From the NCBI GenBank assembly GCA_035553775.1, contig DATMJR010000306.1, positions 1 to 30,534 on the forward strand: a DNA stretch of 30,534 nucleotides, written 5' to 3'. The position numbers were made by a program, and so were the translations under genes. The DNA is from Miltoncostaeaceae bacterium (GTDB taxonomy: Bacteria; Actinomycetota; Thermoleophilia; Miltoncostaeales; Miltoncostaeaceae). The notes beneath the pieces were generated by a model. That model was not told where the DNA came from. It made no database searches and worked only from the letters and a program-made list of their open reading frames with translations. Positions 1-30,534 of the stretch are shown here, piece after piece (the stretch's first letter is position 1; every line of letters begins with the position of its first letter).

Positions 1-1
1 G

Positions 2-139
2 GTGCCCCGCTACATCCGCTTCGTCGATTCGCTGCCCAAGACCCCGACCGAGCGCGTCCAGAAGGTGAAGCTGCGCGAGCAGGGCATCACCGAGGACACC
101 TTCGACCGCGAGGCCGCCGGCATCACGATCAAGCGTTAG
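2..139 (+). CDS. 3' end of an AMP-binding acyl-CoA synthetase (CaiC-like CoA ligase), 5'-truncated by the window
   Basis: Frame from nt 2 reads VPRYIRFVDSLPKTPTERVQKVKLREQGITEDTFDREAAGITIKR*. PRY...LPKTPT..QK is the C-terminal A10-type motif of CaiC-like ligases. Confidence 0.8.
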   Translation: MPRYIRFVDSLPKTPTERVQKVKLREQGITEDTFDREAAGITIKR

Positions 140-143
140 CCCA

Positions 144-1133
144 GTGGCCGATCTCCTTCGCTACGGGGCGTACCTGCCGAAGTACCGCACCCCCCTCGGG
201 GAGCTGCAGAGCTTCTACGGTCGCCCCGGCCGCCCCCGGGCCAAGACCCTGTCGACGCCCGCGCTCGACGAGGACACCCTCACCATGGCCTATGAGGCCG
301 CCGTCGAGGCGATCGGCGACGGCCCGGCCCCCCAGGCGCTCATCAGCGTGTGCATGTCGCCCCCGTTCGGCCTGCGCAAGCTGTCGGCGACCCTGGCGCG
401 GGCGCTCGGCGTCGGCGATGAGACGATCCCGTACGACCTGGCCGGGCACCCGGGCAGCATGCTGGACGCCTTCGCCCTGGCCGAGTCGCTGTCGGCCTCC
501 GGCGACCGGCCGGTGCTGGTGGTGGCGAGCGACCACCAGGTCTCCTACGAGGAGCGCGTCTGCGACACGCTCTCGGCCGGCGGTGCGGCGGCGTTCCTGA
601 TCGGCGCCTCGGGTGGCTTCGCCCGTCTGGGCCCGTCGGCGCGCGCCGCCCGCGAGGTCTACGACGTATGGCTGCTCGGTCATGAGCCCGAGGCGCGCTA
701 CCGGCTGGAGGTGCTGTTCGACGCCTACCAGTCGGCCGCCCAGGGGGCCTTCGCCGCCCTCGAGCGGCTCACCGAACGCCCGGCCTCGGGGTACGTGGCC
801 GTGGCCGCCAGCCAGCCCCATCCCCAGACCCTGCGCGGCCTCGGCCGCCTGGGCGTGGGGGCCGAGCAGCTGGCCCACACCAGCTTCGTGGGCGAGATCG
901 GCAACCTCGGGGCCGCGTCGGTGGGCGTCGCGCTCGCCATGGCACTCGACACCGCCCAGCCGGGGCAGCATGTCCTTGCCTTCGGCTACGGTGCGGGCGA
1001 GGGGATCGCGCAGGCGCTCGAGGTCACCTCCGCGCCGCCCGCGATCGGCGCCGCCGACCGGGTCGGTGGCGAGTCCATCGCCCTCGGCACCTATTACCGC
1101 TGGACCCGCGGCCGCCAGGCCGAACCCCACTAG
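144..1133 (+). CDS. HMG-CoA synthase/KAS III-fold protein lacking the catalytic triad (PhlA-like)
   Basis: Family motifs present: YGAYLPKYR, DEDTLTMAYEAA, GAAAFLI, IGNLGAAS, FGYGAG. The catalytic Glu, Cys and His positions read VCMSPPF, DLAGHPGS and ASQP. GTG start. Confidence 0.8.
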   Translation: MADLLRYGAYLPKYRTPLGELQSFYGRPGRPRAKTLSTPALDEDTLTMAYEAAVEAIGDGPAPQALISVCMSPPFGLRKLSATLARALGVGDETIPYDLAGHPGSMLDAFALAESLSASGDRPVLVVASDHQVSYEERVCDTLSAGGAAAFLIGASGGFARLGPSARAAREVYDVWLLGHEPEARYRLEVLFDAYQSAAQGAFAALERLTERPASGYVAVAASQPHPQTLRGLGRLGVGAEQLAHTSFVGEIGNLGAASVGVALAMALDTAQPGQHVLAFGYGAGEGIAQALEVTSAPPAIGAADRVGGESIALGTYYRWTRGRQAEPH

Positions 1134-1141
1134 GAGTCCAC

Positions 1142-2314
1142 ATGCGCGTCGGCGTTCTCGGGATCGGAAAGACCCCGCACAAGATCCAGCACGGCAAGAG
1201 CCTGCGTGACCTGATCGTCGAGTCCGGCCGCAAGGCCATCGACGACGCCGGGGTGAGCCCGGCCGACATCCAGATGCTGTACGTCGGCAACGTGGGCTCG
1301 GTCGGCTTCAACTACGAGAACTCCACCGGCCTGATGGCCGCCCACCACCTCGGGGTGGTGCCGGCCGGCGCGGTGCGCGTGGAGGCCGCCTGCGGTACGG
1401 GCGCCTGGGCGCTGCACCTGGGCGTGGTGGCGATCGCCTCGGGCCTCTACGACACCGTGATGGTGGTCGGCGCCGAGAAGATGAACGACCTGGCGACGGT
1501 CGAGGGGACCTCGATCATCGCCCAGGCGGCCGACTCCAAGGAGGAGTACTTCTCGGGGCTCACCTTCCCGTCGGGGGTGGCGCTGACGGCACGCAAGTAC
1601 ATGCAGACCTACGGGCTGACCGAGGAGGACCTCGCCCACACCTCGGTCAAGAACCACCACTACGGCGCGCGCAACCCCTACGCCCACCTGCGCTTCGAGT
1701 GCACGGTGGAGGAGGTGATGCGCTCGGCCAAGGTGGCGGATCCCCTGAAGCTGTACGAGGTCTGCCCGATGACCGACGCCTCGTCGGCGCTGATCCTGTG
1801 CCGGGAGGAGATCCTGCGCGACCAGCCCGACAAGCCGCAGGTGTACATCACGGCCACCTCGATGGCGTCGGGCACCTGGTACGCGGCCACCGACACCCTC
1901 GAGGACGCCCACCGGCTGTTCTCCGAGCCCGCCGAGAGGGCGTACGCGATGGCGGGCGTCGCGGCGGGCGACGTCGACGTGGCCGAGATCTACAACTCGT
2001 TCGCGATCCAGGAGCCGCTCGGCATCGAGGGCCTCGGGTTCGCCGCGCCGGGCAAGGGCTGGCAGGGCGCCGCCGACGGCTCGACATGGATCGACGGGCA
2101 GGTGGGCGTCAACCTCTCCGGCGGCCTGCTGTGCAAGGGCCACCCGCTGGGGGCGACCGGCTCCAGCCAGGCGGTCGACATCGTCGAGCAGCTGCGTGGC
2201 ACGGCGCCCAAGGACATCCAGCGCGCCGACGCCGAGATCGGGATCTCGGCCTGCCGCGGCGGCCCGGGGGCGGTCGGCGCGATCCACGTGTACCAGCGCC
2301 TGGAGGGCGAGTGA
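1142..2314 (+). CDS. Thiolase, SCP2/archaeal type (PhlC/Ltp2-like family)
   Basis: EAACGTG (nucleophile Cys), VVGAEKM, KNHHYGARNPYAH, SGGLLCKGHPLGATG; RBS AGGAG upstream. Confidence 0.92.
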   Translation: MRVGVLGIGKTPHKIQHGKSLRDLIVESGRKAIDDAGVSPADIQMLYVGNVGSVGFNYENSTGLMAAHHLGVVPAGAVRVEAACGTGAWALHLGVVAIASGLYDTVMVVGAEKMNDLATVEGTSIIAQAADSKEEYFSGLTFPSGVALTARKYMQTYGLTEEDLAHTSVKNHHYGARNPYAHLRFECTVEEVMRSAKVADPLKLYEVCPMTDASSALILCREEILRDQPDKPQVYITATSMASGTWYAATDTLEDAHRLFSEPAERAYAMAGVAAGDVDVAEIYNSFAIQEPLGIEGLGFAAPGKGWQGAADGSTWIDGQVGVNLSGGLLCKGHPLGATGSSQAVDIVEQLRGTAPKDIQRADAEIGISACRGGPGAVGAIHVYQRLEGE

Positions 2315-2315
2315 G

Positions 2316-2765
2316 ATGACCGTCTCGGCGATCGAGTTCTCGCGGCTCGGGCCGCCGAAGCTGCGCCTGTACGCGATGCGCTGTGCGCGCTGCGAGACCC
2401 TGAGCCCCTGGTGGGAGAAGTACCACTGCTACGCCTGCGGGGGCGGGGAGCTCGTCGCGCAGGAGCTCAAGGGCACCGGTGAGCTCAGCAACTACACGGT
2501 GGTCTACTACCCGCCGCGCGACTTCCTCGGCCAGGAGCCGTACGTGGTCGGCCACATCACCATGGACGAGGGCGTGCTGCTGCCCGCACCCGTGGTCGAC
2601 ACGGCCCTCGAGGACGTCAAGGTGGGCACGCGCGTCAAGGCCACCCTGCGACGCATGAAGCTCGGCCACGAGGGCGACATCTACTACTCCCAGAAGTTCG
2701 TGGTCGACCCCGACGCGCCCGCGCCGGCGGGTCCCGAGGCGCCCATCCCCGACGGGGCCGAGTAG
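2316..2765 (+). CDS. DUF35 Zn-ribbon/OB-fold protein (PhlB/ChsH2-C-like)
   Basis: CARC...CYAC zinc ribbon, GELSNYTVV, PYVVG, VKVGTRVKATLRR...IYYSQKF. ATG lies 1 nt after the thiolase stop; the track ORF from 2196 is over-extended. Confidence 0.9.
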   Translation: MTVSAIEFSRLGPPKLRLYAMRCARCETLSPWWEKYHCYACGGGELVAQELKGTGELSNYTVVYYPPRDFLGQEPYVVGHITMDEGVLLPAPVVDTALEDVKVGTRVKATLRRMKLGHEGDIYYSQKFVVDPDAPAPAGPEAPIPDGAE

Positions 2766-2768
2766 GAG

Positions 2769-3563
2769 CTACCAGACCTCCATCCCGCCGTCGCAGGCCA
2801 GTACATGGCCGGTGACGAACGCGGCGGCGGGGGAGGCCAGGAACACCGCGAGGCCGGCGATGTCGCGCGCCTCACCCGCGCGCGCCAGCGGCGTCCGCGC
2901 GATCAGGGCCTGCAGGCGCGCCGGGTCGGCCACCAGGGGCGCGTTCAGGGCGGTGGGGAAGAACCCGGGGGCGATCGCGTTGACCCGCACGCCGCGCGGC
3001 GCCCACTGGCGCGCGAGCTCGCGGGTCAGTTGCTCGACAGCCCCCTTGCTGGCGGTGTAGGCGGCCACCCCGGCGCCCGTGCCGGCGCGCCGGCCGAGGA
3101 TGGAGCTCATCGTGATCACCCAGCCGCCGCCGTCCATGGCCGCGACGGCCTCGCGGGCGAGCGCCATCGGGGCGACCACGTTGACCTCGAGCACGTCGCG
3201 GAACGCCTCCAGGTCCTCATGCTCGGCGGGGCCGATCGCCATCGCGCCCGCGTTCAGCACGACGCCGTCGAGCCGGCCGAACTCCTCACGGGCGCGGGCC
3301 ACGAGGCGGGTGGCGTGGCCGGGGTCGCGGACGTCCCCGGGGACCGCCGCCGCGCGGCCCCCGAGCGCGCGCACCGCGTCGGCGGCCGCCGCGAGGGGAT
3401 CGGCCCGCCGGGCGGTCATCACGAGGGCGCAGCCGGCCTCGGCCAGGCCCCCGCAGATCATGCGCCCGAGGCCGGTGGAGGCACCGGTGACGATCGCGAC
3501 CTGGCCGTCGAGCCGGAACAGCGGCCCGCCGGCGCCGGTCAGGCGGAGGGGTCGCTCGGACAC
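2769..3563 (-). CDS. Short-chain dehydrogenase/reductase (classical SDR)
   Basis: VAIVTGASTGLG, LNAG, SSILG, YTASK, VRVNAIAPG, ITG-type GHVLACDGG. GTG start at 3563 is tentative; the track ORF from 3842 is over-extended. Confidence 0.88.
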   Translation of the reverse strand: MSERPLRLTGAGGPLFRLDGQVAIVTGASTGLGRMICGGLAEAGCALVMTARRADPLAAAADAVRALGGRAAAVPGDVRDPGHATRLVARAREEFGRLDGVVLNAGAMAIGPAEHEDLEAFRDVLEVNVVAPMALAREAVAAMDGGGWVITMSSILGRRAGTGAGVAAYTASKGAVEQLTRELARQWAPRGVRVNAIAPGFFPTALNAPLVADPARLQALIARTPLARAGEARDIAGLAVFLASPAAAFVTGHVLACDGGMEVW

Positions 3564-4300
3564 AGCAGCGGCACCAGGGGGGCGAGCACCTCGGCGGAGG
3601 GCGCGCGCAGCACCAGGCGGGCGTAGCGGTCGTACTGGGTCGGCATCGTCCCGATGATCACCAGCGGCATCCCGCGGGTCAGCGGCACCGACGGCAGCAG
3701 TGAGATCGGGATCGTGCGCAGCGACGAGTCGATCACCAGGAACAGGTCGGCCTCGGCGGCGACCTCCCACGCCCGCGCGACGGCCGCGGAGGGCAGGGGC
3801 TCGCCCCACATCGTCGCGCTGGGGCGCAAGGGATAGGCGCATCCGGGGTGGGTGCAGCGCGGCACCCCGTCGGGCGCCGCCTCCCAGGCGGCGCGCACCT
3901 CGGGCAATCCGTACACCTCGCCGCAGCGCTCGCAGCGCGCGGTGGTGGCGTGCCCGTAGACCTCGATCACGTCCGGGCTGCCCACCCGCAGCTGCAGGCG
4001 GTCGGTGGCCTGGGCGATCACCGTGGAGACGATGCCGGCCCGGCCGAGCGTGGCCAGGGCCGCATGGGCGGGCGTCGGGGTGCGGGCGGCGATCTGCTCG
4101 GCGGCCGGCAGGTAGAAGCGCCAGAAGGCGGCCGGGTCGGTGAGGTACGCCTCCAGGCTCGCCCGCTGCGCCCAGGTCCCGTCGGGGCTCGACAACGACG
4201 GGTCCTCCGCGCCGCCGAGCGCCAATCCGGTCATCGCGACCACCCGGCGACGGGCGAGCAGCAGTCCGGCCAGCGCCTCGTGATCGGACGGAGGGGCCAT
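3539..4300 (-). CDS. Sir2/CobB sirtuin-fold protein with degenerate catalytic motifs
   Basis: C-terminal 253 aa of track ORF 3539..5377. Shows P AAFWRFY, PTPAHAALA, CERC...CTHPGC zinc site, LRP..TMWGE.LP and ADLFLVI.SSL. GAGIS, QNID and HG are replaced. Confidence 0.82.
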   Translation of the reverse strand: MAPPSDHEALAGLLLARRRVVAMTGLALGGAEDPSLSSPDGTWAQRASLEAYLTDPAAFWRFYLPAAEQIAARTPTPAHAALATLGRAGIVSTVIAQATDRLQLRVGSPDVIEVYGHATTARCERCGEVYGLPEVRAAWEAAPDGVPRCTHPGCAYPLRPSATMWGEPLPSAAVARAWEVAAEADLFLVIDSSLRTIPISLLPSVPLTRGMPLVIIGTMPTQYDRYARLVLRAPSAEVLAPLVPLLCPSDPSA

Positions 4301-4314
4301 GGACGCCGCCGATC

Positions 4315-5508
4315 CTATCGTGCGCGGGGCGCGCCTCCGGCGGGCCCGAGCCCGGCGAGGGCGCGGGTGCCCACCCGCGCAGTCCAGAGGCTGCCCGCCG
4401 CGGCGGCGATCGACAGCGCCAGCAGCGCCCAGGTGAGCCCCACCAGATCCGACAGCGCCCCCAGCAGCAGCAGCGGCACCGAGAAGCCGCCCAGGTAGCA
4501 GGCGACGTAGTAGCTGGAGATCAGCTTGCCGCGGTCCTCCACCGGGGCGATCTGCGTGATCAGGTCGAGGCCGCCCTTGAACACCAGCCCGCAGGCGCCG
4601 CCGGTCACGGCGACCGCGGCCAGCACCAGCGGCAGGGATCCGGTGGGCGCCCCCGCCACGACGCCGAACGAGGCCACCGAGGCGACCGCCAGGCCGCCCA
4701 CGATCGCGGGCCGCGGCCGCAGCGCGGGCAGCGCCAGCTGGCTGACGGCCCCGGCCACCAGCACCAGGAATCCCGCGGCGCCGACCAGCGCGTAGTTGTC
4801 GATCTCCAGGGTGCGCACCACGAACACCGGGATCAGCGACAGGGCCACGGCGTCGAACAGCGAGAACAGCATCCCGGAGGGCACCAGCACCCGCCAGAAC
4901 ACCGCCCGCTCGGCGGCGGGCACCCCCAGGCGCAGGCTCAGCGGCCGCGAGGAGCGCTCCTGGACCGTCTCGGGCAGGCTGAGCACGCCCGCCGCCGCGA
5001 TCGCCAGCGCCACCAGGTGGAGCTCGAACGGCAGGCGCAGCGGGTGGTCGGCCCACTCGGCGATCAGGCCCCCGAGCCCCGGCCCGAGCCCCAGGCCCAA
5101 CCGCACCGAAACCGAGCCCAGCGTGGCCACGAACCCGCGCGTGCCAGGCGGCGCCGCGTCGACCAGGAATGCGGTGCACGTGCCGAAGAAGGCCCCGGTC
5201 GCGAAGCCCTGGACCGCGCGGGCGACCAGCAGCCCGGCCAACGGCGGCTCGGTCACCAGGATCACCTGCGCGACGGCGAGCACCCCGATCGCCCCGAGGA
5301 GCACCCGGCGTCGGCCGACGCGGTCCGACAGCTGCCCGAGCAGCAGCATCGAGGGCACCAGCGCGGCCACATAGCACCCGAGAAACAGGGTCACGACCGT
5401 GTCGCCGAAGCGCAGGCGGTCCTGGTAGAGGGGGATGAGGGGCGTGATCAGGCTGGTGCCGATCGCGAACAGCACCAGCACCATCCAGGTGCGCCAGACC
5501 CGGCTCAT
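4315..5508 (-). CDS. MFS transporter
   Basis: About 12 hydrophobic segments and MFS motif A GQLSDRVGRRRVL. ATG at 5508 overlaps the upstream TGA (ATGA). Confidence 0.9.
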   Translation of the reverse strand: MSRVWRTWMVLVLFAIGTSLITPLIPLYQDRLRFGDTVVTLFLGCYVAALVPSMLLLGQLSDRVGRRRVLLGAIGVLAVAQVILVTEPPLAGLLVARAVQGFATGAFFGTCTAFLVDAAPPGTRGFVATLGSVSVRLGLGLGPGLGGLIAEWADHPLRLPFELHLVALAIAAAGVLSLPETVQERSSRPLSLRLGVPAAERAVFWRVLVPSGMLFSLFDAVALSLIPVFVVRTLEIDNYALVGAAGFLVLVAGAVSQLALPALRPRPAIVGGLAVASVASFGVVAGAPTGSLPLVLAAVAVTGGACGLVFKGGLDLITQIAPVEDRGKLISSYYVACYLGGFSVPLLLLGALSDLVGLTWALLALSIAAAAGSLWTARVGTRALAGLGPAGGAPRAR

Positions 5509-6323
5509 CCGGACATCACCCAGCACTCCCAGCCGCCCCGGCGGACGACCGCCTGCACGCGCAGGCCCCGGGCGCGGTACAGGTCGGCGACCCGCCGCCC
5601 CTGGCCGGGGCGGAGACCCGACAGGACCGCCGCACGCGGGTGTGCATGCATGCATGCATCCAACGCCAGGTGACCCGCGAGGGGCAGGTTGGCGAGCAGC
5701 ACCGCCCCCCCGACCCCGGGTGCGAGGGCCTCCGCCGGCGCCGCGCGCAGCTCGGCCGTCCCCGCCAGGCCCGCGGCCGCCAGGCATGCGCGGGCATGGG
5801 CGACGGCGCCGGGGTCCAGATCCACCGCGCGCACCGGGCCGCGCCCCAGGCGTAGCCAGGCCTGCGTGAGCAGACCGGCGCCGCAGCCGACGTCGAGCGC
5901 CGGTCCCCGCGGCAGGCGCGCGAGCGCCGCCAGGCACATGGCGGTGGTGACGTGGCCGACCGGGCCGAAGCCCTCGCCGGGGGTCACCAGCAGCTCGCGC
6001 ACGCCCGGGGGCGCCGCGGCGTGACCCGGGGAGCGCAGGTACCAGCCGCCCAGCCAGGCGGCGGGCGGATCGGGCCAGCCCGGCACCCGCTCCAGGTGGG
6101 TGACCGGCACCGGGCAGCGCCGCAGGGCGGCGCCCGCCTGCTCGCCGCCGGCGCGGGGGGCGCACACGAGCCCGTCCGCCTGCCAGGCCACCGGCTGCAG
6201 GGGCGCCAGCGCCGGCCACACGCGCGCCAGGGCGGCCGGCGCGCCGGCGATGTGCAGCCCCGGAGGCAGCGGCAGGGGGCCGGTAGGGTCCGCCCCGATG
6301 GGGGATCCGGCGGAGGCGGTCAC
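5505..6323 (-). CDS. PrmA-like class I SAM-dependent methyltransferase, divergent; start uncertain
   Basis: PGEGFGPVGHVTTAMCL resembles PrmA PG.AFGTG.H.TT.LCL; also LDVGCGAG, VDLDP.AV, LANL, VLSGL. Confidence 0.7.
   Translation of the reverse strand: MTASAGSPIGADPTGPLPLPPGLHIAGAPAALARVWPALAPLQPVAWQADGLVCAPRAGGEQAGAALRRCPVPVTHLERVPGWPDPPAAWLGGWYLRSPGHAAAPPGVRELLVTPGEGFGPVGHVTTAMCLAALARLPRGPALDVGCGAGLLTQAWLRLGRGPVRAVDLDPGAVAHARACLAAAGLAGTAELRAAPAEALAPGVGGAVLLANLPLAGHLALDACMHAHPRAAVLSGLRPGQGRRVADLYRARGLRVQAVVRRGGWECWVMSG
5643..5659. repeat. (TGCA)4 tetranucleotide tandem repeat inside the methyltransferase CDS
   Basis: Sequence tgcatgcatgcatgcat read directly. Confidence 0.85.
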
Positions 6324-7620
6324 GCGTGCGGCGGCGGCGGGCTCGGCCGTCACGGCCATGTCCCTGGACGCACGGCTGGCCTGCGCCGCCCGCTCACGGG
6401 CGCTCCTGGCCGCGGCGGCCGACGCGGTCGTGGATGCGGCGGTGGCCGAGGCGGGTACGCCCCGCCGGTTCGCCCGGCGCGAGGTGGACTCGGCGCTCGG
6501 GCTGCTCGACGCCCTGCCGGCCCTGGCCGAGGCGATCCGCCCGCGCGCGGTGCCCGCGGCGTCCGGCACCACCACGCTCGAGTGGATGCCCTTCGGGGTG
6601 GTGTTCGGCTGGCACGCGGCCAACTCGCCCGTGTGGGTCCCGACGCTGGTCGCGTCGTCGGCGCTGGCCGGGGGCAACACGGTGGTCTGCCGTCCCTCGC
6701 GTCGCTGCCGGCGCACCACCGGGGTGGTGCTCGCGGCGCTGGCGGCCGCCTGGCCCGCCGACGCCCTGGTGGTGCTGGACGACCCCGACCCGGTGCGCGG
6801 CGAGGCGCTGATCGGCCATCCCGAGGTGGGCGCGGTCGTCGCGCACGCCTCCACCGCCACCTGCCGGCGCCACCTGGCACGGCTCGCCGAGGCCTGCGCC
6901 GCCGGCGCCCCGCTGCGCCCCTACATCCCCGAGGCCTCGGGCAACGACGCGATGATCGTGCTGCCCGGTGCCGACCCCGCCCGGGTGGCCGAGGCCGTCG
7001 CGCTCGGGGGGTACGCCAACGCCGGCCAGCTGTGCATGTCGGCCAAGCGGCTGATCGTGGACCGCACCGCATGGCCGGATCTGCGCGGGCCCCTTGCCGC
7101 GGCGATCGGCGCCCTGGTGGTGGGCGACCCCGACGACGAGCGCACGGACATCGGGCCGCTGGCCGAGGGACCGGCACGGACGCAGGCGCGCGCCGCGCTC
7201 GCCGAGGCGCGCGCGGCCGGGGGTGAGCTGGTGGTGGGGGAGGGGGAGCGCGGCGGCCTGTTCACGCCCACGCTGGTGCTGCTGCCCCGCCCGGTCCACG
7301 CCGCGCTGATGCTCTGGCGCGAAGAGGTGTTCGCGCCGCTGCGCTCGGTGGTGCTGGCCGACGGCCCCGAGGACGCGCTGGCGCTCGCCAACGACAGCGT
7401 CTACGGGCTCGGGGCGTCCGTGTTCGGCGGCGCCGGCGCGGCGCGCGACCGGGTGGTCGCCGGGCTGCGGGCGGCGCGGGTGGTGGTCGACGAGGGGCCG
7501 CTCTACCAGGACGCCCACCTGGTGGTGGGCGGGGTGGGCGACAGCGGCCTGGCGGGCGCCCGTCCCAAGATCGAGCAGCTGGTGTGGGCGCGCCGCACCC
7601 ATCGCGCCGCCGGGGGCTAG
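6298..7620 (+). CDS. Aldehyde dehydrogenase-fold protein, divergent
   Basis: PFGVV..WHAANSP, PEASGNDA (Glu), NAGQLCMS (Cys), EEVFAP, ANDSVYGLGASVF, GGVGDSG. ATG 6298 lies 8 nt after a TAGGGT -10-like hexamer (possibly leaderless); ATG 6358 is an alternative start. Confidence 0.85.
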   Translation: MGDPAEAVTRAAAAGSAVTAMSLDARLACAARSRALLAAAADAVVDAAVAEAGTPRRFARREVDSALGLLDALPALAEAIRPRAVPAASGTTTLEWMPFGVVFGWHAANSPVWVPTLVASSALAGGNTVVCRPSRRCRRTTGVVLAALAAAWPADALVVLDDPDPVRGEALIGHPEVGAVVAHASTATCRRHLARLAEACAAGAPLRPYIPEASGNDAMIVLPGADPARVAEAVALGGYANAGQLCMSAKRLIVDRTAWPDLRGPLAAAIGALVVGDPDDERTDIGPLAEGPARTQARAALAEARAAGGELVVGEGERGGLFTPTLVLLPRPVHAALMLWREEVFAPLRSVVLADGPEDALALANDSVYGLGASVFGGAGAARDRVVAGLRAARVVVDEGPLYQDAHLVVGGVGDSGLAGARPKIEQLVWARRTHRAAGG

Positions 7621-8111
7621 CCGTCGGCGGGCAGCTCGGGCGCGGTGTCGCGCGCGACCGAGCGGACCCGCCAGGCGGGGCGGTAGTGGGGCAGCGCCTG
7701 GACCTCGCGGTGCGCGAGCCGCCGGGCGCTGGCCGCATCGGCGGCCCAGATCTCGCACTCGTGTACGTCGTGGCGCTCGAAGCGGTCCTCGTGTGCCTCC
7801 CAGAGGGCGAAGGTGACCAGGTAACGCCGGGTGCCCGGGGCCCGCGGCGTCAGCGGCCGCAGGACGCCCAGCGACCACACCGACCCCTCGCCGGCGCTGC
7901 GGGTCTCCTCGCGCCGCCGCGTCAGCGCCGCCTCGGCGGCGCGCCGGGCTTGGTCGAGGTCGGCGGCCTCGATGGCCAGCCGCCCGGCGACGCGGGCCCG
8001 CGACGAGCCCGGCGGGCGGCGCAGCAGCGTGACCTCCCAGGCGGGGACGGGGACGGTCACGCGTGCGGTGCGGGCAGGGGCGTGTGCGGGGACCGGCGCC
8101 GGCCGGTGCAT
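7617..8111 (-). CDS. Hypothetical protein with two tandem homologous small domains
   Basis: ATG overlaps the cyclophilin stop (TGATG). Internal repeat WEVTL...IEAADLDQARRAA...W versus YLVTF...IWAADAASARRLA...W. Confidence 0.6.
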   Translation of the reverse strand: MHRPAPVPAHAPARTARVTVPVPAWEVTLLRRPPGSSRARVAGRLAIEAADLDQARRAAEAALTRRREETRSAGEGSVWSLGVLRPLTPRAPGTRRYLVTFALWEAHEDRFERHDVHECEIWAADAASARRLAHREVQALPHYRPAWRVRSVARDTAPELPADG

Positions 8112-8617
8112 CAGCCGGCCGGGGACTCCTCGATGCGCACGCTGCGTACCCGCTGGTCCTCGCGGGGGCGGTCCCCTCGGGCGGTGGGGGTGGCCTCGAT
8201 CGCATCCACCGCCTCCATGCCCGCGACCACCTCGCCGAAGCCCGTGTGGGCTCCGTCCAGATGCGGCGTCGCGTCGGCGGTGACGATGAAGAACTGGCTG
8301 CCGTTGGTGTTCGGGCCGGCGTTGGCCATCGCCAGCGTCCCGCGCACGAGCGGCCGGGGGTTGATCTCGTCGGCGAACGTGTACCCCGGGCCGCCGCGGC
8401 CGGTGCCCTGGGGATCGCCGCCCTGGATCATGAAGCCGCGGATCACGCGGTGGAACACGGTGCCGTCGTAGAAGCCCTGCGCGGCCAGGCCGACGAAGTT
8501 GCCCACCGTCTGGGGCGCTGCGTCCGCCCACAGGCGGATGCGGATCTCACCCGCATCGGTGTCCAGGACGGCGGTGTAGGCGGTGCCGGGATCGGCGGGC
8601 GGCGGCAGGGTCGGCAT
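8111..8617 (-). CDS. ppiA: Cyclophilin-type peptidyl-prolyl cis-trans isomerase
   Basis: FYDGTVFHRVIRGFMIQGGDP, GGPGYTFADE, LAMANAGPNTNGSQFFI, HLDG.HT.FGEV. Confidence 0.95.
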   Translation of the reverse strand: MPTLPPPADPGTAYTAVLDTDAGEIRIRLWADAAPQTVGNFVGLAAQGFYDGTVFHRVIRGFMIQGGDPQGTGRGGPGYTFADEINPRPLVRGTLAMANAGPNTNGSQFFIVTADATPHLDGAHTGFGEVVAGMEAVDAIEATPTARGDRPREDQRVRSVRIEESPAG

Positions 8618-8716
8618 GCGGCGGGCTCCTGGCAGAGGGGTTCGGCCGGATCATCGCAGGGGCGCCCCGAAGATTCGCGGCGTGACGACCGGCCGCGCGA
8701 ACTCGACCGTCGGGGG

Positions 8717-8743
8717 GGTTTCATTTCCCCCGCCCGGGCGTAC
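8717..8743 (+). promoter_or_regulatory. Possible SigF/SigB-class promoter GGTTT-N16-GCGTAC upstream of the secreted-protein cassette
   Basis: One mismatch to the mycobacterial SigF consensus GGWWT-N16-17-GGGTAY; located 28 nt before the GTG at 8772. Confidence 0.3.
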
Positions 8744-8771
8744 AACGGCACTGTTGGAAGGACGGTGGCCC

Positions 8772-9800
8772 GTGGGTCGAGGGAGTGAGCGCGGACGTTT
8801 GCGGCGCGCCTGTGTGGCGGGCGCCGTTGCCGTGTTCGGCCTCATGCTCCCCGCCGGCGCCTTCGCGGCGCCCCTGGTGGCCACCGATGTCGTGTCCGAG
8901 ACGGCCCCGCCGGTCGTCGGCGACGCCGGCGCGCACGTCGTGCGCGCCGCGGCGCCCGCGCCACCCCTTGCGCCGCGCCCCGCCGCCCCGGTGGCGGAGC
9001 AGGTCACCCCCGTGGTCGCCCCGGTGGTGCGCACGGTCGCCCCGGTGGCCGATCGGGTGGCCCCGGTGGCGGAGCCCGTGGCGCGCACGGTGGCACCGGT
9101 GGCCCGGCCGGTGGTCGAGCAGGTCGTTCCGGTCGCCCGGCCGGTGGTCGACACCGTCGCCCCGGTCGCCGCGCCCGTGGCGCGCGCGGTGGCGCCCGTC
9201 GCCCGGCCGGTGGTCGACACCGTCGCCCCGGTCGCCGCGCCCTCGGGCGCGGCGCCGGCCCTCCGTCCGGCCGCCCGGGTCGTCACCCCGGTGACCGATC
9301 GACCGCCGCCCGTGGCCGCGCCGGCGGTCGCCGCCCCCATGGCGGGTACCGCGGCCGCGGAGCCGGCGCTGCCGGCACCCGCCGCCGCCGGGCGCGCGAC
9401 CGATGCCGCGCCACGGGCCTCGCGCGCAGGCCGCGCCCCGCCGCTCCCCGCCGCCCGCGTGACCCCGGCGGTGGCGTTGCCGCAGGCAGATGCGCGCCCC
9501 TCCGGTGGGTCGCCATTCGCGGGTGCGCCCGCTGCGGCGGATGCGGCGGACCTGTCGTCCGCCGCCGCGGCCCGCAACGCGTCCCCCGCGGTGCCCGCGC
9601 GCGGCCCCGATCCGCCGCCTGTGCCGGTCCCGGCCGGGTCGACGGGCGTCGCCGGACCGCCGGGGCTCTCGCTTCTCCTCTTCGCCGCCCTGGTGGGCCT
9701 GCTCGCGGTGTCCGCACCCGGGGGCTGGCGACGGGTCGTGCCCCTCGTCGTGGGACGTCCCCCTGCGGCGCTCGTGCTTCTGACGGAACGGCCTGGCTGA
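8772..9800 (+). CDS. Exported/membrane-anchored Pro-Ala-Val-rich repeat protein ending in a TM helix and ERPG
   Basis: GTG with GGAAGGA RBS; signal-like RLRRACVAGAVAVFGLMLPAGAFA; 11-mer repeats; C-terminal LSLLLFAALVGLLAV followed by RR...TERPG*. Confidence 0.65.
   Translation: MGRGSERGRLRRACVAGAVAVFGLMLPAGAFAAPLVATDVVSETAPPVVGDAGAHVVRAAAPAPPLAPRPAAPVAEQVTPVVAPVVRTVAPVADRVAPVAEPVARTVAPVARPVVEQVVPVARPVVDTVAPVAAPVARAVAPVARPVVDTVAPVAAPSGAAPALRPAARVVTPVTDRPPPVAAPAVAAPMAGTAAAEPALPAPAAAGRATDAAPRASRAGRAPPLPAARVTPAVALPQADARPSGGSPFAGAPAAADAADLSSAAAARNASPAVPARGPDPPPVPVPAGSTGVAGPPGLSLLLFAALVGLLAVSAPGGWRRVVPLVVGRPPAALVLLTERPG
9003..9243 (+). repeat. About 7 imperfect 33-nt (11-aa) tandem repeats, consensus VAPVARPVVDT
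   Basis: VTPVVAPVVRT / VAPVAEPVART / VAPVARPVVEQ / VVPVARPVVDT / VAPVAAPVARA / VAPVARPVVDT, with one shortened unit. Confidence 0.85.
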
Positions 9801-9882
9801 GTCCCCGCGGGGGCCCACGCCAGACGCCCGGCCGATCCCGGCCCGGGCGGTCATCCGTTCCGATCAGAGAGGTACCGACACC

Positions 9883-11166
9883 ATGAGGTTCCGCATCGTG
9901 GGCGCCTGCGTGATGGCGCTCGCCCTGGGCAGCGGCTCCGCGCTCGCCACCTCGGCCGGCCCGCCATCCGGCGGCAACTCGGCCAGCCAGTCCAACGCGA
10001 CCACCCAGGTCGTGCCCGTGGCCGTCTCGGCCCCGATCACCGCGCCGGTGAACGCCGCCGTGCCGATCGCCGTCGGCGGCTCCAACGGCGACACCACCCA
10101 GTCCAACGACACGGCCGTCGACGGTTCGGCCACCAACAACCGCACCACGCAGGTGGCCCTGCAGTCCTCCGGCGGTGACGCGAAGCACCACAAGGGCTCC
10201 GGCTCCGGCGGCAACTCGGCCAGCCAGTCCAACGCGACCACCCAGGTGGTGCCCGTGGCCGTCTCGGCCCCGATCACCGCGCCGGTGAACGCCGCCGTGC
10301 CGATCGCCGTGCTCGGCTCCAACGGCGACACCACCCAGTCCAGCGACACGGCCGTCGACGGTTCGGCGACCAACAACGCGACCGACCAGGTGATCGTCCA
10401 GGACGCCGGCAGCAACGGCTCCAACTCGGCCAGCCAGTCCAACGCGACCACCCAGGTGGTGCCCGTGGCCGTCGCGGCCCCGATCACCGCGCCGGTGAAC
10501 CTCGCCGTGCCGATCGCCGTGCTCGGCTCCAACGGCGACGTCACGCAGTCCAACGCGACCTACGTGGACGGCTCGGCGACCAACAACCGCACCGGCCAGA
10601 CGATCGTGCAGGCGACGCGTCCGCACGGTGGGAAGGGCTGCACCGACGCCGCCGGCGCCGGCAACAGCGCCAGCCAGTCCAACGCCACCACGCAGGTGCT
10701 GCCGATCGCCGTCGCGGCCCCGATCACCGCGCCGGTGAACCTCGCCGTGCCGATCGCCGTGCTCGGCTCCAACGGCGACGTCACGCAGTCCAACGCGACC
10801 TACGTGGACGGCTCGGCGACCAACAACGCGACCGACCAGGTGATCGTCCAGGGTGTCGGCGCCGACGACGGGCACAAGAACGGCACGGCCCTGTCGGCCC
10901 AGGACGACGGAACCGCCCCCTCCGGCGGCATCACGCAGTCCAACGAGACCTACGTGGACGGCTCGGCGACCAACAACCGCACCGAGCAGCTGATCGTGCA
11001 GGGCGCCGGCCTCAACTCGGCCTCGCAGTCGAACGCGACCACGCAGCTGATCCCGATCGCCCTGGCGCTGCCGATCACCGCGCCGGCCAACCTGGCCGCC
11101 CCGGTCGCCCTCGGCCTGCCCGCCCTGCCGACCCTGCCCCTGCCGGCCCTGCCCGTCGGGGTCTGA
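9883..11166 (+). CDS. Secreted N/Q/S/T-rich repeat protein with chaplin/curlin-like motifs (candidate functional amyloid)
   Basis: Signal peptide MRFRIVGACVMALALGSGSALA, RBS AGAGAGG, strong GC3 codon bias and 4 full plus 2 half repeats. Confidence 0.85.
   Translation: MRFRIVGACVMALALGSGSALATSAGPPSGGNSASQSNATTQVVPVAVSAPITAPVNAAVPIAVGGSNGDTTQSNDTAVDGSATNNRTTQVALQSSGGDAKHHKGSGSGGNSASQSNATTQVVPVAVSAPITAPVNAAVPIAVLGSNGDTTQSSDTAVDGSATNNATDQVIVQDAGSNGSNSASQSNATTQVVPVAVAAPITAPVNLAVPIAVLGSNGDVTQSNATYVDGSATNNRTGQTIVQATRPHGGKGCTDAAGAGNSASQSNATTQVLPIAVAAPITAPVNLAVPIAVLGSNGDVTQSNATYVDGSATNNATDQVIVQGVGADDGHKNGTALSAQDDGTAPSGGITQSNETYVDGSATNNRTEQLIVQGAGLNSASQSNATTQLIPIALALPITAPANLAAPVALGLPALPTLPLPALPVGV
9976..11115 (+). 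repeat. Intragenic 210-240 nt tandem repeats (NSASQSNATTQ...DGSATNN..Q)
   Basis: Units start at 9976, 10213, 10423, 10663 and 11014 (half unit). 10468-10587 is identical to 10708-10827. Confidence 0.92.
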
Positions 11167-11197
11167 CCACCACGCGGGTGCACTGATTCCGTCCACC

Positions 11198-11223
11198 GGG
11201 TGCGGGCCCTCGGGCCCGCACCC
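11198..11223. terminator. GC-rich hairpin between convergent genes (putative bidirectional terminator)
   Basis: Perfect 12-bp inverted repeat gggtgcgggccc-tc-gggcccgcaccc. Confidence 0.7.
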
Positions 11224-11287
11224 CGACCTTTGGGAGGCGCTCGGGAACGGTTCTTATGTCGCACACGGTCAGACGGAGCCCGTCCCC

Positions 11288-12772
11288 CTACGCGCCCTGC
11301 CCCTCCCGGAAGCCCGCGCCGAGCCGCTCGGCCAGCGCGATCACCGCCAGATGGGTGTTGGCCGAGGGCACCCGCGGGATGACCGACGCGTCCATGCACC
11401 ACAGCCCCCGCAGGCCCATCACGGCGCCGCGGGCGTCGACGACGGCCATGGGGTCGCCGGGGCGTCCCATGCGCAGGGTCCCGACCGGGTGGTGGAAGGT
11501 CTCGACCGTGCGCAGGGCGTGATCGGGGTCGTCCTGGTTCGGCCAGGGCCCCAGGACCTCGGCCAGGGGCGCGGTGCGCGCCAGCGCCATCAGCTCGCGG
11601 CCGGCGGCGACCGCCACGGCCCGGTCGTCGTCGCGCTCCAGCCAGCCCATCCGCAGGGTCGGCTGCAGGCGGGGGTCGCGACCCTGCAGCGCGACGCTCC
11701 CCGCGCGCCCGCGGGCGTCGGCGACCTGGATGTTGAGGTCGGTGAACCGGTGGCCGGCGCGGTCGACGCCCGCGTAGGGCATCACCTGGAACAGCCTCCC
11801 CTCGCCGCCCACCTCGGCCTCGGCGGTCAGCAGCACCTGGATCCACGGGTGCGGCCAGCTGGGCACGGGCGTGTCGATCCAGAACCGGTAGGAGATCTTG
11901 GGGTGGTCCTGCAGGCCCCGCCCCACCCCGGGCAGCTCGTGCACCAGCGGGATCCCGTGCGCGGCCAGCGCCTCGGGGGGTCCGACGCCGGAGCGCATCA
12001 GCAGCGCCGGTGAGCTGTAGGTGCCCAGGCAGGCGATCACGTGGTCGGCCTCCAGGACGAGGGAGTCGCCCGCGTCGGTGAGCGCCTCGACGGCCACCGC
12101 GCGCCCCTCGCGCACCCGCACCCGGTCGCAGGTCACCCCGGTCACCAGGCGCAGGTTGGGCCGCGCCAGCGCCGGGTCCAGGTGGGTGTCGGCCGGTGTG
12201 ACGCGGCGGCCGCCGACCATGTTGAAGGTCGCCGGCCCCACGCCCACCGCCCCGGGGGCGTTGTGGTCGTCGACCCAGGCGTGTCCGCGGGCCAGCGCCG
12301 CCTCGGCGAACCGCTCCAGCAGCGGGTACCACTCCTCGCGCGGGTAGCGGTTGATCGGGATCGGCCCCGCGTCGCCGTGCCATGGCCGGTCGCCGAACTG
12401 GCCGTCGCGCTCGATCGCGCGGAACCAGGGCAGCCAGGTGTCCCAGCCGTAGCCGTCCACGTGGACGTCCCACTCGTCGTAGTGGGCGGGCATGCCCCGC
12501 AGGGCGATGGTCGCGTTGGTGACCGACGACCCCCCCACCACCCGGCCGCGCGGCACGTGCACGAGCCGTGGCGAGGCGCCGGCCTGGGCGTGCCAGCCCC
12601 AGTCGTGGGTCTCGTTGATGATCCGGTAGGCGTGGGTCAGCTCAGGCGGCCACCGGCCCGGGGCGTAGTGGGGACCCGACTCCAGCAGCACGACCTCGGT
12701 GCCGGGGTCCTCCGACAGGCGGGCCGCCAGCACGCAGCCGGACGTGCCGGCCCCGCAGATCACGACGCGCAT
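11288..12772 (-). CDS. GMC family FAD oxidoreductase (choline dehydrogenase-like)
   Basis: ICGAGTSGCVLAARLSE, PRGRVVGGSSVTN, LLMRSGVGP, GVGRGLQDHP, FHHPVGTLRMG, DAS..P.VPSANT. Confidence 0.93.
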   Translation of the reverse strand: MRVVICGAGTSGCVLAARLSEDPGTEVVLLESGPHYAPGRWPPELTHAYRIINETHDWGWHAQAGASPRLVHVPRGRVVGGSSVTNATIALRGMPAHYDEWDVHVDGYGWDTWLPWFRAIERDGQFGDRPWHGDAGPIPINRYPREEWYPLLERFAEAALARGHAWVDDHNAPGAVGVGPATFNMVGGRRVTPADTHLDPALARPNLRLVTGVTCDRVRVREGRAVAVEALTDAGDSLVLEADHVIACLGTYSSPALLMRSGVGPPEALAAHGIPLVHELPGVGRGLQDHPKISYRFWIDTPVPSWPHPWIQVLLTAEAEVGGEGRLFQVMPYAGVDRAGHRFTDLNIQVADARGRAGSVALQGRDPRLQPTLRMGWLERDDDRAVAVAAGRELMALARTAPLAEVLGPWPNQDDPDHALRTVETFHHPVGTLRMGRPGDPMAVVDARGAVMGLRGLWCMDASVIPRVPSANTHLAVIALAERLGAGFREGQGA

Positions 12773-12794
12773 CGAATCCCGCCCGTCGCGGCCG

Positions 12795-13556
12795 TCAGCC
12801 GGCGGCCAGCCGCCCGCCGTCGACCAGCAGCACGTGTCCCGTGATGAACCCGGCCGCGTCGCTCAGCAGGAACAGGATCGGCCAGGCGGCCTCGTCGACG
12901 GTGCCGACCCGCCCCAGCGGGCTCTTGGCCACCAGCCGCTCGCGCAGCGCGGGGTTGGCCTGAAACAGCGCGTCGACCATCTCGGTGGCGATGGTGCCCG
13001 GCGCGACCGAGTTGACCAGCACCCCGGCCGGCCCGAGCTCGACCGCGAGCGTCCGGGTGAGCGCGTCCAGAGCCGCCTTGGAGGCGTTGTAGGGACCGAT
13101 GTTGGGCAGGCCTGTGAGCCCGGCGATCGAGCCGAGGTTGACGATCCGCCCCCCCGTCCCCTGGTCGGTCATCACCCGCGCCGCCCCGCGCGCGAAGGCC
13201 GCGGCGCCGAGCAGGTTGACCCGCAGCACCTCGTCCCACTCCGACAGCGGCGTCTCGGTCACCGGGTGGTAGAAGGGGTTGATCCCGGCGTTGTTGACCA
13301 GGCCCCACAGGGGGCCGAGCTCCTCGGCGGCGTCGAGCGCCGCGGCGACCGTGTCGGTGTCGCCGACGTCGCCGACCACCGTGCGCACCGGACCCGCCAG
13401 CTCGCCGGCGAGGGCGTCCAGGTCCCCCGGCGAGCGGGCGACCAGCACCAGGGCGGCGCCCAGGCGCGCGGCGTGGCGGGCGACGCCGGCGCCGATCCCG
13501 CGTGAGGCACCGGTGACGATGATCACGCGTCCGTCGAGTCGGTAGGGCTCGGTCAC
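12795..13556 (-). CDS. Short-chain dehydrogenase/reductase
   Basis: TGASRGIG, NNAG, NLGS, YNASK, VNSVAPG, FITG..LLVDGG. Confidence 0.93.
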   Translation of the reverse strand: MTEPYRLDGRVIIVTGASRGIGAGVARHAARLGAALVLVARSPGDLDALAGELAGPVRTVVGDVGDTDTVAAALDAAEELGPLWGLVNNAGINPFYHPVTETPLSEWDEVLRVNLLGAAAFARGAARVMTDQGTGGRIVNLGSIAGLTGLPNIGPYNASKAALDALTRTLAVELGPAGVLVNSVAPGTIATEMVDALFQANPALRERLVAKSPLGRVGTVDEAAWPILFLLSDAAGFITGHVLLVDGGRLAAG

Positions 13557-13565
13557 CGACGGGGG

Positions 13566-13593
13566 AGTCTAGCGTCCCACCCGCCGGTAGACT
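13566..13593. promoter_or_regulatory. Back-to-back TAGACT -10 elements of divergent promoters (SDR and acyl-CoA dehydrogenase)
   Basis: agtcta at 13566-13571 (TAGACT on the minus strand, 9 nt before the SDR GTG) and TAGACT at 13588-13593 on the plus strand. Confidence 0.5.
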
Positions 13594-13659
13594 GATCCCC
13601 GGTCACATGCGGTTTTCTCGAGTCGCGAAGGCGCCTGGTCGCCGTCTGGGGGGAGCTTG

Positions 13660-14808
13660 ATGGCAGGTCTCAGCTACGCATTCACCGAGGAGCAGGAGGA
13701 CCTGCGCGCGATGGTGCGCGAGTTCGCGCAGGCCGAGGTCCTCCCCCTGGTCGAAGAGGCGGAGCGGCACGAGAAGTTCCCGGTCGAGCTGATCCCGAAG
13801 CTCGGCGAGCTCGGGCTGCTCGGCATCGTGTTTCCGGAGGAGTACGGCGGCATCGGCGCCGACAAGGTGACCGAGTGCATCTTCGTGGAGGAGATGGCCA
13901 AGGTGTCCGCCGGCATCACCGCCTCGGTGAACGCCCACGCGGACCTGGCCGCCTTCCCCATCTACAAGTTCGGCACCGACGCCCAGAAGGAGCGCTACCT
14001 GCCGCGCTCGATCGCGGGCGAGATCATCGGGGCGTACGCGATCACCGAGCCCAACACGGGCTCCGACGCCGCCGGCCTGGCCACGCGCGCCGAGCGCCAG
14101 AACGGCGGCTACGTGATCAACGGCCGCAAGAACTTCATCACCAACGGCACCATCTGCGACTACTGCCTGGTGGCGGCCTACACCGACCGCTCCCGCCGCG
14201 GCGAGGGCATCAGCGTGTTCATCGTGGACCGCGACACCCCCGGCTTCGAGGTCACCCGCAAGCTGGAGAAGATGGGCCACCGCTCCTCCGACACCGCCGA
14301 GCTGGTGTTCGAGGACTGCCATGTGCCCGAGGAGGCGCTGCTCGGCGGCAAAGAGGGTGCGTTTGGGGCCCTGATGGAGGCGCTCATCACCGGCCGCGTC
14401 TCGCACGGGGTCAAGTCGGCCGCGATCGCCGAGGCGGCCTTCGAGGCCGCCCGCAAGTACGCGCTCGAGCGCGAGGCCTTCGGCCGGTCGCTCAGCAAGT
14501 TCCAGGCGATCCGCTTCAAGCTGGCCGACATGGCCACCCGGATCGAGGCGGCCAAGAGCCTCGCCTACAAGGCCGCATGGCTGTACTCGACGGGGCAGCC
14601 GTGCGTGAAGGAGGCCTCGATGGCCAAGTACTTCTCGGCCGAGGTCGCCGACTACGTCTGCCGCGAGGCCGTGCAGATCCACGGCGGCTACGGCTACATC
14701 GTCGAGTACCCGGTGGAGCGGTACTACCGCGACGCCAAGCTGGCCTCGATCACCGAGGGCACCAGCGAGATCCAGCAGCTGATCATCAGCCGCGAGATCG
14801 GTCTGTAG
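13660..14808 (+). CDS. Acyl-CoA dehydrogenase
   Basis: GAYAITEPNTGSD, YVINGRKNFITNG, KMG.RSSDTAELVFEDC, REAFGR..SKFQAI, AVQIHGGYGY, ITEGTSEIQ (catalytic Glu). ATG 13660 follows a GGGAG RBS; the track ORF starts at TTG 13657. Confidence 0.95.
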   Translation: MAGLSYAFTEEQEDLRAMVREFAQAEVLPLVEEAERHEKFPVELIPKLGELGLLGIVFPEEYGGIGADKVTECIFVEEMAKVSAGITASVNAHADLAAFPIYKFGTDAQKERYLPRSIAGEIIGAYAITEPNTGSDAAGLATRAERQNGGYVINGRKNFITNGTICDYCLVAAYTDRSRRGEGISVFIVDRDTPGFEVTRKLEKMGHRSSDTAELVFEDCHVPEEALLGGKEGAFGALMEALITGRVSHGVKSAAIAEAAFEAARKYALEREAFGRSLSKFQAIRFKLADMATRIEAAKSLAYKAAWLYSTGQPCVKEASMAKYFSAEVADYVCREAVQIHGGYGYIVEYPVERYYRDAKLASITEGTSEIQQLIISREIGL

Positions 14809-14817
14809 GACCGGCGC

Positions 14818-14848
14818 GGCGCCGCCCGGGGCAACCCCGGGCGGCGCC
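14818..14848. terminator. Hairpin between convergent genes
   Basis: Perfect 14-bp inverted repeat ggcgccgcccgggg-caa-ccccgggcggcgcc. Confidence 0.72.
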
Positions 14849-14853
14849 CCCTC

Positions 14854-15258
14854 CTACGCGGCGGCGCGGACCGCGCGCAACCGCGCGACGGCCCCCGCCA
14901 AGCCGGTGGCCGCCCGGGCAACCACACCGGGGGGCGCCGGGCGCGCGAGGGCCTGCTGCAGGCCGGCGACGCGCCGGGCGAGCTGGTCGCGCTCGGCCTG
15001 CACCCGGGCGAGCTCGGCGGCCGTGCGCTCGAGTCGCTCCCGCAGGGCGTCGGCGTCGGGGGCGGTGCTGCGCCGGCCCTGCAGGGCGGCGACCGCGTCG
15101 GGGTCGATCAGCGTGCGCTGGGAGCCGGCCGGGCCGACGGTGGTGCCGGCCAGCCGGCCGGACTTCAGGTAGCGCCAGACCGTCCGCTCCGACACGCCGA
15201 GCGCCTCGGCGGCCTGGGCGACGGTGAGGGGTGAGGTGAGGGTGGCATCCATGTCCAC
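14854..15258 (-). CDS. Xis/MerR-type helix-turn-helix protein with C-terminal coiled coil
   Basis: LTVAQAAEALGVSERTVWRYLKSGRL...GP......ID, then heptads LRERLERTAAELARVQAERDQLARRVAGL. ATG 15252 is an alternative start. Confidence 0.78.
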   Translation of the reverse strand: MDMDATLTSPLTVAQAAEALGVSERTVWRYLKSGRLAGTTVGPAGSQRTLIDPDAVAALQGRRSTAPDADALRERLERTAAELARVQAERDQLARRVAGLQQALARPAPPGVVARAATGLAGAVARLRAVRAAA

Positions 15259-15320
15259 CCGGTTCGCCGCGGGGCGTCCGACTCCTGGTCGGACGCCCGT
15301 GACACGGCGTCAGTTCGCCG

Positions 15321-15779
15321 TCAGCCCGCCTGTGGCGTGCGCTGGATCAGCATGTTCCACTGACCGCGCTGGACGACCTTGTCGTCCTGGTTCAGGACCT
15401 CGATCTCGTAGATGCACCACCCCTGGGCGGGGTTCTTGTGCTCGGACTTCTCGCCGATCACGCGACGCACGCGCACCGTGTCGCCGAAGAACACGGGGGC
15501 GCGGAAGGCCCACTCCTTGAGGCCCACGAACGCCGCGGTGGCGATCTTGGGCTCCATCTTCTCCACCTGCAGGCCGGTGGCGATCGAGGTCACCAGCATT
15601 CCGTGGGCGACCCGCTTGCCGAACACCGACTCCTTGGCCCGCACCTCGTCGATGTGGAACCAGTTGAAGTCGCCGGACACGCCGCAGAAGTTGACGACGT
15701 CGGCCTCGGTGATCGTGCGGTTCAGGGACACCGCCTCGTCGCCGGGGTTCAGCTCTTCCCAGTACAGACGCTCTGCCAC
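15321..15779 (-). CDS. MaoC-family (R)-specific enoyl-CoA hydratase/dehydratase
   Basis: RTITEADVVNF.GVSGDFNWFH.D, FGKRVAHG, F.APVF.GDT. Confidence 0.92.
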   Translation of the reverse strand: MAERLYWEELNPGDEAVSLNRTITEADVVNFCGVSGDFNWFHIDEVRAKESVFGKRVAHGMLVTSIATGLQVEKMEPKIATAAFVGLKEWAFRAPVFFGDTVRVRRVIGEKSEHKNPAQGWCIYEIEVLNQDDKVVQRGQWNMLIQRTPQAG

Positions 15780-15834
15780 TCGGCCTCCTTGTCGGACGGG
15801 TCGGATCGACCGCGGGCACGATACGGGAGCGTCG

Positions 15835-15867
15835 CGCGCCCCGGGGGCGGGTGCCCCCCGGGGCGCG
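15835..15867 (-). terminator. Hairpin downstream of the aminotransferase
   Basis: Perfect 13-bp inverted repeat cgcgccccggggg ... cccccggggcgcg with a 7-nt loop. Confidence 0.6.
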
Positions 15868-15881
15868 TCGCGCCGCGTGCG

Positions 15882-17072
15882 CTAGAGGTTCTCGACCGCC
15901 CGACGGATGCGGTCCAGGCCCTCCTCGAGCAGGTCGTCCGGGCAGGCGTAGGTGAGCCGGATGTGGCCCTCGCCGCGGTCGCCGAAGGCGGTGCCCGCCA
16001 CGACGCCCACCTGGTACTCCTCGATGAGGTAGTCGGCGAACTGCTGGGCGGTCATGCCCGTGCCGCGGATGTCGGGGAACACGTAGAACGACCCGTCCGG
16101 GGTGGGGCACTCGATGCCGTCAATCTTGTTGAGCAGTGCGACGGTCTTGTCGCGCTTGCCCTCGAGGCGCTTGGTCTGCACCTCGACGTGGTCCTGCGGG
16201 CCGGTGATGGCGGCCAGCGCGGCCAGCTGCACGAACGCCGGCACGTTGGTGACCGAGTTCTGCTGGAAGATGTCCATGGCCGTGATCAGCTCCTTGCTGG
16301 CCACGCACCAGCCGATCCGGAACCCGGTCATGATGTAGGTCTTCGAGAAGGTGTCGACCAGGATCGACCGGTCGGCCATGCCGTCGACGGCCGCGATCGT
16401 CTTGTGCTGGGCCGGCGAGTAGACCATGTGGCTGAAGATCTCGTCCGTGAGCACCATCACGTCGTGCTCCTGGCAGATCGCCGCGATCTCCTCGAGCTGC
16501 CCGACGACCATGCCGTTGGGGCGCTGCGGGGAGTTGATGATCAGCATCTTGGTGCGCGGCGTGATCAGGCTGCGCAGGCTGTCCAGGTCGAAGTGGAAGT
16601 CCGGCTCGACCAGGGGCGCGTAGACCACCTGCCCGCCCGCGTAGGTGATCCAGAACTCGTCCGGCGGGTAGCCGGGGTTCGGGAAGATCACCTCGTCGCC
16701 CTGGTCGACGATCGTGAGCAGGGACTGGGTGAGGGCGTGCTTGGCCCCCATCGTCACCAGCACCTCCTCCCGGGTGGTGGGGCGACCACGCTTGGTCGCC
16801 TCCTCGGCGATGGCGTCGCGCAGCTCGGGGAGGCCGGGGCCCGGCACGTAGCGGACGTGGCCCTCGTGGACGGCGCGCGCCGCGGCCTCGTAGATGTGCG
16901 GGGCGGGGTAGAACTCGTCGCCCTGGAAGTCACCCTTCTCGAAGTGGATGACCTTCTTGCCCGTCTCGCGCTCCAGCGCCTCGGCCTTGCGCATCGAGGC
17001 CCACTGCTTGGGCAGCACGAAATGCGAGGTGCGGCTGGACAGACGAAGCGGTGATTTCGCGGCGGTCGCCAT
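15882..17072 (-). CDS. Class I/II PLP-dependent aminotransferase (aspartate aminotransferase-like)
   Basis: Y.PGPGLPELR.AIA, GAKHAL, INSPQRPNG, DEIF, DTFSKTYIMTGFRIGW (PLP Lys), G.FY, GHIRLTYA. ATG 17072 has a GAAGGAG RBS. Confidence 0.93.
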   Translation of the reverse strand: MATAAKSPLRLSSRTSHFVLPKQWASMRKAEALERETGKKVIHFEKGDFQGDEFYPAPHIYEAAARAVHEGHVRYVPGPGLPELRDAIAEEATKRGRPTTREEVLVTMGAKHALTQSLLTIVDQGDEVIFPNPGYPPDEFWITYAGGQVVYAPLVEPDFHFDLDSLRSLITPRTKMLIINSPQRPNGMVVGQLEEIAAICQEHDVMVLTDEIFSHMVYSPAQHKTIAAVDGMADRSILVDTFSKTYIMTGFRIGWCVASKELITAMDIFQQNSVTNVPAFVQLAALAAITGPQDHVEVQTKRLEGKRDKTVALLNKIDGIECPTPDGSFYVFPDIRGTGMTAQQFADYLIEEYQVGVVAGTAFGDRGEGHIRLTYACPDDLLEEGLDRIRRAVENL

Positions 17073-17125
17073 ACGGCGTTCTCCTTCAGGGGTTTCGTTT
17101 CGGACTCGGCCTGTGCGGTGACGGC

Positions 17126-18028
17126 TCACCGCGCCGCGGGACGCGCCAGCGGCAGTGACGGCGCGGTGCGGATCCGCACCGCGCCCGTCGTGGCGTAGGC
17201 CACGGACTGGTGTGCGCCGAGGCGGCGCGACAGGCCGCGCGCGGCGGCCATGACCATCTCGGCCAGCTGGTCCACCCGCTCCGGGGTGACCCGGGTGACC
17301 GGGCCGCCGATGCCCATGGCGGCCACCACCCGACCGGTGTGGTCCCAGACGGGGGCGCCGATGCAGCGCAGCCCCTCGTCGTACTCCTCGTTGTCGATCG
17401 CATACCCCCGCTCACGGATGAGCGCCAGCTCCGAGGCCAACTGCTCGGCGTCGGTGATGGTGTGGGGGGTGTACCCGGCCAGGCCGCGGTCGGCGACGAT
17501 CCGGGTGATCTCCTCCTCGGGCAGGTAGGCGAGCAGCACCTTGCCCAGGTTGGTGGCGTGCACCGGGTAGCCCCGGCCGACCGCCGACGGGATGCGCAGC
17601 GCACGCCGGGCCTCGACGCGCTCGACGTAGATCGCCTCCCCCCCGTCGAGCACGGCCAGGTGGCCGGTCTCCCCGGAGTCCCGCACCAGGCCCTCCAGAA
17701 AGGGCAGGGCCTCGTCCCAAAGGTCCATCCGCTGCATCACCAGCCCGCCCAGCTCGAAGATGCGCAGCCCCAACCGGTAGCGGCCCGATCGCGGGTTGCG
17801 CTCCACCATGCCGGCCGCCTCCAGGTTGACCAGGAAGCGGTGCACGGTGGACTTGTGCAGCCCCAGGCGCTCCGCCAGCTCGCTGACGCGCAGCTCGGGC
17901 TGCTCGGCCGAGAAGGCGTTCAGGATCGCGACGGCCCGCTCGATCGCCTGGATCCGGTAGCGACCGTCCTGGGCGGGACGGTCGTCCTCGGTGCGGATGT
18001 GGGTCAGCTGCTCCATCGTGGGTCTCAC
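17126..18028 (-). CDS. IclR family transcriptional regulator
   Basis: IQAIERAVAIL, ELAERLGLHKSTVHRFL, GRYRLG, ETGHLAV, HATNLGKVLLA, RERGYAIDNEE...GLRCIGAPV. ATG 18016 is an alternative start. Confidence 0.95.
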   Translation of the reverse strand: MRPTMEQLTHIRTEDDRPAQDGRYRIQAIERAVAILNAFSAEQPELRVSELAERLGLHKSTVHRFLVNLEAAGMVERNPRSGRYRLGLRIFELGGLVMQRMDLWDEALPFLEGLVRDSGETGHLAVLDGGEAIYVERVEARRALRIPSAVGRGYPVHATNLGKVLLAYLPEEEITRIVADRGLAGYTPHTITDAEQLASELALIRERGYAIDNEEYDEGLRCIGAPVWDHTGRVVAAMGIGGPVTRVTPERVDQLAEMVMAAARGLSRRLGAHQSVAYATTGAVRIRTAPSLPLARPAAR

Positions 18029-18139
18029 AATGAGAGACGACGTCTCGTAACCGATGAGACGAACTTTTTCTACACACCGTTCTTCCCCGCAGCAAGGAGA
18101 ACGACCCGTATGCCGAACAAGCGTCTCGTAGAGTAAGAC
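18022..18139. promoter_or_regulatory. Array of GTCTC-N7/9-GAGAC palindromes (putative IclR operators) between divergent iclR and cofG
   Basis: GTCTC-ACAATGA-GAGAC (18022-18038), GTCTC-GTAACCGAT-GAGAC (18042-18060) and GTCTC-GTAGAGT-AAGAC (18123-18139). The last overlaps a TAGAGT -10-like hexamer. Confidence 0.55.
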
Positions 18140-18225
18140 ACCAGAACCAGATGTCGTCCTTCGATGACGCCGGTAGACTGACCCGGCCCACGGGACATCG
18201 CGACAGTCGCCACGAGGGGGCGGAA

Positions 18226-19473
18226 GTGGATCACACGGACGAGATCAGGGGGGCCGGGCCCGCGTCCCGACCCGCGGCACCGGCCCTCGACGGGCTGCGT
18301 CCGGCGCTGCGGGAGGCCGTCGAGGCCGCTCTCGACGGCGCCCGGCTCGACCGCCGCCACGCCATGGCGCTGGCCGACGTGCGGGGTGCCGAGCACCCGG
18401 CGGTGTGGGCGGCGGCGGCCGTGCTGCGCGACCGCGGCCGGCCGCGCGAGGTCACCTACTCGCGCAAGGTCTTCGTCCCGCTCACCAACCTCTGCCGCGA
18501 CGCGTGCTCCTACTGCACCTTTGCGCAACACGAGGACTCCCCGCGGGCGCACACCATGAGCCCGGACGAGGTGATGGCGCTGGTGGAGGCCGGCGCCCGG
18601 CGGGGCTGCAAGGAGGTGCTGTTCTGCCTGGGCGACCGCCCCGAGGCGCGCTGGCCGCGCTACCGGGAGGTCCTGCGCCGCTTCGGGCACGAGACCACCC
18701 ACGGCTACCTGGTGGCCATGTGCCGCGAGGTGGTCGAGCAGACCGGCCTGCTGCCCCACCCGAACGCCGGCGTGCTGTCGCGCCGGGAGCTCGCCGAGCT
18801 CAAGGAGGTCTCGGCGAGCCAGGGGCTGATGCTGGAGTCCGTGGCCGAGCGGCTGTGCGCACCGGGCGGTCCCCACGCCGACGCCCCCGACAAGCGCCCG
18901 TCCACGCGCCTGGCGATGATCCGCAAGGCGGGCGAGCTGCAGATCCCGTTCACCAGCGGGATCCTGATCGGCATCGGCGAGACCGCGGCCGAGCGCATCG
19001 AGGCGGTGCTGGCGCTGCGGGACCTGCACGAGACCCACGGGCACCTGCAGGAGGTCATCGTGCAGAACTTCCGCGCCAAGGAGGACACGCCGATGGCCGC
19101 CGCCGGCGAGCCCGGGCTGATCGAGCTGATGACCGCCTGTGCGATCACCCGCCTGATCATGGGCCCGGCGATGAGCATCCAGGCACCGCCCAACCTGTCG
19201 GCCGACTACGGGCCGCTGCTGCTGGCGGGCATCAACGACTGGGGCGGCATCTCCCCCCTCACCCCCGACTTCATCAACCCCGAGGCCCCCTGGCCCAACC
19301 TCGACCGGCTCGCGCAGCTGTGCGCCGAGGCGGGCTACCCGCTGCGCGAGCGGCTGACGATCTACCCGGGCTACGTGGACGACGACGCCTGGGTCGCCCC
19401 CGGGATGCGCGATCCCGTCCGCAGCCTCGCCGACCCCGTCAGCGGGCTCGCCCGCGAGGCGGTGCCCGCGTGA
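18226..19473 (+). CDS. cofG: 7,8-didemethyl-8-hydroxy-5-deazariboflavin (FO) synthase subunit CofG, radical SAM
   Basis: TYSRKVFVPLTNLCRDACSYCTF (CX3CX2C), SQGLMLES, PFTSGILIGIGET, EVIVQNFRAK, IQAPPNL, GINDWGGISP...NPEAPWP. Start is GTG 18226 or ATG 18151. Confidence 0.92.
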   Translation: MDHTDEIRGAGPASRPAAPALDGLRPALREAVEAALDGARLDRRHAMALADVRGAEHPAVWAAAAVLRDRGRPREVTYSRKVFVPLTNLCRDACSYCTFAQHEDSPRAHTMSPDEVMALVEAGARRGCKEVLFCLGDRPEARWPRYREVLRRFGHETTHGYLVAMCREVVEQTGLLPHPNAGVLSRRELAELKEVSASQGLMLESVAERLCAPGGPHADAPDKRPSTRLAMIRKAGELQIPFTSGILIGIGETAAERIEAVLALRDLHETHGHLQEVIVQNFRAKEDTPMAAAGEPGLIELMTACAITRLIMGPAMSIQAPPNLSADYGPLLLAGINDWGGISPLTPDFINPEAPWPNLDRLAQLCAEAGYPLRERLTIYPGYVDDDAWVAPGMRDPVRSLADPVSGLAREAVPA

Positions 19474-21323
19474 CCGTCACCTTCGTGCGCCGTGCCCGCC
19501 CCGGTGCCGACGCGGCCGCCGGACGCCCCGCCGGCCTGACCACGCTCGAGGGCGGCCTGGACGCCGCCGGGGTCGCCGGGGCACTGACCGCGGGCCTGCT
19601 GCCCGTGGACACCTCCGCCGCCTGCACCGCGGCCGCCGCCTGGATCGCCGACCCCGCCCGGGCACTCGCCCTGGGCGAGGAGGGCATCCCCGGCTGGCGG
19701 CTGACCGTGCGCCATGCCGGCAGCCGTGCCGAGGTGCTCGACGCCCTCGCGCGCACGGGGGCCCCCTGGCTGCGCACCACCACCGACCGGGTCGCCGAGG
19801 CCGCCTCGATCACCGATCTGCCCGGCCTCGACGCCGTGGTCTCGGTGGAGGTCGACGACCTCGACGCGGCCGTCGCGGCCGTCCGCGCCGGGGCGCTCGA
19901 CCTGGTGATCGGCGGGTGGTCCGACGACGCGCTCGGCGCCCTCCGCGACGCGCTCGCCCCCGCGCGGGTCGTGGAGCGCACCGCCCTGCCGCTGGGCGTG
20001 GAGATCGACGCCGCGCGCGCGGCGCTGCCCGCCGCTGCCTTCACGGCCTGGTGCCACCTCACCGACGGCGCCGGTGCGGCGCGGCCCCGCTACGTCTGGG
20101 CACCCGGGCGCGACATGGACCCACCGGTGCCGGCACGGCGGCTGTCGGCCGAGTGGGCCGACGCGGCCTGGACCGGCGCGGCCCCCGAGCCGTCGCTGGA
20201 GGACCTCCACCCCACCCTGGCCGGGATCCTCGAGCGATCGCTGGCCGGCACGCCGCCCACCCGCGACGAGGTCGAGGCCCTGTTCCGGGCCCGCGGCGCG
20301 GAGGTCGAGGCGATCGCCGGGGTGGCCGACACGCTGCGCGAGCGGGCCTGCGGCGACGTTGTCACCTACGTGGTCAACCGCAACATCAACTACACCAACC
20401 AGTGCTACTTCCGGTGCGGCTTCTGCGGCTTCTCCCGCGGGCCGAAGTCGGCCGGGTTCCGCGACGAGCCCTACATCCTCGAGACCCACGAGGTGGTGCA
20501 CCGCTCGGTGGAGGCCTGGGAGCGGGGCGCCACCGAGGTGTGCCTGGTGGGCGGCATCCACCCCCGGTTCACCGGCGACTTCTACGCCGGGGTGCTGGAG
20601 GCCATCAAGGCGCGGCTGCCCGAGATGCACGTGCACGGGTTCACGCCGCTGGAGGTCTGGCAGGGGGCCGCCACCCTGGGCGTGAGCGTCGAGCAGTTCC
20701 TGACGCGGATGCGCGACGCGGGCCTCGGCACACTGCCGGGCACGGCTGCCGAGATCCTCGACGACGAGGTCCGCGCATTCCTGTGCCCGGACAAGATCAC
20801 CACCGCCGAGTGGGCGGACGTGATGATCACCGCCCATCGGCTCGGGCTGCGCGCCACCAGCACGATCATGCACGGCCACATCGACCACCCCCGCTCCTGG
20901 GCCAACCACTACGAGGTGCTGCGCCGCATCCAGGAGCGCACGGGCGGCTTCACCGAGTTCGTGCCCCTGCCGTTCGTGCACATGGGCGCACCCATCTACC
21001 TGCAGGGCCTGTCGCGCCCGGGCCCCACCTGGGACGAGGTGGTGCTGATCCACGCCGTCGCCCGCATCGCCTTCGACGGGCTGATCCCCAACATCCAGGC
21101 CAGCTGGGTCAAGCTCGGACTGGGCGGCGGGTCTCGCCTGCTGCAGGCCGGCTGCAACGACCTCGGCGGCACGCTGATGAACGAGAGCATCTCGCGCTCG
21201 TCCGGCGCCTCGCACGGCCAGCTGGCCACCCCCGAGGAGCTGGAGGCGGCCATCCGGCGCATGGGGCGCACGCCCGCGCGGCGCAACACGGTCTACGAGC
21301 GACTGGAGGCGACCGCCTCCTAG
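19470..21323 (+). CDS. cofH: FO synthase subunit CofH (radical SAM) with an about 240-aa N-terminal extension
   Basis: GTG overlaps the cofG stop (GTGA). VTYVVNRNINYTNQCYFRCGFCGFS, LPGTAAEILDDEVR, STIMHGH, TEFVPLPF, NIQASWVKLG, NDLGGTLMNESISR. Confidence 0.9.
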   Translation: MTVTFVRRARPGADAAAGRPAGLTTLEGGLDAAGVAGALTAGLLPVDTSAACTAAAAWIADPARALALGEEGIPGWRLTVRHAGSRAEVLDALARTGAPWLRTTTDRVAEAASITDLPGLDAVVSVEVDDLDAAVAAVRAGALDLVIGGWSDDALGALRDALAPARVVERTALPLGVEIDAARAALPAAAFTAWCHLTDGAGAARPRYVWAPGRDMDPPVPARRLSAEWADAAWTGAAPEPSLEDLHPTLAGILERSLAGTPPTRDEVEALFRARGAEVEAIAGVADTLRERACGDVVTYVVNRNINYTNQCYFRCGFCGFSRGPKSAGFRDEPYILETHEVVHRSVEAWERGATEVCLVGGIHPRFTGDFYAGVLEAIKARLPEMHVHGFTPLEVWQGAATLGVSVEQFLTRMRDAGLGTLPGTAAEILDDEVRAFLCPDKITTAEWADVMITAHRLGLRATSTIMHGHIDHPRSWANHYEVLRRIQERTGGFTEFVPLPFVHMGAPIYLQGLSRPGPTWDEVVLIHAVARIAFDGLIPNIQASWVKLGLGGGSRLLQAGCNDLGGTLMNESISRSSGASHGQLATPEELEAAIRRMGRTPARRNTVYERLEATAS

Positions 21324-21325
21324 GG

Positions 21326-21349
21326 GGGCGCCGGGGCTACCCGGCGCCC
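21326..21349. terminator. Hairpin between convergent cofH and fprA
   Basis: Perfect 10-bp inverted repeat gggcgccggg-gcta-cccggcgccc overlapping the fprA stop. Confidence 0.55.
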
Positions 21350-22758
21350 TGCTGCTTGCGCTCGGCGAGCGCGGCCAGCATCTCCTCGACCTTGCTGAAC
21401 TTGAGCCGCGGGCGCTGGCCCACCTGGCCGCGCTCCTGCTCGAGCATGTCGATCACCTGCCAGTCGTCGTAGGAGACGAAGTCCTGGCGGCGCTCGCGCA
21501 GCAGCCGCTCCAGCACCGCCCGCGGCGGCACGTCGGGCTTGCTCAGCCGGCCGGCCTTGAGGTCGTCCAGCAGCATCTCGACGGTCTCCTGGGAGTCCGG
21601 CTTGTTGGTGCCGATGATCCCCCGCGGCCCGCGCTTGATCCACCCCACCACGTACTCGCCGCGGACCACGTCGCCCGAGATCGGGTCCTGGATGCGTCCG
21701 GCCTCGTTGGGGATCACCCCGTGCAGGGCGTCGAAGGGGATGCCCGGCAGCGGGATGCCCTGGTAGCCGATCGCGCGGAACACCAGGTCGACGGGGATCG
21801 TCTCGGTGTCGTCGGTCACCCGGGCGCGCAGCTGGCCGTCCTCGCCCCGGTAGAGCTCGTTGCGCGCCACCACGAGCGCCTCGACGCGCTCGCTGCCGAG
21901 GATCTCCACGGGTGAGACCAGGAAGCGCAGCACGACCCGGCGCGACGCGCCCGAGAGCGGCCTCGCGGCGTAGCGGTTGAGCACCTCGATGTTGGTGTCG
22001 CGGGTGCGGTCGGGCATCCGCGCGACCTGGTGGGCGCTCAGGGGGTCGAGGGCGGCCTCGTGCGGGTCCACGACCACGTCGCAGTCGCGGATCTCGCCGA
22101 GCTCGCGCAGCTCCTTGGTGGTGAACGCGGCCTGCGCCGGACCGCGCCGGCCGAGCACGATGATCTCGCGGATGCGGCTCTCGGCCAGCGCCGCCAGCGC
22201 GTGCTCGGCGATGTCGGTGGTCGCCAGCTCCTCCGGCGGCGAGGCCAGGATGCGGGCGAGGTCCATGGCCACGTTGCCGTTGCCCACCACCACCGCGCGC
22301 TCGCCCGACAGGTCAAACGACAGCGAGCGGAAGTCGGGGTGGGCGTTGTACCAGCCCACGAACTCGGTGGCCGAGTGGCTGCCGGGCAGGTACTCGCGCG
22401 GGACGCCCATGCGCCGGTCGGTGCGGGCGCCGACCGCGTAGATGATCGCGTGGTAGTAGGCCGACAGGTCCGCGTGGGTGATGTCGCGGCCGAGTTCGAC
22501 GTTGCCGAAGAAGCGGAACTCCGGATGGGCGGCGATCCGGTCGTACACCCGCGTGACCGACTTGATCTTCTGGTGGTCGGGGGCGACGCCGCCGCGCACG
22601 AGGCCGAACGGGGTGGGCAGCCGGTCGTACATGTCGACCTGGACGAACAGGTCGGGCTGGTTCTGCAGGTGCTCGGCGGCGTAGAACCCGGAGGGTCCGG
22701 AGCCGACCACCGCGACGCGCAGCGGCTGCGGGGGGGTCCCGAGCGGGCTGTCGGTCAA
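21337..22758 (-). CDS. fprA: NADPH:ferredoxin reductase, adrenodoxin-reductase type (FprA-like)
   Basis: VAVVGSGPSGFYAA, RLPTPFGLVRGGVAPDH, GNGNVAMDLARIL, GRRGPAQAAFT.KEL, GWIKRGPRGIIGTNK. TTG start with GAGGAGG RBS. Confidence 0.92.
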   Translation of the reverse strand: MTDSPLGTPPQPLRVAVVGSGPSGFYAAEHLQNQPDLFVQVDMYDRLPTPFGLVRGGVAPDHQKIKSVTRVYDRIAAHPEFRFFGNVELGRDITHADLSAYYHAIIYAVGARTDRRMGVPREYLPGSHSATEFVGWYNAHPDFRSLSFDLSGERAVVVGNGNVAMDLARILASPPEELATTDIAEHALAALAESRIREIIVLGRRGPAQAAFTTKELRELGEIRDCDVVVDPHEAALDPLSAHQVARMPDRTRDTNIEVLNRYAARPLSGASRRVVLRFLVSPVEILGSERVEALVVARNELYRGEDGQLRARVTDDTETIPVDLVFRAIGYQGIPLPGIPFDALHGVIPNEAGRIQDPISGDVVRGEYVVGWIKRGPRGIIGTNKPDSQETVEMLLDDLKAGRLSKPDVPPRAVLERLLRERRQDFVSYDDWQVIDMLEQERGQVGQRPRLKFSKVEEMLAALAERKQQGAG

Positions 22759-22822
22759 ACGTCCTCCTCGCGACGGCGGATGAGCCGCGCAGCCTAACCC
22801 GGCCGCCGGTGCCCGGCCCCGC

Positions 22823-23560
22823 TCAGCCCCGGAACAGGTCGTGCGCGGCCGCGCGCACGAGCGCCCCGGCGCCGCCCGGCGACGGCCGGGCGACCAGGCC
22901 GGAGACCACCACGACCGGGGTGCCCCCCGCCTTGGGCATCAGCAGTCCGGAGGCCGCCGCCAGCTCGTCGGCGAGCGCCTGCTCGGTGGCCACCAGCACG
23001 CGGCCCTCCCGGTCGGTCTCCCCGCGCCGGTCGAGCACCGGCTCGATGCCGGCCACGCCGATCGCGATGTTCACCAGGCCGCGGCGGAAGGCCCGGCCGT
23101 GGGTGTCGGTGACCACCACCCCGACCCGCCCGCCGACACGGGCCGCGACGGCCGCCTGCAGGCGGCGCGCCGAGGCGTCCGGGTCGCGCGGCAGCAGGAT
23201 CGCGCACCCCGGGGGGGCGTTGGAGGTGTCGATGCCGGCGTTGGCGCACACGAAGCCGTGATGGGTCTCACAGATCAGGGTGGCGCCGCGGCGGCGCACG
23301 ATCCGGCGGCTCTCGGCCAGGATCAGTGCGCACAGGCCGGGGTCCTTGCCGGTCAGGCCGGCGAGCGCCCGCGCGCGGGCGTCCGGGGCGACCGCCGCGA
23401 GCGCGACCACGCGGCCCTCGGCCTTGGAGACGATCTTGTGGGCCACCACCAGCACGTCGCCCGCCACGACGCCGTCGGCCGCCGCGAGGCCGGCGAGGAG
23501 GCCGGGCAGGTCGTCGCCGGGACGCACCTCGGGCACGCCCGGCAGCGCGCGCAGCCTCAG
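22823..23560 (-). CDS. cofE: Coenzyme F420-0:L-glutamate ligase, stand-alone (no nitroreductase domain)
   Basis: LPG.PEVRPGDDL, VVAHKIVSKAEGR, ETHHGFVCANAGID.SN, LLPRDPDASA, TDTHGRAFRRG, ADELAAAS, P.VVVSG. Likely CTG start at 23560; alternatives are GTG 23608 and TTG 23629. Confidence 0.92.
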   Translation of the reverse strand: MRLRALPGVPEVRPGDDLPGLLAGLAAADGVVAGDVLVVAHKIVSKAEGRVVALAAVAPDARARALAGLTGKDPGLCALILAESRRIVRRRGATLICETHHGFVCANAGIDTSNAPPGCAILLPRDPDASARRLQAAVAARVGGRVGVVVTDTHGRAFRRGLVNIAIGVAGIEPVLDRRGETDREGRVLVATEQALADELAAASGLLMPKAGGTPVVVVSGLVARPSPGGAGALVRAAAHDLFRG

Positions 23561-24231
23561 GGGGCCGTCCCCACGGTCAGCCGGCCCGCCAGGCCGTGAC
23601 GGACGCACACCTCCGTGGTGCGGCACCAACCGTGGGCGCCGGCGGCGATCGGTGCCAGGTCCGCGGGGGTGTCGACGTCCAGGGCGATCCGCGGCAGCGC
23701 CAGCTCGGTCAGCACCAGCCCGCGCTCGCGGGCGAGCGCGGCGTGCTGGGCGCGCGAGTCCGGACCCAACCGGGTCGGCATCGCCTCGGCGGGGTCCAGC
23801 AGCAGGGCGTTGGTGCCCGTGCCGTCGCGCGAGGGCACCAGCACCACGCCGCCCGCCACGGCCGGGGCGGCGGCCACGATCGCGGCCAGGTCCTCCGGGC
23901 GGGTCAGGGGCAGGTCGGCGGTCAGCACCAGCGCCCGCCGGCCCTGGCGGGCGGCGTCGGCGCGCCCGATCGCGACGGCGGCGTTCATCCCCTGGGGTGG
24001 CGCGTGGTCCGGCAGCAGCCGGGCGCCGAAGCCCGCGGCCAGCTGCCCCGCCGCGGGATCCGAGGTCACCACCAGGAGCGCGTCCAGCGCCGCGCAGCCC
24101 CGGCAGGCGTCGAGCAGGTCGGCCAGCATCGCGGCCTGCAGGTCGCGGCGCTCGGCGGGCGCCAGCACCGCCGCGAGCCGGCCGAGCGCGCGGCCGAGGG
24201 GCTTGACCGGGATGACCGCCTGGACGCTCAC
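23557..24231 (-). CDS. cofC: Phosphoenolpyruvate/2-phospho-L-lactate guanylyltransferase CofC/FbiD
   Basis: VIPVK....RL, ML.D.L, VVTSD, GMNAAV, ADLP, DGTGTNAL, LGPDS..H, LDVDTPADL. GTG overlaps the cofD stop. Confidence 0.92.
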   Translation of the reverse strand: MSVQAVIPVKPLGRALGRLAAVLAPAERRDLQAAMLADLLDACRGCAALDALLVVTSDPAAGQLAAGFGARLLPDHAPPQGMNAAVAIGRADAARQGRRALVLTADLPLTRPEDLAAIVAAAPAVAGGVVLVPSRDGTGTNALLLDPAEAMPTRLGPDSRAQHAALARERGLVLTELALPRIALDVDTPADLAPIAAGAHGWCRTTEVCVRHGLAGRLTVGTAP

Positions 24232-25154
24232 GCGGCCGCCGCGTCCAGGCACGCGGCCGCGAGGCGGGCCCGCGCGGGGCGGTCGGGCATCAGCGCGTCG
24301 GTCAGCACCGGCCGCACGTCGAGGTCGGCCACCGCGTCGGCCTCCCCGGCGTCGCGCGCGTCGAGCACGAACGTCCCCGCGACGTCCGCGTAGATGCGCG
24401 CCATCTGGGTCGCCGAGCACTCGGGGTAGCCGGCGCCGGCCAGGAACCGGTGGGCCGGCCCCTCCACGGGACGCCCGCCGATGATCGGGCTGACCGCCAC
24501 CGTGTCGGCGCGCCGCGCCTGCAGCGCCGCGCGCAGGCCGGGCACGGCCAGGATCGTCCCGATCGAGACGACCGGGCTGGAGGGGGCGATCACGATCCGT
24601 TCGGCCGCGGCGATCGCCTCCAGGGCGCCCGGCACCGGCGCGGCCTCGGTGACGCCGTCCATGCGGATGGCGGTGATCTCCTCGCCGGCGCCGTCGCGGA
24701 CCAGGTACTCCTGGAAGGTCCGCTCCCCCGTCGGCGTGGTGATGCGCGTGCGCACCGGCGCGTCGCACATGGGCAGTACGCGGGCCTCCACCCCCAGGCG
24801 CGCGCACAGCTCGGCGGTGACCCGGTGCAGCGGCACCCCCTCGCCGAGGCGGACGGTGCGGTAGAGGTGGGTGGCCAGGTCGCGGTCGCCGAGGCCGAAC
24901 CAGGCGGGCAGCCCGTAGGTCGCCAGGCCCTCCAGGCAGCGGAAGCTGTCGTCGGCGTAGCCCCACCCGCGCGCGTCGACCACGCCGGCGAGCACGTAGG
25001 TGCAGATGTCGAGGTCCGGGCAGACCCGCAGGCCGTAGAAGTCGCCGTCGTCGCCCGTGTTGACGATGGCCGTCAGCGCCTCCTGGCCGACCACCTGGGC
25101 GAGCCCGTCGACCATCTTCGAGCCGCCGGTGCCGCCCGACAGGACCAGGATCAC
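24228..25154 (-). CDS. cofD: 2-phospho-L-lactate transferase CofD/FbiA
   Basis: LSGGTGGSK, VNTGDD, PDLD...Y.LAG, WFGLGDRDLATH, LPMCD..VRT, FQEY.VR, VAVSPIIGG..V.GPA. Confidence 0.95.
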   Translation of the reverse strand: MILVLSGGTGGSKMVDGLAQVVGQEALTAIVNTGDDGDFYGLRVCPDLDICTYVLAGVVDARGWGYADDSFRCLEGLATYGLPAWFGLGDRDLATHLYRTVRLGEGVPLHRVTAELCARLGVEARVLPMCDAPVRTRITTPTGERTFQEYLVRDGAGEEITAIRMDGVTEAAPVPGALEAIAAAERIVIAPSSPVVSIGTILAVPGLRAALQARRADTVAVSPIIGGRPVEGPAHRFLAGAGYPECSATQMARIYADVAGTFVLDARDAGEADAVADLDVRPVLTDALMPDRPARARLAAACLDAAAA

Positions 25155-25157
25155 GGA

Positions 25158-26066
25158 TCAGGCAAGGGGCGTGCGCTCATCGGGGCCGGGGGATGGTATC
25201 CGCCCCCGGGCCCCCGCGCCCACGACGAGCCAGAGCCCGAGCGCCACCCCGACGACGCCCGCCACCAGCGACGCGCCCGGGGTCTCCCCCAGCAGCGGCC
25301 AGGCCGTCAGCACGCCGACCACCGGCACCAGGAAGAACCAGGCCGAGACCTCGCCGGCCGGCGCCAGACGCAGGGCCACGTAGAAGAGCGCCAGGGGCGC
25401 CGCCGACCCCGCCGCGCCCAGCACCACCACCAGCGCCGCGGTGCTCGCATCGACGTCGACGGGGCCGCGCTCGGCGGCCAGCGAGGCGAGCGCCAGCACC
25501 CCGGCGCCCAGCAGCATCTGCCACCCCGCCAGCGCCATCGCCGACCCGGTGCCGCGCAGGCCGCGCACGGCCACCACCGTGCCGATCCCCCAGGCGAAGG
25601 CGCCGCCGACCACCACCAGCGCCGCCGGCGACACGGTCGGCGGCCACAGCCGGTCGTCGCCCACCGCCACCGCCACCCCCACGAACCCGACCCCCAGGCC
25701 GGTCCACTGCAGCCGCGTGAGCCGGTCGCCGAGGAACAGGGCCCCCAGGGCGGCGACGAACAGCGGGTCGGTGTTGGCCAGCACCGCCGCCAGGCCCGCC
25801 CCCTCGTGGGCGATCCCCCAGAAGGTCGCCCCGTAGAAGAGCGTCGTCTGGGTGAGCGCCAGCCAGAACAGGCTCGCCGCCCCGACCCCGGGTGCGACCG
25901 GGTGCCCCCGGGCCACCAGCACCGCCAGCACGATCAGCCCGGCGGCGCCCAGCCGCGCGGCGGCGGCGGCCAGCGGCGGCAGGTCGTCCACCAGCCAGGC
26001 CGACGGCACGTAGGCGGAGCCCCAGCACAGCATCGCGCCGGCGGCCAGGAGGCCGGGGGACCTCAG
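25158..26066 (-). CDS. EamA/DMT family transporter
   Basis: C-terminal about 300 aa of track ORF 25158..27818. Shows CWG, AAARLG, GLAAVLANTDPLF.AAL, LFLGDRL...W.G...GF.GV, AW..G and PV.GVL.AW.LLGE. Start is CTG 26066 (overlapping the dctM TGA) or ATG 26033. Confidence 0.88.
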   Translation of the reverse strand: MRSPGLLAAGAMLCWGSAYVPSAWLVDDLPPLAAAAARLGAAGLIVLAVLVARGHPVAPGVGAASLFWLALTQTTLFYGATFWGIAHEGAGLAAVLANTDPLFVAALGALFLGDRLTRLQWTGLGVGFVGVAVAVGDDRLWPPTVSPAALVVVGGAFAWGIGTVVAVRGLRGTGSAMALAGWQMLLGAGVLALASLAAERGPVDVDASTAALVVVLGAAGSAAPLALFYVALRLAPAGEVSAWFFLVPVVGVLTAWPLLGETPGASLVAGVVGVALGLWLVVGAGARGRIPSPGPDERTPLA

Positions 26067-28060
26067 TGCTCGACGAGGTTCGACAGGGCGAGGACGACCT
26101 CCGACGGCAGGTACGTGACCAGGAACAGCACCAGGATGCTCACCAGCAGCCAGGGGATGATCGTGATCGACAGCCGTTCGATCGGCACCCGGGCGATGCT
26201 CGACACCAGGAACAGCACCAGCCCGATCGGCGGGTGGATCAGTGCCAGCACGAGGTTGAACACCATGATCAGCCCGAAGTGCACCGGGTCGATGCCGAAC
26301 TCGAGCGCCGCCACGGGCGCCAGGAACGGCGCCAGGATGTAGAGCGCCGGCAGGGGCTCGATGAAGATGCCCACCAGCAGCAGCATCACGTTGACCACCA
26401 GCAGGAACACGTACTTGTTCGTGCTGATGCCGGTCATGAACTCCTGGAGCGACTCCCCGAACCCGTCGCGGAACAGCGCCTTGGCGAGGATCGTCGAGTC
26501 GCCCAGCAACAGCATCACCACGCCCGCCTCGAGCCCGGCCAGGATCAGCGCATCGGGCAGCTGGCGGGGCGAGATGGTGGCGTACATGAACAGCCCCATC
26601 CCGATCGCCACCAGCGCCGCCACCGCCGCCGACTCGGTCGGGGTGAACACGCCGGTGAAGATGCCGCCGAGGATGATCACCGGGATCAGCAGCACGGGCA
26701 GCGCCGACCGGCTGGTGCGCACCACCTGCCCGATGCCGGCGAACCGCCGCCGCGGGATCATGTCCAGCCGGCGCACGACCACGTAGACGGTCGCGGCCTG
26801 GAACAGGAACAGCAGGATCTCGGCGAACACCCCCGACAGCAGCAGCGCCGAGATCGACGCCGAGCCGGGACCGGTGACGATCGCCCCGTAGACGATGAAC
26901 ATCACCGAGATCGGCCCGATCGGGCCCTTGATCGAGGCGCCCGCGACCACCGCGGCGGCCACGTCGCGGCGGTAGCCCTCGCGCTCCATCGCCGGCACCA
27001 GGATCGGGGTCATGATCGCCGCATCGGCCTGCGCGGAGCCGGAGATGCCCGAGGCCAGCGCCGAGGTCAGCTGGCAGACGTAGGCCATGCCGCCGCGCAG
27101 GTGACCGACCAGCGCGGCCGCGAACGCGATCAGCCGGGTCGACATGCCGCTGGCGTTCAGGACCTCGGCGACCACGAGGAACATCACGATCACCAGCAGC
27201 TCGCCGCCACCGGTGAGGCCCATCGCGCCCTGCGTGGTGCTGAACGGGGCGATCAGGTCGGGGCTGGGGTAGAACGACAGCCCCAGGAACTCGGGATGGA
27301 GCGCCAGGATCCCGACCACGCTCAGCATGAACACGATCGGCATGCCGGCCAGCGTGAGCGTCACGAAGATGATCCCGAGCACGATCAGCTCGGACACCTG
27401 CGTGAACTGCAGCAGCGAGTAGCAGACCGCCCAGAGCACGGCGGCCATCACGAGCGCGCCCCCCAGTCCCTGGGCGGCGTCGCGCAGCCCCGCCCGCCCG
27501 CGCGCGGCCACCGGCCGCAGCGCCGTGACCGACTGGGTGAGGTAGTGCAGGGTGATGAAGTAGTAGCCGACGGTCATCGAGACCAGGGCGTAGAAGAGCG
27601 CCACCGAGATCGACTGGGCCGTCTGATCGCGCCAGGCCTGCGCGAACGGGAACTGGGTCGCGCGCACGCACGAGTAGGCCAGCAGCACCCCCAGCGACAG
27701 GGCCGCGAAGGTCTGCACCGAGCGCTGCCACCCGGCCGGCCCCCGGTGGGAGACGAACGTGATCACGGTGACCGCGCTGCGGCGCACGGCCAGCGAGACG
27801 CCCATCCAGATCGCCCACAGGTAGGCGAACCGCGCCAGCTCCTCCGAGCTGAAGATGGAGAAGCCGGGCACGTTGCGCGTGAACACGTTGCCGGCGATCG
27901 CGAACATGATCAGCAGCACCGCGCCCACCGTGATCACGCGGGCGATCGCCACCGCCGCGCGCGCGTAGACCTCGAGCACGCCCTCGACGCGCCCGAGCAC
28001 CTGGGCGACCACGGGCTCGGGCGACCGCGCCGGGGCCTGCTCTGCCGTGGTCGTGGTCAT
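26063..28060 (-). CDS. dctQM: Fused TRAP transporter small and large permease (DctQ-DctM)
   Basis: N-terminal DctQ-like SEELARF...W...G.SLAVRR; DctM motifs GMPI.F.L, L.GHLRGG, SGISGSA.AD, PAM.REGY, GGIFTGVFTPTESAA, GIDPVHFG, HPPIG..LF. Confidence 0.92.
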   Translation of the reverse strand: MTTTTAEQAPARSPEPVVAQVLGRVEGVLEVYARAAVAIARVITVGAVLLIMFAIAGNVFTRNVPGFSIFSSEELARFAYLWAIWMGVSLAVRRSAVTVITFVSHRGPAGWQRSVQTFAALSLGVLLAYSCVRATQFPFAQAWRDQTAQSISVALFYALVSMTVGYYFITLHYLTQSVTALRPVAARGRAGLRDAAQGLGGALVMAAVLWAVCYSLLQFTQVSELIVLGIIFVTLTLAGMPIVFMLSVVGILALHPEFLGLSFYPSPDLIAPFSTTQGAMGLTGGGELLVIVMFLVVAEVLNASGMSTRLIAFAAALVGHLRGGMAYVCQLTSALASGISGSAQADAAIMTPILVPAMEREGYRRDVAAAVVAGASIKGPIGPISVMFIVYGAIVTGPGSASISALLLSGVFAEILLFLFQAATVYVVVRRLDMIPRRRFAGIGQVVRTSRSALPVLLIPVIILGGIFTGVFTPTESAAVAALVAIGMGLFMYATISPRQLPDALILAGLEAGVVMLLLGDSTILAKALFRDGFGESLQEFMTGISTNKYVFLLVVNVMLLLVGIFIEPLPALYILAPFLAPVAALEFGIDPVHFGLIMVFNLVLALIHPPIGLVLFLVSSIARVPIERLSITIIPWLLVSILVLFLVTYLPSEVVLALSNLVEH

Positions 28061-28081
28061 GTGACCGTCCGGGGGAACCGG

Positions 28082-28115
28082 CCCCCCGGCGGCGGCGCGG
28101 CCGGCCGCCGGGGGG
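28082..28115 (-). other. Intercistronic stem-loop between dctP and dctQM
   Basis: Perfect 12-bp inverted repeat ccccccggcggc-N10-gccgccgggggg. Hairpins after substrate-binding-protein genes commonly set mRNA stoichiometry (inference). Confidence 0.6.
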
Positions 28116-28138
28116 ACGTCGTCAGAGTCGCAGGTCTA

Positions 28139-29260
28139 TCAGCCTGCCAACTCGCAGGAACCCGTTCGGGAGGTCGGGAACGGCGGCGGTGCCGCCGGGG
28201 CCTGCGCGTCCTCCTTCAGGTCCTGGATCTGCTGCAGGAACCGACCGGTGGTCTCGTCCTGCGACAGGGACGTGTACGCCTGCTCGGCCCGGGCCTGCAG
28301 GCCCTGCACCTCGGCCGGGGTGGCGGTCACGAACTGCACGCCGCAGTTGACCAACTGCTGCGGCAGGTCCGATCCGGTCGACACGATCTCGATCGAGCGT
28401 GCCGGCACCTTGGCCGCCGCATCCCGGAGGATCTGCTGGTCCTCCTCGGACAGCCGCTCCATCACCTGGTTGTTGATGACCAGGGCGGTCGGGAACGGCC
28501 ACAGGTTGACGTTGCCGGTCACGAACCGCGCGACCTCGTAGTACTTGTTGGTCGCGATCAGGCCGAGGTTGGCCTCCATGCCGTCGACGGTGCCGTTCTT
28601 CAGGGCCTGGTACACCTCCGGCAGCGGCAGCGGGTCGGCCTCGGCGCCCAGCGCCTGCAGCCCGGCGGCGAGCACCTTGGACTGCGGGGCGCGGATCTTG
28701 GTGCCGCGGAACGACGCCACCGAGTCGAGCGCGTTCTTGGCGCCGACCGGCTTGCGCAGACCACCCTCGTGAATGGTCAGCACGGTCACGTCACCGGCCG
28801 TCTCCGACGCCGATTCGGCCATCGCCTGGCCGATCTCGCCCTCGAGGATCTGGCTCTCGAGCTGGTAGTTCGAGACCAGCAGCGGCGCCTGCAGGGCCTG
28901 GAAGGCGTTGATGCCCGCCGAGTCCCAGATGGCCGTGGAGATCGTGGCCATGTCCACCGAGCCACCGCGGACGTCCGCCAGCAGCTGGGGCTCCGGCTGC
29001 GGGTAGCTCGGCCGCGTGTTGATCGTGATCCGTCCGCCGGAGGCCCGCTCGACCTCCTGCTTGAAGAAGTCGATCGCCTGCCCGTACGGGTGCTGGGCGG
29101 TGGTCACGTAGGCGAGGGTCAGCTCGACCGACTCGCCCCCACCCTCCGTGCCGCTGCCCGCCTCGTCGTCGTCGTCGCCACACGCGGCGACGCCGAGCGC
29201 CAGGGCAAGCGCCGACACCATCACCAGCACCCGTGTGGTCCACGAGCGTCGTCTCACCAT
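28139..29260 (-). CDS. dctP: TRAP transporter substrate-binding lipoprotein DctP
   Basis: Lipobox LGVAA-C, EVERASGGRI, VRGG.VDM, GTKIRAP (carboxylate-binding Arg), EVYQALKNGTVDGME. ATG 29260 has a GGAGGGG RBS. Confidence 0.92.
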   Translation of the reverse strand: MVRRRSWTTRVLVMVSALALALGVAACGDDDDEAGSGTEGGGESVELTLAYVTTAQHPYGQAIDFFKQEVERASGGRITINTRPSYPQPEPQLLADVRGGSVDMATISTAIWDSAGINAFQALQAPLLVSNYQLESQILEGEIGQAMAESASETAGDVTVLTIHEGGLRKPVGAKNALDSVASFRGTKIRAPQSKVLAAGLQALGAEADPLPLPEVYQALKNGTVDGMEANLGLIATNKYYEVARFVTGNVNLWPFPTALVINNQVMERLSEEDQQILRDAAAKVPARSIEIVSTGSDLPQQLVNCGVQFVTATPAEVQGLQARAEQAYTSLSQDETTGRFLQQIQDLKEDAQAPAAPPPFPTSRTGSCELAG

Positions 29261-29342
29261 GCGCCCCCTCCAGAACCGGTTGTCCATGTGTCGTTCGCGG
29301 CGAGGACGCCCGGGGCCGACGGCACGGCGGGCATCCGGCGCG

Positions 29343-29372
29343 AGCCTACGGAGCGCCCAAAAAGGTTGTCAA
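29343..29372 (-). promoter_or_regulatory. Sigma70/HrdB-type promoter TTGACA-N18-TAGGCT for the dctP operon
   Basis: Plus-strand tgtcaa at 29367-29372 and agccta at 29343-29348. Confidence 0.65.
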
Positions 29373-29398
29373 CATCGGCACGAAGTCCGTCCCACCAG

Positions 29399-29414
29399 GT
29401 GCGATTCCTCGCAC
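29399..29414. promoter_or_regulatory. Palindrome GTGCGA-TTCC-TCGCAC between divergent promoters (putative regulator site)
   Basis: Perfect 6-bp inverted repeat; a partial second copy, ctgcgattcgtgtgcag, lies at 29569-29585. Confidence 0.45.
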
Positions 29415-29467
29415 TTTTGCAGGCAGTTCCCGACCTCCTCACCGGGGTGCCCGCGCCCCCTGCGTGG

Positions 29468-29497
29468 TTGACGCTCGCAGGGTACGTGACATATGCT
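29468..29497 (+). promoter_or_regulatory. Sigma70/HrdB-type promoter TTGACG-N18-TATGCT for the ADC-like gene
   Basis: TTGACG at 29468-29473 and TATGCT at 29492-29497. Confidence 0.6.
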
Positions 29498-29616
29498 GCT
29501 TTCGACGTCGAGGGCCCCGCCCGCCCGGTCCGCGAGACCGCAGGTGGCAGGTGGACCGCCCGCGACGCCTGCGATTCGTGTGCAGCTGCCTCTTCTATCT
29601 AGGGGGACGCCAGCCT

Positions 29617-30534
29617 ATGGCCGAGCAGTTCGCCGTGACCCAGATCCCCGGCGCCGAAACGGGAGAGATCCCGCCCTCGCCGGTGGACCGCGACGAGAAG
29701 ACCGCGATTATTTACCCGCTGGTCGACCCGCTCTGGGACATCGACACGCTCCCGCTGACCTACACCAACTCCCGTTGGTCGGCTTTCTTCTACCGCGCGG
29801 ACGAGAAGCACCTCCGCCGGGTTCTTCCCGACTGCCTTGAGCTCGAGGACGACGTCGTCGAGTTCTGGTACGTCGACCACAACCACACCATGCTCGGCCC
29901 GTACGGCGAGATGGGTGTGACGGTCGCCGCCTCCTACAAGGGCGGGGACGGCAACAAGACCTACGCCGGGTACTACCCCTACATGTACCTGACGCAGGAC
30001 GCCGCTATCGACGCCGGTCGCGTGCTGGGCTTCCCCAAGAAGGAGGCCTTCATCCGCGTGCTCGAGCACGGTGGCAACCCGGACGACGGGTACGGGGTCT
30101 ACGACGGGAAGAACTACCAGTTCGACTACTTCTCGTTCCTCATGATCCGCAACGGCTACGTGCTTCACTCGGCGACGGGTAAGTACGACGATGCGGACCT
30201 GTCGGCCAAGCCGGCCTTCTATGGCAACACCGCCTACGGCCGCATGAACATGAAGGTCATCACCTCCCCGGACATCGCTCAGTCCGAGTGGCAGCTGGTG
30301 CACCTGCCCTCCCTGGTGACCAAGGACCTGGCCACCGCGATGGGCCGCCCGGACACCGAGGGTTCGCACCGCTTCCAGGTGAAGCCGGAGTCGATCCGCA
30401 CCGCCTCGCCGGCCAGCATCAACTGGTTCATGCAGGCGACGCCGTACGACAACCTCGGCCACGAGCTGCCTCCGAAGGAGATGATCGGTCTGATGACCTT
30501 CTCCTTCGACCTGATCATCCCGGCGGGCGAGGTC
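29617..30534 (+). CDS. Acetoacetate decarboxylase-like (ADC) superfamily protein, 3'-truncated by the window
   Basis: Absent from the track because no stop codon lies within the window. Open frame MAEQFAV... contains FFYRAD...LRRVLPDCLE, LGPYGEMG, YYPYMYLTQDAAIDAGRVLGFPKK (Schiff-base Lys motif); RBS AGGGGG. Confidence 0.82.
   Translation, partial: MAEQFAVTQIPGAETGEIPPSPVDRDEKTAIIYPLVDPLWDIDTLPLTYTNSRWSAFFYRADEKHLRRVLPDCLELEDDVVEFWYVDHNHTMLGPYGEMGVTVAASYKGGDGNKTYAGYYPYMYLTQDAAIDAGRVLGFPKKEAFIRVLEHGGNPDDGYGVYDGKNYQFDYFSFLMIRNGYVLHSATGKYDDADLSAKPAFYGNTAYGRMNMKVITSPDIAQSEWQLVHLPSLVTKDLATAMGRPDTEGSHRFQVKPESIRTASPASINWFMQATPYDNLGHELPPKEMIGLMTFSFDLIIPAGEV

Follow-up and report, generated by a model that had tools for sequence, protein, structure and literature searches.

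Introduction

To our knowledge, bacterial functional amyloids comprise only a few unrelated families, namely curli, Fap, chaplins, TasA, and phenol-soluble modulins. Operationally, a functional amyloid forms cross-β fibers that bind ThT and Congo red, resist SDS, and need formic acid to be dissolved. With each family added to this list, another way of exporting, nucleating, and tethering such fibers safely has come to light. In curli, CsgB nucleates CsgA; FapB stands in a parallel relation to FapC, and so do long chaplins to short ones. Long chaplins carry a sortase (LAXTG) wall-sorting signal, and the chaplin Cys pair forms an intradomain disulfide. Thermoleophilia are abundant, almost uncultured soil actinobacteria, the cell surface of which is, as far as we know, essentially unstudied.

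The curlin repeat contains the zipper N-x-hydrophobic-x-hydrophobic-x-Q, and CsgA elongates head to tail (PMC10192328). FapC has few long imperfect repeats, with variable linkers looping out of the cross-β core and conserved Asn/Gln ladders (PMC12392863). Chaplins are controlled by the sigma factor BldN (PMC6101532). In Streptomyces, the chaplins (ChpA–H) are placed under BldN/RsbN. No paper linking amyloid with Thermoleophilia taxa was found in our literature search. Here we describe a two-gene locus in a 30,534-nucleotide stretch of DNA from a Miltoncostaeaceae bacterium, which is referred to as the window. One of its genes encodes a repeat protein, proposed in an initial annotation as a candidate amyloid or surface-fiber subunit.

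Results

Anatomy of the repeat-protein gene

The ORF of the repeat protein, referred to as the subunit, has a GC3 of 0.98, which matches the real neighboring genes in the 74% G+C window (Table 1). Its N-terminus reads as a standard Sec signal peptide composed of the n-region MRFR, a hydrophobic core, and the cleavage site ALA|T, and homologues have the same layout. The possibility of a lipoprotein was considered and rejected, because the only N-terminal Cys, at position 9, is too early for a lipobox and is missing from the homologues. A repeat HMM, seeded with the four obvious copies and then iterated across all homologues, recovers exactly the four full and two half copies that the initial annotation had placed behind the signal peptide. 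The four full units are 80–91% identical to each other, and the linkers between units are Gly/charged segments of 3–16 residues. At the DNA level, Tandem Repeats Finder reports a period of 210 with 2.9 copies and 83% matches. The N-half of each unit contains four Pro residues. The mature subunit consists of 16.6% Ala, 10.9% Thr, 10.9% Val, 10.4% Gly, 10.2% Ser, 8.7% Asn, 7.2% Pro, and 6.5% Gln. It contains three Tyr, lacks Phe and Trp, and has its only Cys in a linker. This agrees with the earlier picture of a protein rich in N/Q/S/T/G/A/V, nearly free of aromatics, lacking the chaplin Cys pair, and ending in an LP-rich tail, which occupies the last 13 residues. The anatomical description given in the initial annotation is thus confirmed in every element.

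The subunit has 16 N-x-S/T sequons, compared with 6.8 ± 2.3 in shuffled sequences. Since such sequons are missing from the relatives P0005 and P0008, N-glycosylation is not a conserved trait, and we rejected it as a property of the family. Downstream of the gene, the region 11167–11250 folds with −44.6 kcal/mol (z −2.0). The G+C hairpin following the stop codon is missing from the output of the terminator scan because its T run is weak. A sigma-70 promoter scan found no site.

Table 1. Positions of the anchor and subunit features in the window
Feature	Position	Strand	Basis
Anchor gene, 342 aa	8772..9800	+	Start GTG 8772 behind GGAAGGA at 8757–8763; translation
Signal peptide of the anchor: n-region rich in Arg, hydrophobic core, AFA|AP	8775..8867	+	Read from translation
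Stalk tandem 11-residue repeats, V-A-P-V-A-R-P-V-V-D-T type	8984..9287	+	Tandem Repeats Finder, periods 33 and 66 nt
Anchor C-terminal transmembrane helix	9663..9725	+	Hydrophobic stretch then WRR; aligns with 26 other anchors
Basic 24-residue cytoplasmic tail, C-terminal E-R-P-G	9726..9797	+	Alignment of anchor tails
Likely ribosome-binding site GAGAGG of the subunit gene	9866..9871	+	11 nt before ATG 9883, read from sequence
Repeat-protein (subunit) gene, 427 aa	9883..11166	+	ORF list, translation, repeat HMM, GC3
Sec signal peptide, predicted cut after ALA (aa 22)	9883..9948	+	Read from sequence; same layout in homologues
Repeat unit 1 (aa 32–95)	9976..10167	+	HMM, profile 1–67, E 2e-12
Repeat unit 2 (aa 111–174)	10213..10404	+	HMM, E 8e-13
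Repeat unit 3 (aa 181–244)	10423..10614	+	HMM, E 1e-14
Repeat unit 4 (aa 261–324)	10663..10854	+	HMM, E 2e-15
Isolated C-half unit (aa 335–374), preceded by a 26-aa low-confidence Gly/Asp linker	10885..11004	+	HMM positions 38–66, E 1e-5
Terminal N-half unit (aa 378–414), within the predicted head-to-tail interface	11014..11124	+	HMM positions 1–33, E 7e-4; interface residues 348–412
LP-rich C-terminal end (...LPALPVGV), 13 residues; same kind of end in clade relatives	11125..11163	+	
11-bp G+C hairpin after the subunit stop codon, likely terminator common to the convergent GMC oxidoreductase gene	11198..11223	+	

Distribution and conservation of the repeat family

Searching 1.84 billion representative proteins exhaustively with HMMER returned 55 relatives, seven of them below 1e-30, and a word-indexed search returned 8. 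All relatives are unnamed or labelled hypothetical, and one cluster member bears the label Miltoncostaeaceae bacterium. Each of the 64 collected family proteins bears 2–14 copies of a unit of ~67 positions, a recurrence far beyond chance. Membership of the family was defined as at least 2 copies of this 67-position unit, to which the window protein has six matches. A second defining feature is a same-strand gene upstream whose C-terminally anchored product ends in [E/D]-[R/H/T]-P-G, as it does in the window. No member of the family carries an additional binding or enzymatic domain. Among 401 sampled Thermoleophilia genomes, 36 contain the repeat. It is concentrated in two families of the class (12/79 and 22/76 genomes) and was not found in five other families (0/79, 0/61, 0/28, 0/24, and 0/44 genomes). 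For a housekeeping gene of the window, the closest relatives share 90–94% identity and come mostly from MAGs with the label Thermoleophilia or Miltoncostaeaceae. Pfam and NCBIfam gave no match to the subunit even at E ≤ 10, and a profile search against every PDB chain sequence, FapC 9u4u and 9nqd among them, gave 0 matches at E ≤ 10. Judged from its sequence, the subunit repeat defines an unnamed family, as the initial annotation had suspected in calling it undescribed.

Alignment of 114 diverged repeat units provided the unit profile (A1). The near-invariant positions are Q5, Q11, N26, G35, G38, A52, N54, Q59, and Q63. Column statistics of the same units reveal an i, i+2 alternation of conserved Q/N/A/G with variable positions along three long segments, namely Q.A.Q.A.N.Q, A.A.A.A.Q..P.N, and V.Q.N.A.A.A.A.N.N.T.Q.A.Q. 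Such an alternation would be expected of tightly packed β-sheets with one buried face, and it follows the design rule of the curlin zipper (PMC10192328) and of the Asn/Gln ladders in FapC (PMC12392863). In the second segment, the Ala/Gln residues at the putatively buried positions are replaced by Val/Ile in the window's clade, and Pro occurs at exposed positions. The turn S-P-G-D-D-G-D-V is family-wide.

A conserved anchor gene upstream of the subunit gene

The second gene of the locus lies on the same strand, and its ORF stops 82 nt ahead of the subunit gene. The initial annotation considered the repeat gene alone and missed this upstream gene. The encoded protein, referred to as the anchor, has a signal peptide and a Pro/Ala/Val-rich stalk, and at its C-terminal end a membrane helix followed by a basic cytoplasmic tail whose last residues are ERPG; its composition is 27% Ala, 19% Pro, and 17% Val. 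The stalk has seven starts of an 11-residue repeat between aa 78 and 140, one at 78, a second register from 89, and then, between 96 and 140, further starts at intervals of 11 residues. Pfam and NCBIfam have no match to the anchor protein. Only 3 of the 13,370 frames of at least 100 aa in the genome end in [ED][RH]PG, and the anchor alone among them has a membrane helix.

We compared 29 loci, namely the window and 28 loci from relatives. A same-strand upstream anchor gene with the same layout is present in 27 of them, and in these it stops ~160–210 nt before the first repeat unit. Their anchors share an ending made of a Gly/Ser-rich segment, the membrane helix, A-P-G, a basic stretch, and [E/D/A][R/H/T]PG, the last of which terminates all 27 aligned tails. 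This subunit-anchor pairing across 27/29 loci is new, and no family model or solved relative was found for the subunit. Of all the clues to function, the conservation of this anchor gene ahead of the subunit gene is the strongest.

In 16 loci, all outside the clade of the window, the anchor itself bears one to four repeats of the subunit type, and the subunit ends directly after its last unit. The six anchor-bearing loci, including the window, in which the subunit has a hydrophobic tail, LP-rich or of the D-P-x-G-x-V type, have an anchor with no detectable repeat. As these groups are related lineages, the relation between tail type and anchor repeat should be read as descriptive rather than as a statistical test. 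The best repeat match in the window's own anchor has an E of 3.9, which is no detectable repeat, and therefore the window has no obvious nucleator.

In many of the more distant loci, a divergent gene of the sigma-70 family (regions 2, 3, and 4) is located 44–195 nt upstream of the anchor gene. Behind it is a gene whose product has a HicB domain and, at the C-terminus, a membrane helix; tblastn found no homologue of this product in the 85%-complete genome of the window. In the window and in its syntenic counterpart from a relative (L020), the locus is instead flanked by a cyclophilin gene upstream and by a GMC oxidoreductase gene downstream. Neither the subunit nor the anchor contains LPXTG or LAXTG, and sortase PF04203 was not found in the 85%-complete genome; we thus rejected both proteins as sortase substrates.

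Comparison with curli, FapC, and chaplins

The initial annotation had described chaplin-like and curlin-like motifs in the repeat. The conserved pattern of Asn, Gln, Ala, and Gly is real; homology with either family is not supported. In six-frame searches of the genome, PF03777 (chaplin) did not match the ORF at E ≤ 1, and PF07012 (curlin) matched nothing at E ≤ 1. As positive controls, E. coli passes for curlin, and the members of one genus of large genomes have 9–11 chaplin matches each. Alignment of profile A1 with a profile of 14 chaplin domains (A3) by hhalign gave a probability of 0.9% over 12 columns, in which only S-P-G..G.V.Q was aligned, and alignment with E. coli CsgA gave 0.3%. The HMM and profile–profile comparisons rule out chaplin and curlin homology, and the motifs are a resemblance of composition. 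Of 151 genomes sampled from the phylum, 3 have chaplin genes, all three belonging to a single genus; no chaplin gene was found in the few Thermoleophilia genomes of that sample. The chaplin alignment shows an invariant C36 and C54, whereas the one Cys of the mature subunit is in a linker.

With respect to architecture, the locus resembles curli in having a secreted subunit of imperfect repeats, in which alternate Asn/Gln and small hydrophobic residues are predicted to point inward. Stacked β-layers and head-to-tail docking, both predicted for the subunit, are further likenesses, and so is the second cell-bound protein with the same repeat in many relatives of the window locus. Unlike curlin, with its contiguous strand-arc-strand repeats of 19–23 residues, the subunit has a unit of ~65 residues with linkers. 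The anchor is an integral membrane protein rather than an outer-surface nucleator, and the neighbors are cyclophilin and GMC oxidoreductase genes; CsgG (PF03783) was not found in the window's genome, which is 85% complete. FapC, in which each repeat forms a Greek-key cross-β layer, shares with the subunit the long imperfect repeats, the variable linkers, and the conserved Asn/Gln, but the locus has no adjoining fapABDEF-like genes, and the family has 4–15 units compared with the three preferred by FapC. The likeness to chaplins lies in an actinobacterial set of Sec-exported, hydrophobic-plus-polar surface proteins with cell-bound long and free short forms, in a dedicated sigma factor beside the genes (in relatives of the window locus), and in the short S-P-G..G.V.Q string. 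In contrast to chaplins, the subunit has no Cys pair, and no LAXTG signal or sortase was found.

Predicted fold and self-docking of the subunit

Based on a 48-row family alignment, AlphaFold2 predicts an all-β structure with a pLDDT of 67 and a pTM of 0.55 for the whole model. The repeat cores reach 70–87, and the low-confidence parts are the linkers and aa 327–360, the latter with pLDDT below 50. A second AlphaFold2 model of units 2–4, from a better-registered alignment, gave 66.8 and hence no gain. The Atlas ESMFold model has a confidence of 0.56. AlphaFold2 is known to over-predict β-solenoids for repeats (PMC11795689).

Foldseek found nothing below E 0.8 when the whole model was compared with the PDB. 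The AlphaFold DB clusters gave uncharacterized proteins only, aside from a chaplin-named entry whose match (E 9e-3, TM 0.11) is not meaningful, and searches of the ESM Atlas by shape and by features returned chance-level matches. In the exhaustive PDB comparison by VIA, the matches to the whole model are almost all β-solenoids and rolls. Chain 8enq_A, from the E. coli CsgA fibril, ranks first and yet near background (Z 9.5, rmsd 8.6, 102 of 111 residues); next comes 6xnr, the Rhagium antifreeze protein, with a Z of 8.0. The polyproline-II antifreeze bundle 7jjv_B has a Z of 6.3 and an rmsd of 2.9, and MpAFP (3p4g) and RTX rolls have Z of 5–6. SufD/UreD, Pontibacter CsgA, RsaA, FHA, EtpA, UpaB, and pectate lyase are also among the neighbors. 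As Z 7–8 is the ordinary background by the tool's own statement, these near-background matches with large rmsd reflect the shape of the model and not relatedness. For the three-unit model, the top match in both programs is FapC (9u4u_A), weakly so in each (VIA Z 4.6, rmsd 3.9; Foldseek E 2.3e-4, TM 0.12–0.16). In line with the β-solenoid anticipated in the initial annotation, the predicted model is all-β and resembles almost only β-solenoids, rolls, and cross-β fibers, at moderate confidence and near background.

Prediction of two copies of the mature subunit gave a score of 0.70 in three runs, compared with 0.00 for the best of three controls. Among solved structures, 20 of 30 homodimers and 1 of 23 monomers attain 0.70; these counts are approximate, as our own alignment was used. 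The predicted interface is head to tail, between residues 300–412 of copy 1 and residues 30–138 of copy 2. One copy contributes unit 4, the C-half, and the N-half, which are predicted to pack against unit 1 and the beginning of unit 2 in its partner. This model supports self-binding of the subunit, with the reservation that self-similar units may dock trivially in silico.

Discussion

We propose, with a probability of roughly 0.5, that the repeat protein is the secreted major subunit of a two-gene surface system of Thermoleophilia and stacks with itself into a tethered fiber or extended coat. The proposal builds on the established gene, repeats, family, anchor linkage, and conservation pattern, and draws on the predicted fold and self-docking. 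After Sec export, each unit of ~65 residues would fold into β-layers, in which alternate inward-pointing Gln, Asn, and Ala, and in the window also Val and Ile, would pack into hydrogen-bonded ladders. The units would stack into a β-solenoid-like rod with the Gly/charged linkers looped out. The open ends, which are the N-terminal unit on one side and the C-terminal C-half and N-half on the other, could then dock head to tail to form a fiber or extended coat. The upstream type I membrane protein would tether the subunit, and its Pro/Ala/Val-rich stalk could span the wall. In distant relatives, the anchor with its one to four repeat units may act as a template in the way of CsgB or long chaplins. 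Since the anchor in the window's clade has no repeat, attachment through the hydrophobic LP-rich tail of the subunit is more likely there. We infer fiber formation, tethering, and amyloid-like stability from this scheme; the four Pro residues per N-half are unusual for an amyloid core and, together with the moderate model confidence, count against a classical one, and a polyproline-II antifreeze bundle is among the structural matches as well. By analogy, the system most likely would function like a nucleated surface fiber of imperfect repeats, having no sequence kinship with the known ones and an anchor type of its own. The interpretation offered in the initial annotation is thus partly supported.

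The anatomy and the anchor linkage would fit equally well if the subunit were a monomeric surface β-solenoid, that is, an adhesin or wall coat that is held by the anchor and does not polymerize, its unit number setting length only. The unit number does vary from 2 to 15 among homologues, and FHA, EtpA, UpaB, RsaA, SufD, and pectate lyase, which appear among the structural neighbors, are monomeric solenoid adhesins or enzymes. What makes a monomeric coat less likely is the head-to-tail docking of two copies, with its score far above that of the best control. Repeat-bearing anchors also fit templated stacking better than plain tethering, and binding or enzymatic domains are missing from every family member.

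The model confidence bears on a different alternative, in which the subunit is for the most part disordered, a spacer or matrix protein rich in Ser, Thr, and Asn that may be glycosylated, and the β-fold is an artefact of repeat bias in the predictor. The moderate to low pLDDT and the documented solenoid bias of AlphaFold2 are compatible with such a protein, as is the excess of sequons over shuffled sequences. We consider it improbable, given that the strict i, i+2 conservation of Q/N/A/G across the 114 diverged units fits a packed β-core and that the sequons are missing from two relatives. Still less probable is an ice- or calcium-binding β-roll with flat Thr/Asn-rich faces or a G-x-N-G-D turn. 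The weak matches to 6xnr, MpAFP, and RTX rolls and the family-wide acidic turn would speak for it, but these matches are at background and reflect a generic solenoid shape. The subunit has one acidic turn per 65 residues as opposed to a nonapeptide array, and no type I secretion genes are nearby.

Going beyond the tethered, self-stacking subunit, we put forward more tentatively that Thermoleophilia possess an independent functional-amyloid or fiber system, apart from curli, Fap, chaplins, and TasA. It would comprise a head-to-tail subunit of 65-residue repeats and a type I membrane anchor with a conserved cytoplasmic ERPG, which in most lineages would also serve as nucleator. Many lineages would add their own sigma factor and the HicB-domain membrane protein as a candidate anti-sigma factor. 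If true, this would be the first functional-amyloid system for Thermoleophilia. The membrane anchor with the subunit's own repeat and the adjoining dedicated sigma factor make a clear hypothesis, and the long, linker-separated repeat with Ala/Gln/Asn packing would offer a new scaffold for engineered fiber materials. Should the subunit form only a monomeric coat, a conserved two-gene surface module and an ERPG-ended anchor would still have been named for genome annotation.

None of the RNA runs holds the stretch, and its DNA is matched by soil metagenome runs only. No paralogue of the subunit was found in the window's genome; one relative carries six paralogous repeat genes.

Half-unit order and sequons of the repeat protein

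The window's secreted repeat protein P0001 (9883-11163) contains five N-halves and five C-halves of the repeat unit, and its final pair is ordered C then N. The chain therefore has an N-half at both its start and its end. In the relatives P0005, P0007, and P0018, the first half-unit is a C-half and the last is an N-half. These half-unit overhangs at the chain ends could serve as docking faces.

P0001 is also enriched in N-x-S/T sequons, with 16 observed versus 6.8 ± 2.3 in shuffles, and so are its close relatives P0002 and P0003. As the relatives P0005 and P0008 have none, the enrichment is clade-specific at most.

The anchor and its gene neighbors

The anchor encoded upstream of the repeat protein terminates in [E/D]-[R/H/T]-P-G, an end that is kept even among distant anchors. 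It follows the membrane helix and then a basic stretch, and is predicted to lie on the cytoplasmic side. To our knowledge, this form matches no known sorting signal.

In the window and in a relative's syntenic locus (L020), the Pro-rich anchor gene has, as its immediate upstream neighbor, a divergent gene for a cyclophilin-type prolyl isomerase. Both isomerases are devoid of a signal peptide, and the position of the gene may be a coincidence. Loci of the family's more distant branch have a sigma-70 family gene encoding regions 2, 3, and 4, which is divergent from the anchor gene and located 44-195 nt upstream of it; the window's cassette of anchor and repeat-protein genes has no adjoining gene of this family. 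Behind the divergent sigma gene, relatives encode a protein combining a HicB-family domain with a C-terminal membrane helix, which is an unusual layout. This protein could be an anti-sigma factor, and a tblastn search of the window's genome returned no homologue of it.

Coordinates of features in the window and in loci of relatives
Feature	Locus	Position	Strand	Remark
Anchor tail with extreme C-terminal [E/D]-[R/H/T]-P-G	window	9726-9797		same end in 26 other anchors
Cyclophilin-type prolyl isomerase gene	window	8111-8617	-	
	L020	5074-5577	-	
Sigma-70 family gene	L022	3627-4262	-	
	L045	1601-2293	-	
	L047	7645-8238	+	
	L043	1406-2194	-	
	L039	8723-9304	+	
HicB-domain/membrane-helix protein gene	L050	2043-2600	-	
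	L056	7618-8175	+	
	L049	927-1718	-	
Split subunit/anchor frame	L044	2864-4818	-	
	L053	3620-4939 and 4956-7296	+	

Paralogues, split frames, and record labels

G015, a relative from the same family, has six genes for paralogous repeat proteins (loci L018-L021 and contigs C123 and C161) with 32 unit matches, and the anchor gene is missing next to at least one of them (L021). The subunit or anchor frame is broken into adjacent ORFs in two relatives (L044 and L053), which could mean that the repeat DNA carries frameshifts or was misassembled.

The acyl-CoA dehydrogenase of the window, a Thermoleophilia gene, has counterparts with 85-94% identity in several MAG records (L070, L078, L083, L088, L091, L096, and L101) that bear the titles Bifidobacterium breve, Alphaproteobacteria, Dehalococcoidia, Acidobacteriia, or Acidobacteria and the labels or bins of which are probably wrong.

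Follow-up and report, generated by a model that had tools for sequence, protein, structure and literature searches.

Here, we report that fprA, a gene for an adrenodoxin-reductase-type NADPH:ferredoxin reductase, is a fixed member of the F420 biosynthesis island in a family of Thermoleophilia, where it is predicted to be co-transcribed with cofD, cofC and cofE, with translational coupling to cofE in some of the genera. FprA is tentatively put forward as a candidate electron supplier to the F420 pathway, a role that we regard as possible rather than probable and in which electrons would pass via ferredoxin to the radical-SAM proteins CofG and CofH. The side-chain step is separate from this electron role, and for it the lineage would use either 2-phospho-L-lactate (2-PL), another reductase, or FprA.

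Organization of the F420 locus

The window, that is the whole stretch of 30,534 nt that was analysed, had its genes called with Pfam and NCBIfam models and holds a Cof-type F420 biosynthesis island in which cofG and cofH converge on fprA-cofE-cofC-cofD. The radical-SAM subunits of FO synthase are encoded on the plus strand by cofG (18151..19473; TIGR03550, 447 bits, cut-off 213) and cofH (19470..21323; TIGR03551, 485 bits over residues 265-611). The minus strand carries the transferase gene cofD/fbiA (24228..25154; TIGR01819, 285.8 bits, cut-off 257), the gene for a guanylyltransferase of the PEP/2-PL type, cofC/fbiD (23557..24231; TIGR03552, 152 bits), the gene for a single-domain F420-0:L-glutamate ligase, cofE (22823..23629; TIGR01916), and fprA (21337..22758; 473 aa; Pfam Pyr_redox_2, with matches to PDB 1LQT and 1CJC). 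The cofD stop and the cofC start overlap in the sequence GTGA. Located between cofH and cofE, fprA encodes the sole oxidoreductase of the cluster, and no ferredoxin or flavodoxin gene was found in the cluster or in the window.

Transporter genes precede fprA-cofE-cofC-cofD in the island on the same minus strand. An EamA/DMT-family gene (25158..26060; Pfam EamA) lies 3 nt upstream of cofD, which it adjoins in most relatives, and is itself preceded by genes for a TRAP transporter, comprising a fused DctQ-DctM permease (26063..28060; Pfam DctM and DctQ), whose position upstream of the cof genes is kept in relatives, and a DctP-family solute-binding protein (28139..29287; Pfam DctP) for which comparison with the PDB gave no informative neighbour, so that its ligand is not inferable. 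At the other end, an IclR-family regulator (17126..18028, minus strand; Pfam IclR_C and HTH_IclR) is divergent from cofG, and this neighbourhood is also kept in relatives. CofH is extended at its N terminus by about 250 aa (19470-20219), a segment conserved in 10 relatives at a mean column identity of 61%; its AF2 model is TIM-barrel-like but generic (Z <=9.9), and structure comparison of the model returned no specific match by which a function could be assigned. The host is a soil bacterium of the Thermoleophilia, probably a member of the Miltoncostaeaceae, and a transcript search matched the locus only in soil DNA runs.

The spacer of 64 nt between cofE and fprA (22759..22822, minus strand), read directly, contains the hexamer TAGGCT (22796-22791, minus strand). 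It lies 32 nt upstream of the fprA start codon, a TTG that is preceded by a GAGGAGG Shine-Dalgarno sequence. The first-pass annotation had taken the hexamer as a hint of a possible separate fprA promoter. The hexamer is there, and a TANNNT hexamer is found 30-34 nt before the fprA start in long-spacer loci of other genera, so that comparison supports the suggestion modestly, and only for some genera; a scan for the sigma-70 consensus found no promoter. At loci L012, L014, L015, L030, L034 and L058 the cofE stop and the fprA start abut (0 nt) or overlap by 4 nt.

FprA has a canonical sequence

The gene after cofE had been read as encoding an FAD/NADPH reductase of the FprA type, and the product is indeed homologous to M. 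tuberculosis FprA over its full length, aligning end-to-end with PDB 1LQT (E = 5e-131, residues 11-461 against 2-451) and also matching bovine adrenodoxin reductase (1CJC, E = 2e-98). The N-terminal FAD motif GxGxxG (VVGSGPSG) and the central NADPH motif GxGxxA (GNGNVAMD) are both present, and VAPDH (His57), TTKELREL (Glu214) and GRRGP (NADPH 2'-phosphate) align with the 1LQT residues that we take, in M. tuberculosis FprA numbering, to be His57 and Glu214 of the catalytic site and the two Arg that contact the NADPH 2'-phosphate; the His57 column is marked by the H57Q mutant entry 2C7G. As judged from its sequence, FprA is a canonical adrenodoxin-reductase-type flavoprotein with FAD and NADPH.

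The cof-linked FprAs fall mainly in one clade (SH-aLRT 99). Among 466 aligned columns, 93 were invariant and a single residue was specific to the clade of cof-linked as against unlinked FprAs, which points to unchanged chemistry, and a neofunctionalised cof-linked FprA was accordingly rejected. A function as F420 reductase was rejected as well: Fno scored above its cut-off in 5/5 genomes examined, and FprA is therefore not needed for reducing F420 itself. No Fgd was found.

Conservation of the cofE-fprA linkage

In 56 sampled genomes of the same family as the source, cofE and fprA co-occur in an identical set of 36, of which 34 have fprA immediately after cofE on the same strand. The first-pass annotation had made its proposal depend in part on such synteny with cof genes in relatives, which thus holds. 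The adjacency exceeds chance, and in other families of the class cofE and fprA are both common and never adjacent. At least 12 genera retain the cluster, and their FprAs are as little as 52% identical. In genus g2, where 56-70 kb separate cofG and cofH from cofDCE, fprA has remained beside cofDCE; the adjacency also outlasted replacement of the FO synthase genes and the insertion of a Fic gene in G002.

That FprA might be a mere passenger without a dedicated part in F420 synthesis, an NADPH-ferredoxin reductase of general function that is present in the island by descent and gained or lost by contiguity, appears improbable to us. It would be in keeping with the canonical sequence and with the wide occurrence of unlinked homologues, which all other families of the class possess; among 80 loci from Chloroflexota, Solirubrobacterales and Thermoleophilaceae with 54-66% identity, 74 had no cof gene within 4 kb. 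Co-deletion of neighbouring genes is, moreover, trivial, and since one deletion removes both cofE and fprA where they are adjacent, their co-occurrence overstates functional coupling. Yet mere descent accounts poorly for a gene order maintained over so many genera and at such divergence, for stop and start codons that abut or overlap in several of them, and for an adjacency that persisted through FO synthase replacement and the Fic insertion. In the class sample, FprA was absent from 20/20 cofE-negative genomes of the family, where a housekeeping enzyme would be retained; in family genomes without F420 genes FprA therefore has no general housekeeping role. The sole exception in the family is G021, which has FprA without F420 genes.

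The association is not a rule for the class. At least three cofE- and cofH-positive genomes (G071, G044 and G053) lack FprA, and G071 also lacks any PF00881 gene; FprA can therefore not fill the place of the missing reductase in general. In family f3, the occurrence of FprA is independent of cofH (30/40 vs 6/9), and FO synthase is therefore not generally FprA-dependent. Class-wide tracking of FO synthase or of cofE by FprA was rejected on these grounds, as neither was discriminated.

The dehydro-F420-0 reduction step

CofE, of at most 268 aa, matches TIGR01916 with 263.6 bits (cut-off 180.65) over model positions 4-244 of 244, and the two-domain FbiB model NF009810 is matched below its cut-off and at positions 11-243 of 449 only. 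CofE therefore lacks a nitroreductase (NTR) domain, as had been noticed from the letters, and the accompanying statement that no nitroreductase gene lies in the window agrees with a PF00881 search, which gave none there. The motifs DGTGT and LGPDS, likewise reported for CofC, are both present. The accompanying statement on CofC of the 3-PG type, that it has His and Ser at the Gly positions of these motifs, was right for Ser162, which replaces the Gly of LGPDS, and wrong for His145, which replaces the first Thr of DGTGT. Ser or Thr at Ser162 of Mycetohabitans CofC, supported by His145, is diagnostic of 3-PG activation (PMC8764529); aligned to the 3-PG-type CofC of PDB 7P97, CofC here has Gly in the former column and Thr in the latter and does not pass as 3-PG-activating. 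The 3-PG route is thus disfavoured by these residues. Use of PEP or of 2-PL is not distinguishable from CofC sequence (PMC8764529), and a reductase is accordingly not a proven requirement.

The first-pass annotation had suggested a genome search for homologues of FbiE or of FbiB's C-terminal domain (FbiB-C). In the assembly, which is 85% complete, PF00881 identified five NTR-superfamily genes, all on other contigs. The best of these reached 54 bits with TIGR03553, whose cut-off for the FbiB-C/FbiE type is 249.55 bits, and 0/41 genomes (the source and 40 relatives) exceeded it. FbiB-C (4XOM) was the last match or no match when three of the NTRs were compared with the PDB. Three NTR types were profiled directly over about 60 family genomes and the L003 type was read indirectly, from weak matches. 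The L002 and L004/5 types occur in all relatives, with cofE or without; the L001 type occurs in cofE-negative genomes and in 0/12 genomes of the cofE-positive genera g2 and g19. The L001 gene adjoins fno in G000 and G023. An FbiE elsewhere in the genome was rejected, as no examined NTR type tracks cofE (L003 read indirectly), and so was the L001 NTR beside fno, owing to its absence from the 12 g2 and g19 genomes. An archaeal MJ0144-type Dus-like flavoprotein was also rejected (TIGR00736, best 30.6 bits in five genomes, cut-off 218.7). With synteny in 34/36 genomes and no FbiB or FbiE equivalent found, FprA therefore truly belongs to the F420 locus of this family and is conserved there.

The first-pass annotation had gone further and suggested, beside electron supply to the radical-SAM enzymes, use of 2-phospholactate and accumulation of dehydro-F420, that FprA may itself reduce dehydro-F420-0. 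As a non-orthologous replacement of FbiB-C/FbiE, it would transfer a hydride from FADH2 to the enolpyruvyl group in a MurB-like manner, or would serve as the NADPH-dependent component that provides reduced flavin or ferredoxin to a terminal enzyme. We consider this rather unlikely. Its appeal is largely one of position: fprA lies directly 3' of cofE, in the place of the NTR domain of FbiB, is coupled to cofE in several genera and remains with cofDCE when cofGH are far off. No TIGR03553 match above cut-off and no MJ0144-type homologue compete for the step, and the NTRs of the genome neither resemble 4XOM nor track cofE. But C=C bond reduction is not known to us from any enzyme of the adrenodoxin reductase family, the active site has not diverged in the cof-linked FprAs, and the cof cluster of G011 has no linked fprA, only an unlinked paralogue with 55% identity. 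G071, with neither FprA nor NTR, indicates that another solution exists in the class, and a CofC sequence that fits PEP or 2-PL leaves the requirement itself unproven. The conserved position of fprA thus stands, and nothing beyond position was gained for this role from the canonical sequences, G011 or the FprA-free cofE- and cofH-positive Thermoleophilia. FbiB-C requires externally reduced FMN in vitro (PMC6450877), and in 2024 the reductase of organisms with monofunctional CofE was still termed a yet-unknown enzyme (PMC10949242); both were counted in favour of the role. The broader idea that an adrenodoxin-reductase-type flavoprotein, alone or with ferredoxin or free flavin, constitutes an NADPH-dependent dehydro-F420-0 reductase system, and hence, after FbiB-C and FbiE, a third solution that is not homologous to them, is given a low probability.

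No reductase would be needed if CofC and CofD use 2-PL, as proposed for archaea, or if the cell keeps dehydro-F420. This explanation, to which we assign a limited but somewhat higher likelihood, concerns the missing step only and would fit whatever role FprA has. Cof-type enzymes, namely a stand-alone CofE and split CofG/CofH, are consistent with it, as are the NTR-free, cofE-positive genomes G036 and G071 of the class. In family f3 a class II aldolase-domain protein follows cofE and is reminiscent of the lactaldehyde route of Methanocaldococcus; this protein was rejected as a candidate here, having no homologue in f1 or f5. Every CofC assayed in vitro favours 2-PL (PMC8764529). Against this, neither a lactate kinase nor another origin of 2-PL is known from any organism (PMC6450877), the cluster has no kinase, and dehydro-F420 is less stable than F420 (PMC8498797).

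A possible electron input to CofG and CofH

Enzymes of the adrenodoxin reductase/FprA type reduce ferredoxins, and radical-SAM enzymes need electron donors of the ferredoxin type. In the role that we favour for FprA, NADPH would reduce its FAD, which would then pass electrons to a small ferredoxin whose gene lies elsewhere, and this carrier would hand single electrons to the [4Fe-4S] clusters of CofG and CofH, each of which would consume one electron per turnover for FO. A path of this kind would be the most economical mechanism, as it uses the known chemistry of FprA. Its canonical sequence, the cofE linkage, the abutting start and stop codons, the conservation over many genera, the mainly single clade, its standing as sole oxidoreductase of the cluster, its absence from family genomes without F420 genes and the presence of Fno were counted in favour. 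Counted against it were the lack of a linked ferredoxin or flavodoxin gene, the genus g2, where fprA stays with cofDCE and far from cofG/H, the FprA-free G071, G044 and G053, the lack of cofH tracking in f3 and the ease of co-deletion; relatives without F420 genes, moreover, operate other radical-SAM enzymes without FprA.

The family offers a clean natural case, with a compact and conserved cof operon, no FbiE-type enzyme found and exactly one extra redox gene. Should fprA shift the ratio of dehydro-F420 to F420, a new reductase system would be at hand; should it raise FO output, it would be an activator dedicated to FO synthase, and recombinant production of F420 could benefit from it; and if it does neither, this would argue for a 2-phospholactate route in bacteria.

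Comparison with known systems

FprA shares its two-domain FAD/NADPH architecture with M. tuberculosis FprA (1LQT/1LQU) and bovine adrenodoxin reductase (1CJC). Mycobacteria have an FbiB with its own reductase domain, and to our knowledge their fprA is not linked to fbi genes, whereas the gene described here is operonic with cofD-cofC-cofE and, within the family, almost confined to genomes bearing F420 genes. In E. coli, Fpr and FldA carry electrons from NADPH through a flavoprotein and a small one-electron carrier to the [4Fe-4S] cluster of radical-SAM enzymes, which would be the same working mode as that proposed for FprA; E. coli Fpr is, however, a plant-type FNR, and FprA is of the adrenodoxin reductase type and has no linked carrier gene.

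With FbiB's C-terminal NTR domain (4XOM/4XOO/4XOQ) and with FbiE, the likeness is that of a redox enzyme encoded right after the CofE module. It is positional, as FbiB-C and FbiE have the FMN-dependent nitroreductase fold and FprA the unrelated FAD/NADPH adrenodoxin-reductase fold. A stand-alone FbiE is attributed to Thermomicrobium roseum (Braga et al. 2020, as cited in PMC8498797). Bashiri et al. 2019 (PMC6450877) left open how F420 gains its saturated lactyl side chain where CofE is monofunctional. Cof-type bacterial clusters with such a CofE occur in Paracoccus, Oligotropha and Chloroflexi (PMC8498797), and they have in common with the present locus the stand-alone cofE, cofC and cofD, an Fno encoded elsewhere and the same question of dehydro-F420-0 reduction. 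The locus reported here differs from them in its split cofG and cofH, the TIM-barrel-like CofH extension of 250 aa, the EamA and TRAP genes within the operon and the presence of fprA as its last gene.

Organization of the F420 locus

The assembly behind contig C306 comes from a soil metagenome and comprises 2.75 Mb in 443 contigs (85% complete, G+C about 74%). Pfam and NCBIfam scans of the window place cofG (18151-19473) and cofH (19470-21323) on the plus strand, convergent with an fprA-type gene (21337-22758) that is followed on the minus strand by cofE (22823-23629), cofC (23557-24231), cofD (24228-25154), an EamA/DMT transporter (25158-26060), a TRAP permease with fused DctQM (26063-28060) and DctP (28139-29287). 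The minus-strand genes are tightly packed, with 2-3 nt gaps or stop/start overlaps, except for a spacer of 64 nt between cofE and fprA. The transporter genes (25158-29287, minus strand) lie upstream of cofD in one tightly packed transcription unit with it, and most relatives within the family (f1) likewise have EamA next to cofD, the TRAP genes, or both; that they carry a deazaflavin or a C3 acid is a guess. An aldehyde dehydrogenase gene (6100-7620, plus strand) is located 11 kb away from the F420 genes.

The first-pass annotation described CofE as a single-domain protein without a nitroreductase (NTR) domain, and this holds: the protein has at most 268 aa, matches TIGR01916 over its whole length (263.6 bits) and is matched by only the first half of the two-domain FbiB model. 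CofC carries the reported DGTGT and LGPDS motifs. In an alignment with the CofC specific for 3-phosphoglycerate (3-PG; 7P97) and FbiD of M. tuberculosis (6BWG), the window's CofC has Gly at the column of Ser162 and Thr at that of His145, the two diagnostic residues of the 3-PG enzyme (PMC8764529). The first-pass reading of this CofC as something other than a 3-PG enzyme therefore stands. Its statement that His replaces a Gly was mistaken, the column being occupied by Thr. CofH has an N-terminal extension of about 250 aa (19470-20219, plus strand) without a Pfam match, which is kept in 10 f1 relatives with 61% mean column identity and an invariant WAPG.D..P.P..R.S motif. Residues 1-200 were modelled confidently by AF2 as a small TIM-barrel-like fold, with generic barrel matches only (Z ≤ 9.9).

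Conservation of the cofE-fprA linkage

Among 56 f1 genomes, cofE was found in 36 and a strong FprA match (E < 1e-60) in exactly those same 36. In 34 of these, fprA directly follows cofE on the same strand. The cofE stop abuts the fprA start at four loci (L012, L030, L034 and L058) and overlaps it by 4 nt at two others (L014 and L015). At least 12 genera keep the whole layout, in which MaoC-aminotransferase-IclR is divergent from cofG-cofH, converging on fprA-cofE-cofC-cofD-EamA-TRAP. Other families of the class that bear F420 genes commonly have both cofE and fprA, but never side by side, and among FprA loci of Chloroflexota and other Thermoleophilia a cof gene is lacking within 4 kb in 74 of 80 cases. 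That FprA is a passenger gene is improbable, and the least favoured of the roles weighed here for FprA: co-deletion of neighbours does inflate its co-occurrence with F420 genes, but a passenger is hard to square with the translational coupling to cofE and with the near-complete lack of FprA in relatives devoid of F420 genes.

Two genomes depart from the pattern. In G002, cofE and fprA are separated by an inserted Fic-domain gene on the opposite strand (HPFPDGNGRTSR motif; L013:10462-11640, minus strand). The cofG/cofH of this genome are different and resemble those of family f3 (59% identity); the FO synthase looks like the fused FbiC type, probably, and the CofH extension is missing. In G011, the gene after cofE encodes instead a small membrane protein (about 230 aa; L016:9394-10116, minus strand), and the sole FprA, at 55% identity, is on another contig and groups with that of G021, the one cofE-negative f1 genome with an unlinked-type FprA in an earlier sample of relatives.

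The TTG start of fprA is preceded, at a distance of 32 nt, by a TAGGCT hexamer. The long-spacer loci L010, L011, L024 and L025 have a TANNNT hexamer upstream of the start, at 30-34 nt in the three measured (L010, L011 and L024), and in other genera there is no cofE-fprA spacer at all. A sigma-70 consensus scan found no promoter. An internal fprA promoter is possible in some genera.

Absence of a recognisable side-chain reductase

As noted in the first pass, the window has no NTR gene: none of the five PF00881 genes of the assembly is on contig C306. The proposed search for FbiE/FbiB-C homologues gave none above cut-off in the window's genome or 40 relatives, where the FbiB C-terminal model (cut-off 249.55 bits) was matched at 67 bits at best. 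When three NTRs of the genome were compared with the PDB, FbiB-C (4XOM) was the last match for two and no match for the third. The YdjA-like NTR of locus L001 is convergent with fno, which encodes the NADPH-dependent F420 reductase (contig C239, 286-849, plus strand, and 1169-1795, minus strand), and the same pairing is found in G023. As an FbiE this type was rejected, since none of the 12 genomes sampled from the cofE-positive genera g2 and g19 has it and many cofE-negative genomes do; the L002 and L004/5 types were rejected since they occur in all relatives, cofE present or not. The L003 type appears patchy and as uninformative as the others, read indirectly from the search for another type. 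An archaeal Dus-like candidate reductase was absent. Taken together, these model, structure and distribution results show no recognisable dehydro-F420-0 reductase alongside the F420 genes.

The single-contig genome G036 has cofE, cofH and FprA with zero PF00881 genes, and G071 (99% complete) has cofE and cofH with neither an NTR gene nor FprA. There must therefore be a further solution in Thermoleophilia, neither NTR nor FprA, which could be 2-phospholactate or another enzyme. In f3, another family of Thermoleophilia, cofE is followed by a gene for a protein of about 350 aa whose C-terminal part is a class II aldolase domain and whose N-terminal half is unassigned (L017:8171-9319, minus; L018:10417-11481, plus; L020:11147-12211, plus). 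Searches of f1 and f5 genomes found no homologue of this protein, which could be tied to lactyl precursor supply.

Possible roles of FprA

The gene after cofE was correctly assigned to the FprA type: its product aligns end to end with FprA of M. tuberculosis (1LQT, E = 5e-131) and bovine adrenodoxin reductase (E = 2e-98) and retains the NADPH motifs as well as the catalytic His and Glu positions. The cof-linked FprAs fall mainly into one clade (SH-aLRT 99) and are set apart from 76 unlinked FprAs by one conserved position, Ala329 instead of Ser, while 93 columns are invariant over all linked and unlinked sequences. Because only this position differs and so many columns are invariant, the alignment argues for an unchanged chemistry, in which electrons would pass from NADPH through FAD to a one-electron acceptor. 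Fno was above cut-off in all five f1 genomes tested, and FprA is therefore not needed for recharging F420.

The F420 pathway makes two redox demands, one from the radical-SAM enzymes CofG and CofH, at their [4Fe-4S] clusters, and, if PEP is the substrate, another from dehydro-F420-0 reduction. That FprA serves the latter is doubtful. Its position after cofE, the absence of any FbiE and the dependence of FbiB-C itself on externally reduced flavin (PMC6450877) speak for it, but the canonical FprA sequence, the unlinked fprA of G011 and the gene content of G071 weaken it. We tentatively rank first a supply of electrons to CofG and CofH, because it requires no further, uncharacterised enzyme and fits the known activity of the FprA family. 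Against this supply role, no ferredoxin gene is linked to the F420 locus, fprA of g2 stays with cofDCE while cofGH are 56-70 kb off, several cofH-positive genomes are without FprA, and in f3 FprA does not follow cofH (30/40 versus 6/9). Nothing in these data marks FprA out as the enzyme that finishes the side chain.

An adrenodoxin-reductase-type enzyme fixed behind cofDCE is not described in PMC8498797, PMC6450877, PMC8764529 or PMC10949242, and the arrangement bears on how organisms with a monofunctional CofE finish the F420 side chain. The F420 genes of the window are ordinary Cof-type genes, and its FprA is an ordinary family member; what is new is the placement of such a reductase, conserved as the gene that closes cofDCE in a lineage lacking FbiE.

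Follow-up and report, generated by a model that had tools for sequence, protein, structure and literature searches.

The window, the 30,534-nucleotide stretch of DNA analysed here, belongs to an uncultured, soil-derived metagenome-assembled genome of the Miltoncostaeaceae (Thermoleophilia). Its core consists of six genes, all on the minus strand and assigned by Pfam and NCBIfam: dctP, a fused dctQM, eamA, cofD, cofC and a short cofE. Recomputed from the sequence in dctP-to-cofE order, the gaps are 78, -4, 3, -4 and -4 nt, which reproduces in full the gene order, strand and spacing given by an earlier, sequence-only reading of this DNA. The stop-start overlaps are of the CTGA/GTGA form, and a CTG start codon occurs at two junctions (eamA, 26066; cofE, 23560); both junctions stand, because a comparison of start codons finds ATG, GTG or CTG at exactly these positions in the orthologues. 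The locus extends beyond what that reading described, with fprA on the same strand and cofG and cofH converging on the block; since these genes lie beside cofDCE, the F420 pathway encoded here is complete. At the other end (29468..30534, plus strand) lie the first of two acetoacetate-decarboxylase-like (ADC) genes (PF06314) and a divergent promoter called by promoter scan (TTGACG-18-TATGCT), at which the motif GCAGCATATGTCAC is kept in all cof-linked loci.

The tail-assembly enzymes comprise the 2-phospho-L-lactate transferase CofD (24228..25154, minus; TIGR01819, 285.8 bits against a cut-off of 257.45), the guanylyltransferase CofC (23557..24231, minus; TIGR03552, 152.3 against 105) and a single-domain gamma-glutamyl ligase, CofE, with a CTG start at its CTGA junction (22823..23560, minus; TIGR01916, 264 against 180.65). 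At 245 aa, CofE is without the C-terminal domain of FbiB. An fprA-like NADPH-ferredoxin reductase gene (21337..22758, minus; PDB 1lqt, M. tuberculosis FprA, E 5e-131), with a GAGGAGG ribosome-binding site and a TTG start, begins 64 nt after cofE, and FO synthase is encoded by cofG and cofH (18226..21323, plus; TIGR03550, 447 bits; TIGR03551, 485 bits). FO synthase and CofD, CofC and CofE, all above curated NCBIfam cut-offs, therefore form a complete enzyme set in one genome. In the family, fprA follows cofE in every locus with its downstream flank covered, except L074/G011; this adjacency was not found at 20 cofD loci sampled from sister families in the Thermoleophilia, nor at 76 metagenomic ones. 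FprA as a substitute for the FbiB C-terminal domain is not inferable from this arrangement, because the short CofE is class-wide whereas the FprA linkage is family-specific. Use of 3-phosphoglycerate (3-PG) is marked by a serine at S162 of Mycetohabitans CofC (G163 in Mtb FbiD; PMC8764529). Alignment to 6bwg and 7p97 places a glycine (RLGPDS) at this position, which does not fit a CofC of the 3PG-F420 type, and a methionine opposite Mtb L92 and Mycetohabitans M91. The expected product, as predicted from the glycine, is classical F420. No family of F420-dependent oxidoreductases turned up when the remaining genes of the window were scanned with Pfam, as had been reported before; the genome does contain Fno. 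Nearly every member of the family encodes Fno and Ddn-type enzymes, although half of the genomes are without F420 synthesis.

The first two genes encode a DctP-type TRAP importer, recognised by a PF03480 binding protein encoded together with DctQ and DctM domains. The solute-binding lipoprotein subunit, DctP (28139..29260, minus; PF03480, E 1e-47), carries a lipoprotein signal with the lipobox ...LGVAAC and has an alternative ATG start at 29287. In dctQM (26063..28060, minus; PF04290 and PF06808; TIGR00786, 294 bits) the small and large membrane subunits are fused; its orthologues at cof loci are 58-74% identical. The arginine within EGGLR of DctP is invariant in 18 homologues and aligns with NGTRQ of a Pasteurella SiaP homologue (4mmp); we take it to be the equivalent of SiaP R147, the ligand-carboxylate clamp. 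Mutants of R147 are named in PDB titles. The AlphaFold model of DctP (pLDDT 86.8) matches TRAP binding proteins with TM 0.8-0.9, the nearest solved ones being of sugar-acid, sialic-acid and isethionate types. The ligand is not assignable, because identity to any solved binding protein is only 19-28%, and the model, confident as it is, has structural neighbours that bind many different acids. No entry described as a lactate-binding protein is among its top 50 structural matches. The paralogous TRAP system has a luciferase-like monooxygenase, FMN reductase and LysR regulator as neighbours, and these point to no clear substrate.

The third gene, eamA (25158..26066, minus; PF00892 twice, E 5e-39), encodes a DMT/EamA permease of about 300 aa with the two PF00892 repeats typical of this group. 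Its CTG start at 26066, placed by N-terminal comparison with orthologues, overlaps the dctQM stop; ATG 26033 is an alternative. The protein falls into none of the characterised subfamilies searched (YedA, YddG, EamA exporter, 2A78), the best NCBIfam score being 67 bits against a cut-off of 230, and a protein atlas places it in generic DMT clusters only. A duplicated EamA carries a C-terminal extension that has no Pfam or PDB match. In cof-negative genomes the context of EamA is variable (PEP mutase-like, endonuclease III, MMPL, 6PGD, phosphoglycerate mutase) and hence uninformative as to function.

Across 111 genomes of the family, all of them uncultured soil and freshwater actinobacteria, cofD is found in 57, and in each of these 57 a transporter gene (TRAP, eamA or both) adjoins cofD upstream by coordinates. 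Three layouts occur directly upstream of cofD: TRAP and EamA, TRAP only, and EamA only; in one genome, G011, dctP alone remains beside cofD. The linkage spans 17 genera, with EamA identity down to 52-66%. An EamA orthologue is present in 47 of the 111 genomes (43 of these cofD-positive), and the cof-linked dctQM type, defined by an identity of at least 58%, in 28 (26 of these cofD-positive). Nearly all TRAP and EamA orthologues of the cof-linked kind thus sit in cof-positive genomes, the co-occurrence that the sequence-only reading had proposed to look for; the possibility it had named as refuting, orthologues unlinked to cof genes elsewhere, is clearly contradicted by the linkage in all cofD-positive family genomes. 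This phyletic pattern is partly automatic, because linked genes go together in single deletions. Fourteen cof-positive genomes are without an EamA orthologue, and dctQM was found in none of the 28 genomes of genus g19 at E <= 1e-100. Unlinked EamA orthologues are about equally frequent in cof-positive (G011, G022, G078) and cof-negative genomes (G021, G017, G064, G010).

The layouts are intermixed on a tree of CofD, CofE and FprA, so that two or more TRAP losses and four or more EamA losses or relocations have to be assumed; a third TRAP loss (G084) is seen by coordinates. No locus on the tree has lost both transporters, a pattern that is statistically weak, as a rough estimate gives about one double loss by chance. 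Among cof-negative genomes, G012 has dctP in three and dctQM in five frame-shifted pieces beside intact ADC genes, and G086 has an intact dctQM orthologue. ADC pairs occur in 71 of the 111 genomes, cof-negative ones included; the TRAP genes are not tied to them, because in other cof-negative genomes the pairs persist without TRAP. Outside the family, neither the same 20 cofD loci from other families of Thermoleophilia nor the 76 metagenomic ones showed the transporter-cofD linkage. The literature yielded no paper that describes a linkage of transporter and F420 genes, none that meaningfully pairs F420 with EamA and none that pairs cofD with TRAP. The linkage points to a previously undescribed transport step that would be bound up with F420 synthesis.

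Two promoter-like elements precede the genes of the block. P1 (29343..29372, minus), read from the sequence before dctP, consists of TTGACA (29372-29367), an 18-nt spacer and TAGGCT (29348-29343). Of P1, described as near-consensus, the -35 hexamer is perfect, but the -10 has only three of six matches to TATAAT, and a generic scan does not call the promoter. A promoter of this type (TTGACAA-N17/18-TAGGGT-like; block GTGCCGATGTTGACAAC) is conserved in each of the three layouts, placed before the leading transporter gene, and lies with the divergent ADC promoter in a common control region of 110-130 bp. P2 (25193..25201, minus), recognised by conservation, is an extended -10-like element, GGATACCAT, within the 3' end of eamA and 38 nt before the cofD start; it includes the hexamer TACCAT (25198-25193, minus strand). 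Its motif nGnTAnnnT (typically TTGGTAGACT) precedes cofD in 37 of 40 distinct loci, irrespective of the upstream gene, and in genus g19 the -10 is placed 6-7 nt before cofD itself. A short uORF read from the sequence (MSARPLPDP, stop; 25151..25180, minus) ends in a TGA that overlaps the cofD GTG. In the loci compared by eye, P2 is followed by a frame of about 8-13 codons with an ATG or GTG start, which as a rule finishes on the cofD start codon and in one case 10 nt before it; the peptide sequence is not conserved. Because the P2-like motif is conserved before cofD, cofDCE probably has its own promoter and may be expressed without the transporters. With a putative P2 and uORF at the eamA-cofD junction, the block does not resemble an operon with a single promoter. 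TACCAT had been suspected of serving cofDCE, which would make the adjacency incidental: the conservation argues strongly for the promoter, and the adjacency is not thereby incidental. Independent transcription of cofD, advanced earlier as refuting a link, looks likely from the conserved P2.

Other signals of regulation were sought around the block. Three IclR-type palindromes (GTCTC..GAGAC) lie in the iclR-cofG spacer and nowhere else, with none near P1, and a regulation shared with cofGH through them was rejected. Searches of the window region and of six related loci gave no credible hit to a riboswitch or to any other known RNA. The sequencing runs that contain the window sequence are DNA runs only. 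Metatranscriptome contigs of relatives cover cofD-cofE, one 2.8-kb piece beginning 176 nt upstream of cofD and running through cofE, and none of the pieces listed bridges eamA-cofD.

The reading that we favour, tentatively and at slightly less than even confidence, is that the transporters are accessory parts of the F420 locus, with two-tiered transcription and a cargo that is useful only together with F420 synthesis. The stretch would represent the tail-assembly part of a complete locus, to which the transporter genes were added as accessories in the Miltoncostaeaceae. P1, conserved and presumably strong, would drive the first transporter gene and read through into cofD-cofC-cofE-fprA, as expected because there is no terminator and the genes overlap or abut; P2, with its extended -10 and the coupled uORF just before cofD, would provide a separate input for the cof genes. 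From this arrangement we infer co-transcription and a functional link to F420. The TRAP system is a binding-protein-dependent importer, predicted to carry an organic acid because its carboxylate-clamp arginine is kept, and EamA is a ten-helix DMT permease; both would move small molecules whose usefulness would depend on F420 synthesis. For TRAP, the candidate cargo of first preference is the C3 acid from which the link joining FO to the glutamate tail is made; for EamA, as a second preference, it is FO or a related deazaflavin intermediate. To our knowledge, F420 synthesis by the known pathways does not depend on imported precursors, which counts against this reading. Characterised transporters of FO, F420 or their precursors are not known either, and where bacteria with a short CofE obtain the lactyl linker is unsettled.

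That the transporters go together with the cofactor genes had been suggested by the gene order, and this general part of the proposal gains from the linkage in 57 of 57 genomes, the conserved promoter before the first transporter gene and the loss or decay of transporters with cof loss. Its salvage variant does not: a pure FO-salvage role is unsupported, because a search for genomes that have cofDCE but lack FO synthase gave no convincing case; the apparent ones (G046, G110, G124, G126) all have cofG. A more specific proposal, which we consider unlikely, is that EamA and/or TRAP are the first dedicated F420-pathway transporters; one form of it has EamA moving FO or F420-0 in producers and TRAP supplying the linker acid. 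On this reading, about half of the family, which keeps Fno and Ddn-type enzymes and has lost cof, must obtain deazaflavin from neighbours, and the locus would mark the producers in a network of cofactor cross-feeding.

A historical linkage with no common function is the strongest competitor, a real possibility that we nevertheless hold to be doubtful. Here, ancestral TRAP and DMT genes came to lie between the ADC-like and cof genes and the order was kept by descent, the transporters being transcribed from P1 for general nutrition or efflux and cofDCE-fprA from P2. The conserved P2 and coupled uORF before cofD suit this account, as does the position of P1 in the divergent region of 110-130 bp that it has in common with the ADC promoter. 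Either transporter is dispensable, unlinked EamA shows no association with cof, the adjacency was not found outside the family at the loci sampled, and co-loss is expected for neighbouring genes. However, the arrangement has been kept over 17 genera, with EamA at 52-66% identity, through repeated remodelling that never removed both transporters. TRAP decays once cof is gone (G012), ADC pairs outlast cof loss without TRAP or P1, and the stop-start overlaps integrate the genes translationally.

Co-induction, in which TRAP imports a growth substrate whose breakdown requires F420-dependent enzymes from genes outside the block and F420 synthesis, placed downstream, goes up together with that substrate, is very improbable. 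Read-through from P1 into cof is structurally possible, with no terminator and gaps of at most 3 nt, and the genome has Fno; but the block contains no F420-dependent enzyme in about 40 loci, and the EamA-only layouts are without an importer of the TRAP kind. The idea, also raised by the sequence-only reading, fits poorly with relatives that have Fno and Ddn-type enzymes and no cof genes, since these do not keep TRAP or EamA. Equally hard to sustain is a TRAP importer that brings in a keto acid for the divergent ADC-like enzymes and merely borders the cof genes: dctP and the first ADC gene do diverge across a single short spacer, each from a conserved strong promoter, but ADC pairs, present in 71 of the 111 genomes, also occur in cof-negative ones without this TRAP and without the P1 or ADC-promoter motifs, EamA-only layouts retain the pair with TRAP lost, and TRAP decays beside intact ADC genes in G012.

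The family thus supplies a defined candidate gene pair for F420-related transport. It also allows producers to be compared with apparent non-producers in nature, which bears on the question of F420 as a shared good in soils and fresh waters. If the linkage is purely historical, the locus is a well-documented F420 cluster with passenger genes.

F420 biosynthesis clusters of bacteria and archaea contain cofC/fbiD, cofD/fbiA, cofE/fbiB and cofGH/fbiC (PMC8498797), and the same full set, CofG, CofH, CofC, CofD and CofE, is present here. CofE is short and single-domain as in archaea, and likewise short in 20 of 20 other Thermoleophilia loci sampled. Unlike the reviewed clusters, those of this family have TRAP and/or EamA genes immediately before cofD, preceded by a conserved promoter, and fprA right after cofE. 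A close likeness in F420 biology is the 3PG-F420 cluster of P. rhizoxinica (Paraburkholderia/Mycetohabitans), which, as summarised in PMC8498797, adjoins an ABC transporter (Braga et al., 2019) proposed there, without test, as an exporter of the cofactor to the fungal host. Both loci encode a transporter beside F420 genes; that of P. rhizoxinica is of the ABC type and the cofactor is 3PG-F420, whereas here a TRAP importer and a DMT permease accompany a CofC with Gly, not Ser, at the 3-PG residue. Transporters for riboflavin, an isoalloxazine-type vitamin, were likewise recognised because their genes lie in or beside rib operons, and they occur together with de novo synthesis (RibM/PnuX, RfnT, RibN, ImpX; PMC4418817), and RibN is cited among EamA-domain proteins (PMC10557607). 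The present genes also cluster with biosynthetic genes in genomes capable of de novo synthesis; unlike riboflavin transporter loci, they have no FMN or other riboswitch, and the likeness to RibN and ImpX is one of literature precedent only. Among TRAP systems, the binding proteins of SiaPQM (sialic acid), DctPAm (sugar acids) and IseP (isethionate) have the same fold as DctP (TM 0.8-0.9). The acid-clamping arginine and the fused Q and M subunits are likewise in keeping with these systems, and DctP is a lipoprotein, as expected in a Gram-positive. What sets the importer apart from SiaPQM, DctPAm and IseP is its context of F420 genes, which is new for the DctP-type TRAP family.

In Miltoncostaeaceae alone, the F420 locus includes, as conserved accessory parts equipped with a promoter, the genes for a TRAP importer (dctP and fused dctQM) and for the DMT-type permease EamA. 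Because the window has a G+C content of ~75%, genes were called by third-position G+C and then checked against profile libraries. All six genes named by the sequence-only reading are found, on the minus strand: dctP (28139-29260), dctQM (26063-28060), eamA (25158-26066), cofD (24228-25154), cofC (23557-24231) and a short, single-domain cofE (22823-23560), and the gaps of 78, -4, 3, -4 and -4 nt that it gave are reproduced. An fprA-like NADPH-ferredoxin reductase gene follows on the same strand 64 nt 3' of cofE (21337-22758; PDB 1lqt, E 5e-131), cofG and cofH are convergent with the dctP-cofE block, and a gene for an IclR-type regulator lies beyond them; with these genes, the locus is a complete F420 pathway. 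The window DNA occurs in soil metagenomes. Within the cofH frame (19470-20250, plus strand), ~250 N-terminal residues have coding-type composition and no Pfam match, and the spacing from cofG core to cofH core is the same in relatives. The fprA gene lies 3' of cofE at every family locus with downstream flank available except one (L074, genome G011) and is not found at cofD loci of other Thermoleophilia families; FprA could be an electron donor for CofG and CofH, both radical-SAM enzymes, or could have a pathway intermediate as its substrate.

At two of the -4 junctions the sequence is CTGA, which at face value makes CTG the start codon of eamA (26064-26066) and cofE (23558-23560). Orthologues carry ATG, GTG, CTG or ATA at exactly these positions, and at locus L028 any cofE start other than CTG is precluded by a stop five codons upstream; the junctions are therefore accepted. 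Judged from these overlaps, reinitiation at non-canonical starts is suggested for Miltoncostaeaceae.

In related genomes, the regions around cofD and around the orthologues of EamA and dctQM were retrieved, and the window proteins were mapped onto them. The transporter genes come in three layouts: dctP-dctQM-eamA, which is that of the window (layout A), dctP-dctQM alone (B) and eamA alone (C). Each is flanked on one side by a divergently oriented pair of acetoacetate-decarboxylase-like (ADC) genes and on the other by cofD-cofC-cofE-fprA. Among 111 family genomes, cofD is present in 57 and cofH, over the cut-off, in 56. Most genomes with the transporters also have cof genes: 43 of the 47 genomes with an EamA orthologue are cofD-positive, as are 26 of the 28 with the cof-linked type of dctQM (at least 58% identity). 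By coordinates, a transporter gene stands immediately 5' of cofD in 57/57 cofD-positive genomes; in G011 this is dctP alone, with eamA at another genomic site. In a tree built from concatenated CofD, CofE and FprA, loci of different layouts are interleaved, which implies at least two TRAP losses (genera g2 and g19) and at least four losses or relocations of EamA; coordinates add a third TRAP loss in one g25 genome (G084). Some g19 loci (e.g., L048:2277-4742) hold a tandem eamA duplicate, the second copy of which has a 210-residue C-terminal extension without Pfam or PDB match.

The TRAP system linked to cof tracks the cof genes rather than the ADC genes. The ADC pair is the more widespread neighbor (71/111 genomes) and is retained in cof-negative genomes that have no TRAP genes, no EamA and none of the promoter motifs of the locus. 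Intact ADC genes in cof-negative G012 adjoin a dctP in three and a dctQM in five frame-shifted pieces, followed by 1.1 kb without coding signal; G086, also cof-negative, retains an orphan dctQM and no dctP. A paralogous TRAP system (53-57% identity) occurs at other sites in cof-positive and cof-negative genomes alike. These four observations together underlie the assignment. In cof-negative g25 genomes the paralogous system (L088:7876-17433) adjoins genes for a luciferase-like monooxygenase, an FMN reductase and a LysR regulator, with a Ddn-type gene ~6-8 kb away. The tandem ADC-like pair beside the locus (29468-30534) shows 80-94% identity among genomes and has a conserved strong promoter, and a second pair lies elsewhere in some genomes (e.g., G007:C3:177982-179968).

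The promoter before the first transporter gene (P1) consists of TTGACA, an 18-nt spacer and TAGGCT. It had been described as near-consensus; its -10 hexamer fits TATAAT at just three positions, which is why a generic promoter scan misses it. The conserved form, GTGCCGATGTTGACAAC followed by a TAGGGT-like hexamer, nevertheless lies 5' of whichever transporter gene comes first in each of the three layouts, and the divergent ADC promoter (TTGACG-18-TATGCT) is conserved as well as P1. In genus g19 (e.g., L055:8109-8489), two to three direct repeats of CTACGGTGTAAGG lie immediately 3' of the P1 -35/-10 and before eamA, and may be an operator or leader element.

The hexamer TACCAT (25198-25193), raised earlier as a possible separate promoter of cofDCE, belongs to an element (P2) that is better conserved than any other non-coding one at the locus and is present in 37/40 distinct loci. 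Its motif, nGnTAnnnT (typically TTGGTAGACT), lies 32-48 nt 5' of the cofD GTG in most loci, irrespective of whether eamA, dctQM or dctP is upstream; in the window it falls within the 3' end of eamA. In most loci an ATG or GTG 8-14 nt after the motif opens a short upstream frame (P2 and frame together, 25151-25201, minus) whose peptide is not conserved and whose TGA usually overlaps the cofD start, ending 10 nt earlier at one locus. In g19 the -10 stands 6-7 nt 5' of cofD, the geometry of a leaderless mRNA. This conservation lends weight to the earlier caveat and argues that cofDCE-fprA very probably has a promoter of its own, besides any read-through from P1. Between the genes of the block nothing notable resembles a terminator, and known riboswitches are likewise absent; public RNA data comprise fragments from relatives only. 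The iclR-cofG spacer (18022-18139) contains three GTCTC..(G/A)AGAC palindromes, the sole such sites in the 30.5-kb window, and no operator common to them and the P1 region was found.

A real functional link between the transporters and F420 synthesis is a tentative reading, to which we give a little under an even chance. Inherited linkage without shared function is possible too, and only somewhat less likely. Because neighbors vanish together in single deletions, a large part of the phyletic pattern arises automatically. Of the genomes whose EamA orthologue is unlinked to cof, three are cof-positive and four cof-negative, which shows no association. No EamA orthologue is present in 14 cof-positive genomes, and dctQM is matched in 0/28 g19 genomes at E <= 1e-100; neither TRAP nor EamA is indispensable. 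No locus among those compared has lost both, which is weak evidence because about one double loss is expected by chance (rough estimate). The linkage is confined to Miltoncostaeaceae among the loci compared: 20 cofD loci of seven other Thermoleophilia families do not show it, and neither EamA nor TRAP was found at 76 other metagenomic cofD loci (HMM trained on the family), where ten polytopic membrane ORFs scanned belong to unrelated families or have no Pfam match.

Enzymes that use F420 are more widespread than its synthesis. Fno (TIGR01915, above cut-off) occurs in 100/111 family genomes and Ddn-type deazaflavin-dependent proteins (TIGR00026; FDOR-A) in 96/111, vs. just 57/111 for cofD. Four cof-negative genomes that are closed or nearly so (G024, G089, G006 and G012) lack cofD, cofE, cofG and cofH and keep both enzymes, with the Fno and Ddn genes ~3 kb apart in closed genomes (e.g., G024:C1:1611112-1615165). 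This pattern suggests F420 auxotrophy and cross-feeding, and some half of the family members may thus rely on deazaflavin from outside. The cof-linked transporters occur in producers and are missing from these apparent consumers, which argues against a general role in F420 uptake and fits precursor supply or export. The same distribution argues against co-induction of F420 synthesis with uptake of an F420-requiring substrate, the other proposal of the sequence-only reading. Its first proposal, that the transporters belong with the cofactor pathway, is partly supported, through the conserved linkage; a pure FO-salvage module is not seen, since FO synthase accompanies cofDCE in every genome compared.

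Lactate import and FO transport are reasonable guesses for the activities of the transporters. DctP, a lipoprotein, has the fold of TRAP binding proteins (model pLDDT 86.8; TM 0.8-0.9 vs. solved members), and the arginine at its ligand-clamp position is invariant in 18 homologues. This residue, which aligns with SiaP R147, leads us to expect an organic acid as ligand. CofC has Gly where Ser is a sign of 3-phosphoglycerate use (PMC8764529) and Met at the adjacent specificity position; the predicted route is thus by way of 2-phospholactate or PEP and not that of 3PG-F420. EamA matches no characterized DMT subfamily, and a literature search found no papers linking F420 to EamA or TRAP. Among its nearest solved relatives, at 19-28% identity, DctP has proteins whose ligands are sialic acid, sugar acids or isethionate, and no entry described as lactate-binding is in its top structural matches. 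Riboflavin transporters have been spotted through clustering with rib genes and coexist with de novo synthesis (PMC4418817), and an ABC transporter adjoining the 3PG-F420 cluster of P. rhizoxinica has been suggested to be a cofactor exporter (PMC8498797).
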